Below are positions 1 to 61,339 of a stretch of 61,339 bases of DNA, piece after piece. The position numbers and the translations under genes were made by a program. The stretch comes from Carcharhinus longimanus (lineage: Eukaryota): assembly GCA_030264375.1 (NCBI GenBank), contig JASCQW010000081.1, forward strand, positions 36,129,292 through 36,190,630, given 5' to 3'. The notes under the pieces were generated by a model that ran no database searches, was not told the origin of the DNA, and saw only the letters and a program-made list of their open reading frames with translations. How positions within the stretch are numbered: the stretch's first letter is position 1; every line of letters starts with the position of its first letter.

Positions 1-214
1 AAAGGTTCTGTGCTGGGGTGGAATTACTCTAGATTGGGGAGGGTTTACTCTTTGCTGGAGGAGTGGGAGATTGTTGTGTGTTTGGGAGGGATTACTATGT
101 GTTTGGAAGAGGGTTAACTTTATTAGTTAGGGAGGAATCACCCTGTGCCAAGAGGGTTTTTATTTGAGTTTGGGGAGGGTTTATTTTTGGCTGTAAAGTC
201 TGTGTCCCTGAACC

Positions 215-600
215 AGTTGACAGCCGCGTCACGTGGAGAAAGTGCCGTAAACGCGACGTTTATTTCCCTTCACGACAGCGTGACAAGCAAATTTGCTGAA
301 CGACAGTGCCGTAAAGCGAGGGGGAAAAGCTCATTCTGACCGGGGGTATTGGCCGGTACTTTGTTTGGTTTTACTCAGAATGCAGCGTGGTTTGGATATG
401 TGTGGTTTTAGGCGGTAGTGGGGGAGTGCTGGCAGAGCGGAGGGAGGCTGTTGACATCTCGGTGTTGGTTTAGCTGAGTGGCCGGGGGCAGGTTGGCGAG
501 AGGCCACCTCCCTCCGTCCCTCCCTCAGCAGCCCAGCGCACTGCAAAGAAGCAGCAGAATGGCGGCCATGGACCGAGAGATGATTCTCGCCGACTTTCAG
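215..600 (+). promoter_or_regulatory. CpG-enriched FAF1 promoter / 5' UTR region
   Basis: High CpG density relative to the rest of the window, E-box GTCACGTG near 228-235, AGTGCCGTAAA twice (241-251, 305-315), YY1-type AATGGCGGC overlapping the start codon. Confidence 0.7.
559..600 (+). CDS. FAF1: FAF1 coding exon 1 (MAAMDREMILADFQ), start of UBA domain
   Basis: ATG at 559 in good Kozak context, second in-frame ATG at 568 (GCGGCCATGG), donor CAG|GTGCAT at 600/601, phase 0. Confidence 0.95.
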
Positions 601-3600
601 GTGCATTTGGTGTTTTCTCACGTCTTGTTCAGCGAATTGTGGATGGGGGAGGAACTTGACTACCTGTTCTGTGTGAAATGGCGGGTGTGTTGGAGCGGCT
701 ACCTGGTTGTCATGTAAAGAATTGCCCACATGTTGCGGCTGTGAAATGTAGCATCAGAAGATGTAGCTGACCCCATTCTTTGCCATAAATACACACGTCT
801 TTAAAAACGTTATGTATGACCGATTATATTTTTAATGGTGCGGTTTGCCGGAACATTCTCATATGTCACCAGGAATCTAAATGTTTGGTTTCTCAAGTAC
901 CATTCATGTACATTTCTTTAGGTGAAAGCAGCAGCCCCAGGGATCACAGAATGCAAAGGCGACAGATGCCCCCCATGCAGCTGATCACTTGTCGACATGC
1001 ATATATACAGCTTGGGTTTTTTTGTGGGGGTGGGTGTCCAGTTGTTTTGTGTAGAATTTCTAAATAGCTGCAGACAAAATTTCATAATTTTGGCTGAGTG
1101 GTCACAGTTGATGTGTAGCTCAATATGATTAGCCAGTTTGTACAGATCTTCCATTGAAGTACTTTGAGTTTCAATCATTGTTACTTATGTTAAATGTCTT
1201 GGGCAATTGTGTTTGAATTATTAGGTTCTGGTGTTTTTATGAGCTAAATCAATTCTGGTGGCGCATGTGAAATGTTTATCACAAATGCAGAATGTTTAGT
1301 GGGAACTAAACATTGAATGTCACAAAACCAGGGCTGGAGGGATACAGCAGGAAACCAAACTGACTGAATTGTTTTACAGAGAGCAGTACATTGACATTTG
1401 TGCTTTGGAATCATCTATCAAGATGCCTAAGTTACCCGTTACTTCAGTGTTAAATATTTGACAAGCTGTTCAAATGAGAAAACTGGAACTGCAACTGAAT
1501 TGGGAAACTGCATTGAACGAAGTAGAGAATTTATAGTATTTCTGGCCCTGATAATTTACTGATTCCTTAAAAGTGTGAGGATCAACATTTGTAACACCTG
1601 AAGGTTGATTATTCAGGTAGAAAAGCCTTAATTTTTGGAGGAAATATGAAAAATGATCAGCTTCTTTCCATGGGTTACAATTTATTTTTAGTAGCCATTG
1701 ATTATATTGCTAAAGAAGTGTACAGTGCTGAAGAAATGTACAGTACTAAAAGCTCTTTTGCCTATTGTGTCTGTGCTAGCTATTTGTTCATGAATGTTAT
1801 GAGAAGAGTTGTTACCAAAATCTGATGGTACAAGGAGTAGGGGACACAAATTTAAGATTTGGGGCAGGAAATTCAGGGAGGATGAGAGGGACAACTTTTT
1901 AATGCAGTGAGTGGTAATGATCTGGAACTTGATGCCAAGAGATGATCTATAATTCCAAATGGAATAGGCACTTGAGGGAAATAATTTTGCAGGACTGCAG
2001 GGGTAGAGCAGGGCACAGAACTGACTGAATTGCTTTAAAGAGAGTCGGTGTGGAATCATTGGGCCGAACAGTGGCCTCTAAAGCATTATGATTGATGTTG
2101 ACAACAATGAGGAAGAAAAAAGCAGGTGACAATATAAAATGGGGCAAGATGTTCCCCAGATGTAGAGAGGAAGAGAAACTGCTCCCCCTAGTGCTTATCT
2201 TTTAAAGCTCTAGCAGCATCGTGGATTCCATGCCAATTATCTTTCTTGCAGCTACGAAGAATCAGAGCAGTATATTCTCAAAGGGAGGCTTGGATGGTTC
2301 TGCTGAAGTAGCTGAATTTTACCCACCTAAAATGGAGTATGTAATGCTTTTGTAGATAAACAGGTTCCATATTTTGATATGGATACATTTATTAGTTGTA
2401 CCAAAAGCAGCTTAATTCCTGATTCTATGATGATTTGGCCAGGAAGTGTAATGCCTGAGCTCAACAAAGCCATGCAGACCAGTGAGAATCCCAGTGTTCA
2501 GTCTTTGATCTGTGCTAGTATAGAGGAAAGGATCTGGATAGGATCGAAGTATGATGACAACAGAGTAGGGCTGAAATCCAGAGGAAGCTGCAGCATTGCT
2601 GGGACCAATGACATCAAAACGGTAGGCTTCAGGGAAAAGGAATCACTTAAGGAGAAGAAGGACCAGGACAGTGATTGGAAGGAGTAACAAATGAGAGCAG
2701 ATGGCATGGCAGAAGGAAGTGGAATCAGAATCTTGCAGCATGCAATAAAGGGTTTTGGTTTGTCATATTTGTGCCAACTTGTGTTTGTATAGTGCCTTTA
2801 ATATAACATGTCCCAAGGCACTTCAGAGTCATTCTAAAACAAAATATGACACTGAGTAACATTAGGGGACATTGATGCAGATGTCCAAAAGCTTAGATAA
2901 ATATGTAAATTTTAAGGAATTCTTTCAAAAGGAGGAATGCAAAGTAGAGAGGTGCAGAAATTTAGGGAGGGCATTTAGAGCCTCGGCAGCTGAAGCATAG
3001 TCACCAGTATATATAATCCCATAACCCTACATATTACTCTTTGGGTTTCTGTCCATTTGACTGCCGATGGAATCGCTTCCACCATTTTCTCTGGTATTGC
3101 ATTCCAGAACTTCATAATCCTCTGTGTGGCGGGGGGAAATAAGTTCACTCGTTCTTTTGCCGATTTGTTCTGGATGTATGACCTCTGGTTACTAACCCAC
3201 TTGCTAGATGAAACATTTTTCCTTCTATCAAAATTCTTTCTAATTTTGATTGCCTATGTTAGGGTCTCTTGTTTACAGTCTCACCTTCTGCAAGCTCTTG
3301 ACTTAACTGTGGAGGCAGTGGCATAGTTGGCTAGTAACCCAGAGACCCAGGGTTATTCTTTGGGGATCCAGGTTTGAATTCTAGCATGGCAGTTACAGCG
3401 ATGATGTATGGATAGGTCTCGATGCAATTAAGGGCACTGGCAACAGAGTTTTGAATAACCTCAGGTTTATGGAGAGTATGATGTGGGAGTTCGGTCAGAA
3501 GTATGTTGGAAGTCATGTTGAGAAGCAACCAAGGTATGGATGAGGATTTCAGCAGCAAACAAGGAGCTGAAGTGGTGAAATGGAGTTAGGGAGAAGTGGT

Positions 3601-6600
3601 GCGGATACGTGATTGGAAGCTTCTCTTAGGACCAAATGTGACACCAAGTTGTGAGCGTTTTGATTTGGCCTCAGTTGCTAGGGAGAGGGATTTAGACTGT
3701 TGCTAAGGAATGAAGTTTGTGGTAGGGAGTGAGAACAATGGCTTCAGTTTTTCTAATATTTAACAGGAGGAAATTTCTGCTCACCCAGTACTGGATTTTT
3801 AAACAGGCATTCTGCAAATTTGACAGTGGATGTGAGGTAAAGCAGGGTGTTGTTGAGGTACATGTCAAAGCTTACACTGTTTTTGAATGTTGTTGAGGGG
3901 CAGCATGTAGATGAGAAGTGGGATGTGACTGGAGTTGGACCCTTGGCAACACCAGGGATATCAGTGAAGGAGTGGGAAAAGAGCTGTTGCAGTTGGTACT
4001 TGTTTATGATTGGATAATTAAAATTGGAATAAGATGCCACCAAAGTTTATTTCCTTATTTGTATGGATTAGTTGTACAAAAATTGCATTGCAGAACATTA
4101 TTCTGCATGGTATCCCTTTGCAGAGTGGCATACAGATTGATTCCCAGGTCTGATTTTATCATCCATGTGTTCCAGTTTTGGACTGCGATTTGGTGCTCTA
4201 CATCACTTTGCTATCCTTTCACCCATTTAAATCAATCTTTTTTTTATGTTTTCTAAATATTGAATTTAATATAACTAAAAATATTGAGTAGATTTCAATT
4301 CATGTTTGACTGCATAACTGTACATTGGATAGCCTATCTGCACTTGGGCAACAGGTTTAAGTTCTGTAAGATGTCTGATTACCTTCTCCAATGTTGTTAT
4401 GCTGAGATAGATGATGGATTCTTTCAAGACAACAGGGGAAGTTATGCCGTGTAATGCAATGTTCCATCGGAACTACTGGTTTACTGTAACTGAATATATT
4501 AAATTCTTCCTTGATTGCATGGGTATCCCAGGGTCTTGCTGGTGATGTGAGTCAGTGAATACCTTTCCCAAAGTATTGTCTGTATATTCACAAAAAAGTG
4601 AGCTTTATTTTATAGTAGTAGTTAAGCAACTCTGGAATTACTTAAATGAATTGGTAGGTGCTCTGTGTCTTGTACTAATAACTGGCATGTGCTGCTGTGA
4701 TTGAATATTTATTCCATTTGTAAGAAATGACAGTCTTGTTTTTTTTTACTGCTGCTTTGGGGATTGAATTACACCACAATGTTAATTTATTCTGGGACAG
4801 CCATAAATACATGGCTTTTCTTTTTTTATTGTGTATGAGTTTAAGGCAACCAAAATAAAGCAAGATGACATACAAGATACAATAGCTGCCTCTGGTTAAA
4901 TTNNNNNNNNNNNNNNNNNNNNNNNNNNNNNNNNNNNNNNNNNNNNNNNNNNNNNNNNNNNNNNNNNNNNNNNNNNNNNNNNNNNNNNNNNNNNNNNNNN
5001 NNNNNNNNNNNNNNNNNNNNNNNNNNGCTTGCTCCCCCACCACCTTATTTCAAATTTAAATTTAAAAAAGATGCATTCTGTTACACGATGCAGATTTGTA
5101 AGTCAAGTTCTACGATGCAAAGTTATCATTTGTAATTTGTAAATGTCTCACATATAGAAAATGTTATTAGCATTTACAAATGTTTGCCTTTTTAAATATT
5201 TTTTGTTTATTGTAGGCATGCACCGGAATTGAAAATATTGATGAAGCTATTACGTTGCTCGAACAGAATAATTGGGATTTAGTGGTAAGTACCTGATGAC
5301 AATTGTGAAACTAATAATTTTGAACCATATAGTAATTTCGGGAAGTCTTTCGCTAAATTGTGGCATTCTTGGAAAAAAAGTGAAAAATGTGTAACACAAT
5401 TAATTTGCTGTACCAGTAAGATTAGATTGTTGCTGAAGCATGACATATAGCGGTATGTGATGGCATAGCATAAGTCATTTTTAATTAATCTGTATCCATC
5501 TTATTTCTCATCTACATGATGGCACTCGGTGGCATCATCTGACACAATTCCAACTGCACGTGTACAGTACTTCACAAGCTGTCTCAATCTCTCCGCTATT
5601 TATGATTTATGCTGCTCACTCAACATCCAGTATTGGATGTATAGAGATTTCCTCCAATTAATTATTGGAAGATCAAAGCCATTGCTTTCAGTCATTGCTG
5701 CAAACTTCATTACGTAGCATAAACTCTAAGCAGCTGCCTGACTACTGCTTGAGGTTGAACCAGGCTGTTTGCCACCTCAATTTCTGTGTAATCCTGAGTT
5801 GATCTTTAACCCTGTATGCTTTCCATCACCAGTAATGCCCAATGCCACTCTATCCTTGCCACACCCCATGTGTGGATAAAAATGTCAACCAGGCCCTTGT
5901 TGCTTCCAGACTTGACTCTTGTCGTGCTTTCCTGAATGACCTTCCACCCTTCACAAATTTAAGCTATTGCAAAGTGCTGGATACAAGTAGCAGAACTGAG
6001 AAATTTCCACAGTTTGGTGCAATCTTGACATTTGGTTAATGAATTCTTCCTTTTTATGTGTGTTTTCCAACCTCCGCTGCTGACGGTTACCACCTGCAAT
6101 GTAGCCAAAGCTGGGAGGAGAAAGTCTCAGCGCAGAAAATCTCTATCAGTAACGGTGCTGGGAGAGGATCTTGGGGAGCCGCCATTGCTTTCTTTACCGG
6201 TTCTTGTTTTTGCTGGTTACTGGTGTCACAGTAATTTGCGAAAGATTTTATTTTTAGATTGTACATTTATTCATGGGATGCAGGCATTGCTGGCAAGGCC
6301 AGCAAATGTTGCCTTTAGCAAATTGTCCTTGAAAAGGTAGAGAGTTTAAAAAAAAAAAGGAGTCACTTTGGAGAATAGTTTAACAAGCATTGCTACAGTC
6401 CTTTGCTTTGCATGTACATAGTGCAACTTGTGGGCCGAAGGGCCTGTTTGTGCTGTAGTTTTTCTATGTTCTATAATCTGACAATGTCATGTTCAGATGT
6501 CAGTATAGACTTCATCCTGTATCCTATGCAGTAACTCCATTGACTGTGTAATGCTGAGGCCACTTTGTTGATTTGATACAAATGCATTGATCTGCAGTCT

Positions 6601-9600
6601 TGATGGTTTAAAAAAAGGTAAACAAAGGTAATATTTCTACCCACTTGATGTCTAATAATTCTACCTGTCTGAAGTCACCTAGAATCATTTGCATTTCACT
6701 GCAGCTCATCATAAGTGAAATAGTTGTGTGTTTCCTTGTCACAAATTCAAAACTTTTTGACTTCAGCCACTACTTTTCAATCCTTTTAGTCTTCGGCCAT
6801 TCATCCCTTTATATACTAATTCGCATAGCATCCCTTTTACCCATCACCATTGTTCTCGCTGACCTACGTTGGCGGCTGATCTGGTAATGTCTCATCTGAA
6901 ATTCTCGTCTTTGAGTTTGCACCCTATTTCTGACTTCTTTACCATTGCTACCTTTCAATACCTGTGCCCCTCAGTTCTGATTTATTGTGCACCCCAATGA
7001 CCATTTCTGTTTCGTTTATCAGATGTACTTTCATTTGCCTTGGTTCTAAGTTTTAGAATTTCATTCCGCGCTCCTTTTAAAATGCTCATTAAGAAGACCT
7101 ACATCTTTGACTAAACTTTTTGTTGCTTGTCCTGATATATTCTCATGTAGCTTAGATTCACATTTTTGTATGGTAACACTCCTATGAAGTTCCTTGGGGT
7201 TCTTTATTATGTTAAAGGTACTATAAGTACAGATTGATGCTAGTGTTTAGTATTCTCCTGGTGGTCTATTGTATTTCTGCTGGTACAGATGTTCTTATGT
7301 TTTGACTTTTACAACTTGGCCATGTGGTGGAAATGGATGTTAATATTCTGATTTAATCCACCTTAATTACCACTGACAAACATTCCTTCCATACACTTGT
7401 GTGCTCTCCTTTCTTCTTCATAGCCCAGTGACACAATAGTTGTAAAGGCTCCCACATACTCCCACCTAAGCTTGTCCAGTTCAACACACATCTGAAATTT
7501 AAGTCTGAACCCATATTGTTGAGGTAGACATTACATAACTCTGACAAAATGTTTTTGAAAAATAAATTTTGCATTCAGTACTCTTTCAGAATTGATTAAA
7601 GAAACTCTGAAATCTAAGTCCAGTATTGAACACCTCTCAGATAGTGATAAAATGCAGGCCTTTCTTGGAATAGAGCTTATTTTACCATACTTAAGAATAC
7701 ATTATTCATTGTGAATATAATGTTCAAGCCATGCTTGTAATCTATCTGGGATTGTTAATATAGCTTTGGGTCATGGAATAATATATTTGAACAGAGGGCT
7801 GTGTAACCAAGATCTTTATACTTTGAGTTCAATGGCTGAAAGTGAGGAAATAAATTAATGGATAACACAAAGGAATTTAAAAGCTTTTTGCCTAAATAAA
7901 AATAGTTGAAAGATGGAGCTGATCAGAGACACAAAAGATAGGAGGCAGAGAGCATGGGTGAGGTACTAAATAAGTACTTGACATCTGTCTTGGAGAACAG
8001 GTTGCTATTAATGCAGCAGTAACATAATATTAGATAGAGAGAATAAAAGCATATTAAACAAAAGGCTGTTTAAACATTGCCTGCCTTTTTAAACTAGGCT
8101 TGGTTGGGATGCATCCTTAGTTATTCAGGGAAGTAAGGGTGGAAATTCCAGAAGGTTTGGGTGCAATCTTCCTTGGATAATGTGGGTGATACCAGAGGAC
8201 AAGTAGATTGCAAATATTAAGCCTCAAATAAAAGGAAGAATGATAAACTTGCCAATTACGGGTCAGCCTACCAAATGTTGATGGGGGAAGATTTTCTACT
8301 GGCAACAATTCAGGGTGAAATTAAGTATTGCTTGGAAAGTCAGAATTTATGGAAAGGCAAGCAATTAACTAACCTAAGTTTTTAAAGTTGTAATAGAAAT
8401 GGTTGATGCTGTGATTCTGTGACTTTGAGAAGATATTTGACAGAGTTACCACACTATAAACCTGTAAGCAAAATTAGAGCTTGTGGGGTTAAAGAAACAT
8501 TGATATAAGAACATAAGAAATAGGAGCAGGGGTAGGCCATCTAGCCCTTCAAGCCTGCCCCGCCATTCAATAAGATCATGGNNNNNNNNNNNNNNNNNNN
8601 NNNNNNNNNNNNNNNNNNNNNNNNNNNNNNNNNNNNNNNNNNNNNNNNNNNNNNNNNNNNNNNNNNNNNNNNNNNNNNNNNGATGCATTCCATCCGGTCC
8701 TGGGGACTTGTCCACAATCAGTCCCTCCAGTCTTTCGAGCACTGCCTCTCTAGTAACATTGCCCTCCATTACAAGCATGGCTTGAACATTATATTCACAA
8801 TGAATAATGTATTCTTAAGGATAAGTATGGTAAAATAAGCTCTATTCCAAGAAAGGGAGTGAGTAAAATTGGATTAAGGTCAGAAGGTAGAGAGCAGTGG
8901 CGGATGATTTTTTTCAGACTGGAGCAAAGTACACACTGTTCCCCAGGTGTTGGAATTGCGGCTTTTTAAATTTATATTAATGACCTGGGTATATGGCATA
9001 ATTTGGAAGTTTGCATAATCAATGAGAATAATAGCAGGAGAGGGCATAATTTGATGAAATAGATGCATTTCAGATTAAATTCAACGAATTAAATTCCTCT
9101 TGATAAGAATAAAAGGCAATATAAACTAAATGCTACAATTTTAAAGTGAAGTGCAGGGTTCGAGACCCTGGGTTTGTGTACACAAAGATGGCATGACAAG
9201 TTAGGAAAGACTTTAAGAAAACGCATACACAATTCTGACGTTAATCAAGGTGAAGAGTATAAAAAGCGACAAAATTGTGTTACATTTTACAAAAGGTTGG
9301 CTGGACCTCATTTGGGCATTGTACTTTAGAAAGGAGTAGTTTTTATTCCTTCATGGGATATGCCTTTGTTCCCAAGGCCAACAATTTTTGTCCATAATGA
9401 AGTGCCCTTGATAGTTGTGGTAAGCTGCCTTGAACTGCTGCAGTCCATGTGCTGTAAGTGATAAAGGCAAAGTACTGCAGACGCTGGAATCTGAAACAAA
9501 AACAGAAAATGAAAGGATAATATAGGTACAAGTCAGGATAATGTGTGGCATGGAGGGGAATGGCGGTGGTCCCATACTGCTTCAGGTGGTAACAAAACTG

Positions 9601-12600
9601 TGATGAGATGCATTTTGAATTTTCATATGTAGTATTGAAACCTGAGTGAAATAAATTGAAATTACTCTGCCTGCGTTGCAAAACCAAAAAGCAAATCAGA
9701 ACTGTAATAATCTTGAATATACCTTTACCTTGTATTCATTGTTGCTGCACATGCAATTGTTCAGCTGAACCCTCCAAGAAAGCACCATCTGACTGACTAC
9801 TGATATTTGGCCAGCCTCAATTTACTAGAAGTACTTCCATTGGCTGCGAAATATTTCCCTTGAAGTTCAGTTGCTTTCACAGTTCTTAATGCTGATCAGC
9901 CAGGTGCCAAGAGCAGTCCTGGGATATATCGGGAAATTCCTGCGAGCTATAGTTTACTCAGGTCTATTCTAGGTGGGAGGGGTTGCAGGTTTGGAAGACG
10001 ATGTTGAAGGAGGATTGGTGAGTTCCTCATTGCTGTCACTGTGTGTCAGTAGTGGAGGGAGTGAGTGAATGTTTAAAATGGTTGAGAAGGTACCAATCAA
10101 GTGGGCTGATTTGTTTTGGATGGTGTGGAACTTCTTGAATGGTGTTGGAGTTGCACTCAACCAGTCAAGTGAAGAATATTCCGTCATCTTCTTGACTTCT
10201 GCCATTGTATATAATGAATATATTTCACAGAGTCAGGAAGTGAGCTACTCGCTGTTATGAAGACCACGGAGAGGGTGTAGAAAATATTTTTTAGAATGCT
10301 GCCAGGGATGAGGACTTGAATAATGTAAAAAGACTGGCGAAGCTCTGTTGTTTTTCTTGGGGCAGGGACGTTTAATGGGAAATTGAAGAGTGGTCAAAAT
10401 ATTAAAGTTTTAACAGAATAAGAAGAACCTGTTCCTAGTGATAGGGTTGGTGAGCAGGGTACACAGATTTAAGCTGATTGTCCAAAATAACAGGTGACAT
10501 GAGGAAACTTTTTAACAGTGCATTGTTATGACTAAGAATGTTGTAGCTTATGATTGGAAATTTGAAGGGGAAAAAAGTTGTAGGCTTTGAAGTGGGATTC
10601 TTCACTATCTCAACTACAGAACACGTGCGGAATTAATGTGCCAAATGTTGGCCTCCGATGCTGTATCATTCTATGAAATATGTAAGTGGAGTTATGTTTA
10701 AAGAAAAATGTAGAGTAACTTGGGAAAAATTGAAAGCTAAAGCTAGTTGGATTTAGCATTAGCTAATTTGAATTCAGCTGTTTAAGACCATTTTTTGAAA
10801 TGCAATACTCTTATTCAAGTATAACTCTGTTATCTCTCTCTATTGTTTACAGGAGAATCGGACCTGCATAGAAATTTGCCATGTTTTTTCTTCAGTATTT
10901 TAGATGCAGAGAAACCATACTTTATTGTAACACCTTGACACAGTGCAACTGAGAAAGCATTACATAATACAGTGAGAATATAAGAGAGAAATTGTGTGAT
11001 GGCGTGAAATGAAGTGGTTTGATGACAAACGTTTATTATGTCTAAAATTACCATGAATTTAATTCGTCGTAATAAACTTATCCTGCATCGATGGAAAAAC
11101 AAAATCTTCAACAGAAAAATGCCTCAGCTTTGTGCATATTTGCCTAGGTCACATTCATTTTCTCCACATTGTGGGGGACTGTTAACCTGGCCTCTACTCT
11201 GTCTGCTGGCTCAGCTGAGAAGGAGAGCTTATGACCAAGTTTTGTTGTTCTGTCTTAGTGTGGGAGCACAATACGCTGTGCTACACAGGAATGCAACCTG
11301 CTAACTCATTCAATTTAAAATAGTTTGTTTGGTACTATTTGGAAGGTTCCAGGTGACACATTCCAGAATTTTACTGAACGTTAGTTGGTCTCCCATTTAT
11401 CTATTTTTCTACCCTGATTCTTCCTCTTGCAGTTTTTGTCTTCCTTTCCCTTTGCATATTGTTTTCTTGTTCATTCTTGCTGCTTTGGAGTTATCATTTG
11501 GCTTTTGCATAGTCATGACTCAAGCATACTTAGTAAGTTACATGGTGCGTTTTCTGCATTTTGTAGTCTCTGGTTTGTGGTGATTAGGCTCGGGTGTGCA
11601 AAGATTGTGCCGGCACTGCGAAAAACAAATCATGAAGCAATGCATGTACTAAAGGAAGAGAGAGCGCAATTGGTACTTTTAAAAATTTATTATTAGTGTC
11701 CCAAGTAGGCTTACATTAACAATGCAATGAAAGTCCCCTAGTCGCNNNNNNNNNNNNNNNNNNNNNNNNNNNNNNNNNNNNNNNNNNNNNNNNNNNNNNN
11801 NNNNNNNNNNNNNNNNNNNNNNNNNNNNNNNNNNNNNNNNNNNNNAAGTTACTGGGAAAAATCACCTAGTCGCCACACTCCGGGTACACTGAGGGAGAAT
11901 TTAGCATGGCCAATGCACCTAAAGAGCATGTCTTTTGGACTGTGGGAGGAAACTGGAGCACCCATGCAGACAGTGACCTTAGCCGAGAATTGAACCCAGG
12001 TCCCTGGCGCTGAGAGGCAGTAGTGCTAACCACTGTGTCGTCCGTACATGATACGTTAATTAGAAAGTGTGTCAAAGAGAAGACCTTTATGTACTGTGTG
12101 AGCAAATGAACAAACAGCAGCTGATTGTATGCAAGTCACCCAGCTACACATGCGCACCCTATGCAAGTGAAAGCAATTGTACATGCACTCAGCACAGCTG
12201 AAAAACAAATGAACACATGAAGCCACAAGAAAGAACGCTAACCAGGGAGGCAGTATGTGACTGACCCAGAAGAGATCCTGTACCACACAATAACTGAGAG
12301 AAAGTACTTGAGCACTTGTGATGTCACCAACACCCTTTGCAATTGTAGAAAATCAGCCCTACTTATATATGACATTCCTCTTACAATAAACAACAACGTG
12401 CTTTCCTAATCACTTGCTATACCTACATACCAAATTTTTGTGTTTCATGTATGCAGAAGCTTCAGATTCCTATGTAGAGTTCTGTGATCCCTCCATTTAA
12501 ATAATATGCTCCTTTTTTATTCTTCCTTTCAAAGTGGACAAGCTCATATTTCCTATATTATATACCACCTACCAATGTTTTCTCCACTCTCTGTACCTAC

Positions 12601-15600
12601 CATTCTGCCTTTGCAGACTCCAGCTGTTCTCTTCACAACTTTCCTACCTATCTCTGTGTCAACAGCAAATTTAGCAACCATACATCTGATCCCTTCATCC
12701 ATGTCATTGATATAGATTGTAAGTAGTTGATCCCTGTGATACTTCACTTGTCACGTGACAGCCATAGACACCAGAGAGAGAATGTACTAGAAATGAATTG
12801 CACATTATGTCACTGTTACAATCCCAGCTGATTCTACTGGTCAGTCAGATCTCGGAATGGAACACTGGCTCAATAGATCAGAACTTTTATTTTTTTGTTT
12901 AGGGACTTGGATGAACAGAGTTGCAGGACTGCTGATTTAACTTTCAACAAAGGAATAAAACTAAGTTTTATACAGTACTGCTTTACCCCAACTATACCTT
13001 TACAAATATATAAAGATGTATAAGGATTGCACAGGTTACAAAATATATCTTGTGTTCTCAGTAAGTACATTGGCCATGTAAACCAGTAGATGAAATGTGA
13101 TCAACCACATCTCATTCTGAAACCAAGTGACAGGTGCCACCCAATACTACAACTTTTGTGGATTTCTCGTCAAATCCCTCAGGTATTTGTCATACTGTGA
13201 TCTAAAAGGTCTCACTGAAACTCTGGACTTCCACACAACTGTTTCCAAACTCCACCGTCAAAGAACACGCTTTGGAATCTGCACCCAAACAACTCTCTCT
13301 CACAGATGCCTTCACCAAAGGCCCACTTCGAGGATTTTATTCTCTCCTTTTGTTATTCCTCTGTCTTGGATTGCCACGGGCATTCAAGCTTCTACACAAT
13401 CTTTCTCTGGTACCTAGCCAGTAGAACACTTCACAGGTTGTATTAATGTAGCAACATAGAAAGTAGGAATAGGACGTTTGGCCCCTCAAGCCTGCTCTGT
13501 TGTTCATTTTGATTGTAGCAGATAATCAAATTTAATATCCTTGATCCCTTTTAAGCCCAAAAGTCTATATATAATTTCTTCTTGAAATCACACAACATTT
13601 TGGCATCAACTACTTTCTACGGTAGTGAATTCCACAGATTCACCACTCCGTAAAGAAATTTGTCCTCATTGTCCTAAAAGGTTTACCCCATGCCTTCAAA
13701 TTATGACCCCCAGTTCTTGACTCCCTCACATTGAAAACACTATGAAATCCCCTCTTACTCTTCTGAACTCCAATGAATATATTCCTAACTGACTTAGTCT
13801 CTCCTCATTTGGCAGTCCAGCCATCCCAGGAATCAGTATGGCAAACCTTTGCTGTACTCACTTGATAGCAAGATCATCCTTCCTCAGATAAGGACACTAA
13901 AACTGCATATGCTACTCCAGATGTGGCTTCACCAATGCCCTGTACAATTGCAGTAAAAGATCCCTATTTCTCTACTCAAATCCTCTTGACAGGAAGGCCA
14001 ATATACCATTTGCTTTCTTTACTGCCTCCTGTATCTGTGCACTTACTTTGTGACTGATACACAAGGACACCAAGATCTTGCTAAGTATCCACCCCTCTCA
14101 GTTTACACCCATTCAAATAATAATCTGCCTTCCTATTACTACCAAAGTGGATAATCTCACGTTTATCCACATATGCCCATTCACTCAGCCTGTCCCATTC
14201 ACTCAAGCATCTCTGCATCTCCCTCACTGCTCACCTTCCCACCCAATTTTGTACCATCCGCAAATTTGGAGGTAACCCATTCAGTTCTTTCTTTAAATCG
14301 TTAATTTATAATGTGAGCAATTGGTATCCCACAAATCACTGCCTGCCAAATCAGAAAAAGACCCATTTATGCCCACTTCTAGCTTCCTATCTGCTAACCA
14401 GCTTTCTATCCATCTCAAGACACTACCTGCAGTCCCATGTGCTTTAACTTTACATAGTAGTCTGCTATGTAGATCTTGTTGAAAGCCCTCTGAAAGTCTA
14501 AATAAACCATATTTACCAGTTTTCCTTGGCCAGCTCTACCAGTTACATCCTCAAAGAATTCCAATAGATTAGTCCAGCATGATTTCCCCTTTGTAAATCC
14601 ATGTTGACTTTGTCTGATCATACCACCGCTTTCCAAATGCTGAGCTATGAAATCCTTGATAATGATTGTTAGCAACTTCCAGTACTGATGTTAAGCTCAT
14701 TGGTTTTGATTTTAATTTGGTTTATTATTGTCACATTGTTATACAGTGAAAAGTATTGACCCTTGTGTACTAAAAAGACAATGCATTCTGTTCATAAAGG
14801 AGAGGGTGCAGAGTGTAGTGTTACAGTCATAGCTAGGGTGTAGAGAAAGATCAACTTCATATAAGGTAGGTCCATTCAAAAATCTGATGGCAGCAGGGAA
14901 GAAGCTGTTCTTGAGTCAGTTGGTATGTGATCTCGGACTTTTGTATCTTTTTACTGACGGAAGAAGGTGGAAGAGATTATGTCTGGGGTGCAGGGGGCCC
15001 TTGATTATGCTGGCTGCTTTTCTGAGGCAGCATGAAATGTAGACAGAGCCAGTGGATGGGAGGCTGGTTTGTGTTTTGGAGTGGGCTTTGTTCACAGTCC
15101 TTTGTAGTTTCTTGCAGTCTATAATTGGTCTACAGTTCCCTGTTTACACTCAATCTTCCTCCTTGAATAGCAGGTTTACATCAGCTACCCTCCAATCTGT
15201 AGGAGCCCATCCAGAATTCAAAGAACTTTGGAAAATGACCACCAATGGATCTGCTATTTCCAGGGTAATTTCCTTAAGTATTCGCGGATGACGAATATCT
15301 GGCCTTGGAGATTTATCCATCTCCAATCCCATTAATTTCCCCAAAACCATTTCTTTATTAATACTGATTTCCTTCAGATCCTCACTAAAACTTGTTAGTC
15401 TCAGAACTTCTGGTACATTGTTCGTGTCTTCCTTGGTGAAGACGGAAGTGTGGATTTAGTTCCTCAGCCATTTCTTTGTTCCCCATTATGAATCTTCCCA
15501 TTTATGACAAGCGATTTCGACACTTTTGTCCATCCTCCCTGGTGTCTGGGACTTTGTTTTGGGATACACCATAAGATATAGGAGCAGAATCAGGCCATTG

Positions 15601-18600
15601 GGCCCATTAAATCTGCTCTGTCATTCAACCATAGCTGATAGCTTCTCAACCCCATTCTCTCGTTTTTCCTCCATAACCTTTGATCCCTTTACTATTCACG
15701 AACCTATCTATCTCTGACTTAAATATACTCAATGACCTGGCTGCCACAGCCTTCTGTGGCAATGAATTCCAGCAATTCACCACTCTCTGGCTGAAGAAAG
15801 TCCTCCTTTATTCTGAGGCTGTGTCCTCGGATCCTAGCCTTCCCAACTAAAGAAAACAGCTTCCCTACGTCCACGCTATCCAGGCCTTCCAGTATTGTGT
15901 AAGTTTCAATGAGATACCCCCTCATCCTTCTAAACTCCATTAAGTACAGACCCAGAGCCCTCATATTTCAAGCTTTTCATTCCCAAGATCATTCTCGTGA
16001 ACCTCTTCTGAACCCTCCAAGGCCAGCAAGTACATCCAACCTTAAATACAGGGCCCAAAATTGCTCAGTGTTCCAAATGTAGCCTGATCAGAGCCTCTTA
16101 AACCCTCATCTGCTCCCTGCAGCTCCCTTCTCCTGTCCAACTTCTCCTAGCCCTAACTTACTATGAACTCAAAAGTTCTATCCTAGGTTGGCCCTGGTTG
16201 CTAAGCAATAATCTAATTTTCTTTTAAGCCATGTTTGCTTTCATGTTTAAACCCTCATTATCATGCATGCATCTAATCCAAACTGAACTTATTAACCCTT
16301 TCAAATATAAAAATCACAAAATTTGCTTAAATGCCTTATTTTTAATACCTACAAATATACATTACTTAAAGCTATCTCTTTTCTGACATCATTCCCCAAT
16401 ATGGTGAAGAGTGCATCATATTGTGCAAAGGCCATACAGGAGACTACAGTGATGACACAGGCAGGATTGTAAGCAGTGTTAATGAAAGCCCAAAATTACA
16501 AAGAGATACTGAAAGATCAAGTGAATGGGACCTCATAATAGAATAGTGCAATTTGTACATGGTACAAAGCTGGAATCACTGGAGGTCTAAAGTGACTTAT
16601 TCATGACATTTTACCAATTTATATACAATTACAGATAATAATTAGAAAGATAAATGGAACACTGGTCTTTATATCTAGAGAGCTAGAATACAGCAGGATA
16701 GAAGCCTTGCTTCAGTTAAACATATCTCCTTTTAGACCACATGGCTACTCTGGGCACCACACCTTCGGAAGGATATATTAACATTGAAGAGAATGTAACA
16801 CAGAATTTTACCCAGGCCCCAAGGGTTAAATTCAAGAAGAGGTTATGTTAATTAGAGCTGTACTCCTAGAATTTAGAAGATCTAATGATTTCAATTTTTA
16901 AGATGGGAAGGGGAACAGATTTGGGTGGGGTGGGGTGCGGGTGAGAATGAAATTGCTGATTGGGGAGGCTAGGATGAGACTTTTTAAAAAAAAATTAGGG
17001 CAAGAGTTTTTGAGTGAAATTAAGAAGCTCTTATTTCATCAAAATGTGTTTGAAATTTGGAATTCGCCTCTGTTTTCTGACATCATTTCCCCAATATGAT
17101 ACTTGATCAATTAACTAAAAGATTTTTGCTATCCAGAGATATTGAAGGATATGGATGAAGGCAGGTATATGGAGTTAGGTTGCAGATCAATCATGATCTC
17201 ATTGAATGATGGGACTTAAGAGCCTGCTTTTTCTGTGATCAAAATAAGTAGTGCAAAATGTGCATTCATGTAAACTTGTGTTGCTTCAAATGTTTTGAAG
17301 CAGAGCCTAGAAAGCTATCCATTTTATTAAGTGGTTGAGCAATAAAATATTCTGTTAGTCTTAACTTCTTGTTGGTAAATAGTGCACTAGGTTCTAGCAT
17401 TGCAGCTAATTTCAGAGAGGTAAAATTGGAATTAACAAAAATTAATAGATGAACAATGGAAATGGTTCAAACAGGAGATAATTTGTATAATGACAGACAA
17501 TCCCACAAGAAATAAGGGAGTAGTGCTTGCATGCTATACAACATTGGTTAGGCAGTAGTAACAAGATTGGATTGTAACTTCTTTGGAATGATAGTCAACT
17601 TCAGATTGCTACTCTGTGCTCCCTTACCTGCATTGAATTTCTTCCATGCCTGTCTCATCCAACCTTCTTATTCGGACTCGGCAAGATCAGGCAACACAGC
17701 TGTTCCCAAAGCCCAACATTGGAGTCTTAAGAGATTCACGGTATAGGAGGACATCCCAGTCAAATTTAAAGTCTGGCATTGGATAATGGGATGGTTGCAT
17801 GGAATTCCAGCCAGATTGGGTGGTCTGGTTGAATTGGATTTGGGGTCAGTTCGGGGAAGGAAATCATGTGCTGGAGAGGGTTTGCTTGCAGGTGGGGTGG
17901 TCAAGGGGTGGGAGTAATTGCATGACGGTGGTCAGGGTAGAGAATGGATGTTACAGCCCACAGTCTACTTTTAGGAATTAAGTCAAGGATGTACTGTATG
18001 ATGTCCGATTGATCCCTGAAGTTACTAAGATTGTACATCACAGAGCTAAGACACTAGTGAATTTGTGACTTTTTCAATTGGTCAACAAAGGTTGTAAAGT
18101 AAATTTAATGGATGTGTTCGGTTTCTCAAAGGTTTTTCTGAAAAGGTATGGAGGGGAACAGGATTGTGACTGATTAGTCAGAATGATCAATGAGTTGGTA
18201 ACCCAAAAACTGCAAGCAAAGTTTAGGAGAATTATTTCATGAAAAAAGTTGTAACGGTGAATCTGCTTCAAGTAACATTGACTACATAAGTATTAACAGC
18301 TTTCAGAGATGAAATGGATTATTGTTGGAAAAAGACAATCAAGAGGGCAGGGAAATAATACAAGTTGACAGTTTGATTTCAGAGTGTTATGTAGGCATAC
18401 ATAAGCTGAAAGACCTAGCTGTGATGTAAAATTCTATAAATCCATTTGTACCTGCAAGCCTGGTTGGAACATTTTTATGGCCTAATAACAGTAGTTATGT
18501 GTTCTCTCCAATAAATGGTGACAGAAGGATAGAATTTCCTGATCATAACAATGGGAGAAATGGGGACAACTGCCAAAACTCTTATCACTTGGTCATTATT

Positions 18601-21600
18601 CGCCATTGGTAATGGATGCACATTCTGTAGTTTTATTCAGTCAAATCCAATGGTCATGATATTGTTTTGACATTTTAACCTTTTATTTGCAGGCTGCTAT
18701 TAATGGAATAATTCCACAAGAGAATGGCATTTTACAGAGGTAAGCTACCTTTCCTTTGTTCATTAAGGGCGCTGGTACAAATTTTGAAGATATTAAAGTG
18801 CAACGTTTATGAAAAAAACCTTTGACTTAGAAAATGCTACTTTCACCAAGAATCTTTGAGTCTTGTGTTTTCCAAACAGATTATTTCTATTTAAATATTC
18901 TCTTCAACATTTCTCTACATTGTTCTGCTATAAATGCTGGCTTGATATATATTTATATTTGTGAATAAAACCCAGAAATGCAGGAAACAGTCAGCAGGCT
19001 AGGCAACTCATGGAGAAAGAAATGGAGTTCACATTTCAGGTTGAAGACCTTTCACAGAACTGGGAAAAGTTTAAAAACGTAATGGGTTTTAAGCAAGTGA
19101 AAGGAAGCAGGGAAGGAGTGAATTTGTGATAGGGTATAAAACAGGAGAGATTAAATGACAAAAGCGGTGGTAGTCCAAGGCCAAAAGAAGTGCTAATGAA
19201 ATAAAAGATTTTGAGAGGAGGTGTGAATGGCAGAATGATGATTAGCTGCTGTCCAAAATCTGGCGCTAAATAAAAGTAAAACCAAAACTTCCAAAGAAAG
19301 AGGAAACAAAATGGGAATAGAGATTATGGTCTGAAATTATTGCACACAATTTGTATCAAATTGAAAGATGAGGTGCTGTTCCTTGAACTTGAAGTTCATT
19401 GGAGCACTGAAGGAGGTTAAAGGCAGAGAGTTAATCATCTGAACAAAGTGGATAATTAAAATGTCAAATGCCAGGCAGTTTGGGATCATGTGTGTGGAGT
19501 GAACAGAGATGTTCCACAAGATGGTCACCCGGTTTGCATATGATCGTCCTAATTTAGAGCAGACCACATTGCGAGCAGTGAATAAGTATATAAATTGCAG
19601 ATTCATCTGGAAGGAAAATTGGGGTCAGTGGAAGAGCAGGTGTTGCGTCTATTGTGATTGCATTGGAAAAGTACGTAAGGCGGGGACGATTGTTGTGAGG
19701 TGATTGAGGAATGAACCACTGTGTTAAGGAGGAAACTGAAATGCGGAAAGGAAAGGGTAAAGTGTGTTTGGTATAGCAACGTACTAATGTGTTGGAAATA
19801 GTGGGGGATGATCATTTGAATCCAGAGACAGATGGGATGGAAGGTGAGGAGGACAAGGGGAATGCTCTCATTGTTCATAGTTCAGGAAAATAGTGGAAGG
19901 AATGAGAGTTGAAATAGGATAGATGTGGTCAAAGACCCTGTCAACCAGGACAACGGGAGGGAGAGCAGGGGAGTCTCTTGGTTGATCTCTACTGAGATCA
20001 GTAACTTTTTTTAGAATACAAAAACCCAGGTGATTACTGAAAGAATGAAAGCACAGGGTTCACGGTTTGTATTCAGAATCTTACTACAGAATTTAAGAAA
20101 ATGACTATTCTTTCTTAGTGAGTTATATTTAAGGATAATTAAAGTATAATGAATGCAGGTACTTATAATTGAGACTAAACTCTTTCAATCAGATTACCTT
20201 CTACACTCATTAGATGTAACAGCCTGAATAAATTCCAGTCCCATACTTTCAAAAAATGAAAGATTAACTACTTGGTCTGAGTACAGTTTCAAAACAGTAA
20301 GATTTATTGAGACTTCTGCTTCTGACAACATTTTCTGTTAAAATCTCCTCAAACCATCCTAGGGAAGGAAATTGCCTGCTCACGCACACCATCTCTTTCT
20401 TGCTCTCCCCCTCGACTGCATGCTAGCGCCCATTTTAGAAATCTGTTTCACTATTCTTCCGTTAAGTGATCATAAAATGATAGGAATAAATAAACATTAA
20501 GTTCTATTTGTGCTATCGATTTAAATCTACCTTGTTAATTTTCGCGACTCTTACTTGCTGATGCACTGTGTTTGTATGTTTTGTCCCTTCCTCCCTCTCG
20601 CTGGTTAGCATTATTTGCATCACTATCTTGCCTTGTGGTATCGTAGAATCCCTACAGTGCAGAAGGAAGCCATTCAGCCCATTGAGTTTGCACTGACGGC
20701 AGCACCACCAAGGCCCTATTCACGTAAATTTATCCTGCTAAGTCGTTGACACTAGGGTCAATTGAGCGTGGCCAATCAACCCAACCCGCACTTCTTTGGA
20801 TGTGGGAGGAAGCCCATGCAGACGTGGGGAGAATGTGTAAACTCCACACAGATGTGACCCAATGCTGGAGTTGAACCTGGATCCCTGGTGCTCTGAGGCA
20901 GCAGTGCTAACCACTGTGCTATCGTGCTGCCTGAATTATATGATTCGCCAGTAACCTAGTAACACCTTGGTTCAGGTGAAGGCTATCCCAATGTTCCAAC
21001 TCTATTACAGGTGCCAGTGCTCCTTTGATGAACTAATTTCTTCTCCATCAAACTTTGAACAATACATTCAATTCTGTGAACTTGAGTTCAGGTGGTAATC
21101 CAGAGATTGTTACCTTTGTGGTTATGCCTTTTAATTTAGGCCTTAGCTGCTCATTCTCCCTACCTTCTGGATTCTCACACTGCCTGAATGATGTCCTTAG
21201 CAAGACCACCTGTTTTGCACTAGTTTAAATTTTAAAGAGCTGAGTTGGGCACTGCTGACTAGAAAAAACAGTTTGAACTTGCTACCTAATTAACTAACTG
21301 TAGCTGCCTCTGACTAAGACTGACAGAAACTTGAATTGAAATCAAAATTGTAAATTGTTACCAAATGCAAACTTGCTGGATTTTAGAAATTAACCCTTGA
21401 AAATTCCTTCACTTAGCAAATTTCCAAGCTTGTGTTCTTGACCTGTACTAAATCATGAGCTGCTACCTTTGTGCTTGCTTACTTAGTGAAAATTATAAAG
21501 CAGAGGAAATTAATCTTGATTCGTAACTTGAAATTTCTTGTGAAGATGTCTTAACCCCTGTGCTTAAATGTGCAAATAGTTATGCATTTATGGCAAAAGA

Positions 21601-24600
21601 ATTGATTGATTTCATGCTATTTTTATGACTTTTATTTATGAAGGGATCCTATGGTATCTTGTAATTTATAATTAATAATTTGAAAAGAAATCACCACAAG
21701 TTAGGGTTGGAAACCTGTAATCAGAGAATTGTCAGTACAAAATCTTGCTTTTTACCATTTTACAGTACGTTGATGCTCTGACACATTGCACTGGCTACCC
21801 AAAAGCAATTTAAGTGAAAAATATGTATTGGGATGCAAATATTTGTAATACATATTGTGGAGAGAACTTATTACAAAAGCTGCTATTTACAACAGAAATA
21901 AACCAGTGATAGTTCTATGGATTAGGATAAATTCTCATAGTTGTTATACTATAGAAATCTTAACCTGTTTTATTAACATAATTTATGTTTGAAATGTCTT
22001 TTACTTTGTTTGCAGTGAGTTTGTTAGTGGTGAAGCATCACAGGATCCAGTATATGGTCCCACCAGCCAACCTTCCTCCTCCTCCTCTTCCAATTCCCCA
22101 GCTTTCTGCCCCATAGTACCATCTAGGCCAATTGTAGAAAGACAACCAAGAATGCTAAATTTCAGAGTGGAGTACCGTGACAGGAATGTGGAAGTGGTAG
22201 TTGAAGACACCAACACAGTTGGTAAGATTTTGAACGCAGTTGATATGATTTTTGAAATAACATAGGTGTGGTTAAACTGACACAAAATGTTGCATGTATG
22301 TTCCTATTACCACTCTGATAATCCCAGCTCTTATACAGGTACCCCCAAATCCAGCTATCTGAAAACTGGAATTGTCCAAAATTCAGACATCTTTCTCTCA
22401 CCTCATGGAACAGGATAAATAGAGGAGAATAAATGAATAATTGTAAATTTTTTGAAATACAATATGTAGTTGGTGCTTGTGTGAATCACATGCTTGAAAT
22501 CATTGCAACCGTTGAGCAGTATTTTTTGTCTTCACTCTGAAGCTTGGATGCTAAATATGGGAATTAAATACAAGGAACCTGCCTCATTGAGAATATCTCA
22601 CAGATTAAGACACATGACCAGGAGGGATTGCTAAACTCAGAAACGAAGATGGAACAACCTCGGACCAGTTCAGAAACCTGAAAGTTAAAATCCTTATTTT
22701 AATTACCTGTCTGCTCTCCTCTGATCTGGTGAATAACCTGAAACCTGCCAAAGTCTCATTCCTGATGATGCTGGAAATTGGATATTAGATCTGCACTATT
22801 TTAAAAAGTTTGAATTTATCCCCAAATTACGTTTGTAAATGTACCAATATTTGAAGCTTTTCGTTGAGCATAACTTTTGGAACTATAGAATCCCTACAGT
22901 GTAGAAATAGGCCATCTGGCCCATAGAGTCTGCATCAGAAATTTTTAAGCATCTGTTCAGAATTGGGAAGATCTGCAGATGTTTTAATGCTGGGTTTGAA
23001 AAAAAGATAATTTATAAGTAAAAGTTAAATTCCTATAACATATGAATAATAAAAATTACGTATTCTTAATACCCCATATGTTTGTGAATTGAGTTCATAT
23101 TTTACCTTTTGTTCTTTATTAGTTAGGCATATGCACATGCACACATCTTACCTTTCCTCCTCCCATTTGCAAATATTTAAGCTTTTTTTCTGTAAAACAG
23201 AGGAGGCTAAGGAGTGACCTAATTGAGGGGCCTAGACAGTTAGGCAGGACATACTTGTTTCCCCTAGTGGAGAGGTCAGTTACTAGGGGGGCATGGATTT
23301 AAGGTGCATGGTAGAAGGATGGTCAAAGGGACATGAGGAAAAATGTTTTCACTCATGGGTGGTGGATATCTGAAATTCACTCCCTAAGTCGGTGGTTGAG
23401 GCTGAAGTGCTCAACTCCTTTTAGAAAGTACCTGGATCTACATTTGAAGTGCTGGAATCTGCAAGGCTATGGATCAGATGTTGGAAACTGGGATTAAAAT
23501 GAGTAGCAAGTTCTGTTTTTCTCCTCTTGTCAGCTGTTGCAGACATGAAGGGCTAAATGGCCTCTTTCTGCATTGTATCATTTCTATGGTTCAATAATTC
23601 TAACTGCTTATCAATTGGAGGACTAAATTATAACTTTTTGGCAAGGGATTTAATTAATTGCAAGAATCTGTTGCGAAATGTAGTTCTAGTCTACTTCTAT
23701 ATTTGTATAAAATCACAAGGTAATTATGGACAAGGAAGATCATTTGCTCAGCGTTGTTTTTCAAGACATTTTATCATGACCTAGCTAGAACTAGGAATAA
23801 TGTTCTGCAGGGAGAGTTTGAAGAGTTAGTGCCTAAATTAAAATACAGAATCTCAAAGGTAATAATCTTGAGCCACGTGTAAATTGACATAGGGTCAAGC
23901 AAATTGAGAATTAAATGAGTTATCCCTGGTGTCCTGGACAATATTTATCCCTCAATCATTATCACAAAACCAGGTTATTTTGTTACTGTCACATTAATGT
24001 TTGTGGGAGTTTGCAATGTGGAAAATTGGTTCCATATTTCCTGCAGGGACGATGTTTCACAAGTATCTCATGGGCTGTGAAGCATTTTGAGATGTCTGTT
24101 GGTGCAGGATTTTTTTTCAGGCTTCCTATCCTGTTTTCCATAAAAAATATATTAACAAAAATGTCTCCGTTCAAAATGGGGCACAAATTACTATTTCATT
24201 TCAATCCAATTATTCCACCCTTTCACTCCATTTCACTTGAGGAATCAAATTAGTTTTGATTTCCCTTCCACAATGCCAGAGTAAATGAATTGGTGTATCA
24301 TAAAACCAAGAGCTCTATCACTCATTGAATAATATTTTGTTACAGAATATATGCAACTGACACACTTTCCACTTCAAGCTCCCTCACCTAACTTAACTGA
24401 GTGAGCCTTTTGGCTAAGATCAAGCATAGTATTGACATGCTGTGCTTGGTTGAAGTCATTAGATTACATTTTAGCTTCGTTTGAAGCAATTTTTAATAGC
24501 GGCATCTCGGCCTTTTGGCTAAGATGCAAATGAGACCAAGCCTTGGAGGAGGAGCTGTGTCTACTCCAATCAGCTTGGATCATGTAGATCAAGCCCAAGA

Positions 24601-27600
24601 AGGAGGTGAGAGCTCTGTCTTGTCAGCTTGGATCAGAAATGTCTCAACTCGTTGAGACTCTGAATTGGATTTGATTGGATTGAATTGGAATAAAAAAAAT
24701 CTGTTCTTTTAAAAAAAAAACTGAGTTAGGCAGTTTTATAGATCAACCTGCATTTAAGCTCTGACTTTAAAGGCAGTTAAACACGTGGAGAGTGGATAGC
24801 TGAATATTTTGAAGTACTGTGAGAAGAGGGGCAGGAGATAATAAGAATTGGATGGACAGCCAAAATCTGTGGGAATGAAATTATGCCCAGAGGAAATCGC
24901 ACTAATAGGGTAGGACAAGGCCATGAACATTTGAGGATGAAGATTTAAAATTCAATCAGAATGAAAGTGATAGGTGAATGTGCAATAGCCTTTGGTAGTC
25001 GAGGTTTGAATGAGGTAGAAAAGATAATGTGAGGCCAGCAATTGTTTTTCTCCCAAAACTTCAGTCAGCCTTTTTTCTAATTTAAAATAACAAAGATATA
25101 GACATGGTCCGCCTTAATAGGTTATTTGACATAAATGGGTTGGGGAGGACAAGGTGACAAATATAAATTACATGCTTAGGCATTTTTTTTTTACTTAAGA
25201 GCATCAACTTCTGGAATGTGTTGTGGCATATGTACTGATTATCTGCTCTAAGTATTCAAAAGAGAGTTAGCCAGATTTCTCAGTGTGACATGCATAATTG
25301 TATATGGAAGATTAATGGATATTGTTATGACCTCCTCGTCATCAATCTCCTAGCCATTAGTTTCCAGGACGGCAACAAAGTATCAAGTTTTTGCTATTGA
25401 TACATGTTCTGTGACTGCTGTCTGAGAAACCTATGGCTTAAGTTTGAGAATTCTCTGAAATATCAATCTGCCAGTTGAAAAGATAGAGGATTTGAACTGC
25501 CAACATACATCTGTGTTTGCAACTCCCAGATGATGTGTCTGGACATGCTGAACTTAAGCTCCGCTTTCTTCCAAATCATTATTCCAATATTTAAAGAAGT
25601 GTTGATTAGACTTGCAGTGGAAATACCTACTTGAAATGATACAAAACGTTAATTAGGACACGGGTTTTTCTAAGGTGATTTTCCTAATGAAATTTTTGCA
25701 GCAAGTTACACATGTTACAAATGAATCCTTCCACTTTGAATTTAGATAGGTTTGTTTGTTTTCCACTTATTTTTAAAAAAACACAGTATATTATGAAACC
25801 AGACTAGACCCCAGCATCTTTGTATTTTGGCACTAATATGAGGTTAAGGTGTTTCACTCCAGGTGTGATCCTGCTGACACACTGGGAAACTTTCAAAATA
25901 AATTTTACTTAACGCAATCTAGTTATGATAAATGAATTAGCTTAATTTTTCACAATTGAACAACGCTTAGACATGACAAAACCCACTTCTTAACTGTTAA
26001 CTTATCACTTAGTTTCAAGAAAGCACTATTTCTCTGATAGACTTAAACCCATCTTTGAAATTAGTTGGCAAGCACAGACATATTTGTGACTTGGGTTACT
26101 AGGCTTGGAGCTTTCAGAAAGCCTTTGAGATTAAAGAGAGTGCTTTATTCTGGCAGCCAATGCAGCAACTGCTATATTTTAAAATGGCAATGAAATTTTG
26201 TTGTTTATTTTCCCTGCAAGTTTAGCTACTCCCACTAATCACATGATTCAAATATGTGAAAGACTTGCTATGCTGAGTCAAAAATCTCGGAAGAACTTGA
26301 ATAAACAAAAGGTCCATTAACTCTACAAAGTTACATATCCCTGGCTAAAATCAGTTATTATCCTGCATTCTCAACACTTGAGCTATGTGGCTTACCAGAC
26401 AACTCAACTCTTGTAACAAATCACTACTTCTTAAAGCAGCTCCACCTTGCACACAAAACACATCAAAATCGTGGCTCAGTGGTTGATACTGCTGCCTCCC
26501 TGCAACTTGGACCCAGATTTGATTCCTGGCTTGGGTCAATGTCTATGTGCTGTTTGCACATTCTCCCCATGTCCTCCGGGTGCTCCAGTTTCCTTCACAG
26601 TCTGAAAGACATGCTGGCCGGGTGCGCTGGCCGGGTGCATTGGCCACATTAAATTCTCCTTTGGGCAATGGAGTGTAACAACTAGGGGATTTTCACAGTA
26701 ACAGTGATGTGTTAATGTAAGCCTACTTGTGGCACTCATGAATAAAACTTAAACAGTATCATCACAAACGTATTCTTAAATTCTTATGGTATTTTATTTG
26801 TATTAAAGCTCAGACATTAAAAGCAAAAAAATTTGTGCTCCAATAAGAGAAAAATGTAAAAAGACATTACTACAATTTCAGCTATGCATTTGTCTCCCCC
26901 GCCTACGCAGTGTCAATCATCTCATTGAACCCAACTCTCCTGTTCCCTTCAACACCACCTCTATCAAGTGAAAGGAACTCATGGATTATACTATCATGGT
27001 GCAGTGGTTAGCATTGCTGTTTCACAGCGCCAGGGACCCGGGTTTGATTTCCAGCTTGGGTCACTGCCTGTGTGGAGTTTTCACGTTTTTCCCCTTGTCT
27101 GTATGAGTTTCTCCTGGGTGCTCCAGTTTCCTCCCACAGTCCAAAGATATGTGGGTTAGGCAGATTGGCCATGGTAAATTCTCCCTCGGTGTACCCAAAC
27201 AGGTGCCTGAATGTAGCGTCTAGGGGATTTTCACAGTAACTTTGTGTCACAAGCCCACTTGTGACACTAATAAATAAACTTCAAATAAAGAAACACTTAC
27301 TTGCCTTTGTTGCAAGTGGTATGCAGCAAGGGCTCATAAGAGGGACTGCAAGTGAGAAGCACTGAGCGTTCAGCAGGGCTGTAGCAAATTGGAGGCACGT
27401 GGTAGGCAGTTAATGGGCACACAACAATGTTATCAGTGAAGGGAGAAATGATGCCTGTGTCAGTGGAGTGAGCTGGTGCCATGTGGGCATGTGTAACTAT
27501 TTCTATTTGGCATCTGGAATTACACTAACTGAAAAACTTAACCAAAGTTAGGAATAGCATTTTTTCTGACTGGAATTATGGTGGATTATGTCTAAATACT

Positions 27601-30600
27601 GACCTCTCCAGAGCTTTTAAGACATTTAGCCACACCAGCTTTCTCAAAATCAGTAATCTGTTATCTACTCGGTGAGATTTCATCCCTTGGTTCCAGTCTT
27701 GGATCTCTTGTTATTACAAGAACATTTGTCATTCTTATTTCTCTTTCGAGCTGTGCACCAGTGCCTCAGGAATTCTCCAAGTAACCATCCTTGGCCGTCA
27801 CCTCTTACTCATCGGAAGGCTTCTACTTGGTGACACCTTTTGCAGATGCAGGGTAGGCCTGTAGACTTAACTGATGACACCCCAAAGTTGCCTCTCAACC
27901 ATGGTTGTCAGCCTTCCATGTGCCTCCACTCTCCCAGGTGCTCGGTGTCTCCAATTTGCTACCGCCCTGCAGGTCCAAAATCTAGTCTTGAATAAGCTAT
28001 AATTTTGAGCCAAACATTGAGAAGATTGAAGCTGTTGTCACCCAGTTCTATCCCCTTCCTCAGTTTGTGTTTTGGGCTGAACCAGATAGTTTAAAATTTT
28101 GGCAACCAAACTGAATTTTCAGCACCATATCATTGTCTGCAGAAGGGCCACAGCTTTCTACCTCCATAACATCATCCATCTGTACCATAGCTCATCTGCT
28201 GCGGAAACCATCATCTATGACTTATTTGTTGGAAGTTTTGAGTTTTGTTTTATAACAAGTATGTATACAATGGTACAATGGTAAGGGGTGTTTTTAAGTA
28301 ATTGTAATATTGCCATGTAATTGGCAAACATGCTGAAATTAACATAGAATTAATGAAGTTTTTTAATCCTACAGGTGCTATCAAGCAAATTTTAGAAAAT
28401 GAGCTTCAAATTCCTTTATCTCAAATGCAGTTAAAAGGTTGGAAGTCAACTGATGTAAGCGACAGTGTAAGTTTTTGTTATATTAAACTTCTGTGGAATT
28501 GATTTCCAGATGGTGACTAAAACAACTTCTGTTCCCTGTAGATGTATTGCTAGAAAGCAAAGTTGAAATTACTTGATGTCTCAGTAGATAGCTAGTTACC
28601 AATACTTGACAAATTAACATCAAGTGCCTATCAGTACTTTCTGAGATGCTTTTAAACATTCAGTTACTTCAGTAGTGGTCAAGATGCTGCCAAAAGCAGA
28701 ATTTTAGATTTACCTTTCTGATCTGAGATGTTTGTAATTTGATGATAAGAAACTGTGCCACAGTACTGCAGAGTTTTAATCATATTTTCACCCCAATCCA
28801 TCTTTGAGAACTTTTGTAGAAGAAATCATTAAGCAAATAATAATGTAAATACTTGCATTTGGATAATGTCGCATATAAGCTATCAACACTTTGTTGCTTT
28901 GTTAATGATCTTTGCACTTGCAAAATCTGTTTTTTTGGCTTTCTGCACTTCAGAAATTTTACCTGGAAAATACATTTTTAATTTTTTTGATTCATTGGAT
29001 ATGACTGACAGTGGCTGGGCCAGCATTTGTTACTCATCCCTAATTGACCATGAATTGAGTGGCTTGCTCTGCCATTTCATAGAACATTTAAGAGTTGACC
29101 ACATTGCTGTGAATCTGGAGTCACGTGTAGGCCAGACCAGGTGAAGATGACAGATTTCTTTCTCTAAAGGATGTTAGTAAACCAGATGGGTTTTTTATTA
29201 CAGTCGATAATGGTTTTGTGGTCATCAATAGACTTTTATTTCCAGATTTTTATTGAATTCTAATTTCACCATCTGCTGTGGTGGGATATGAACCTGGGTC
29301 CCCAGATTATGAATCTGCTTCTCCTGAATTGTACTAGCTAAATAAATAATTGCGATTTTCTACCCAGAAACTGTACACACTTTGACAAAAATAAGTCCAA
29401 CCTATGCGATCAAGGATATTTAAAGTGAGTAATTTGAATGTTAAAATGTGTTATGGTTGCATGAAGGAGAAAGCAAGAGGCATGGAAAGAAGATGACAGA
29501 GATAAACATAAAAAATTAAGCACCTTCATTCTCCTTTACCTGCACACCGTGACAGCAGTTTGTACCATAAATGAGGTGCATTGCAGCAACCCACCAAACT
29601 TCATTTGACAGCACCTTCCAACCTGTCACCTCTGCTACCTGGATAGACAAGGACAGCAGATTGATGGGAACATTACTACCTGCAAGTCCTAATTCAAGCT
29701 GCACACCAGCCTGACTTGAAGGTATATCACTGTTCCTTCACTATTGCTGGGGAAAAACCTGGGACTCCCTTCCAAATAGCACTGTAGGTATACCTACACT
29801 GGATGAACTGTAACACTCAAGGACATTTAGAGATGAGCAACAAACGCTGTTCTTTTTTCCCAAAAATGCTCACATTCCATTTCCTGAAGCCGATTCCAAA
29901 ATAACATATTCACCATTTACAGAGAGCCTTTAGAAAGGTAGTAATCAGCATTACTATGCATACTATCAACTAATCCTCAAAAGACCAAAGTTTCACTTAT
30001 ATAGTTAAGCAATCAAGGCTAACAAATGAGATCAGAAGCTAAAAGTGAAGATTTTTCTAAGGGAAAGTGAAAATTCAGTGAACTGGGAGAGCTGTTTAGA
30101 AGTGACAAAGGGGTGCAAAGAGAGTCTTGAGCTTCATGATGGGGAGTTTGAAGAAAACTCGCAAGGGTAGTAAACAGAAAATTGGAGCAGGTGAAGGCCA
30201 TTCAGCCCTTCTAGCCTGTTCTGCCACTCTTTCTGATCATGGCTGATCCTCTATCTCAATGCCCTATTCCCATTTTCCTCCATATCCTTTGATTTCTTTA
30301 GCCCCAAGAGTTATAGCTAGCTCCCTTCTTGAGAACATTTGTTTTGGTCTTATCTGCTTTCTATGGTTAAAAAAATTCCACAGACTTGCCATTCTGGCTG
30401 AAGAAATTTCTTCTCATTTCAGTCCCAAATGGTTTATCCTGTATCCTCAGACTGTGACCTCTGGTTCTGGACAGCCCACCATCAGGAACATCCTTCCTGC
30501 ATCTACTCTGTTTAGCCTTTTTTAGAGTTTTATAGGTTTCTGAGAGATTTCCCCCATACTCTTCTAGACTCTAGTGAATATAATCCTAACTGACTCAATC

Positions 30601-33600
30601 TCACCAATCAACCTGACCTACGTATCTTTGGAGCGTGGGAGGAAACCAGAGCACCTGGAGGAAACTCAGAGACTGGAGAATGTGCAAACTCCATACAGAC
30701 AGTGACCTGTGGCTGGAACTGAACCTGGGTCCCTGGATTTGTGAGGCAGCCGTGCTAACCACTATATCACTGTGCCACCCTCCACTGTGGCCGCCATAAC
30801 CTGGAGCCGAACATTGAACAAGCTATGTTAGACCAGATACTGTGCAATGTGATGGGAATAATTAATGATCTCTATAGCAGTGACTGTAATATGGTTGAAT
30901 TTTACATTCAGAAGGGGTTGCTAGATTATCGGGGATAGGCAGAATACAGATTTGAGCTTATTATCGGATCAACCGTGGTCTTATTAAATGGCAGAGCAGG
31001 CTTGAGGGGCTGAATGGTCTAGTGCTCCTTGCTTGTATGTTTGTATATATGTAAATATGAGGCCATTCACTTTGCTTACAATAATTACAATCTGCAGATG
31101 TCCTTGCCCCCCCTTGTGTCTCCTTGACCATTTGTTGAAAATGCTAAGGATGAGCTAGTGAGTTTGGTGAATTCTGCAGTGGACTGTTCCTCTAATTATA
31201 GCTTGTTCCTCTCCCAGATCTGCTATTCACTAGTGAACCTATCAGCAACAAATATAGTTAACCTTTTAATAAGGTTTAATAAATGTCTTCTTTCGTTAAA
31301 AGTACATCAGCAATCTCTGTGGCTCTGTTCAGCAGCTGCTTCCATGTTTCTAAACAAAAAAATAAGAGTGAGGATCTGTCAAGTCAGGTTTCACTCTGGG
31401 ATCTCACTTGCCCAATAGTAACATTAGCTGGAAACTGATTTCTATGATTATTCAACAACTTCCTTGTCATTACATCATGTATCAAGATAATAGAAGGTTT
31501 GTTAGGCTGTTCATGACGTTTTAGACGAGCAATCAGTATATAATGCATTTATAGAATTGTCATCATGTACATTAAATAACTTTCATTTTAAACACGCACT
31601 TCATTGGAGAATGGATCATAGCTATGATTCAATGTATTGTGGGAGACTAACATTTATTAGAACTGTTACTTCCGATCCTTTTTCAGTCTTTATTTGGGAG
31701 TAAACAACAGACTGAGATGGCTCTAGTAAAAACAATACAAATAATTTATATCTTTATTCATTTTGATATGCATGTATTCTATTGACAGGATTCATACCAT
31801 TTAAAGTTTGTGTTTGTGTTATCGAGTCAGGAACCAAACTAACCAGACACTTTGGGTACTGTTTAGATTGTGTTTCACGGACTTAACCTCCTGGGTTGTA
31901 AGCATAACTGATAAGTTTTTTTGTCGCATTATTGTGATTGTTTTGATCTGTTTTAAATCCTTGAGATTTAACTTGACCTATTGTTTTTCTCCCCAACTGT
32001 AGACTATTTTGAGGTCTCTTCACTTGCCGAAGAATAATAGTCTTTATGTTCTCACACCTGACATTGTTCAACCAGGATCAGATGGACCAGCAACAAGTCA
32101 GTCTAGGTAAGCTGTCAAAGTCGTTTCATTTTTTGTGTGTTTATTGAGTGCCTGATAACTTTGCTTTGGCATTGATTTGTTTGGCTATGTTGATGCTATC
32201 CAGTCGACTGGTGGGAGTACAATAATTGATTGGGAACACTTTCATAATTTCCATGTGATCTGTCTGACTTAGTGTGAATAGTAGCAAATTTAATTCGGAT
32301 GAATCAACAAAGATTAGAATGCAAAGTAAAGCTTGGATTTGGGGGTTATATTTTGTGGAGTTCTCCCATTTGTCGCAATGCCAGTGTAAGAGCCACGGAA
32401 ACCCTGGAAAAGCTTCATTGTTACTGTTTATGCTATTTTTCCAGGGTGTCCGTAGGTGTTCCGACAGCTATGGTGGACGAGCAGGCGAAACATTGCAGAA
32501 ATTCAGCCTCATTGAATCTAGATGGGAGGGAGGTCTGCAGCTATGCTGTAAGATTATTTTGTCTGAAATGATTTTAAAATTAGCAGTGAGTGCATTAACA
32601 AACAATACATAATGTCAAAAATTTATTGTATCACTCGTAAATTTCCTAAATAATTTGACATAACCACTAAGAGGAAGAAAAATGAAAAAACTTGAGATAA
32701 AATGTGGCTTCATGGAGACTTTTGTCTTCATTATTGGAAATACACAACAGCTGAAAAGAGAGGTTAATGTTCAGGTAAAGTCTGACAAAATTCCACACTG
32801 AGTTTATTACTATATCTATACTCAGCTATTTTTAAATATATTGATTTGAATCAAGAGTTACTTAGATCCTTATGTCAGTGCACCAATGGCTCAAAGGCCT
32901 GCATCTTTGTATTTTATGATAAGAGTCCTTCCATAGAACTTCAAGTATACGCTGACAATTAAGCATAAACAGTACAAATAATAATTTGAGTGGGGTTGAT
33001 CAAAAAATAAGTAAATGTATAGCTTTTCTTTCAATGGTGGTGCTTTGGGTAAAATTATTAATTGCTGGGCAAAACTATGTTCTTATGGGGACTGAGGGAG
33101 GTTTACCTTGTTTTGATTCGTAATTTGGACACTGCACTTGAAGTCAGCCTAGCCCACTGCAACTAATAATTCTTTCAGTGCTGTTCATTCTCTCTCTTCA
33201 TGTAGCATCTTCAATTCACAGCACATAACTATGCATGAGTCAATGATGTGCGATATCATGATGGGGCAGTAGGTCCCAGCAATTGCTTCAGTTGATAAAG
33301 GGATTGAATCCCCAGTGTTAGCACTATTAAGCACAGCACTCTAACCTTCTGAGCTATCCAATCTGGGAGGATTTTTGGTTGTTTTAAATGAGGGGAAGGA
33401 ACTTTTAGAGTTGCCTACTGAAAAAGTGTTTATTCAATATTGTTTTTTGCTTTGTAAACACCTTAAAACTTGAACTCTTGCCATATGATCTTTTTAGTCA
33501 TTCATTGGGAGTTTGAATTCCTTTTTAGAAGTTGTTGGTCATTATGAAGATTGTAACAATTCAAATAGGTGCCTCTGCAGAATTTCAAATCCACAGGCTG

Positions 33601-36600
33601 AGATGAGAAGGAAAAGAAAGACTTTCAACAGCTATAAGGGGAGCAAATTAATGGAGTACAGGAAGTGCAAAGTGGAGCATCGGAAAGTATTTAGAAAAGC
33701 AAAGGTGGAATATGAGAAAGTTCTGACTGGTAAAGGTAGGGAAGTTCAAATATATTCTTTACCTTCTTCCTATTGATATACTTAATCAGGGAGAGAGTAG
33801 TGCCCATTAGGACCAAGGGGGCATTCTGTGGGTGGAGCCAGAGGACACTGGTAGAACGCTGAATGAATACTTCACATTTGTTTTCATCCAAGAGAATGAG
33901 GATGAAGGTATGTGATTCAGGGAAAGAGACTGCAAGGTTCTTGAACAAATTGAAATAGGGAAGGACAAGATGTAGAAGGTATTGGCAGGTTTAAGAGTGG
34001 GCAAATCCCCAGGTCCAGGTGAATTGTGTCCCAGGCTTCTATGGAGGCAAGGGAGGAAATTGCAGTGCTCTGACCCAGATTTTTAATTCCTCTTTGCCCA
34101 CAGGGGAGGTGCCAGAGGACTAGATAATAGTCCATGTGGCTTCTCTATTTAAGAAGAGTTGTAGAAAAAAAGCCAGAGAACTACAGACCAGTGAGTCTCA
34201 CGTCAGTGATAGTGAAACTATTGGAGAAAATTCAAGGCGATGCTTGATTAGGGATAGTCAGTTTGGCTTTGTCAGAGGGAGGTCATGACTAACAAATTTG
34301 ACTGAATTTTTTGAGGTGGTGACTAGATGTATAGATGAGGGTTGTGCAGTTGATGTAGTTTATATGGATTTCAGCAAATCCTTTGACAAGGTCCCATGTG
34401 GGAGATGTATAAAGAAGGCAAATGAGATACAGGGTAATTTGATAAAGTGGCTTTAAAGTTTGCTCTGCTGTATGAGACATGATGACATACGGCTGCTTTA
34501 GTAACTGGAAGCCAGTGGCGTATCACATGAATAGTGCTGGGTCTCCTATTATTAGTCATTTATATAAACACACAGATGACTATGTGGGGGGTAGGATTAG
34601 TAAGTTTGCAGATGACACAAAAACTGGCCAGGTGGTTGAGGCTAAGTGTCTTGGGCTACAAGAAGATATAGATGGGATAGTTAAATGGACAGATAAGTGT
34701 CAGATGAAATTTAACCCTGAAAAGGGTGAGGTGATGCACTTTGGAAGGAGTAATTTGACAAAGAAGTATTCAGTGAACAGCATGATGCTAGGAAGTTCTG
34801 TAGAGCAAAGAGACCTCGATGTGTTTATCCATAGATCTCAAGATGGTGGCAGGGTGGTGAAGAAGGCATATGGGATACTAGCCTTTATCAATTGAGGCAT
34901 AGATTACAAAAGCAGGGAAGTCTGTTGGAGTTCTATAGAACATTGGTGAGACCATAGTTGGGATACCGTGCAGTTCTGGTTGCTGCACTATAGGAGGGAT
35001 GTGATTGCACTGGAGGGGTGCAGAGGATATTCACCAGGAGCCATCTGGGATTGAACACAAGTTACGAAGAGAAGTTGGATAGGCTTGCATTGTTTTCATT
35101 GGAGCAGAGAAGACTGAGGGGCTACCTGATCGAGGTATACAAGATTGAGGGGCATGGACAGAGTGGATAAGGAGCAACTGTTCCCTTTAGTTGAAAGGTC
35201 AGTTATTAGTGGACACACGTTTAAGGTGAGGGGCAGAAGGTTAAAGGGACGATTCTAGGAACAGCTTTTTTACCCAGGGGGTGGTGACAATCTGCAATGT
35301 GCTGCATAGGAAGGTGGTAGAGGTGAATTACCTCACATTCTTTGAAATACCTGGATGAGTACTTGGCAAGTCAACATTTAAGACTGTGAGCCAAGTACTG
35401 GTAAATTGGATTAGATGGGAGGTTAAATGTTTTTCATGTGTTGGTGCAAACTCGATGGGCCAAAGGGCCTCTTCTGCTCGGTATAATACTAAGATTTTAT
35501 GTTTCTATGACTTTTAAGTACACTGGGATTTGCCAGCAAACAAGATTTCACAGTGACTTGCTATGTTATTGAATAGTTGACATGGCAATACCTATTGCAG
35601 AAGCATTCTTTGAGAAAGAAGACCTGCCTTTGAGTGCCTTGTAAATAGTTAACCAAGGTTAATTTGAAGACTATCAGAGAGCGTGAAAATAGATTCAAAA
35701 GTGGGTGGTAAAAAGGTAGAAATTGTGGAATTATTGACAACATTTGAACCTGGAGGGAAAAAAAGACTTACCCAGTTAAATTCTAACACAGGTTGAATTA
35801 GCAAGATCTGATTTCAAATGAAGCCAACAGAATTTCAAGAGAAATTACTTGAGACCTCAAAATTGTGATGGATAAACACAAATTAGAACTCCACAGGGAA
35901 CAAAAGACAAACCTTAAATTGCAAAGTTAGAGGGAAGCTAGAAAGTTTGAACCGGACAGAGAAGGGCTTTGATTATTCAAACAGGGAGACTTGATGAGTT
36001 AGCTGTAACTCTTGGTTGAGTTCATAAGGAATATTCACTTACTGCCAAAATTCAGTGAGAAAGAAATCGTAATATATTTTCTGGTTTGTAAAAATTGCTA
36101 CAAAGGTATAATCTAGACAGATGTAGACAGTTTAGTCAGTCTTTGGTGTGGAAACCATTTGATGTATTCAACCCTTTCAGGTGAGCAGTTTGCAGATTAT
36201 AATATACTGATATGCTTAAATCATATGAGTTAGTTCTAGAAAAGTACAAACAAATGTTTAGCAATCTGTTGAAGAGACTGAATCAGGCCTTTGTGGCATT
36301 TGCTATAGAAAAAGAAATGGTATTTGATAGATGAGAAAGAGTTATCAAACTTGAAGATTTTGCAAACTTCAGGTATTGTTGATGGGAGAATTTAAAAAGT
36401 GTTCCTTCAGGAATAAAGTTCCACCTAGAAGACTGCAAAGATTTGAAGATGAGAGGTTGCTGTTGCAATCTACAAACACTTGAGTGGCAGTAAACTTTTG
36501 TTTGCAAACCCAAAGAGAAGCTAGAGAGGTGAGAGAAGTGATAATGAACAGAACACTAATTACCATGAGGGGAATTAGCAGAAATTGAATGACTGCTTCT

Positions 36601-39600
36601 CAGAGTAGCAAAAAAAGGACAATTATAGAATTGCTACAGTGCTGAAGGAGGCCATTTGGTCCATCGAGTCTACACAGACAACATCCCACCCAGGCCCTAT
36701 CCCTGCAACCGTACATAGTTACAAAAACAAAGAACAACCCAGCACGGGAAACAGGCCCTTCGGCCCAACAAGCCCGCGCCGCCGCATCACCCTACACCTA
36801 TTNNNNNNNNNNNNNNNNNNNNNNNNNNNNNNNNNNNNNNNNNNNNNNNNNNNNNNNNNNNNNNNNNNNNNNNNNNNNNNNNNNNNNNNNNNNNNNNNNN
36901 NNCTCTCTATATTCCTCCAGCGCACTCTCCGTACCCAGTCGTTTCGACCTAACATACGCCTCCCTCTTCTTCCTGACCAAGTCTTCAATACCCCCTGTAA
37001 TCCACGGCTCTCTAATCCTACCTTTCCCATCCTTCCGCTTAACCGGAACATACCTCCCCTGCAACCATTTCATTTTGCCTTTAAAAGCCTCCCACTTGCC
37101 AACCGTGGACTTGCCAGCTAAAAGTCCTTCCCAATCAGTGTCCTGCAGCTCCCTCCTAATCCTGCTATAGCTGGCCTTTCCCCAGTTCAGCACACTCCCG
37201 TTATCTGCTAATCCCATCAACGTACACATCCTGGGACATTAAAGGGCAATTTAGCGTGGGCAGTCAGCCTAACCTGCACATCTTTGGACTGTGGGAGGAA
37301 ACCGGAGCACCCGGAGGAAACCTACGTAGACAAGGGGAGGATGACGAGTGTGATTCAATGAGATCAATGTGTTACTTTTGACGTAAGATGGAGCACAGAG
37401 AAGCTTACAATGATGTTTGTAGGCATGTTTTTCCATAAACTTGTGACAAATCAATATGATCTAATGCAGGGGTTCCCAAACATGGGTCCATGGAAACAAG
37501 ACAGTTGATTTATAAAATTTGAAACATGCTGCAGAATTGCTTCTCCAAACAGAGGCTGACTTCTGGAAAATTCAGCCTCTGATTGGACGAGCTGGGAGCA
37601 GCTGGCAACTCAAAACTACTTATCAAGGTGAGCATGGACAGAGTGATGAGAAGAGTAGGCCTCAGAATAGGATCCCGAGCCAGTGTAAGGAATGGAGGGC
37701 CAGAGTGCGCCTTGGAGCGTGAGAGTGTACATGTGTGCCTGCAGGAGAGGTGGGGTGGGTAAGTGCATGCGCATGAGAGTGAGAGAGAGGTGTGTGTGTG
37801 TGCGCGTTCTCAAACATCATTGCTCCAACGTTGAATATTTTTAAGACCTGAGTCAAATTTTTGTAAAAAGTCTGACAACACCAGGTTTTAGTCCAACCGA
37901 TTTATTTGATAATAAACGCACAAGCTTTTGGGTTATACACCATCCACATCAAATTTTTGTGACACAGGAATCAAGGGATATGGGAGCAGGCACAAGGTGG
38001 AGGAGTTGAGCTTGAAGATCTGCTATGATCAAGTTGAATCATGGGGCATGTTTGGCCTGATGGTGTATTCCTGCCTATTCCTCATGTTCCAAAACTATTC
38101 TAAACCTGATGCTATATAATCCCTACAGTGCAGAAGGAGGCCACTTGACCTATTGAGACGGCACTGCCAACAATCCCATCAGGCTCTATCCCTATAACCC
38201 CTCTATTTACCCCACTTGTGCCCGTGACACTAAGGGGCAATTTAGCACAGTCAATCCATCTAACACGCACATCTTCAGAGTGTGGGAGGAAACCAGAGCA
38301 CCCGGAGGAAACCCATGCAGACACGGGGAGAATGTGCAAACTCCACACAGTCACCTGCGGCCGGAATTGAACCTGAGTCCCTGGCGCTGTAAGGCAGCAC
38401 TGCTAACCACTGTGCTGCTGTGAGCCCTTGTCTACCAAATGCTCCCCACTGAGCCAAACTCCAATGTCCTAACTTAATACGTTATACTGGAGCATTGCAG
38501 CAGCATTTTGTGCATCAAGTGAATATTGTTATGATTAAATCCGGCATAGATTTTAATTGATGTTTACAGCCTTTTATCTCATTGGCTTTAACTGAAATGA
38601 CACAAGTTCAGGATTACTTAAATCAGTTTCCGTTCTTCACATTTCTTAGAATCATAGAATCCCTACAGTGAAGAAGGAGGCCATTCAGCCCATCAAGTCT
38701 GCACCATCAACCCACCAAAGTCGTATCCCCGTAACCCCATGTATTGACCCTGCTAGACCCCTGACACCAAAGGGCAATTCAGCAAGGACATTCAACCTAA
38801 ACCCCCCATTTTAGGAATATGGGATGAAATTGGAACAAACTCACAAGGAGAATGTGCAAACTCAACACAGTGACCCGAGGCTGGAATTGTAATTGGGTCC
38901 TTGGGGTTGTGAGGCAGCAGTGCTAACCACTGTGCGACTGTGTTGAAGGCAGCTAGAATGTTTTCCTTTGGCTGTGCACAGAAAAAGAATTGAAGGATGT
39001 TTATTAAATGAGTCACCTTCAACATTGTTTTGAAATTGAGGTTAAAGATAGATCTGCTGTACACTTATTGAATGGTGGAGCAAGCTCAAGGGACTGAGTG
39101 GCCTAGTACTCCTAATTCAAATTTTTGTATATTTTGTATAATAATTGATCTGTTTTCTTATTATTGTTTAATAGAAAAATATTTCATTGTATGCTTTTCT
39201 GCTGTTTTTCATGGTCGTCGATAAATGCTCCCAAGCAAAAGTTGTTTGTAGTAGGCCTGACCGAGTAATCAGTTTGGTGAAGTTTGTTTGTGATTGAGGT
39301 CGTCATTGTAAAATATTACCATGATTATGTGATATATTAGAATGAAAGGACGCCAGAAGGTATTTTTGTGATTTTGGTTTTATTGCAGTTACTTCAATCT
39401 CTTTCTGCCCAGTTTAAGATTCTGGGAAAAGGAACTTGTGTCATTTCTGAATACTGATTTGGAGCAGCATGAATTCACTAAAATCCAAGTGAGTTACAGC
39501 AAATTGCCTGGTCATTATTATCTTTCAAAATAATGGAGGGTTTGCCTTGTGAAGGTGAAGAGAAGACAAGGAAAGAGGAAAGGTGGTTTTTATTAGTTGT

Positions 39601-42600
39601 TTTACGGTTTCTACATAGGTTAACTAAAGTTGAAGCCTCTAAATTGAAGTCAAATTATTGGCCTGTTTAAGAAATGAAGTTATTGACCAGATGGCTTTTT
39701 ATGACAATCTTGTCGTTTCATGATCATTCATTTTATTTAATTTTGTTAACTGGATTCAAATTCTTCAGCTGTCATGGAGGGATTTGAACTTGTTTCTCTG
39801 GGATATTTGTTCAGGCTTCTAGGTTACTAACAGTAACATTACTGTTATGCTATCAGTCAGTTCTTAAACAATGATAAGATGGAATACAGGAAAGAGATAG
39901 AGAATCTGGTGAACTGGTGCGACAACAGTAATCTCTCCCTCAATGTTTGCAAAATGAAGGAGATTGTCATCCACTTCAGGAAGCGTAGTGGAGGACATGC
40001 CCCTGCCTACATCATGGGGATGAAGTGGAAACGGTCGAGAGCTTCAAGTTTCTAGGTGTCCAGATCACCAACAACCTGTTCTAGTCCCTCCATGCTACAG
40101 TGAAGAAAGCCCGCCAACGCTTTTACTTCCTTCCGCTATGACTCTTTCCAACTTTTACAGATGCACCATAGAAAGCATTCTTTCTGGTTGTATCATAGCT
40201 TGGTACAGCTCTTGCTCTGTCCAAGATCACAAGAAACTACAAAGGGTCATGAACGAAGCCCAGCCCATCATAAAACTAACCTCCAATCCATTGATTCTGT
40301 CTACATTTCCTGCTGCTTCAGAAAAGCAGCCAGCATAATTAAGGACCCCTCTGCACCCTGGACATGCTCTCTTCCACGTTCTTCTGTCAGGAAAAATATA
40401 CAAAAGTCTGAGAATTCGTACCAACTGACTCGAGAACAGCTTCTTTCCTGCTGCCATCAAACTTTTGAATGTACCTGCCTCATATTAAGTTGATCTTTCT
40501 CTACACTCTAGCCATGACTACATTCTGCACTCTCCTTTGTGTATAGTATGCTTGTCTATATAATATGCAAGAAACAATACTTTTTACCGTGTACTAATGC
40601 GTGTGACGATAATGAATCTAATTCTGTTTCTCAAAGTTGGCTTTCTGTGGTGTAGTAAGGGAGTTGGTTTCTGTAATGATGAGTAATATTCAGATGAAAT
40701 AGTCTGAAATTTAGGAACAGTAACAAAATTGGAGTCAGTGAGAACCTGGGATTGGAGTCATTCCTAGCATAGAGGAAGGTGGTGTGTTGTTGGAGGTCAA
40801 TCGTTTCCGTCCCAAGACATCACTGCAGGAGTTCCTCTGTTAATGTCCTGGGTTCAATCATCTTCAGCTGCTTTATCAATGACCTTTCATCACATGACCA
40901 GAAGTGGGGATGTTTGCTGGTGATTGTGCAGTCATCACCTGTGCAATGTTCAGCACCATTTGCGATTCCTCAGATACTGAAGCAGTCCGTGTCTAAATAC
41001 AGTGAGACATGGATATTATCCAGGCTTGAGCTGACAAGAAGAAAGTAATGCTTTTGCCACACAAGTGCCTAGTGATGGCCATCTCCAAAAAGAAAGAATC
41101 TAACCATCGCACTTTGACAGTCAGTAGCATTACCATTGTTGAATCCCCTACTATCAACATCCTTGGGGGTCACCATTGATCAGAAACTTAACTGGACTAG
41201 CCATATAAATACTGTGGCTACATGAACAGGTCAGAGGCTAGGAATTCTGTGGCAAGTAACTTGCCTCGTGATTCCCGAAATCCTGTCCACCATCTACAAG
41301 GTAAGTGTCAGGAGTGTGATGGAATACTAACATCTTACCTGGATGAACGCATCTCCAATAACACTCAAGAAACTTAACACCATACAGAGCCATTCAATTC
41401 ACTTGATTGGCACCTCATCCACAAGCATTCACATCCTCCACTACCAACGCACAGTAGCAGCAGTGTTTACTATTTACAAGATACACTGCAGGAACTCACC
41501 AAATCTCCATAGACAACACCTTCCAAACCCACACCTGCTACCATCTAGAAAACAAGGGCAGCAGATTAAAGGAACACACCACTTGGAAGTTCCCCTTGAA
41601 GCCATTCACCATCCTGACTTGGAAGTATATCGCTGTTCCTTCATTGTTGCTGGGACAAAATCCTGGAACTCCCTCCCTAATAACACTGTGGGTATACCTG
41701 CACCACATGGACTGCAGTGGTTCAAGAAGGCAGCCCACTTCAATCTTCTGGTGGGCAATAAATGCTGACCCAACCACTGAAGTCCACATCCCATAAATAA
41801 ATTTTAAGTAGTAGAATTATAGAGCAGGGGAATAATTGATCTATAGCATTCAGACGTGCAGTTAAGATTATTTGAGTTAATGCTTTGATTTTATATTGTT
41901 TATGATTGTATAGAAAAGCTTGTGGCAATTTGGATGGTGGAAGAATAGATTATTTTGTGTATAGGGACTTCTCTTCAGTGCACAAAGTGCTGAAAGGTAC
42001 AAAAGTGAAATAGTGTGGTGCCATTACAATCTGGATAATGTGACCAGTTTATGTTAGAAAGGGAACATAGCAATTTGATGGTAGGAATAGTATTCCACAA
42101 AAGTAATAAGAGCATGATTTGTAAGATATTGCGGCCAGGAAGCGTGTGTCGACAGAGTGGTTAGGATAGCTGTGTTCATTTGGAAAATCATTTAGAATCA
42201 GATGTTAAGGTTGACTTACAATTAATGGCAGGACCCTGAAAAGCACTGATGTACAGAGGGATCTAGTGGTTCAAGTCCACATTTCCCTGAAAGTGGAGAT
42301 AGAAGCAGATAGAGTGGAAAAGAAGGCGTTTGGCACGCTTGCCTTTATTAGTCGGGGCATTGAGTACAAGATTCAGGATGCCAGGTTGCGGCTTTATAAA
42401 ACTGTTTAGGCTGCACTTAAGAGTATTGTGTTCAATTCTGATTGCCACGTTTATAGGAAGGATGTGGAATCTTTGGACAGTGCAGAAGAGGTTTACAAGG
42501 TTGCTGCCTGCATTAGAGGGTATGAGCTGTAGGGGAGGCCAGACAAACTAGGGCTGTTTTCTCTGGAGCAGTGTAGGTGAGGGTGACCAAACAGAAGTCT

Positions 42601-45600
42601 ATAAAATTTTGAGAAGCATAGATAGAGTTGACAGAATCTTTTTCCCAGAGTTGAAATGTTGATACTAGGGGGCATACACTTAAGGTGAGAGAAAGAAAGT
42701 TTAAAAAAAACTTGCCCCTCACATTTCCTTTGAAGAGTGGTGGATGTCTGGAAGGTGCTTCTAGGGGTGGTGGTGCAGATAAATACAATAGGGGCATTTA
42801 AGCTTTTAGAAAAGCATGTTAATATGCTAGCAGTAGTGGAATATGGATCAAGGGCAGGTGAAGGTATTAGTTTAATTTGGTGTCATGTTTGGCACAACAT
42901 CGTGGGCCAAAGGTCCTGCTCCTGTACTGTTCTATGTTCTGTATTCTAAAGCATTTGTTTCTGCATTTTCAGTAGGCTCAGAAAACTTTAATATTAGATC
43001 AGTATTAAACACTGTCACATTCCACATGTACACCAACACCCAGTTTTATTTGACTTAAGCATCTGCTGTCTTTTGAGTTGTCAGTTTGTTCAACATTCAA
43101 TACTAGAAAAAACAGTTTCCTCCAATTTAATATTGGGAAGACTGAAACCAATGTTACAGCCTCTGCTGCTAGTCAGCTGCTACTTCAAAATATATATTCA
43201 GTAGCTTGGAACAGTGAAAGTGTTGCTTCAAAAGAGAAATCGTAGTGTGCAATATTTGAAGCAGCATCTCCTGTTTTAAGTTTGTGTAGGCGTTCTCATC
43301 TTTGCATTTGTCTAGTTTCATATTTTGTGTGCAAAATTTAACTTTGTATTCCTTCTGATGCCCAGCATATTTCTTCCTTTGATTCCATTGGTGCCCTTCC
43401 TCCATGCAGTTTCCACTTTGTCTTGTTCGAGGGTAGCAACTTCAAATAAAGCCAACGTTCTTTGTTGCACTACTTCCTTCAGCAGGAACACTAACTCTTC
43501 AACTTCAGAATTAGTAAATGCAAAAGGTAATGCAACTCAGTTTTGGAGTTCATATTTCTTGTAGAGCCCATAAAACCTGGCACAAAGTTAAGTTGGAACT
43601 GCTGTTATTTTTGGGAGGAACCCTTTGAACCTGGTACAGAAATACTGTCCTTTTGCGCATAATGCACTTTTTCTGGAAATGGAGGTGACAGCTGAGGAAC
43701 TGCACAAGGTGCCCAAGGTGACTAATTGGGTTATCTTTCACCTTTACAACTTTGCATCAGTGCTGAGACGCAACATTATCTGCAACTTGGCTGATTATAG
43801 TACAGTTCCAGATCTTTTGAGAAAACATTCAAATTTAGTGGCGGTACTTCCGTTAGAAAATTTGGAGCAGCATCTCCGAGTTAGCAGGCCATGAGTACCT
43901 ATGTTATGGCTTGCTGAATCGACTTTTCACCAATGATCAGAATATCAGGGGTTATATGTCTTGTTTCTCTCTCCTAAATTTTGGGGTTGGTTGCTTAGGA
44001 AGCATGATGGGTTTTTTCTATTCATAAGATATAATTCATTTTAAACCCTGAAGCATTATATTTTGATTGGATTTTATTTGCAACTGTTAAAGTATAGTGT
44101 GATGAAGACCTGGAATTAACCCTATAGCTTTTTCTGGCCACTAGGTGGTGTGCATGATTATAAGCAGAAAGCTAGCATCCAGTGAGAACCATGTCTGGTT
44201 ACAAAAGGTTTACTACTTTTGAAATGTGAAGGAGAATAACCCACTTTTCCTGACCTTTCTAGCACCAATTCTGCTATTTAAGTGTATATAAAAAATTCAA
44301 TAGTTACTATTTTTAGGAAGTCCCATGTCACTTTGAACTGCATGAAAATGCTTCTAGATACTTCCCTTCCAAACGTGGATTGTATCTGAAGAAAGTATTT
44401 TGAACCACATTAAATTGGGTTGAAAGTGCAATTTTTGTGGTGTGGTTCTGCTGGGAATAATTTGAGGTGAAGCATCCACAGCAACAAGTAAAGCATTGAG
44501 CAAAATCAAATTCTTAGCTGAGGCTATGTTATTTCCCCCCCCATGTGTTGTGTACGCTCCAGAATGTTGAGGTAAATTTTCATAGTCATCACTGTCTGGG
44601 AGTAATCTGACTGAGTAGATTCCTCAGCCATTGTAGAACATACCTGACTTTCATTCCATTTGAAATCAATGGCACGAAAATCAAAATGGGCTATCTGCTC
44701 AGTCCGATGAACACCTACTCCCAAAACTAAGACAGAAAATTCAAATAAAATGTACAGTGTTTTTAGCAAATTTTTCTTTGTGAAAGAGAGAGCTTTTAAT
44801 GTTGGTATGGCAACAATTCCTCTACATTTCAAGTGATCTGTTTTTACTTCAGTTGATGAGTTTGGCAGTTTTATTTCCTTTTGTGTATAAATATGGTTTT
44901 TGAATCATACTTGTTTTGGTTAAATTGCAAATTTTAATGCTATTTGAATTTGTAAACTGTCACTGAAGAAGTCGGGTATTAATTTGCAAGGTCTGTTACC
45001 ACCTTTAAAAATGAACTAGTGCCCAAGCATTCATGACTTAACCTTCAGGCCAGTCAGATAGTACATGTTACTTTTTGCTATCAAATATCCTGTATGTTTT
45101 TAGATGCGTCATGTGTTCGGCTTTAACCATATGCATCTGTAGATGTGAATCATCAGGCTAAAAAGTTTTAAAATTCATTTACAGGTGTCGCTGGCTAGAC
45201 CACTATTTGGTGCCCATCCTTAATTGCTCTTGAGAACATACAAACAAGGGAGTAGACCATTCAGCTTTTCATCCTCCTCTGCCATTTCAAAACAAAATCA
45301 TTGATAGTAACCTCAGATCCTATCTGTCCCCCACGACCTTTCACACCCCCTTGCCCACCAAGAATCTTTCCATCTCTGCCTTTAAAATATTCATAGACTC
45401 TGTTTCCACCACTTTCTCTGGAAGAGTCCCAAAAACTCATAACCCTCTCGGAGAAATTATTTCACCTCACCTCCATTAGGAATAGGTGAAGCCTTATTTC
45501 TTAAGTGACACCTGGATTCTCTGGCAAGAGGAAACATCCTTTCCACATCTGCCATGTTAAGACCCATTGGAATCTTGTATGTTTCAATCAAGTCCCTTAA

Positions 45601-48600
45601 ACTCCAGTGGCTACAAGCCTAGCCAGTGTAATCTTTCCTTGCAAGACAGTGCACCAGTTCTGTGTATTAATATGTTAACCCTTTTTCTGCACTGCTTACA
45701 ATGCATTGTCCTTAAATAAGGTGACCAGCAATGTACACAGTACTCCAAATGTGGTCTCAATGCCCTGTGTATAACCTCCCTAGTTTTTGTATTCAAATCT
45801 CCTCACAATAATTGAGAAGATGGTGATGAGCTGCCCCCTTGAACTGCTGCGGTCTCTGTGGCATAGATACACCCACAATAATGGGAGGGAGATTTTGACC
45901 CAGTGATAGTGGCAGAGTGATATGGAGGTGGTATATTTCCAAGTTAGGATAGTGAGTGACTTGTGAGAAAACTTTCAAGTAATGGTTTAGACTAAAAGTG
46001 CAAGAAATAGAACATGTGATGGAGAAATGTAAGGGTTGCTTTTCAAACAACATGCTGTTTCTATTTCATTTTAAAACTTTCACGGGTTTCTCTGATCAGT
46101 CACTGGCACACTGATCACATTCATCTGCATTCTGAAACATCTGGCCTGGAAGTGACTGCATGATAGTCAAGCCTGTTGAATTATACTTCCGGAAAAATGA
46201 ATATGGTAGTGGAATATAACCTAAAATATGATTTAATACATTCAATTATTGTAAATAAATAATCCCAATAATATGTTGTACACCTGTCAGAAGTAATTTT
46301 GAAGGAAGAACATCCTGGAGCATAGGGCCTAGGCAGCTAAAAATGCAGCCACAGATGGAGGAGGAGTTAAAATCAGGAATGCTTAAAAGGTCAGAATTTG
46401 TAGGTATGAAGAGATCTGAGCGTTTGAATGACTGAATAATGTTAGATTTTAATACAAAGATGAGGATTTTCAAAATGAATGCATTGCCAGACCGGCAGCC
46501 AATGTGGATCAGTGAATGCAGATGGTTAAGTGAATGGAATTTTGTCCAAGTTAAGATATGGATAGCATTGTTTTAGATGAACTGAAGTTTCCAGAGGGTA
46601 GAAGATGAAAGACCAGCTGAAAAAGCATTGGAATAATGTGGTCAGTTGGTGACAAAGGCAAGGACAAGGGTTTCAACAGAAGATGAGTTGTGGCAGGGTG
46701 ATATGAAGGTGGAAGCAGGTAATCTTGTGATAATTGTACTACATTAACAGCACTATGTACATACAAGCTGTTACTTTGGTGAAGCAGTAGATATCTAGAC
46801 TTGGGGAAGGCGATGGCTCAGTGGTATTATTGCCAGACTATTAATCTAGAAGTTCAGCTAATGTTCTGTGGACCTGGGTTCGAATCCCGCCATGGCAGAT
46901 GGTGGAATTTGAATCCAATACAAATATCTGGAATTACGAATCTACTGATGACCGTGAAACCATTGTTGACTGTCATAAAAACCCACCTCGTTCACAAATG
47001 TCCTTTCGGGAAGGAAATCTGCCATTCGTACCTGGTCTGGGAAGGAAATCTGCCATTCTTACCTGACTCCAGAGCCACAGCAATGTGGTTGACTTTTAAG
47101 TGCCATCCATGGGCAACTAGGAATGGGCATTGTCCCACAAATCTATTTTTAAAAAAAACTCATGAATACATATGAAAGCCCTCATAATTTTAAAGGTCCT
47201 ATTTATTATCAGACTCTTCCTGTAAAAGTCACTCTTCCTGTAAGAGTAACCCTTTTCCTGTCCATTTCCTGACGTTATCTCTATCATGCCGAGCTGTCAT
47301 CTTGTCTGACACGATTGAATTCTGAAATAATAGTTCTGCATTAAGTCACTGTGGATTATTTTTCAGTATGCTATTAAGACCTGTTGCACGTATGTTTACA
47401 TGTGGATATTTTCAGATCTTAAGTGGGCAATTCTAACCCTATCCAGATGTCAGAAACTAGGAGCATAGGCAGTTAAAATGCCCTGGTGTACTTAATTACC
47501 AAGAAGTGGCATAGATATGGTTTTAACAGATGTGTCAAGCCCCAACAGCAATTTTAATTTTGGCACAAATAGAAAAGCTTCTGTAGATTTCTTCCCTAAT
47601 GAAGGCCAATTTGAAGAATATCAGGAAATTGAAGAGGACCACAAGGTAAGTTTTACCTCTACTCTATTTCTTTTCTTGCACTTGAGTGCCAGCCATCTGC
47701 TCTGTGGGCTGCTCATTTTTCCAAAGGTTGCAACTATTTACTTCTGATTTCTTGTTTGGATTAGGGATGCACTAACAGGATGTTAATGAGGCTTTGTGAT
47801 TAAAGTTGTGACTGCGTATTATGGCAAACTGGTGGGAAATTAATAAACTATTGGTTTCCTGCTGGCAATTAAAATTTCATCTTGTGTTTTTAAAAATATA
47901 ATGTTAGTGGGAACTGGCTGTACTGTTGGCTTTTTATACGAAAAATAAATGGCTGTTTCCCCTAGTGATGGAGTGATTAAAATTAGGGATGCTCAAGTGT
48001 CTAGAATTGGAGGAATGCTGATATCCCAAAGGATTGTGGGGCTGGAGGAGATTGCAACGGGAGGCAGAGCCAAAGCCATGAAAAGATTTGAAAACAAAAT
48101 TCTTAAATCTAAGTATTGCTTGATGAAGAGCCATTTTAGGCCAGTGGAGTTTTGGATGACCACAGGTTCATAGAGGATGATAGATCAGCAAGGATTGTGT
48201 TGGAGTAACATGAGTGGCAAAGTGGTTAGCATTGCTGCCTCACAGTGCCAGGGACCTGGGTACGATTCTGCCCTCAGGTTACTGTCTGTGTGGAGTTTGC
48301 ATGTTCTCCCGGTGTCTGCTTGGGTTTCCTCCCAATGCTCTGGTTTCCTTCTACCGTCCAAGAATGTGCAGGTTAGTTTGATGGGCCATGATAAATTACC
48401 CCTCGGCGTTGGGGGGGTGGCTAGGAGGGTAAATATGTGGGGTTATGTGGATAGCATTGTTGTCAGTGCAGGCTCGATGGCCAAATGGTGGGATCCTGCA
48501 CTGTAGATTCTACGATTCTATAATAAAGTCTAACGGTTACAAGGATATGAATGAGGGATTCAGCAACACAGTTGACATGAAACAGGGTGAAGGATGATGT

Positions 48601-51600
48601 GGAGGTGGAAATAGATGGTACTAATGATGTCAGCAGCTCATCTTGGGGTCGAATGTGCCAGTGTTGCAAATAGGCTAGCTTACTCAGGCTATTTGTCAGA
48701 AAAGAAGTGGTTTTGCGAGCTAGGGGATGGAGCTTTGGGTGGCGAATGGAAAACAATGGCTTTGGTCTTTCCAATATTCAAGGAAATCTCTGCTCATTCA
48801 ATAACAGGTTAAGTAAAGTGAGATGAAGTCCCAGATGACCATAGGCTTCTCTCCCCTTTGAAGGGGAGAGCTGATTGGCAGTGATTTGACCTGAGAGTCA
48901 TCACACCTCAGGCAAGGAGCCAGATCAAAAAGGTTGGGGCCTTCATGAATAACCGTTAGTCAGTGCAGGATTGAACCTTATCACACTCAGGATTGTTCAA
49001 CAAGTGCAGTTCAATCGCAGAACTAACAACCAATTTAATATTATTAGTTGGACTCTCAATATGGCTTTCTTAAGCTTCTAGAAACTACATGTATCATAAG
49101 CAGGAACCCTGTCCTCTGCAGCAAAAGGAACATATTCAGGCATTGGAGGTATTTTGAATTAAATAAAAGCGTGGGGATAATAATTCTCTGATACATTGGT
49201 CAAGGCATTGCCATAGAGAATCAATTAGCTACCAATCTTCACCCTTTTCTCATGCAGTATAATTGTTTCTTCTTTTAAAATTTGGCATTCTTGTATCTGT
49301 CCTGATAAATGCAATACAAAACCTTCAACATGTCTCTTTCTTTCAGCAAATCTCAAGTTCTGTATTACCAAGTGACATTAGCATGGTTGCCCAAAATTAA
49401 ATTAATTGTCATATTTGTCTTGACAGACTTCTGAAAGAAATAGCTATTATTTAAGTGAAATAACTCCACTATTTATGTAGAGCTGAACAGTTAGATTTCC
49501 CAATTTAATAGTAATCAGACTTGGCTTACTATCTTCTTGCTGGCAGCAACATTGCAAGATAAAGGAGGAAATGCAGTAATAGTTGGTCAATTTGCATAGG
49601 TGGTTTTCTCACACAGCAATGCCTGAGCAGCAATGTTGACAAGGTTACCAAAGAGAGCTAAGACAAAGCGTCATCCAGACTTGAAATATTAGCTCTGTTC
49701 TCTCTCCACAGATCCTATCAGACCTGCTGTGATTTTCCAGCATTTTCTGTTTTTGTTTCATATTTCAGCATCCATAGTAATTTGCTTTTATATTATGTTG
49801 ACAAAGTCATTGGGCTTAAACCTGTTCTGTTCAAACCAGCTCTGTGGTTTCTCACTCACGGGGGCACATGGATATTTTAAAGCCAGAAATTAAAGTTTCC
49901 ATTCATAACTTTTAAACAATTTAGAAACAGAAGTAAGCTATTTGCCCCATAGAACCTGTTCCATACCTTTTAATCTTACCTTTTTTCCATATTTTATAAC
50001 ACCCGACTTCTGAAACGTGTTTATCTTTGATTCATTTGATTCCGTGTGCTGTTTTGTATGTCCACGCTTCCTGTTGTGTAAAGCTGTTCCTGGATTTATT
50101 CTTAACTGTGTAGTTCAAATTCTAAAATTATGTCTGTAATTCCTGTGCTTCATTCTTGGATGTGGCAAGAAATATTCTCTACCTATTCTGTTAATTTCTT
50201 TCATTATTTTAAACACCATAGTCAAATTATCTCTAAATCTCATCTCCAGGGAATATAACTCATATTTACCTAGTTTCATTATTGCTCAGTCCCTTCATCT
50301 CTGGTTGAATCATTGTTTTGGTATCTGCTCTGCAATGTCAGTTCCAAAAGACTAGAAACAAAGATCATTAAAACTCCATATAGAAGCAAGATTAGGTTGA
50401 CAATTGTATCACTAGTATTGTCTGACCTTCTGTAAAGTACAGCTCTGATGAACAAGAAAATAAGAAATAGGAGCAGGAAAAGCCCGTTCAGCTCATCAGG
50501 CCTGCTCTGCCACTCATTAAGATCATGGCTGATCTAATCAACTCAGCTTTCCCCATAACCCTTGACTCTTTCTTGTAGATCAGAAATCAACCTTGAATAT
50601 ATTCAATGACCCAGCCTCCACTGCTTTCTGGGATAGAGAACTTCAAAGAAAATGACCTTCAAAAAAGAAATTTCTCTTCATCTCTGTCTGAATGGATACC
50701 CCTTATTCTGAAAGTGTCTCCTTGTTCTAGATCCCACAAGGGGAAACAGTCAACATCTATCTTGTCATGCTCCCTTAGAATCTGCAATGTTTGAATAGGA
50801 TCACCTCTCATTATTCTTAACACCAATGAGTGTAGATCCAACCCACTTAACCTTTTCTCTTAAGAAACTCTTTCAGCTCAGGAATCAACCCAGGGAGCCT
50901 TCACTGAACTATCCCAATGCAAGTGCATCCCTTTTTAAGTAAAGAGACCTAGACTATGCACAGTACTCTAGGTGTGGTTTCACTGTCATCCTGTAGAGTT
51001 GTAGCAAAACTTCCCTATTTTGTTTTCCATCCCTCTTGCAATAAAGGACAACATTCCTTTTGCCTTCTTAATTTATTGTAGTACCTGTATACTAACATTT
51101 TGTGTTTCATGCAGGAGGATACTCCGATTCCTGTACAGAACAAATTCATTCTATTTAAATAATATTTTGCTTTACGACTGTGCTAAAGTGGATAATCTCT
51201 CATTTTTCCACATCATACACCATCTACCAAATTTTAACCCATATGGTTAAGCTATCTGTATCTATTTGTAGACCCTTGTGTCCTCTTCACAACTTGCTTG
51301 CCTACCTTGCTTTGTAAAGTCAGAAAACTAGGTTACAATGGACTTGGCTCTCTTCAAGACAGTAAGACATATATCGTGGACAGATGAGATGCCAGCACTG
51401 ATCCCTGTGGCTCTCACTAGTTATTGTTTGCCAACTTGAAAATTACCCCTCTATCCACTCTGTTTGCTGTTAGTTAGCCAATCATCTATCCATGCAAAGG
51501 TACTATACCCCCACCACCCACCCACATCACGAGCTCTTATCTTGTTTGGTAACTTTTCATCTGGCATTTTATTGGATGCCTTTTGGAAATCCAAATATCT

Positions 51601-54600
51601 GCTGATTTTTCGTCCTCGTCCTTGTCTCACACACACACCCCCGTTATCTACTCTGCTTATTACGTCCTTAGAGGCTTTCGATCACCTTTCGAAGGAGATT
51701 TTCCACCTTATACGTCAAAAGTATATTCCAACATCAGGTTCGTAGAGTTATACAGTACATCAGAGGCCCTTTGGCCCATTGAGTCTGCATAGACAAAACT
51801 ATGCTAAACCCACTTTGTAGCACTTCTCCCATAACTTTGAATGTTATGACATTTCATGTGCTTATCCACGTACCTTTTAAATGACCCTCGGATGCAGGCC
51901 ATCAAGTTCAGGGGACTTGTCAATCTAGTCGCGTTAGTTATCCTAGTTCTTTTTCTTGAGTGAATAACAATCGTTTTTCTCTCTCCCCCTTTGTTCCTTG
52001 ATTTACTGCTGTTCTTGGAATTCTTTTAATCTTCTACTGTGAAGACGGGTACAAAATACTTCTTCAAAGTCTGCCATTTCTATGTTTCCCAATAATTCCA
52101 CAGGCTCACTTCTAAAGGACCAGCATTTACCTTAACTATATTTTCCTGTATATACTTATAGAAACTCTTCCTGTCTGTTTTTACACTTATAGTTTATTCT
52201 CATTTTTCCAATTTCTCCCTTGAATTTTATTTGTCATCCTTTGCTGGTTTCTAAACTTGTGCACCTTTTTGTTCAATTTCATTCCATCTTTTTCTTGGCT
52301 AACTAATGGAGTTAGTGTGCATCCTTGTGGTAGAGTTATGAAATAGCACCTTTTAATCTCAGCCATTGCTTCGCCACCATCTTCACTTTTTAACCTATTT
52401 TCTCTGTCAGCTCTGGCTTCATATCTTTGTAATTTCCTGTATGTAAGTTTAAGGCACTGGTTTTGGACCCGTCTTTCACATCCTCAAACTGGATCTGAAA
52501 TTCATGTGTTTTGATCGCATTTCCCCATAAATACTAAAACTGAAAGTTATATTTAACACAGATGAATCATGAAATTGTATATTCATAACTATGATGTCAT
52601 TAATCCAGACCTATTACACATTACTCAGAATAAAATAGCTGGCTCCCTGGCTGGTTCCATGACACATTGTTCTAAGAAACTTCCAGATGCACTCCATGCA
52701 TTTTTCCTCGAGGCTACCTATGCCAATTTGATTTGTCCAATCTAGATGTTGATTAATATCACCCACAATCATTACAGTATCTTTCTTACAAGCCGATTAT
52801 TTATTTGTTTATTCTGTCCTATAGCATTCGTAAACTGCTCCTATGTGTAACTTCTTTCCATTGCTATTTCTTATCTCCACCCAAATTAATCCTGCACATT
52901 GATTTTTTGGATTAAGGTCAGTTTTCACTGCTGTACAGGTCTCATCCATTTTTAAGAGAAATATCTAATCTCCCCCTTTTTTCCTATCCTTTCAAAATGT
53001 CCAACATCCATGAATATTTAGTTCCCCGTTTTGTCATCTTGTAACCAGGTTTCATTTCATACCCTTTAGTTCTATTTGTGCCATCAATTCCTCTTCTTGT
53101 GACTGCTGCCTGCATTCAGATAAACTACCTTTAATTCTGTCTTTATACCATTTTCCTTTACTCTCTACAATTGTATATTTGTTCTTTTGCAGTCTGTATC
53201 AATATCCCTATAGTGACAAATGTGTGGTGATGCGTTTTGGAAGGCCTACTGTGGAAGGAATGTATACAGTAAATGATAGAGCCCTTAGAAATATTAGCAT
53301 ACAGATGGATCTAAGCATCCAGATCCACAGTTCCCTGAAGGTGGCAACCTACGTGGTCGAGAAGCCATGCTGACCACCATCAATCAGGATGTTGAGCAAA
53401 GGAATTGGAAAATCATGTTGCAACTATAAGACTTTGGTTAGGTTGCATTTGGAGTATTGTGTACAATTCTGATTGCCACACTAGAAGGATGTTAGTGCAT
53501 TGGAAAATGATTTACCAGGGTGTTGCCTAGTTTGGAGGATATTGGCTGTGAAGAAAGGTTGAACGAGCTTGGATTGTTTTCATGGAGTGTTGCAGGATGA
53601 GGGGGGAACCTGTTAGACGTTTACAAGGTTATGACAAGCTTGGATAGTGTGGATAGTTGAAGTCCTTTTTGCAGAATGGAAGGGTCAGTTACTCTGGGGC
53701 TTAGGTTGAAAGTGAATGGGGGAAAGTTTAAAAGAGATGTAAGGGGCAAGCTTTTCATAGAGGGTAGTGAATGCCTGGAATGTGCTGGCAGAGGAGGCGG
53801 TGGAAGCAGATTCCATAACAACGTTAAGGAAGCACCTGGATAGATACATGAAAAGGCAGGGAATAAGGGATATGGACCACGTAGAGTAAAGAAGATATTA
53901 GATTAGAGAGCATCTGTGTTGGCATGGACTTGGTGAGCCGAAAGGCCTCTTCCTGTGCTGAACTGTTCTTTGTTCTTTGTTATACTGTCTTGTCCTTTCT
54001 GTTAACTTATGAAATTCCATTCACCTGAACCTACCTCCTGTGTCCCCCTAACTATCTGATTTGAAACCTTCTACAGCCTTAGTTACTTCATTGACTAGGA
54101 AACTGGGTCGCAGCACAGTTCAAGTGAAGCCCATCCTAACAGAGTAGTTCCTTCTTTCCCAGTGGTGCCAATGCCCAATGAAACGAAATCAATCTTCCCA
54201 ACACCAATCTTTGAGTGGCATATTCAATTCGCTGACCTCATTTGCTCTACGCTGATTTGTTTTTGGCTAATGTAATATTTCGGAATAAAAATAAAGTGCT
54301 AGAAATACCCAGCAGGTCTGGCAGTATCTATGAAGAAGAAAACAGAATAAGCTTTTCAAGTTCCTCAGTTTGAGACTCTGTTTTTTAATTCAGTTCCTCG
54401 TTGCTCATGCTCTGAGTGGAATCTCCTTCTTCGCTCTTCTTGTGTCATTGGAGGCCACACTTGGGATATTGTGTGCAGCTTTGGCCTCCTTATCTGAGGA
54501 ATGATGTTCTAGCTATTGAGGGAGTGCAGCAAAGGCTTTTCAGACTGATTCCTGTATTGCTGGAACTGACATATGAGGTGAAATTGAGTTGGTTAGGGTT

Positions 54601-57600
54601 ATATTTGCTGGAATTCGGAAGAATGAGGTGGTATCTGATAGAAACCTATAAAATTCCAACAGGACTAGACTGGGTAGATGCAGGGAGGATGTTCCCAATG
54701 GTGGACAGTCCACGCAAGGAGTCAAAATCTAAGGATACATGGTAAACCTTTTAGGACTGAGATGAGAATTTGCTTCACCCAGAAGCCTGTGGAATTTGTT
54801 ACCACAGAAGGCAGTTGAGGCCAAAACAATATATGTTTTCAAGAAGTAACTTTTCAGGTGAAAGGGATTATAGGATATGGGAGTAAGGTGGGATCAGGTT
54901 ATTGAATTGAATGATCAGCCATGATCATAAATGAATGGTGGAGCAGACTCAAAGGGTCAAATAGCCTACTACTGCTCCTATTTTCTACACTTCTATGTAT
55001 TCATGTAGACATTGACAACTGGATGCTTTCTCTCCAGCCCTAAGAAGATTTTCTTAATCCTGGCACTGGACAGCTGGTGAGCTTTCAGTTCTCCTTGTTT
55101 AGCAAAAGACCAATACAGCACTTTTTCCCATTTTATTGCTGAATTCCCTCAATCTCAAATTCCTGAGTTAGACAGTCTGTCATAACTGTAGTCCATGTTA
55201 CTAATTTAAGTTGGAAAGTAACTCTTAGAAAACTTTGAATTGTTGAAGCTACAGTAATTCTATATAGAACATAGAACATTACAGCGCAGAACAGGCCCTT
55301 CGGCCCACGATGTTGCGCCGACCAGTTAAAAAGCAANNNNNNNNNNNNNNNNNNNNNNNNNNNNNNNNNNNNNNNNNNNNNNNNNNNNNNNNNNNNNNNN
55401 NNNNNNNNNNNNNNNNNNNNNNNNNNNNNNNNNNNNCAGTTACCCAAGACTCATTTCTAGGAGTGACTATCTCCTTGTAACTCCTATCGATGTCCGCCTC
55501 AGCCTCCCGAATTGTCTGGAGTTCCTCCAATTCCAACTCCAGCTCCTTAACACGCAAGGCAAACAAATTTGATGAATGGAGTCCACTTACTGTACTGCGT
55601 TCTGTGAATAATTAGATAAACTAGACAGATACATTTTCATAAACTGTACACTGTCAGGATGGCACTGCGGAAATGGGGCAGGGAGGAGAAGAGCCATACG
55701 TTGGAGAGCTGGAGGGTGGAAGCTTGAACTGAATTCTAGGCCTTAAATCTTGAAACCCTGCTCATCTTTGTCAAGGAGTTCTATGTTGGAGATGTTCCCA
55801 GGATACATCAGAAGGAGAGTTGTGAGAGAAGGAGGGGGAGCTGTTTGTCAGATTACAATGGTCATGGCATAAATGTCAAGTTAAATATGTGGTAATCAGT
55901 ACATTGTAAATGGCTATAATGTAGTGCACATTGGAAGGAGAATAACAGCACAAGTTAGTGCAACTTAGTATAAACATTTTTAACAAAACAATTGAAAGCA
56001 CTCTTCTAATTGTCATTACTCCATTAAAGAACCGAAGAGGCATATATTAAGGTTTATAATCTGTTCTCTGTAATTAATGTCTGGTGGTAAATAAGAATTA
56101 ATTGTGCCCAAAATGATTAGCAAGATTTTGGATTAGGCTGGATAAATGCATTTCTTTGGGTGGATACTTTTTAACATGGGAAAAGGATGACACTTTCTTC
56201 AAGAAAAACTGATGTTGTGAGAATGTATATGATAGTTGCAGACCTTCAGATAGCTTGGCATTCATTAACATTTGTAACAGAGCGTTAATTATGTAAGATG
56301 CATTTTGTAGCTCAGATCATTATTTATCATTAATTTGATCAGACCTTAGGGAACACCATAACACAGAACTGAGCTTGCTTTAAAAGTTTGATTAATTCAG
56401 AACTCTAATTTGTAGTTTGGAAATGCATGCAATGGCATATGAAAATCTCCAAATTTAAAATACAAAATAAACAGTAAAGCTTCAGCAAAAGCGTATTTGC
56501 TGGATTTTCAGGCTGTCACGTGTTGTCTGTCCTTTAAACATCAATCTGCCAAATATAGCTGTACAAGCCATATCAAACATTACTTGCTCACAGTGATTTA
56601 ATATTTTTTACTTTATGTAAATATGCAGTAATTACAGTAAACTTGGATTCTGTTAGCTTAAGCTAGTATTGTACTCATAGTAAAAGAATGTCTTTACTGT
56701 GTGCCATAACTTATTAATTGTTGGAACCATCAAAGGCGTATCAAATTTGCTTTTCTCAGAAAACACCTGCTTCATGTGTACTTTGTGTGACTAAAATCAA
56801 AGTGAATCTGAATAGTATTTTAATAAATGCATATTAAAATTATTTGATGCTCTCTTAGGATTGTCTGTATCAAAATAATGTGAAGTGTGTATATTGGAAA
56901 GAAGGTGGTAGAAAAAAGGCGACAGAACCAAATGTTACACGAATGAGAAAGCTTTTAATTTAAAATTATGCTTGTAGTCCATAAACTATATAAATATCTT
57001 CAATGTGGTGCTGTTGGCTTTCTGTAATTTGTATATTTCACCTGTTAAGAAACCAAAGTTTGTTTCTGAATGTATTTGAAATAAGATAATGGAATAGGTG
57101 AGATTAATAGTGAATAAAGCTGCAAAGTGTTGTCTATTTTCTTCGTTAACAGCTTTATTTTCAAGTAAGCAATGACCAAATGTTCAGTCTACTACCTATT
57201 TCACTGCTGAAAATGTGATTTGCAGGCAACCTGCTCCGAGACTTCCACTGTTTGGTCAATCCTATGGGAGGCATATGATAAACTTAAGTTGGACTACTGC
57301 TGCTCAGTTTTCATTTTTTTTAGTGAGGCCCAAAATGGGAAGTTAGTGGGTCTTCCAGTGTCAACCCCATAACATCTACTTCCTTTGTTGTTGTTATACA
57401 AGTGCCTTCACATTTACCATGCTTCCTTCCTCACAGTTAAAGAAAATATTTTGTTTTCCTTTTTTCTATGACAATTAAACAGTTTTGATGTCAAGGTTTT
57501 GGTCTTTTTTATTCCTTATGGAGCGGACACTACTGTATTTGAGTTCCATATTAAGAAGTGATGCATTGTCAGAAGTGCCATGTTTGGATGAAATGTTAAA

Positions 57601-58904
57601 CTGGGGCGCTCTTCATCTTATTTGAGTGTTGAATTTATTTCTTTAGTATTTGTGATTGTGCTTCAAAAATTTGTTGTTTGTATTTGTAAAGCGCTATCTA
57701 AATGCAAATTCATTAATTCCTAATTCACAGGAGTAAAATTTAAATTTGTTATATCAAATCATACAATTAAAATTCTATCAAAAAATACATTTTTTCACAT
57801 GCCATATCTATTAACCAACGTTTTACGATGTATGAAGATCTTAGTTGTAGTAAAAAAAAAGTGCTTTAAATTAGCATAATGCTTATTAATAAGAAATATT
57901 AGAGATATGAGAAATACAGTGATTTAAAATTGAGGGAAGCAGTGCTGGTATATTGGAGCTTTCATACAAAACGCGTGAAGCAGATTCAAGTTTCTCTCAT
58001 CATTTGAGTTTTTGATTTCAATTATGTCTCTTTGAAATGCCAGGTGTTTTCTGTCTCTGGTGTGGAAATGCTGAATGCAGAGCATACATCTTTCTGATTC
58101 TGTGCAGTTTCTATTGACTGTTAGTGAACCATTTTACCTTTTCTAGATTTTAGAAAAACATGTTGGAAAAGTGTGTACTTTCATTAGTAAAAACCCAATA
58201 CCCATCATCTGCAAAACACTCACGATCAGGATTTCATTTGCTATGTGAAATGTCAGATGAGTAACTTCTCATTTTTATCTTATCATTGTTACAATGTTTC
58301 ATAATAATGTCAGCTTTTGCTTGGTAGCTGAGTTCCTTAGGCAATATAGCATAGTGTGTGATTGGAGATGTTTGTTTTGTGACAGGTTGTAATCCGAAAT
58401 GGAGCAATAAAGAAGTTTATAAAAATATGCTAAGTAATTATAAGGAAATGATTAATTTGGTAAAATAATCTTTCAATGTAACTGATGTAATGAGGGAAAT
58501 ACTTGAATGGTTTTGCAAATCAGTTTTAGCTTGAAAAATGTTTTAACTCTTGATTATTGAGTTTTTCCAAATGATAGGTATATCATTTGAATGATTCCAC
58601 TTAAAATTAAAGAGGAAATTATCTAACTGGCTACATCCTTCTGGTCACCCTTTTGCCTTATGAACAAACTATAACTGAATTTGTTAAGACTTGCCCATCT
58701 GGTCGTCAACATACTCTTGGGGCTTCATATAGTAAGGCTGGGAGCAAGTTTGAACATGCTCTTCCCTGATTCTGTTGTTTTTGTCTCCACTCTTGCAGTG
58801 CCCTACAGGAGTCATTAAATCAAAACTTCATGTTGATCATTACACATCGAGAAGCCCAACGGGATTATAGCCTGAACTTTCCGGGCACCAGAACTGTACA
58901 AGAG
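559..58904 (+). CDS. FAF1: FAF1 (Fas-associated factor 1), partial gene: coding exons 1-7, 3' exons lie outside the window
   Basis: Joining 559-600, 5216-5284, 18693-18739, 22016-22221, 28375-28466, 32003-32106 and 58799-58904 gives one open frame MAAMDREMILADFQACTGIENIDEAITLLEQNNWDLVAAINGIIPQENGILQS...QPRMLNFRVEYRDRNVEVVVED...LHLPKNNSLYVLTPD...ALQESLNQNFMLIITHREAQRDYSLNFPGTRTVQE. This closely matches the human FAF1 N-terminus as I recall it. All introns are GT-AG with compatible phases. Confidence 0.98.
1790..2092 (+). mobile_element. CR1/HER1 LINE 3' fragment, decayed
   Basis: Typical CR1 3' end (…aggggacacaaatttaagatt…gtggtaatgatctggaact…atgggccgaa…ggcctc). Confidence 0.75.
2775..3960 (-). 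mobile_element. L2 LINE 3' remnants, interrupted by a tRNA-SINE head (~3312-3395)
   Basis: L2-type tail on minus strand (tgtatagtgcctttaa…cccaaggcactt), decayed G-rich L2 body; SINE head gaggcagtggcatag…ggtttgaattc. Confidence 0.6.
4903..5026. other. assembly gap (124 N)
   Basis: Run of N. Confidence 1.
5216..5284 (+). CDS. FAF1: FAF1 exon 2 (ACTGIENIDEAITLLEQNNWDLV), UBA domain
   Basis: Acceptor ttgtag|GCA, donor GTG|gtaagt, 69 nt, peptide identical to recalled human FAF1. Confidence 0.98.
5670..7230 (+). mobile_element. scattered L2 LINE remnants (~5670-5990 and ~6780-7230)
   Basis: RT C-terminal remnant ALVASRLDSC (L2 consensus ..SRLDYCN) and L2 tail (…ccttggggttctttattatgttaaaggtactata). 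Confidence 0.55.
7920..9330 (+). mobile_element. old CR1 LINE fragment containing a younger opposite-strand CR1 (~8505-8780, spanning gap 8582-8681)
   Basis: Decayed RT motifs on + strand; inner copy encodes LIVDKSPGPDGMH and has the tail agaacataagaaataggagcagg on the minus strand. Confidence 0.75.
9345..10260 (-). mobile_element. CR1/L2-group LINE 3' remnants (same family as 40740-41800)
   Basis: Shares …ctgccttgaactgctgcagtccatgtg… and peptide remnant TIQNKSAHLIGT with the 41343-41768 region. Confidence 0.65.
10268..10676 (+). mobile_element. CR1 LINE 3' fragment, decayed
   Basis: CR1 3' end motifs ending …ggcctccgatgctgtatcattctatga. Confidence 0.65.
11680..12045 (-). mobile_element. 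HE1-like V-SINE (tRNA head) with type-B tail, spans gap 11746-11845
   Basis: Reverse complement reads cacagtggttagcactactgcctc…gggacctgggttcaattc and V-domain; tail …gcctacttgggacactaataataaa. Confidence 0.85.
12385..12760 (-). mobile_element. CR1 LINE RT fragment
   Basis: ORF remnant IYINDMDEGIRCMVAKFAVDT (decayed FADD motif). Confidence 0.85.
13453..15520 (-). mobile_element. CR1/HER1 LINE, ~1.6-kb 3' portion, interrupted by Rex1 insertion
   Basis: Remnants SQHGFTKGKSCWTNLLEFFEDVT…VYLDFQRAF and DKSPRPDIRHPRILKE…PTDWRVADV. Confidence 0.92.
14705..15123 (-). mobile_element. Rex1/Babar LINE 3' fragment nested in CR1
   Basis: Reverse-complement similarity to 40230-40620; flanked by ATTGGT duplication (14699-14704, 15124-15129). 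Confidence 0.85.
15570..16100 (-). mobile_element. CR1 LINE 3' end
   Basis: LGLYLMEFRRMRGYLIETYTILEGLDSVD…GHSLRI and CR1 tail. Confidence 0.9.
16410..17240 (+). mobile_element. CR1 LINE 3' fragment, decayed
   Basis: Decayed RT C-terminus and tail (…gatcaatcatgatctcattgaatg). Confidence 0.7.
18693..18739 (+). CDS. FAF1: FAF1 exon 3 (AAINGIIPQENGILQ-S)
   Basis: Acceptor tttgcag|GCT, donor AG|gtaagc, 47 nt, ends in phase 2. Confidence 0.97.
18965..19970 (-). mobile_element. Penelope-like element remnant (GIY-YIG endonuclease and terminal repeat)
   Basis: Minus strand ~19510-19600 reads roughly IHCSQCGLL*IR…GDHLVEH, compared with the Penelope-type IRCSQCGLLYIGET…LGDRFAEH; terminal sequence with decayed hammerhead core at 19033-19060. 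Confidence 0.8.
20640..20930 (-). mobile_element. HE1 V-SINE with CR1/HER1-type tail
   Basis: tRNA head, V-domain, tail reverse complement …ggcttccttctgcactgtagggattctacga. Confidence 0.9.
22016..22221 (+). CDS. FAF1: FAF1 exon 4 (Ser/Pro-rich linker and start of UBL1: ...RPIVERQPRMLNFRVEYRDRNVEVVVEDTNTV-G)
   Basis: Acceptor tttgcag|T, donor G|gtaaga, 206 nt, phase 2 to phase 1. Confidence 0.97.
22336..22793. mobile_element. Tc1/mariner (Tigger-like) non-autonomous DNA transposon remnant
   Basis: TA followed by CAGGT…aaatcc…gaaaactggaattgtcc; imperfect inverted end …ggaaattggatattagatctg. Confidence 0.5.
23195..23590 (+). mobile_element. CR1 LINE 3' end
   Basis: cagaggaggctaaggagtgacctaattgag… through …ggctaaatggcctctttctgcattgtatcatttctatg. 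Confidence 0.8.
23915..24097 (+). mobile_element. DeuSINE (SacSINE1/AmnSINE-like) Deu-domain fragment
   Basis: ggtgtcctggacaatatttatccctcaa…gtcacattaatgtttgtgggag…ggctgtgaagcattttgagatgtc matches recalled SacSINE1. Confidence 0.7.
24403..24720 (+). mobile_element. U2 snRNA-headed retroposed element (U2 nt 12-38, 268-nt insert ending in oligo-A, U2 nt 39-47, poly-A)
   Basis: Matches to U2 at 24405-24431, 24505-24525 and 24700-24708; flanking direct repeat AACTGAGT at 24395-24402 and 24719-24726. Confidence 0.85.
25789..26766. mobile_element. probable solo LTR (Gypsy-type) with an HE1-like SINE inserted
   Basis: Starts tattatga (decayed TGTTATGA), ends tcatcaca; no TSD recognised. Confidence 0.4.
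26470..26748 (+). mobile_element. HE1-like V-SINE, type-B tail
   Basis: gtggctcagtggttgatactgctgcctc…; tail ggattttcacagtaac…gcctacttgtggcact; internal 13-bp tandem duplication gctggccgggtgc. Confidence 0.85.
26994..27281 (+). mobile_element. HE1-like V-SINE, type-B tail
   Basis: gcagtggttagcattgctgtttcacagcgccagggacccgggtttgattt…; tail ttttcacagtaac…acttgtgacactaataaataaa. Confidence 0.9.
28375..28466 (+). CDS. FAF1: FAF1 exon 5 (GAIKQILENELQIPLSQMQLKGWKSTDVSDS), UBL1
   Basis: Acceptor cctacag|GT, donor AGT|gtaagt, 92 nt, phase 1 to phase 0. Confidence 0.97.
28990..29310 (-). mobile_element. tRNA-derived SINE (same family as 46803-47165)
   Basis: Reverse-complement similarity to 46860-47130; tail shared with the LINE at 40740-41800. 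Confidence 0.8.
29520..29880 (+). mobile_element. CR1/L2-group LINE 3' fragment
   Basis: Similar to 41420-41795. Confidence 0.75.
30172..30800 (-). mobile_element. CR1 3' end (30172-30600) directly abutting an HE1 SINE head and body (30605-30800)
   Basis: Both on the minus strand with no spacer. Confidence 0.8.
32003..32106 (+). CDS. FAF1: FAF1 exon 6 (TILRSLHLPKNNSLYVLTPDIVQPGSDGPATSQS-S)
   Basis: Acceptor ctgtag|ACT, donor AG|gtaagc, 104 nt, phase 0 to phase 2. Confidence 0.97.
33590..35510 (+). mobile_element. CR1/HER1 LINE, ~1.9-kb ORF2 3' portion with tail
   Basis: ORF 34479-34895 contains ISKFADDTK…WTDKCQMKFNPEK…MHFGRSN; many frameshifts. Confidence 0.93.
35560..36570 (+). mobile_element. 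Gypsy (Gmr1-like) LTR retrotransposon gag remnant with SCAN-like domain
   Basis: ~36220-36400 reads YELVLEKYKQMFSNLLKRLNQAFVAFAIEKEMVFDR*…EFKKC, resembling YELVPEAYRQKFR…QTYVEFAREKE..FDRW…LEEFK. Confidence 0.7.
36625..37345 (-). mobile_element. HE1 SINE split by a young CpG-rich CR1 insertion (~36716-37205, spanning gap 36803-36902)
   Basis: SINE tail 36625-36715 and SINE body 37206-37345; insert encodes CR1 ORF2 LNWGKASYSRIRRELQDTDWEGLL…REPWIT. Confidence 0.85.
37467..37500. mobile_element. hAT (Charlie-like) terminal fragment
   Basis: CAGGGGTTCCCAAAC terminus; partner end not found. Confidence 0.4.
37715..37808. repeat. degenerate (GT)n/(GA)n microsatellite
   Basis: gagagtgagagagaggtgtgtgtgtgtgcgcg. 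Confidence 0.8.
38118..38425 (-). mobile_element. HE1 V-SINE, CR1-type tail
   Basis: Well-preserved head, V-domain and tail. Confidence 0.92.
38647..38942 (-). mobile_element. HE1 V-SINE, CR1-type tail
   Basis: tagaatcatagaatccctacagtgaagaaggaggcc… to …gcagtgctaaccactgtg. Confidence 0.88.
39868..40625 (+). mobile_element. Rex1/Babar LINE 3' portion
   Basis: EYRKEIENLVNWC…LSLNV…FRK and TLSNFYRCTIESILSGCIIAWY; tail …gtgtgacgataatgaa. Confidence 0.9.
40735..41800 (+). mobile_element. CR1/L2-group LINE RT and 3' tail
   Basis: VLGSIIFSCFINDL, decayed FADD region, WNSLP motif, tail gggcaataaatgctg…cacatccc. Confidence 0.85.
42170..42948 (+). mobile_element. CR1 LINE 3' end
   Basis: VQKRFTRLLP remnant, tail …gggccaaaggtcctg…tgttctatgttct. 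Confidence 0.88.
43318..43536 (-). pseudogene. decayed Myb/SANT-like reading frame, probably from a Harbinger transposon
   Basis: 72-codon stop-to-stop frame VALPFAFTNSEVEELVFLLKEVVQQRTLALF…TAWRK…GIRRNT with Myb_DNA-bind_5-like pattern. Confidence 0.5.
44135..44153 (+). promoter_or_regulatory. CTCF-like motif
   Basis: TGGCCACTAGGTGGTGT versus consensus TGGCCACYAGRKGGCGC; not within a recognised repeat. Confidence 0.5.
45175..45975 (-). mobile_element. CR1/L2-group LINE tail interrupted by a CR1 3' end (~45237-45811)
   Basis: TTGAGAA duplicated at 45230-45236 and 45812-45818; insert encodes RPHLEYCVHCWSPYL. Confidence 0.8.
46290..46730 (-). mobile_element. L2 LINE remnant
   Basis: Decayed L2 3' region (…gagcatagggcctaggcagctaaa…). 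Confidence 0.55.
46803..47165 (+). mobile_element. tRNA-derived SINE
   Basis: A box TGGCTCAGTGG, B box GGTTCGAATCC, internal ~31-bp duplication of ggaaggaaatctgccattc, A-rich end. Confidence 0.88.
47960..48800 (-). mobile_element. L2 LINE remnant with a + strand HE1 SINE (48213-48522) inserted
   Basis: L2-like flanks; SINE gtggcaaagtggttagcattgctgcctcacag…ctgcactgtagattctacgattcta. Confidence 0.75.
48820..48980 (-). mobile_element. SINE fragment with internal hairpin CTCTCCCCTT-TG-AAGGGGAGAG
   Basis: B-box-like reverse complement of ggattgaacc; 10-bp inverted repeat. Confidence 0.55.
49643..49794 (+). mobile_element. short Penelope-derived terminal-repeat insertion
   Basis: ctctctccacagat…gacctgctg…ttttccagcattttctgttttt; flanked by ATGTTGACAA direct repeat (49633-49642, 49795-49804). 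Confidence 0.75.
50450..53125 (-). mobile_element. old CR1 LINE, ~2.7 kb with small internal insertions
   Basis: Tail at 50450; remnants YLDFQKA…WIDDWLTNSKQ; endonuclease-region remnants toward 52600-53100. Confidence 0.85.
53210..53982 (+). mobile_element. CR1 LINE 3' end
   Basis: DKCVVMRFGR remnant, tail tgttctttgttctttgtt. Confidence 0.88.
54440..54998 (+). mobile_element. CR1 LINE 3' end
   Basis: RPHLGYCVQLWPPYLRNDVLAIEGVQQR…LIETYKI. Confidence 0.9.
55262..55560 (-). mobile_element. young CR1 LINE: 3' tail and ORF1 fragment on either side of gap 55337-55436
   Basis: Tail (AGAACAT)n…aggcccttcggcccacga left of the gap; ORF1-type LRVKELELELEELQTIREAEADIDRSY right of it. Confidence 0.8.
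57520..57712 (+). mobile_element. highly decayed DeuSINE remnant
   Basis: gcattgtcagaagtgcc…ggatgaaatgttaaactgggg and tail aaagcgctatctaaatgcaa. Confidence 0.45.
58799..58904 (+). CDS. FAF1: FAF1 exon 7 (ALQESLNQNFMLIITHREAQRDYSLNFPGTRTVQE), start of UBL2
   Basis: Pyrimidine tract and ttgcag|T acceptor, donor GAG|gtgagt, 106 nt, phase 2 to phase 0. Confidence 0.97.
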
Positions 58905-59924
58905 GTGAGTTACATTGGTGTTGGGAAGTACAAATAGCTCATTATCACCAATAGAAGCTCTGCTAAAGAGGTTCTAATCTTTTGCTAATTATCACACAAA
59001 CTTCTGATTTCTTGTTCACTTGTCTTAAAGCTGTGGTAAGAACTTTAAAGATGTTGTGTTATCTTTATTGAAAGACAAAGTTAGCTGAGCTGTTGGATGC
59101 TTTTATTAGTGTGGCAGAACATCAGTCCCAGATCAGGTGGGGGCAACCTCAAAATAAACTTGTTAGATTTACCAAGGCTGGCGGTCCAGGAGTTAAAACA
59201 GCTAATATAGCCTGAGCCGTTACTACTAACCATGCTTTTATTGCGTGCTATCCAAGGTGAAACCTGACTGAGTCTATATTTCTGTGTTTTGTTTTTAATG
59301 CAGTGTTTTTGAGGAGTCTTATACGAATGGTTTGATCTATTATTACTTCAGGTTTCCAGTAGCTTTCATGCATGTGTTTATTAAAATGTTGCCATGAGAT
59401 TTTTGGTAGTTCTTTTGTCATTTTACATACTGCAAAAAAAAAGCTCAATTTTAAAATTGGATTATTGCAACTATTATATTCGGCTACAGATTATTTTGCT
59501 TGGATTGATAACTATTGGTTCCAGTAAGATCTTCAATTTCTTGCATCCTTTTGAAATTTAATTGCTCTTATCAATTATTGCAAAAAGATTACTGATTCAA
59601 ACATTATCTAATAACACTAATTTAAATAGAACTGGATAGCACATGTTCATTTCATTATATTAATAACTGTTTGAAAGAACTGACCTTGTGCTCCTAAATG
59701 AAAATAAAATTAAAATTCCAAATGTCTGATTTTTTTTTTGGAAGCTTGGTCAGTGCAATAAATCTGTGAAGGCACGTTCCACAACTTGGGGATTTTAATA
59801 CTGCCTCGCTGACCTCAGTACAGAAAATTTAAGCTGGTTGTTGGTTGCTTAATTTCCCTATTTAGTAAAGGAGCAATCTCTCTTCTGATAATTTCACAGA
59901 CCACAAATGATTTCATTTTGTTAT

Positions 59925-60060
59925 AATAAAGGTAAAATATTGTGGATGCTAGAAATCGGAAATAAAAATAGAAAATGCTGGAAAAATCCAGCCGGTCTGG
60001 CAGCATCAGTAGACAGAGAAACTGAGCTAATGTTTTGAGTCTATATGACTCTTCTTCAAA
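59925..60060 (-). mobile_element. Penelope-derived terminal-repeat fragment
   Basis: ggatgctagaaatcggaaataaaaatagaaaatgctggaaaaatccagccggtctggcagcatc; related fragments at ~9470, ~54285 and ~61135. Confidence 0.75.
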
Positions 60061-60351
60061 TTTATTTTATTGTTTGTATTCTTCACTCTGTTTCGCCTCC
60101 TCTTTGAAGACTTTTACTCCTTGCTGCATTATGGTTCTAAGGATACTGACCATGCACCTCACTCAAATAATTACTATTCATCTGTGAACCATAATGGTGA
60201 ACATCAGTAATTTTTTTTATAACTAAGCTTAATCTTGTTCTCATTCAGTGTCCACATATGCGCACTTTTATCAGGGCACCACAGGAATTTAATGTTCATT
60301 CATCCAGGATGGTTAAAGGCATTAAGCACATTTCTAATTGCTATCATCACC

Positions 60352-60610
60352 ATGCCTGGCTTGGGAAACTGTGTGGAGTTTACATGTTCTCCCTGTGTCT
60401 GTGTGGGTTTCCTCCAGGTGCTCCGGCTTCCTCCCACGTGCAGGTTAGGTGGATTGGCCATGCTAAATTATCCCTTAGTGTCAGGGGGATTAACTAGGGT
60501 AAACGCGTGGATTATGGGGATAGGGTCTGAGTGGGATTGTGGTTGGTGCAGACTTAGTAGGCTGAATGGCCTCCTTCTGCACTGTAGGGAGTCTGATTTC
60601 TATGATTCTG
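60352..60610 (+). mobile_element. 5'-truncated HE1 V-SINE, CR1-type tail
   Basis: V-domain and …atggcctccttctgcactgtaggg…tatgattct. Confidence 0.88.
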
Positions 60611-61210
60611 TTCTTCAGCTGATTTCATTCCTGTGCATCAACTTTGCCCAATCTTCAGAGAAAGGCAACTTAAATGCTAGAAACATGGCTCAGTTTAAAA
60701 ATTGTATTCTTCACCCACATAGATGTCCAAACAAGCCTCCAATACATGTTTTATTTCCCAGAACCTTGTACTCTTACTTTCCATATGCTGCGATCACCTC
60801 GTTTTACAGAAATCCATCTAATGAGAGCTTAAATTTAAGATCCTTACCCAAAGACTGAAGACAGAGTTTAGGAGAATACTTTCTCATGCAGTGGGTTGTT
60901 ATCCAGTGAGGGAAGCAGAATTCGTAAAACAGTTTTGAAAAGGAAATGGATAAATATTTGAAAAAAAAAATTTGGGAAAAGGGCAAGGGAATAAAAGAAA
61001 ATGGATAGCACTTTGAGAGCTGGCACAGATCCTAATTGATTTCTTCCTCAACTGCAAATTTCTGTGGTACATTGAAATGGTCTGCAACTTTTAGTTAATG
61101 AAGGAGCTTGTTTTAGCAACATTCCAGAATAGTAATAAAAACACAAAATACCGGAATGACTCAGCAAATTTATAGCATCTGTGGTGAGAGAAGCAGAGTT
61201 ACTGTTTCGA

Positions 61211-61339
61211 GTCTGTCTGACTCACCCTCTCTCGTCTGTCTGACTCACCCTCTCTCGTCTGTCTGACTCTCTCTCTCTCTCTCTCGTCTGCCTGACTCTC
61301 TCTCTCTCTCTCTCGTCTGTCTGACTCTCTCTCTCTCTC
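61211..61339. repeat. minisatellite GTCTGTCTGACTC plus expanding (CT)n
   Basis: About five units: two of 23 nt, later units with longer CT runs; runs to the window end. Confidence 0.95.

Follow-up and report, generated by a model that had tools for sequence, protein, structure and literature searches.

A dispersed family of U2 snRNA-headed retroelements with U2-site copies in the shark Carcharhinus longimanus

Results

The window analysed here, the whole stretch of 61,339 nucleotides from C. longimanus, contains two FAF1 exons (22117 to 22221 and 32003 to 32106; E-values of 1.9e-12 and 6.6e-9 against solved FAF1 chains), and between them lies a composite insertion at 24395 to 24726, which the initial annotation had correctly placed in a FAF1 intron. 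These and all following features are on the forward strand. All coordinates given earlier for the insertion agree with the sequence, and its succession of U2 snRNA, inserted element and U2 snRNA is confirmed as a real observation. The short repeat that had been noticed on both flanks is an 8-bp target-site duplication, AACTGAGT, at 24395 to 24402 and 24719 to 24726; flanking repeats of at least 8 nt were found in 1.7% of the mismatched flank pairs used as a control. There is no sign that this intronic copy has a function of its own.

The two bases GA separate the left duplication copy from the U2-derived head at 24405 to 24433, which corresponds to U2 nt 12-40 with three differences according to the sequence, the Rfam U2 alignment and the family copies. 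The reported equivalence of 24405-24431 with U2 nt 12-38 (two differences) holds against both the Rfam U2 alignment and the U2 genes of the same genome; the head scores 21.9 bits with the Rfam U2 model, which is below gathering. The 268-nt insert delimited previously does end with A8 (24692-24699), but it does not begin at 24432: with the family head reaching U2 nt 40, the first base of the body is 24434 and both sides of the insert carry U2 nt 39-40. The body opens with an antisense arm (24437 to 24465), an imperfect inverted copy of U2 nt 11-39 that is predicted to fold over the head. It is followed at 24488 to 24494 by AA and a run of five T, kept in 25 aligned copies, which we take to be Sm-site-like without the closing G and which would presumably stop RNA polymerase III. 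A second, internal copy of U2 stem-loop I lies at 24502 to 24527 (U2 nt 7-27 = 24505-24525) and is closed by three extra pairs in the predicted fold. The same prediction yields hairpin A (24534 to 24581), whose base resembles the first bases of the 5' UTR of the partner LINE described below, hairpin B with the same basal stem (24587 to 24634) and a short 3' hairpin (24641 to 24658). GATTG-type short repeats, AATAAA (24689-24694) and the A8 tail constitute the normal 3' end of the family (24662 to 24699).

The window copy continues with U2 nt 39-47 at 24700 to 24708, the 3' side of the Keno/Utopia target site (PMC4640811, PMC6136364), which is rare in the family. The A10 tract noted behind this 9-mer is present, but not directly adjacent, because two T (24709-24710) intervene; together they occupy 24709 to 24720, with the last two A inside the duplication. 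Genome-wide, the A-tract tail pattern is followed by U2 nt 39-47 in five matches (control: none), and the other four run on into the U2 3' part, while about 0.02 chance 9-mers in this register are expected under assumed numbers. The U2 piece after the insert tail is not chance.

Genome pattern searches retrieved 766 exact matches to the tail and 802 to the junction of U2 head and body, with none in the controls, which disposes of the possibility that the insert is single-copy. Mark-recapture on two contigs (82 and 82 copies, 9 shared), scaled to the genome, gives an estimate of about 6,400-7,300 copies, or roughly 6,000-7,000. The insert belongs to a dispersed family of non-coding retroelements of about 300 nt with at least 800, and likely several thousand, copies. 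There are two main subfamilies, young and old, one junction is common to the copies, and the head ends at U2 nt 37 in old and at nt 40 in young copies. A U2 head is present in 43 of the 46 copies with a readable 5' flank and in 14 of 17 among those picked by the tail alone. Full-length copies begin at U2 nt 1; 17 of the 46 start at nt 1-5, and the eight that start at nt 1 have no upstream sequence in common. Runs of T4 and T5 in the body are conserved across aligned copies. An Rfam search of the body gave no tRNA, 5S or 7SL match and no known RNA family, its six matches being one sub-threshold U2 and otherwise chance, and the element has no Rfam ribozyme match. Long target duplications are uncommon (9 of 46 copies by script, two or three of them doubtful), and 57 dispersed 3' flanks contain no target motif. 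Some genomic loci carry tandem element copies, and one copy is directly preceded by 5S rRNA. The element is not a LINE 3' UTR: tail-selected copies are preceded by the element body or an assembly gap, and the LINE tails are different. In a comparison with sequencing runs, 21 rows shared words with the insert, with small shares in 14 and shares of 31-35% in 5 rows from two organisms, one of which may be the source; none of the rows listed is recorded as RNA.

In eight other element copies the sequence behind the tail is U2 from nt 39, the Keno site, as anticipated for further copies whose tail abuts the U2 3' part. These loci cover both subfamilies and two U2 sequence types, and the 3' ends of their U2 parts are scattered between positions 82 and 230 (seven of the eight measured); the scatter and the two types imply more than one insertion event. 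A search for an A tract plus U2 nt 39 onward gave 14 matches, five of which belong to the element and five to LINE tails; no Utopia-like element was found among the 14 (L038 unclassified). U2 target sequence at both ends, proposed as a feature of the element, is a rare exception and not a trait of the family, being present in none of the 29 best other copies and none of 30 tail-selected ones. The insertion outside U2 had been regarded as a mis-insertion; dispersal is the norm and U2-site copies are rare. U2 targeting by the element is leaky. Nested loci had pointed to U2 nt 30/31 as another strict target, but insertion there is rare and the idea was discarded (6 matches versus 4 in the control, only 2 of the 6 real), and insertion at the element's own head/body junction was represented by a single match. 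Truncated U2 pseudogenes also exist in the genome (L044, L066, L036).

Six matches were found for a U2 upstream spacer, a putative promoter judging by its location, with a U2 3' end on one side and U2 nt 1 on the other, and by its PSE-like look. All six were read: two run through U2 nt 1 into the element (L203, L248), two lead to LINE sequence (L223/L246, L046), one leads to an A tract at the U2 site (L036, a LINE-bearing locus) and one is truncated, so that none of the six leads to an intact U2 gene. An 8-bp repeat surrounds spacer and element in L248, and one LINE 5' end lies behind the same spacer as the element copies. Upstream DNA unlike the spacer is present at the best-scoring U2 and at the U5-U2 gene clusters; that of the best-scoring U2 was considered as the mark of a source locus, but none of its four matches has the element. 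The check for copies inside full-length U2 genes with promoters gave the two copies behind the spacer and no source locus with intact promoter and complete U2.

A near-full LINE flanked by two element copies (L208) encodes a ZCCHC3-type ORF1 (PF23057/PF23058), an APE-type endonuclease (PF03372; E 3.5e-4, under the Pfam cut-off), a reverse transcriptase (PF00078) and a zf-RVT domain (PF13966). The label Tx1-type comes from this domain layout and not from a named match. The 5' ends of the LINE are U2-headed in 15 of 30 cases (control: 0 of 498), LINE 5' ends also bear pieces of U1 or U3, and six LINE tails lie at or near U2 nt 39. Among 29 independently found LINE 3' ends, one is at the U2 site, two adjoin the element (P about 4e-5) and 26 do neither; the LINE is weakly site-biased for U2 and mostly dispersed. 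The U1 and U3 pieces, together with the 5S rRNA in front of one element copy, indicate that template switching, too, contributes small-RNA pieces. Element and LINE stack head to tail far above chance and their divergence ranges overlap. The search for an autonomous LINE sharing both ends was half successful, since such a LINE exists and has a short 5' motif in common with the element (the score is reached by 2-5 of 300 shuffles for three copies and by 22 of 300 for a fourth), but the 3' tails differ. Likewise, the postulated Keno/Utopia-type partner is recovered as a U2-biased, Tx1-type LINE with an APE domain, but Utopia and strict specificity drop out: Utopia has a restriction-like endonuclease and the U2-site LINE an APE-type one. 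Protein searches revealed relatives of the LINE (63-71%) from several sharks and rays with sequenced genomes, with no named Keno among the 10 of 150 listed proteins that were looked up.

Element and LINE both open with an antisense arm that is predicted to fold over the U2 head. The predicted folds, on which all pairing statistics rest, have stability z-scores of -5.5 and -5.9, and none of 200 shuffles is as stable. All nine transitions between the arm and U2 11-39 preserve the predicted pairing (P 0.005), as do all seven in the arm of the old subfamily (P 0.02). The subfamilies differ in 10 of the 197 paired columns and in 19 of the 108 unpaired ones (Fisher 8e-4), and copy-level decay amounts to 4.6% in paired versus 5.8% in unpaired columns; six of the ten differences in paired columns break the pair of the young subfamily. 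The pairing of the LINE's first 18 nt with U2 1-32 exceeds that of 293-299 out of 300 shuffled sequences.

Discussion

The family, its U2 head, the U2-site copies, the spacer-linked copies and a LINE of the same habits are all observed. The source copies of the family probably lay within U2 genes at nt 38/39; the U2 promoter probably drove their transcription, and the U2-biased Tx1-type LINE probably copied them into new sites. The LINE endonuclease would nick U2 DNA at nt 38/39, where the element would insert, and RNA polymerase II starting at U2 +1 would produce an RNA that runs from U2 1-40 through the body and the A tract into the remaining U2. The first bases of the body may then fold back on the U2 head and mask the sequences that pair with U6 and the branch point, so that the element RNA would not work as U2 snRNA. 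Ordinary copies, in their thousands, would arise when reverse transcription is primed within the internal A tract at loosely selected nicks; where priming takes place further downstream, the outcome would be a rare copy with a U2 3' piece like that in the window. Read-through from an upstream U2 unit may occasionally take along the spacer with the next promoter and could seed new source copies. A more ambitious and rather doubtful version, drawn from sequence and predicted folds, is that of a SINE-LINE pair that parasitises snRNA transcription, with insertion into U2 genes to gain the U2 promoter, an arm that disarms the U2 head and read-through that carries an external promoter along. If true, it would answer how snRNA-headed SINEs spread without an internal promoter and would represent a naturally occurring RNA switch by which a spliceosomal RNA is put out of action.

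The U2 head might instead have been gained once or twice by a jump of the reverse transcriptase onto U2 snRNA, with transcription from flanking promoters and the U2-site copies as a dead end. Such jumps onto small RNAs do occur here, as the U1, U3 and 5S junctions document, template switching is favoured for crocodilian SINEU (PMC4494074), and the missing intact source locus is in line with it. We nevertheless judge it unlikely, since no common upstream sequence precedes the 5' ends that stop at U2 nt 1, two element copies and one LINE copy are joined to the same upstream spacer, and in both subfamilies the end of the head coincides with the insertion site. It is still less likely that another LINE, L1-like or other, which accepts any A-tailed RNA moved the dispersed copies and that the Tx1 family shares only the hot spots. 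The lack of a common 3' tail and of a flank motif would fit; the use of the same U2 nucleotide and spacer, the head-to-tail stacking, the overlapping divergence and the fact that the Tx1 LINE is itself mostly dispersed all speak against it.

For the window copy, an alternative to movement as one unit is that U2-site preference brought the element into a U2 pseudogene that was already there, was truncated at its 3' end, consisted of U2 12-47 and an A tract and had a duplication of its own. Truncated U2 pseudogenes are at hand, and the scattered U2 ends and two U2 types of the eight other copies would agree with this course of events, but internal priming on read-through RNA would produce scattered 3' ends just as readily, and the single U2 head, the family junction and the one duplication around everything make entry into a pseudogene somewhat improbable. 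There is a rather better, though still minor, chance that the family is already catalogued in Repbase, Dfam or a repeat library as a shark SINEU or a non-autonomous Keno/Tx1, in which case the mechanistic details alone would be new: thousands of copies are easily caught by de novo repeat finding, and the LINE relatives extend through several sharks and rays. Against this, our literature search found no description of the family, and PMC4494074 states that no SINEU was present outside crocodilians as of 2015.

Our preferred reading, in which source copies within U2 genes are mobilised by the Tx1-type LINE, connects the targeting of U2 by Keno-type elements with the origin of snRNA-headed SINEs. 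Intermediate stages are still readable in the DNA, namely U2-site copies, spacer-linked copies and a partner LINE that behaves alike, and the promoter question on SINEU-like elements thereby becomes directly testable. The family would likely show how snRNA-headed elements get transcribed, by borrowing the U2 promoter and the enzymes of a partner LINE, and the predicted fold-back arm common to element and LINE offers a concrete candidate mechanism that would keep such RNAs from behaving as defective U2 snRNAs.

Comparison with known systems

The closest counterparts are SINEU-1, -2 and -3, which occur with Tx1-Mar LINEs in crocodilians and whose transcription was left open (Kojima 2015, PMC4494074). 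The literature search found SINEU described from crocodilians only, the range given in PMC4494074, and the shark genome provides a large second case, in an elasmobranch. The shark element has the features of the class, an snRNA-derived head on a non-coding, A-tailed, multi-copy unit of less than 500 nt that is not a sum of chimeras, and it also resembles SINEU in its oligo-T runs, tandem stacking, duplications in some copies, 3' tail distinct from that of the LINE and probable partner LINE of Tx1 type, with pieces of U2 or U1 at the LINE 5' ends (PMC4494074). In contrast, SINEU by description prefers Mariner-N4_AMi (PMC4494074), whereas insertion at U2 nt 38/39 persists in the shark element and its LINE, and some shark copies are linked to the U2 upstream spacer. 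The portion of PMC4494074 considered here mentions neither hairpin nor complementary or antisense sequence, unlike the predicted antisense arm of the shark element.

Keno is an autonomous, U2-specific LINE of the Tx1 clade (PMC4640811, PMC6136364, PMC4494074), and the shark LINE resembles it in site and layout, that is, in the 3' junction at U2 nt 39 (PMC4640811, PMC6136364) and in its APE-type endonuclease, RT and zf-RVT domains, but it is mostly dispersed, and the shark element codes for nothing. No non-autonomous Keno is described in the portions of these three papers considered here. Utopia uses the same U2 site, and its crocodilian representative has loosened specificity, but its restriction-like endonuclease differs from the APE-type of the shark LINE (PMC4640811), which is therefore not Utopia. 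The R2 SIDEs of Drosophila are comparable as non-autonomous elements in a multicopy RNA gene that is targeted by their LINE and whose transcription they use; they keep the 5' ribozyme and 3' end of the LINE and stay in rDNA (PMC3414825), whereas the shark element has no 3' end in common with its LINE, carries a host RNA 5' end as head, matches no Rfam ribozyme and is spread genome-wide. An origin by internal deletion of the LINE, as in R2 SIDEs, is discounted, since only the short 5' motif is common to both. The shark element is a SINEU/Keno-like variant and not a wholly new kind of element.

Structure and genomic context of the window copy

The layout proposed for 24395-24726 in the initial annotation proved correct, as the repeat, the split U2, the insert and the A tracts are all present. 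Sequence inspection shows an 8-bp direct repeat (24395-24402 and 24719-24726) that encloses U2 nt 12-38, the body, A8, U2 nt 39-47, TT and A10. The copy is located in sense orientation between two FAF1 exons (22117-22221 and 32003-32106, both + strand). An earlier FAF1 exon lies at 5216-5287, and a short exon reading AAINGIIPQENGILQ (18693-18739), called by script only and below the length usable for a database check, likely belongs to FAF1. The sole Rfam match of the window copy is a sub-threshold U2. The presumed empty site (24387-24402 plus 24719-24730) forms a short palindrome with 7-bp arms around the duplicated bases. The body also harbors ATGCAAAT (24524-24531), which we take to be the octamer motif of snRNA enhancers; its presence may be due to chance, and the scanned part of the element-linked U2 spacer lacks it.

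Copy number, subfamilies and insertion pattern

The genome search (2.68 Gb) yielded 3,079 candidates, of which the 40 scored comprise the window copy itself and copies 91-94% identical across almost the whole element. The multi-copy nature of the insert is documented by 766 exact matches of a 23-letter tail pattern and 802 of a 27-letter head/body junction pattern (control 0 for both). Scaling from the overlap of both lists on two contigs (82, 82, 9 common) gives roughly 6,400-7,300 copies, a figure inflated by assembly gaps. Clustering of 88 distinct copies, a set skewed toward best matches, separated 70 young copies (6.4% from their own majority), six with a variant tail and 12 old ones (9.2%), and the head extends to U2 nt 40 in the young and to nt 37 in the old copies. 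Duplications of at least 8 nt were scored in 9/46 copies (control 1.7%), two to three of them doubtful, and the 57 investigated 3' flanks of dispersed copies have no target motif. Fresh copies are often inserted immediately 5' of older ones with one duplication common to both. At locus L031 (1964-2082, - strand) an element copy has a 5S rRNA copy (86 bits) fused directly to the 5' side of its U2 head, likely the result of a template switch; an HE1-unrelated insert and a U2 3' part belong to the same element copy.

Copies in the U2 site

The initial annotation had assumed U2 sequence on both ends of the element. U2 3' sequence follows the element in the window copy and at eight other loci, but it is absent behind the 29 best other copies and behind the 30 copies selected by their tail. 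A targeted search for the tail joined to U2 nt 39-47 retrieved five matches (control 0), and all four besides the window run on into U2. An A tract followed by U2 nt 39 onward matched 14 times, representing five elements, five LINE tails, one bare A tract, one unclassified case and two mutated or truncated U2 sequences; the old-subfamily pattern contributed one further U2-site copy. The eight loci include both subfamilies and two U2 sequence types, and in the seven measured the U2 portion stops somewhere from nt 82 to nt 230. For scale, the U2 pattern without interruption matches 11 times, some of the matches being duplicated and most pseudogene-like. This junction equals that of Keno and Utopia in U2, as described in the accessible parts of PMC4640811 and PMC6136364.

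In four loci (L099, L100, L097, L119), LINE and element copies are nested in one another, forming arrays whose junctions lie at U2 nt 30/31 within element heads; such junctions are rare genome-wide. Dispersed retrocopies of one U2 type (L056, L057, L061, L062, L065), some with duplications, reach about 40 nt beyond the mature 3' end; apparently, 3'-extended U2 RNA is often retroposed as a passenger.

The probable partner LINE

The postulated autonomous U2-linked LINE is present, as its tails at the U2 site and a nearly complete copy (about 5.1 kb) in L208, flanked by two element copies, document. The L208 copy encodes ZCCHC3-type ORF1 domains, RT, zf-RVT and an APE-type endonuclease (the last below the Pfam cut-off), a layout that we take to be of the Tx1 type. 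The LINE found at the U2 site has 2,329 genome candidates, and its named relatives (63-71%) originate from skate, ray, horn shark and whale shark, in keeping with an elasmobranch host. It carries a U2 head on 15/30 5' ends (control 0/498); other 5' ends bear U1/U3 pieces, with U3 above gathering in two and U1 below it among nine scanned loci.

In one LINE subfamily (L230, L233, L237, L238, L241, L242), the start consists of U1 5' sequence continued by U3 5' sequence, and L103 has a comparable U1-like stretch behind a tandem array; a short U1/U3-headed family may exist. In another subfamily (L219, L220, L222) the U2 head stops at nt 47, the end of the window's 3' U2 piece, and U2 nt 47/48 may represent the second-strand cut.

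Predicted RNA folding

The window copy (z -5.5) and the copy in L015 (z -5.9) have predicted folds that none of 200 shuffles equaled in strength. The arm at the start of the body repeats U2 nt 11-39 in inverted and imperfect form, and its transitions all preserve pairing as G-U (9/9, P 0.005; old subfamily 7/7, P 0.02). In the predicted fold, subfamily differences are rarer in paired than in unpaired columns (10/197 vs 19/108; Fisher 8e-4), whereas copy-level decay is hardly lower there (4.6% vs 5.8%). On the other side, six of these ten differences break the pair, and only two common pairs changed between subfamilies, both one-sidedly. The first 18 nt of the LINE pair with U2 1-32 in the register of the element arm (1-7/300 shuffles equal). 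The LINE's first 26 nt are also similar to the base of both internal hairpins of the element (2-5/300 shuffles for three copies, 22 for the fourth). A second U2 stem-loop I is present inside the element. U2 pairs with U6 and the branch point through bases in its 5' region, and the hairpin is predicted to cover them in the U2 head.

The U2 upstream spacer

In one U2 type, a U2 3' end is separated from the next U2 nt 1 by about 210 nt of spacer. All six genome matches of this spacer were read, and none leads into an intact U2. It is followed by U2 nt 1-40 and a full element in L203 and L248, by LINE sequence in L246 and L046, and by an A tract at the U2 site adjoining LINE sequence in L036; the remaining match is cut short. 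The 8-bp repeat enclosing spacer and element in L248 and the start of L246 with the U2 3' end are as expected for retrocopies of read-through RNA. The spacer contains a box at about -50 to -70 that, compared by eye with the PSE consensus, is presumably PSE-like. The U5-U2 clusters and the best-scoring U2 have upstream DNA unlike this spacer, and no element was detected behind that of the best-scoring U2; the spacer is thus regarded as a putative promoter only by inference. The tandem U5 and U2 genes in L059, L060 and L064, about 260-380 bp apart, look like real snRNA gene clusters.

Proposed origin of the element

The 5' ends were surveyed at 60 loci, 13 of them with a gap at this end and one unresolved. 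The 46 usable copies, of which the window copy is one, have a U2 head in 43 cases and a start within U2 nt 1-5 in 17; of those selected by the tail only, 14/17 have the head. The eight copies starting at U2 nt 1 have no upstream sequence in common, which would place the 5' end of the element RNA at the U2 start. Acquisition of the U2 head by template switching appears unlikely. The LINE is mostly dispersed; among 29 of its 3' ends, collected independently, two directly adjoin the element (P about 4e-5) and one lies at the U2 site. No 3' tail is common to LINE and element. That a different LINE mobilised the element is quite improbable. A separate question from the origin of the family is whether the window copy was inserted into an old U2 pseudogene; we consider this scenario doubtful.

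The simplest account, which the sequences make reasonably probable, is that the element would have arisen at the Keno site within a U2 gene, its RNA would start at U2 +1, and a Tx1 LINE whose preference for U2 is leaky would have dispersed it, the window copy being a rare product that held on to 9 nt of U2 3' sequence.

Comparison with known systems

SINEU and U1/U2-headed Tx1-Mar are known from crocodilians only, and SINEU transcription was left open, according to the accessible part of PMC4494074; available sections of PMC5381603 and PMC5786205 repeat the crocodilian restriction of SINEU. The main text of PMC5499810 on chimaera and shark SINEs mentions no snRNA, SINEU, Tx1 or Keno. Our literature search, which missed most subscription journals, Repbase and Dfam, found no shark case of an snRNA-headed SINE. 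The R2 SIDE elements represent an analogous case (PMC3414825, in part). The observation is real, and the element, judged against the published description of SINEU, is a variant that works like SINEU and Keno combined.
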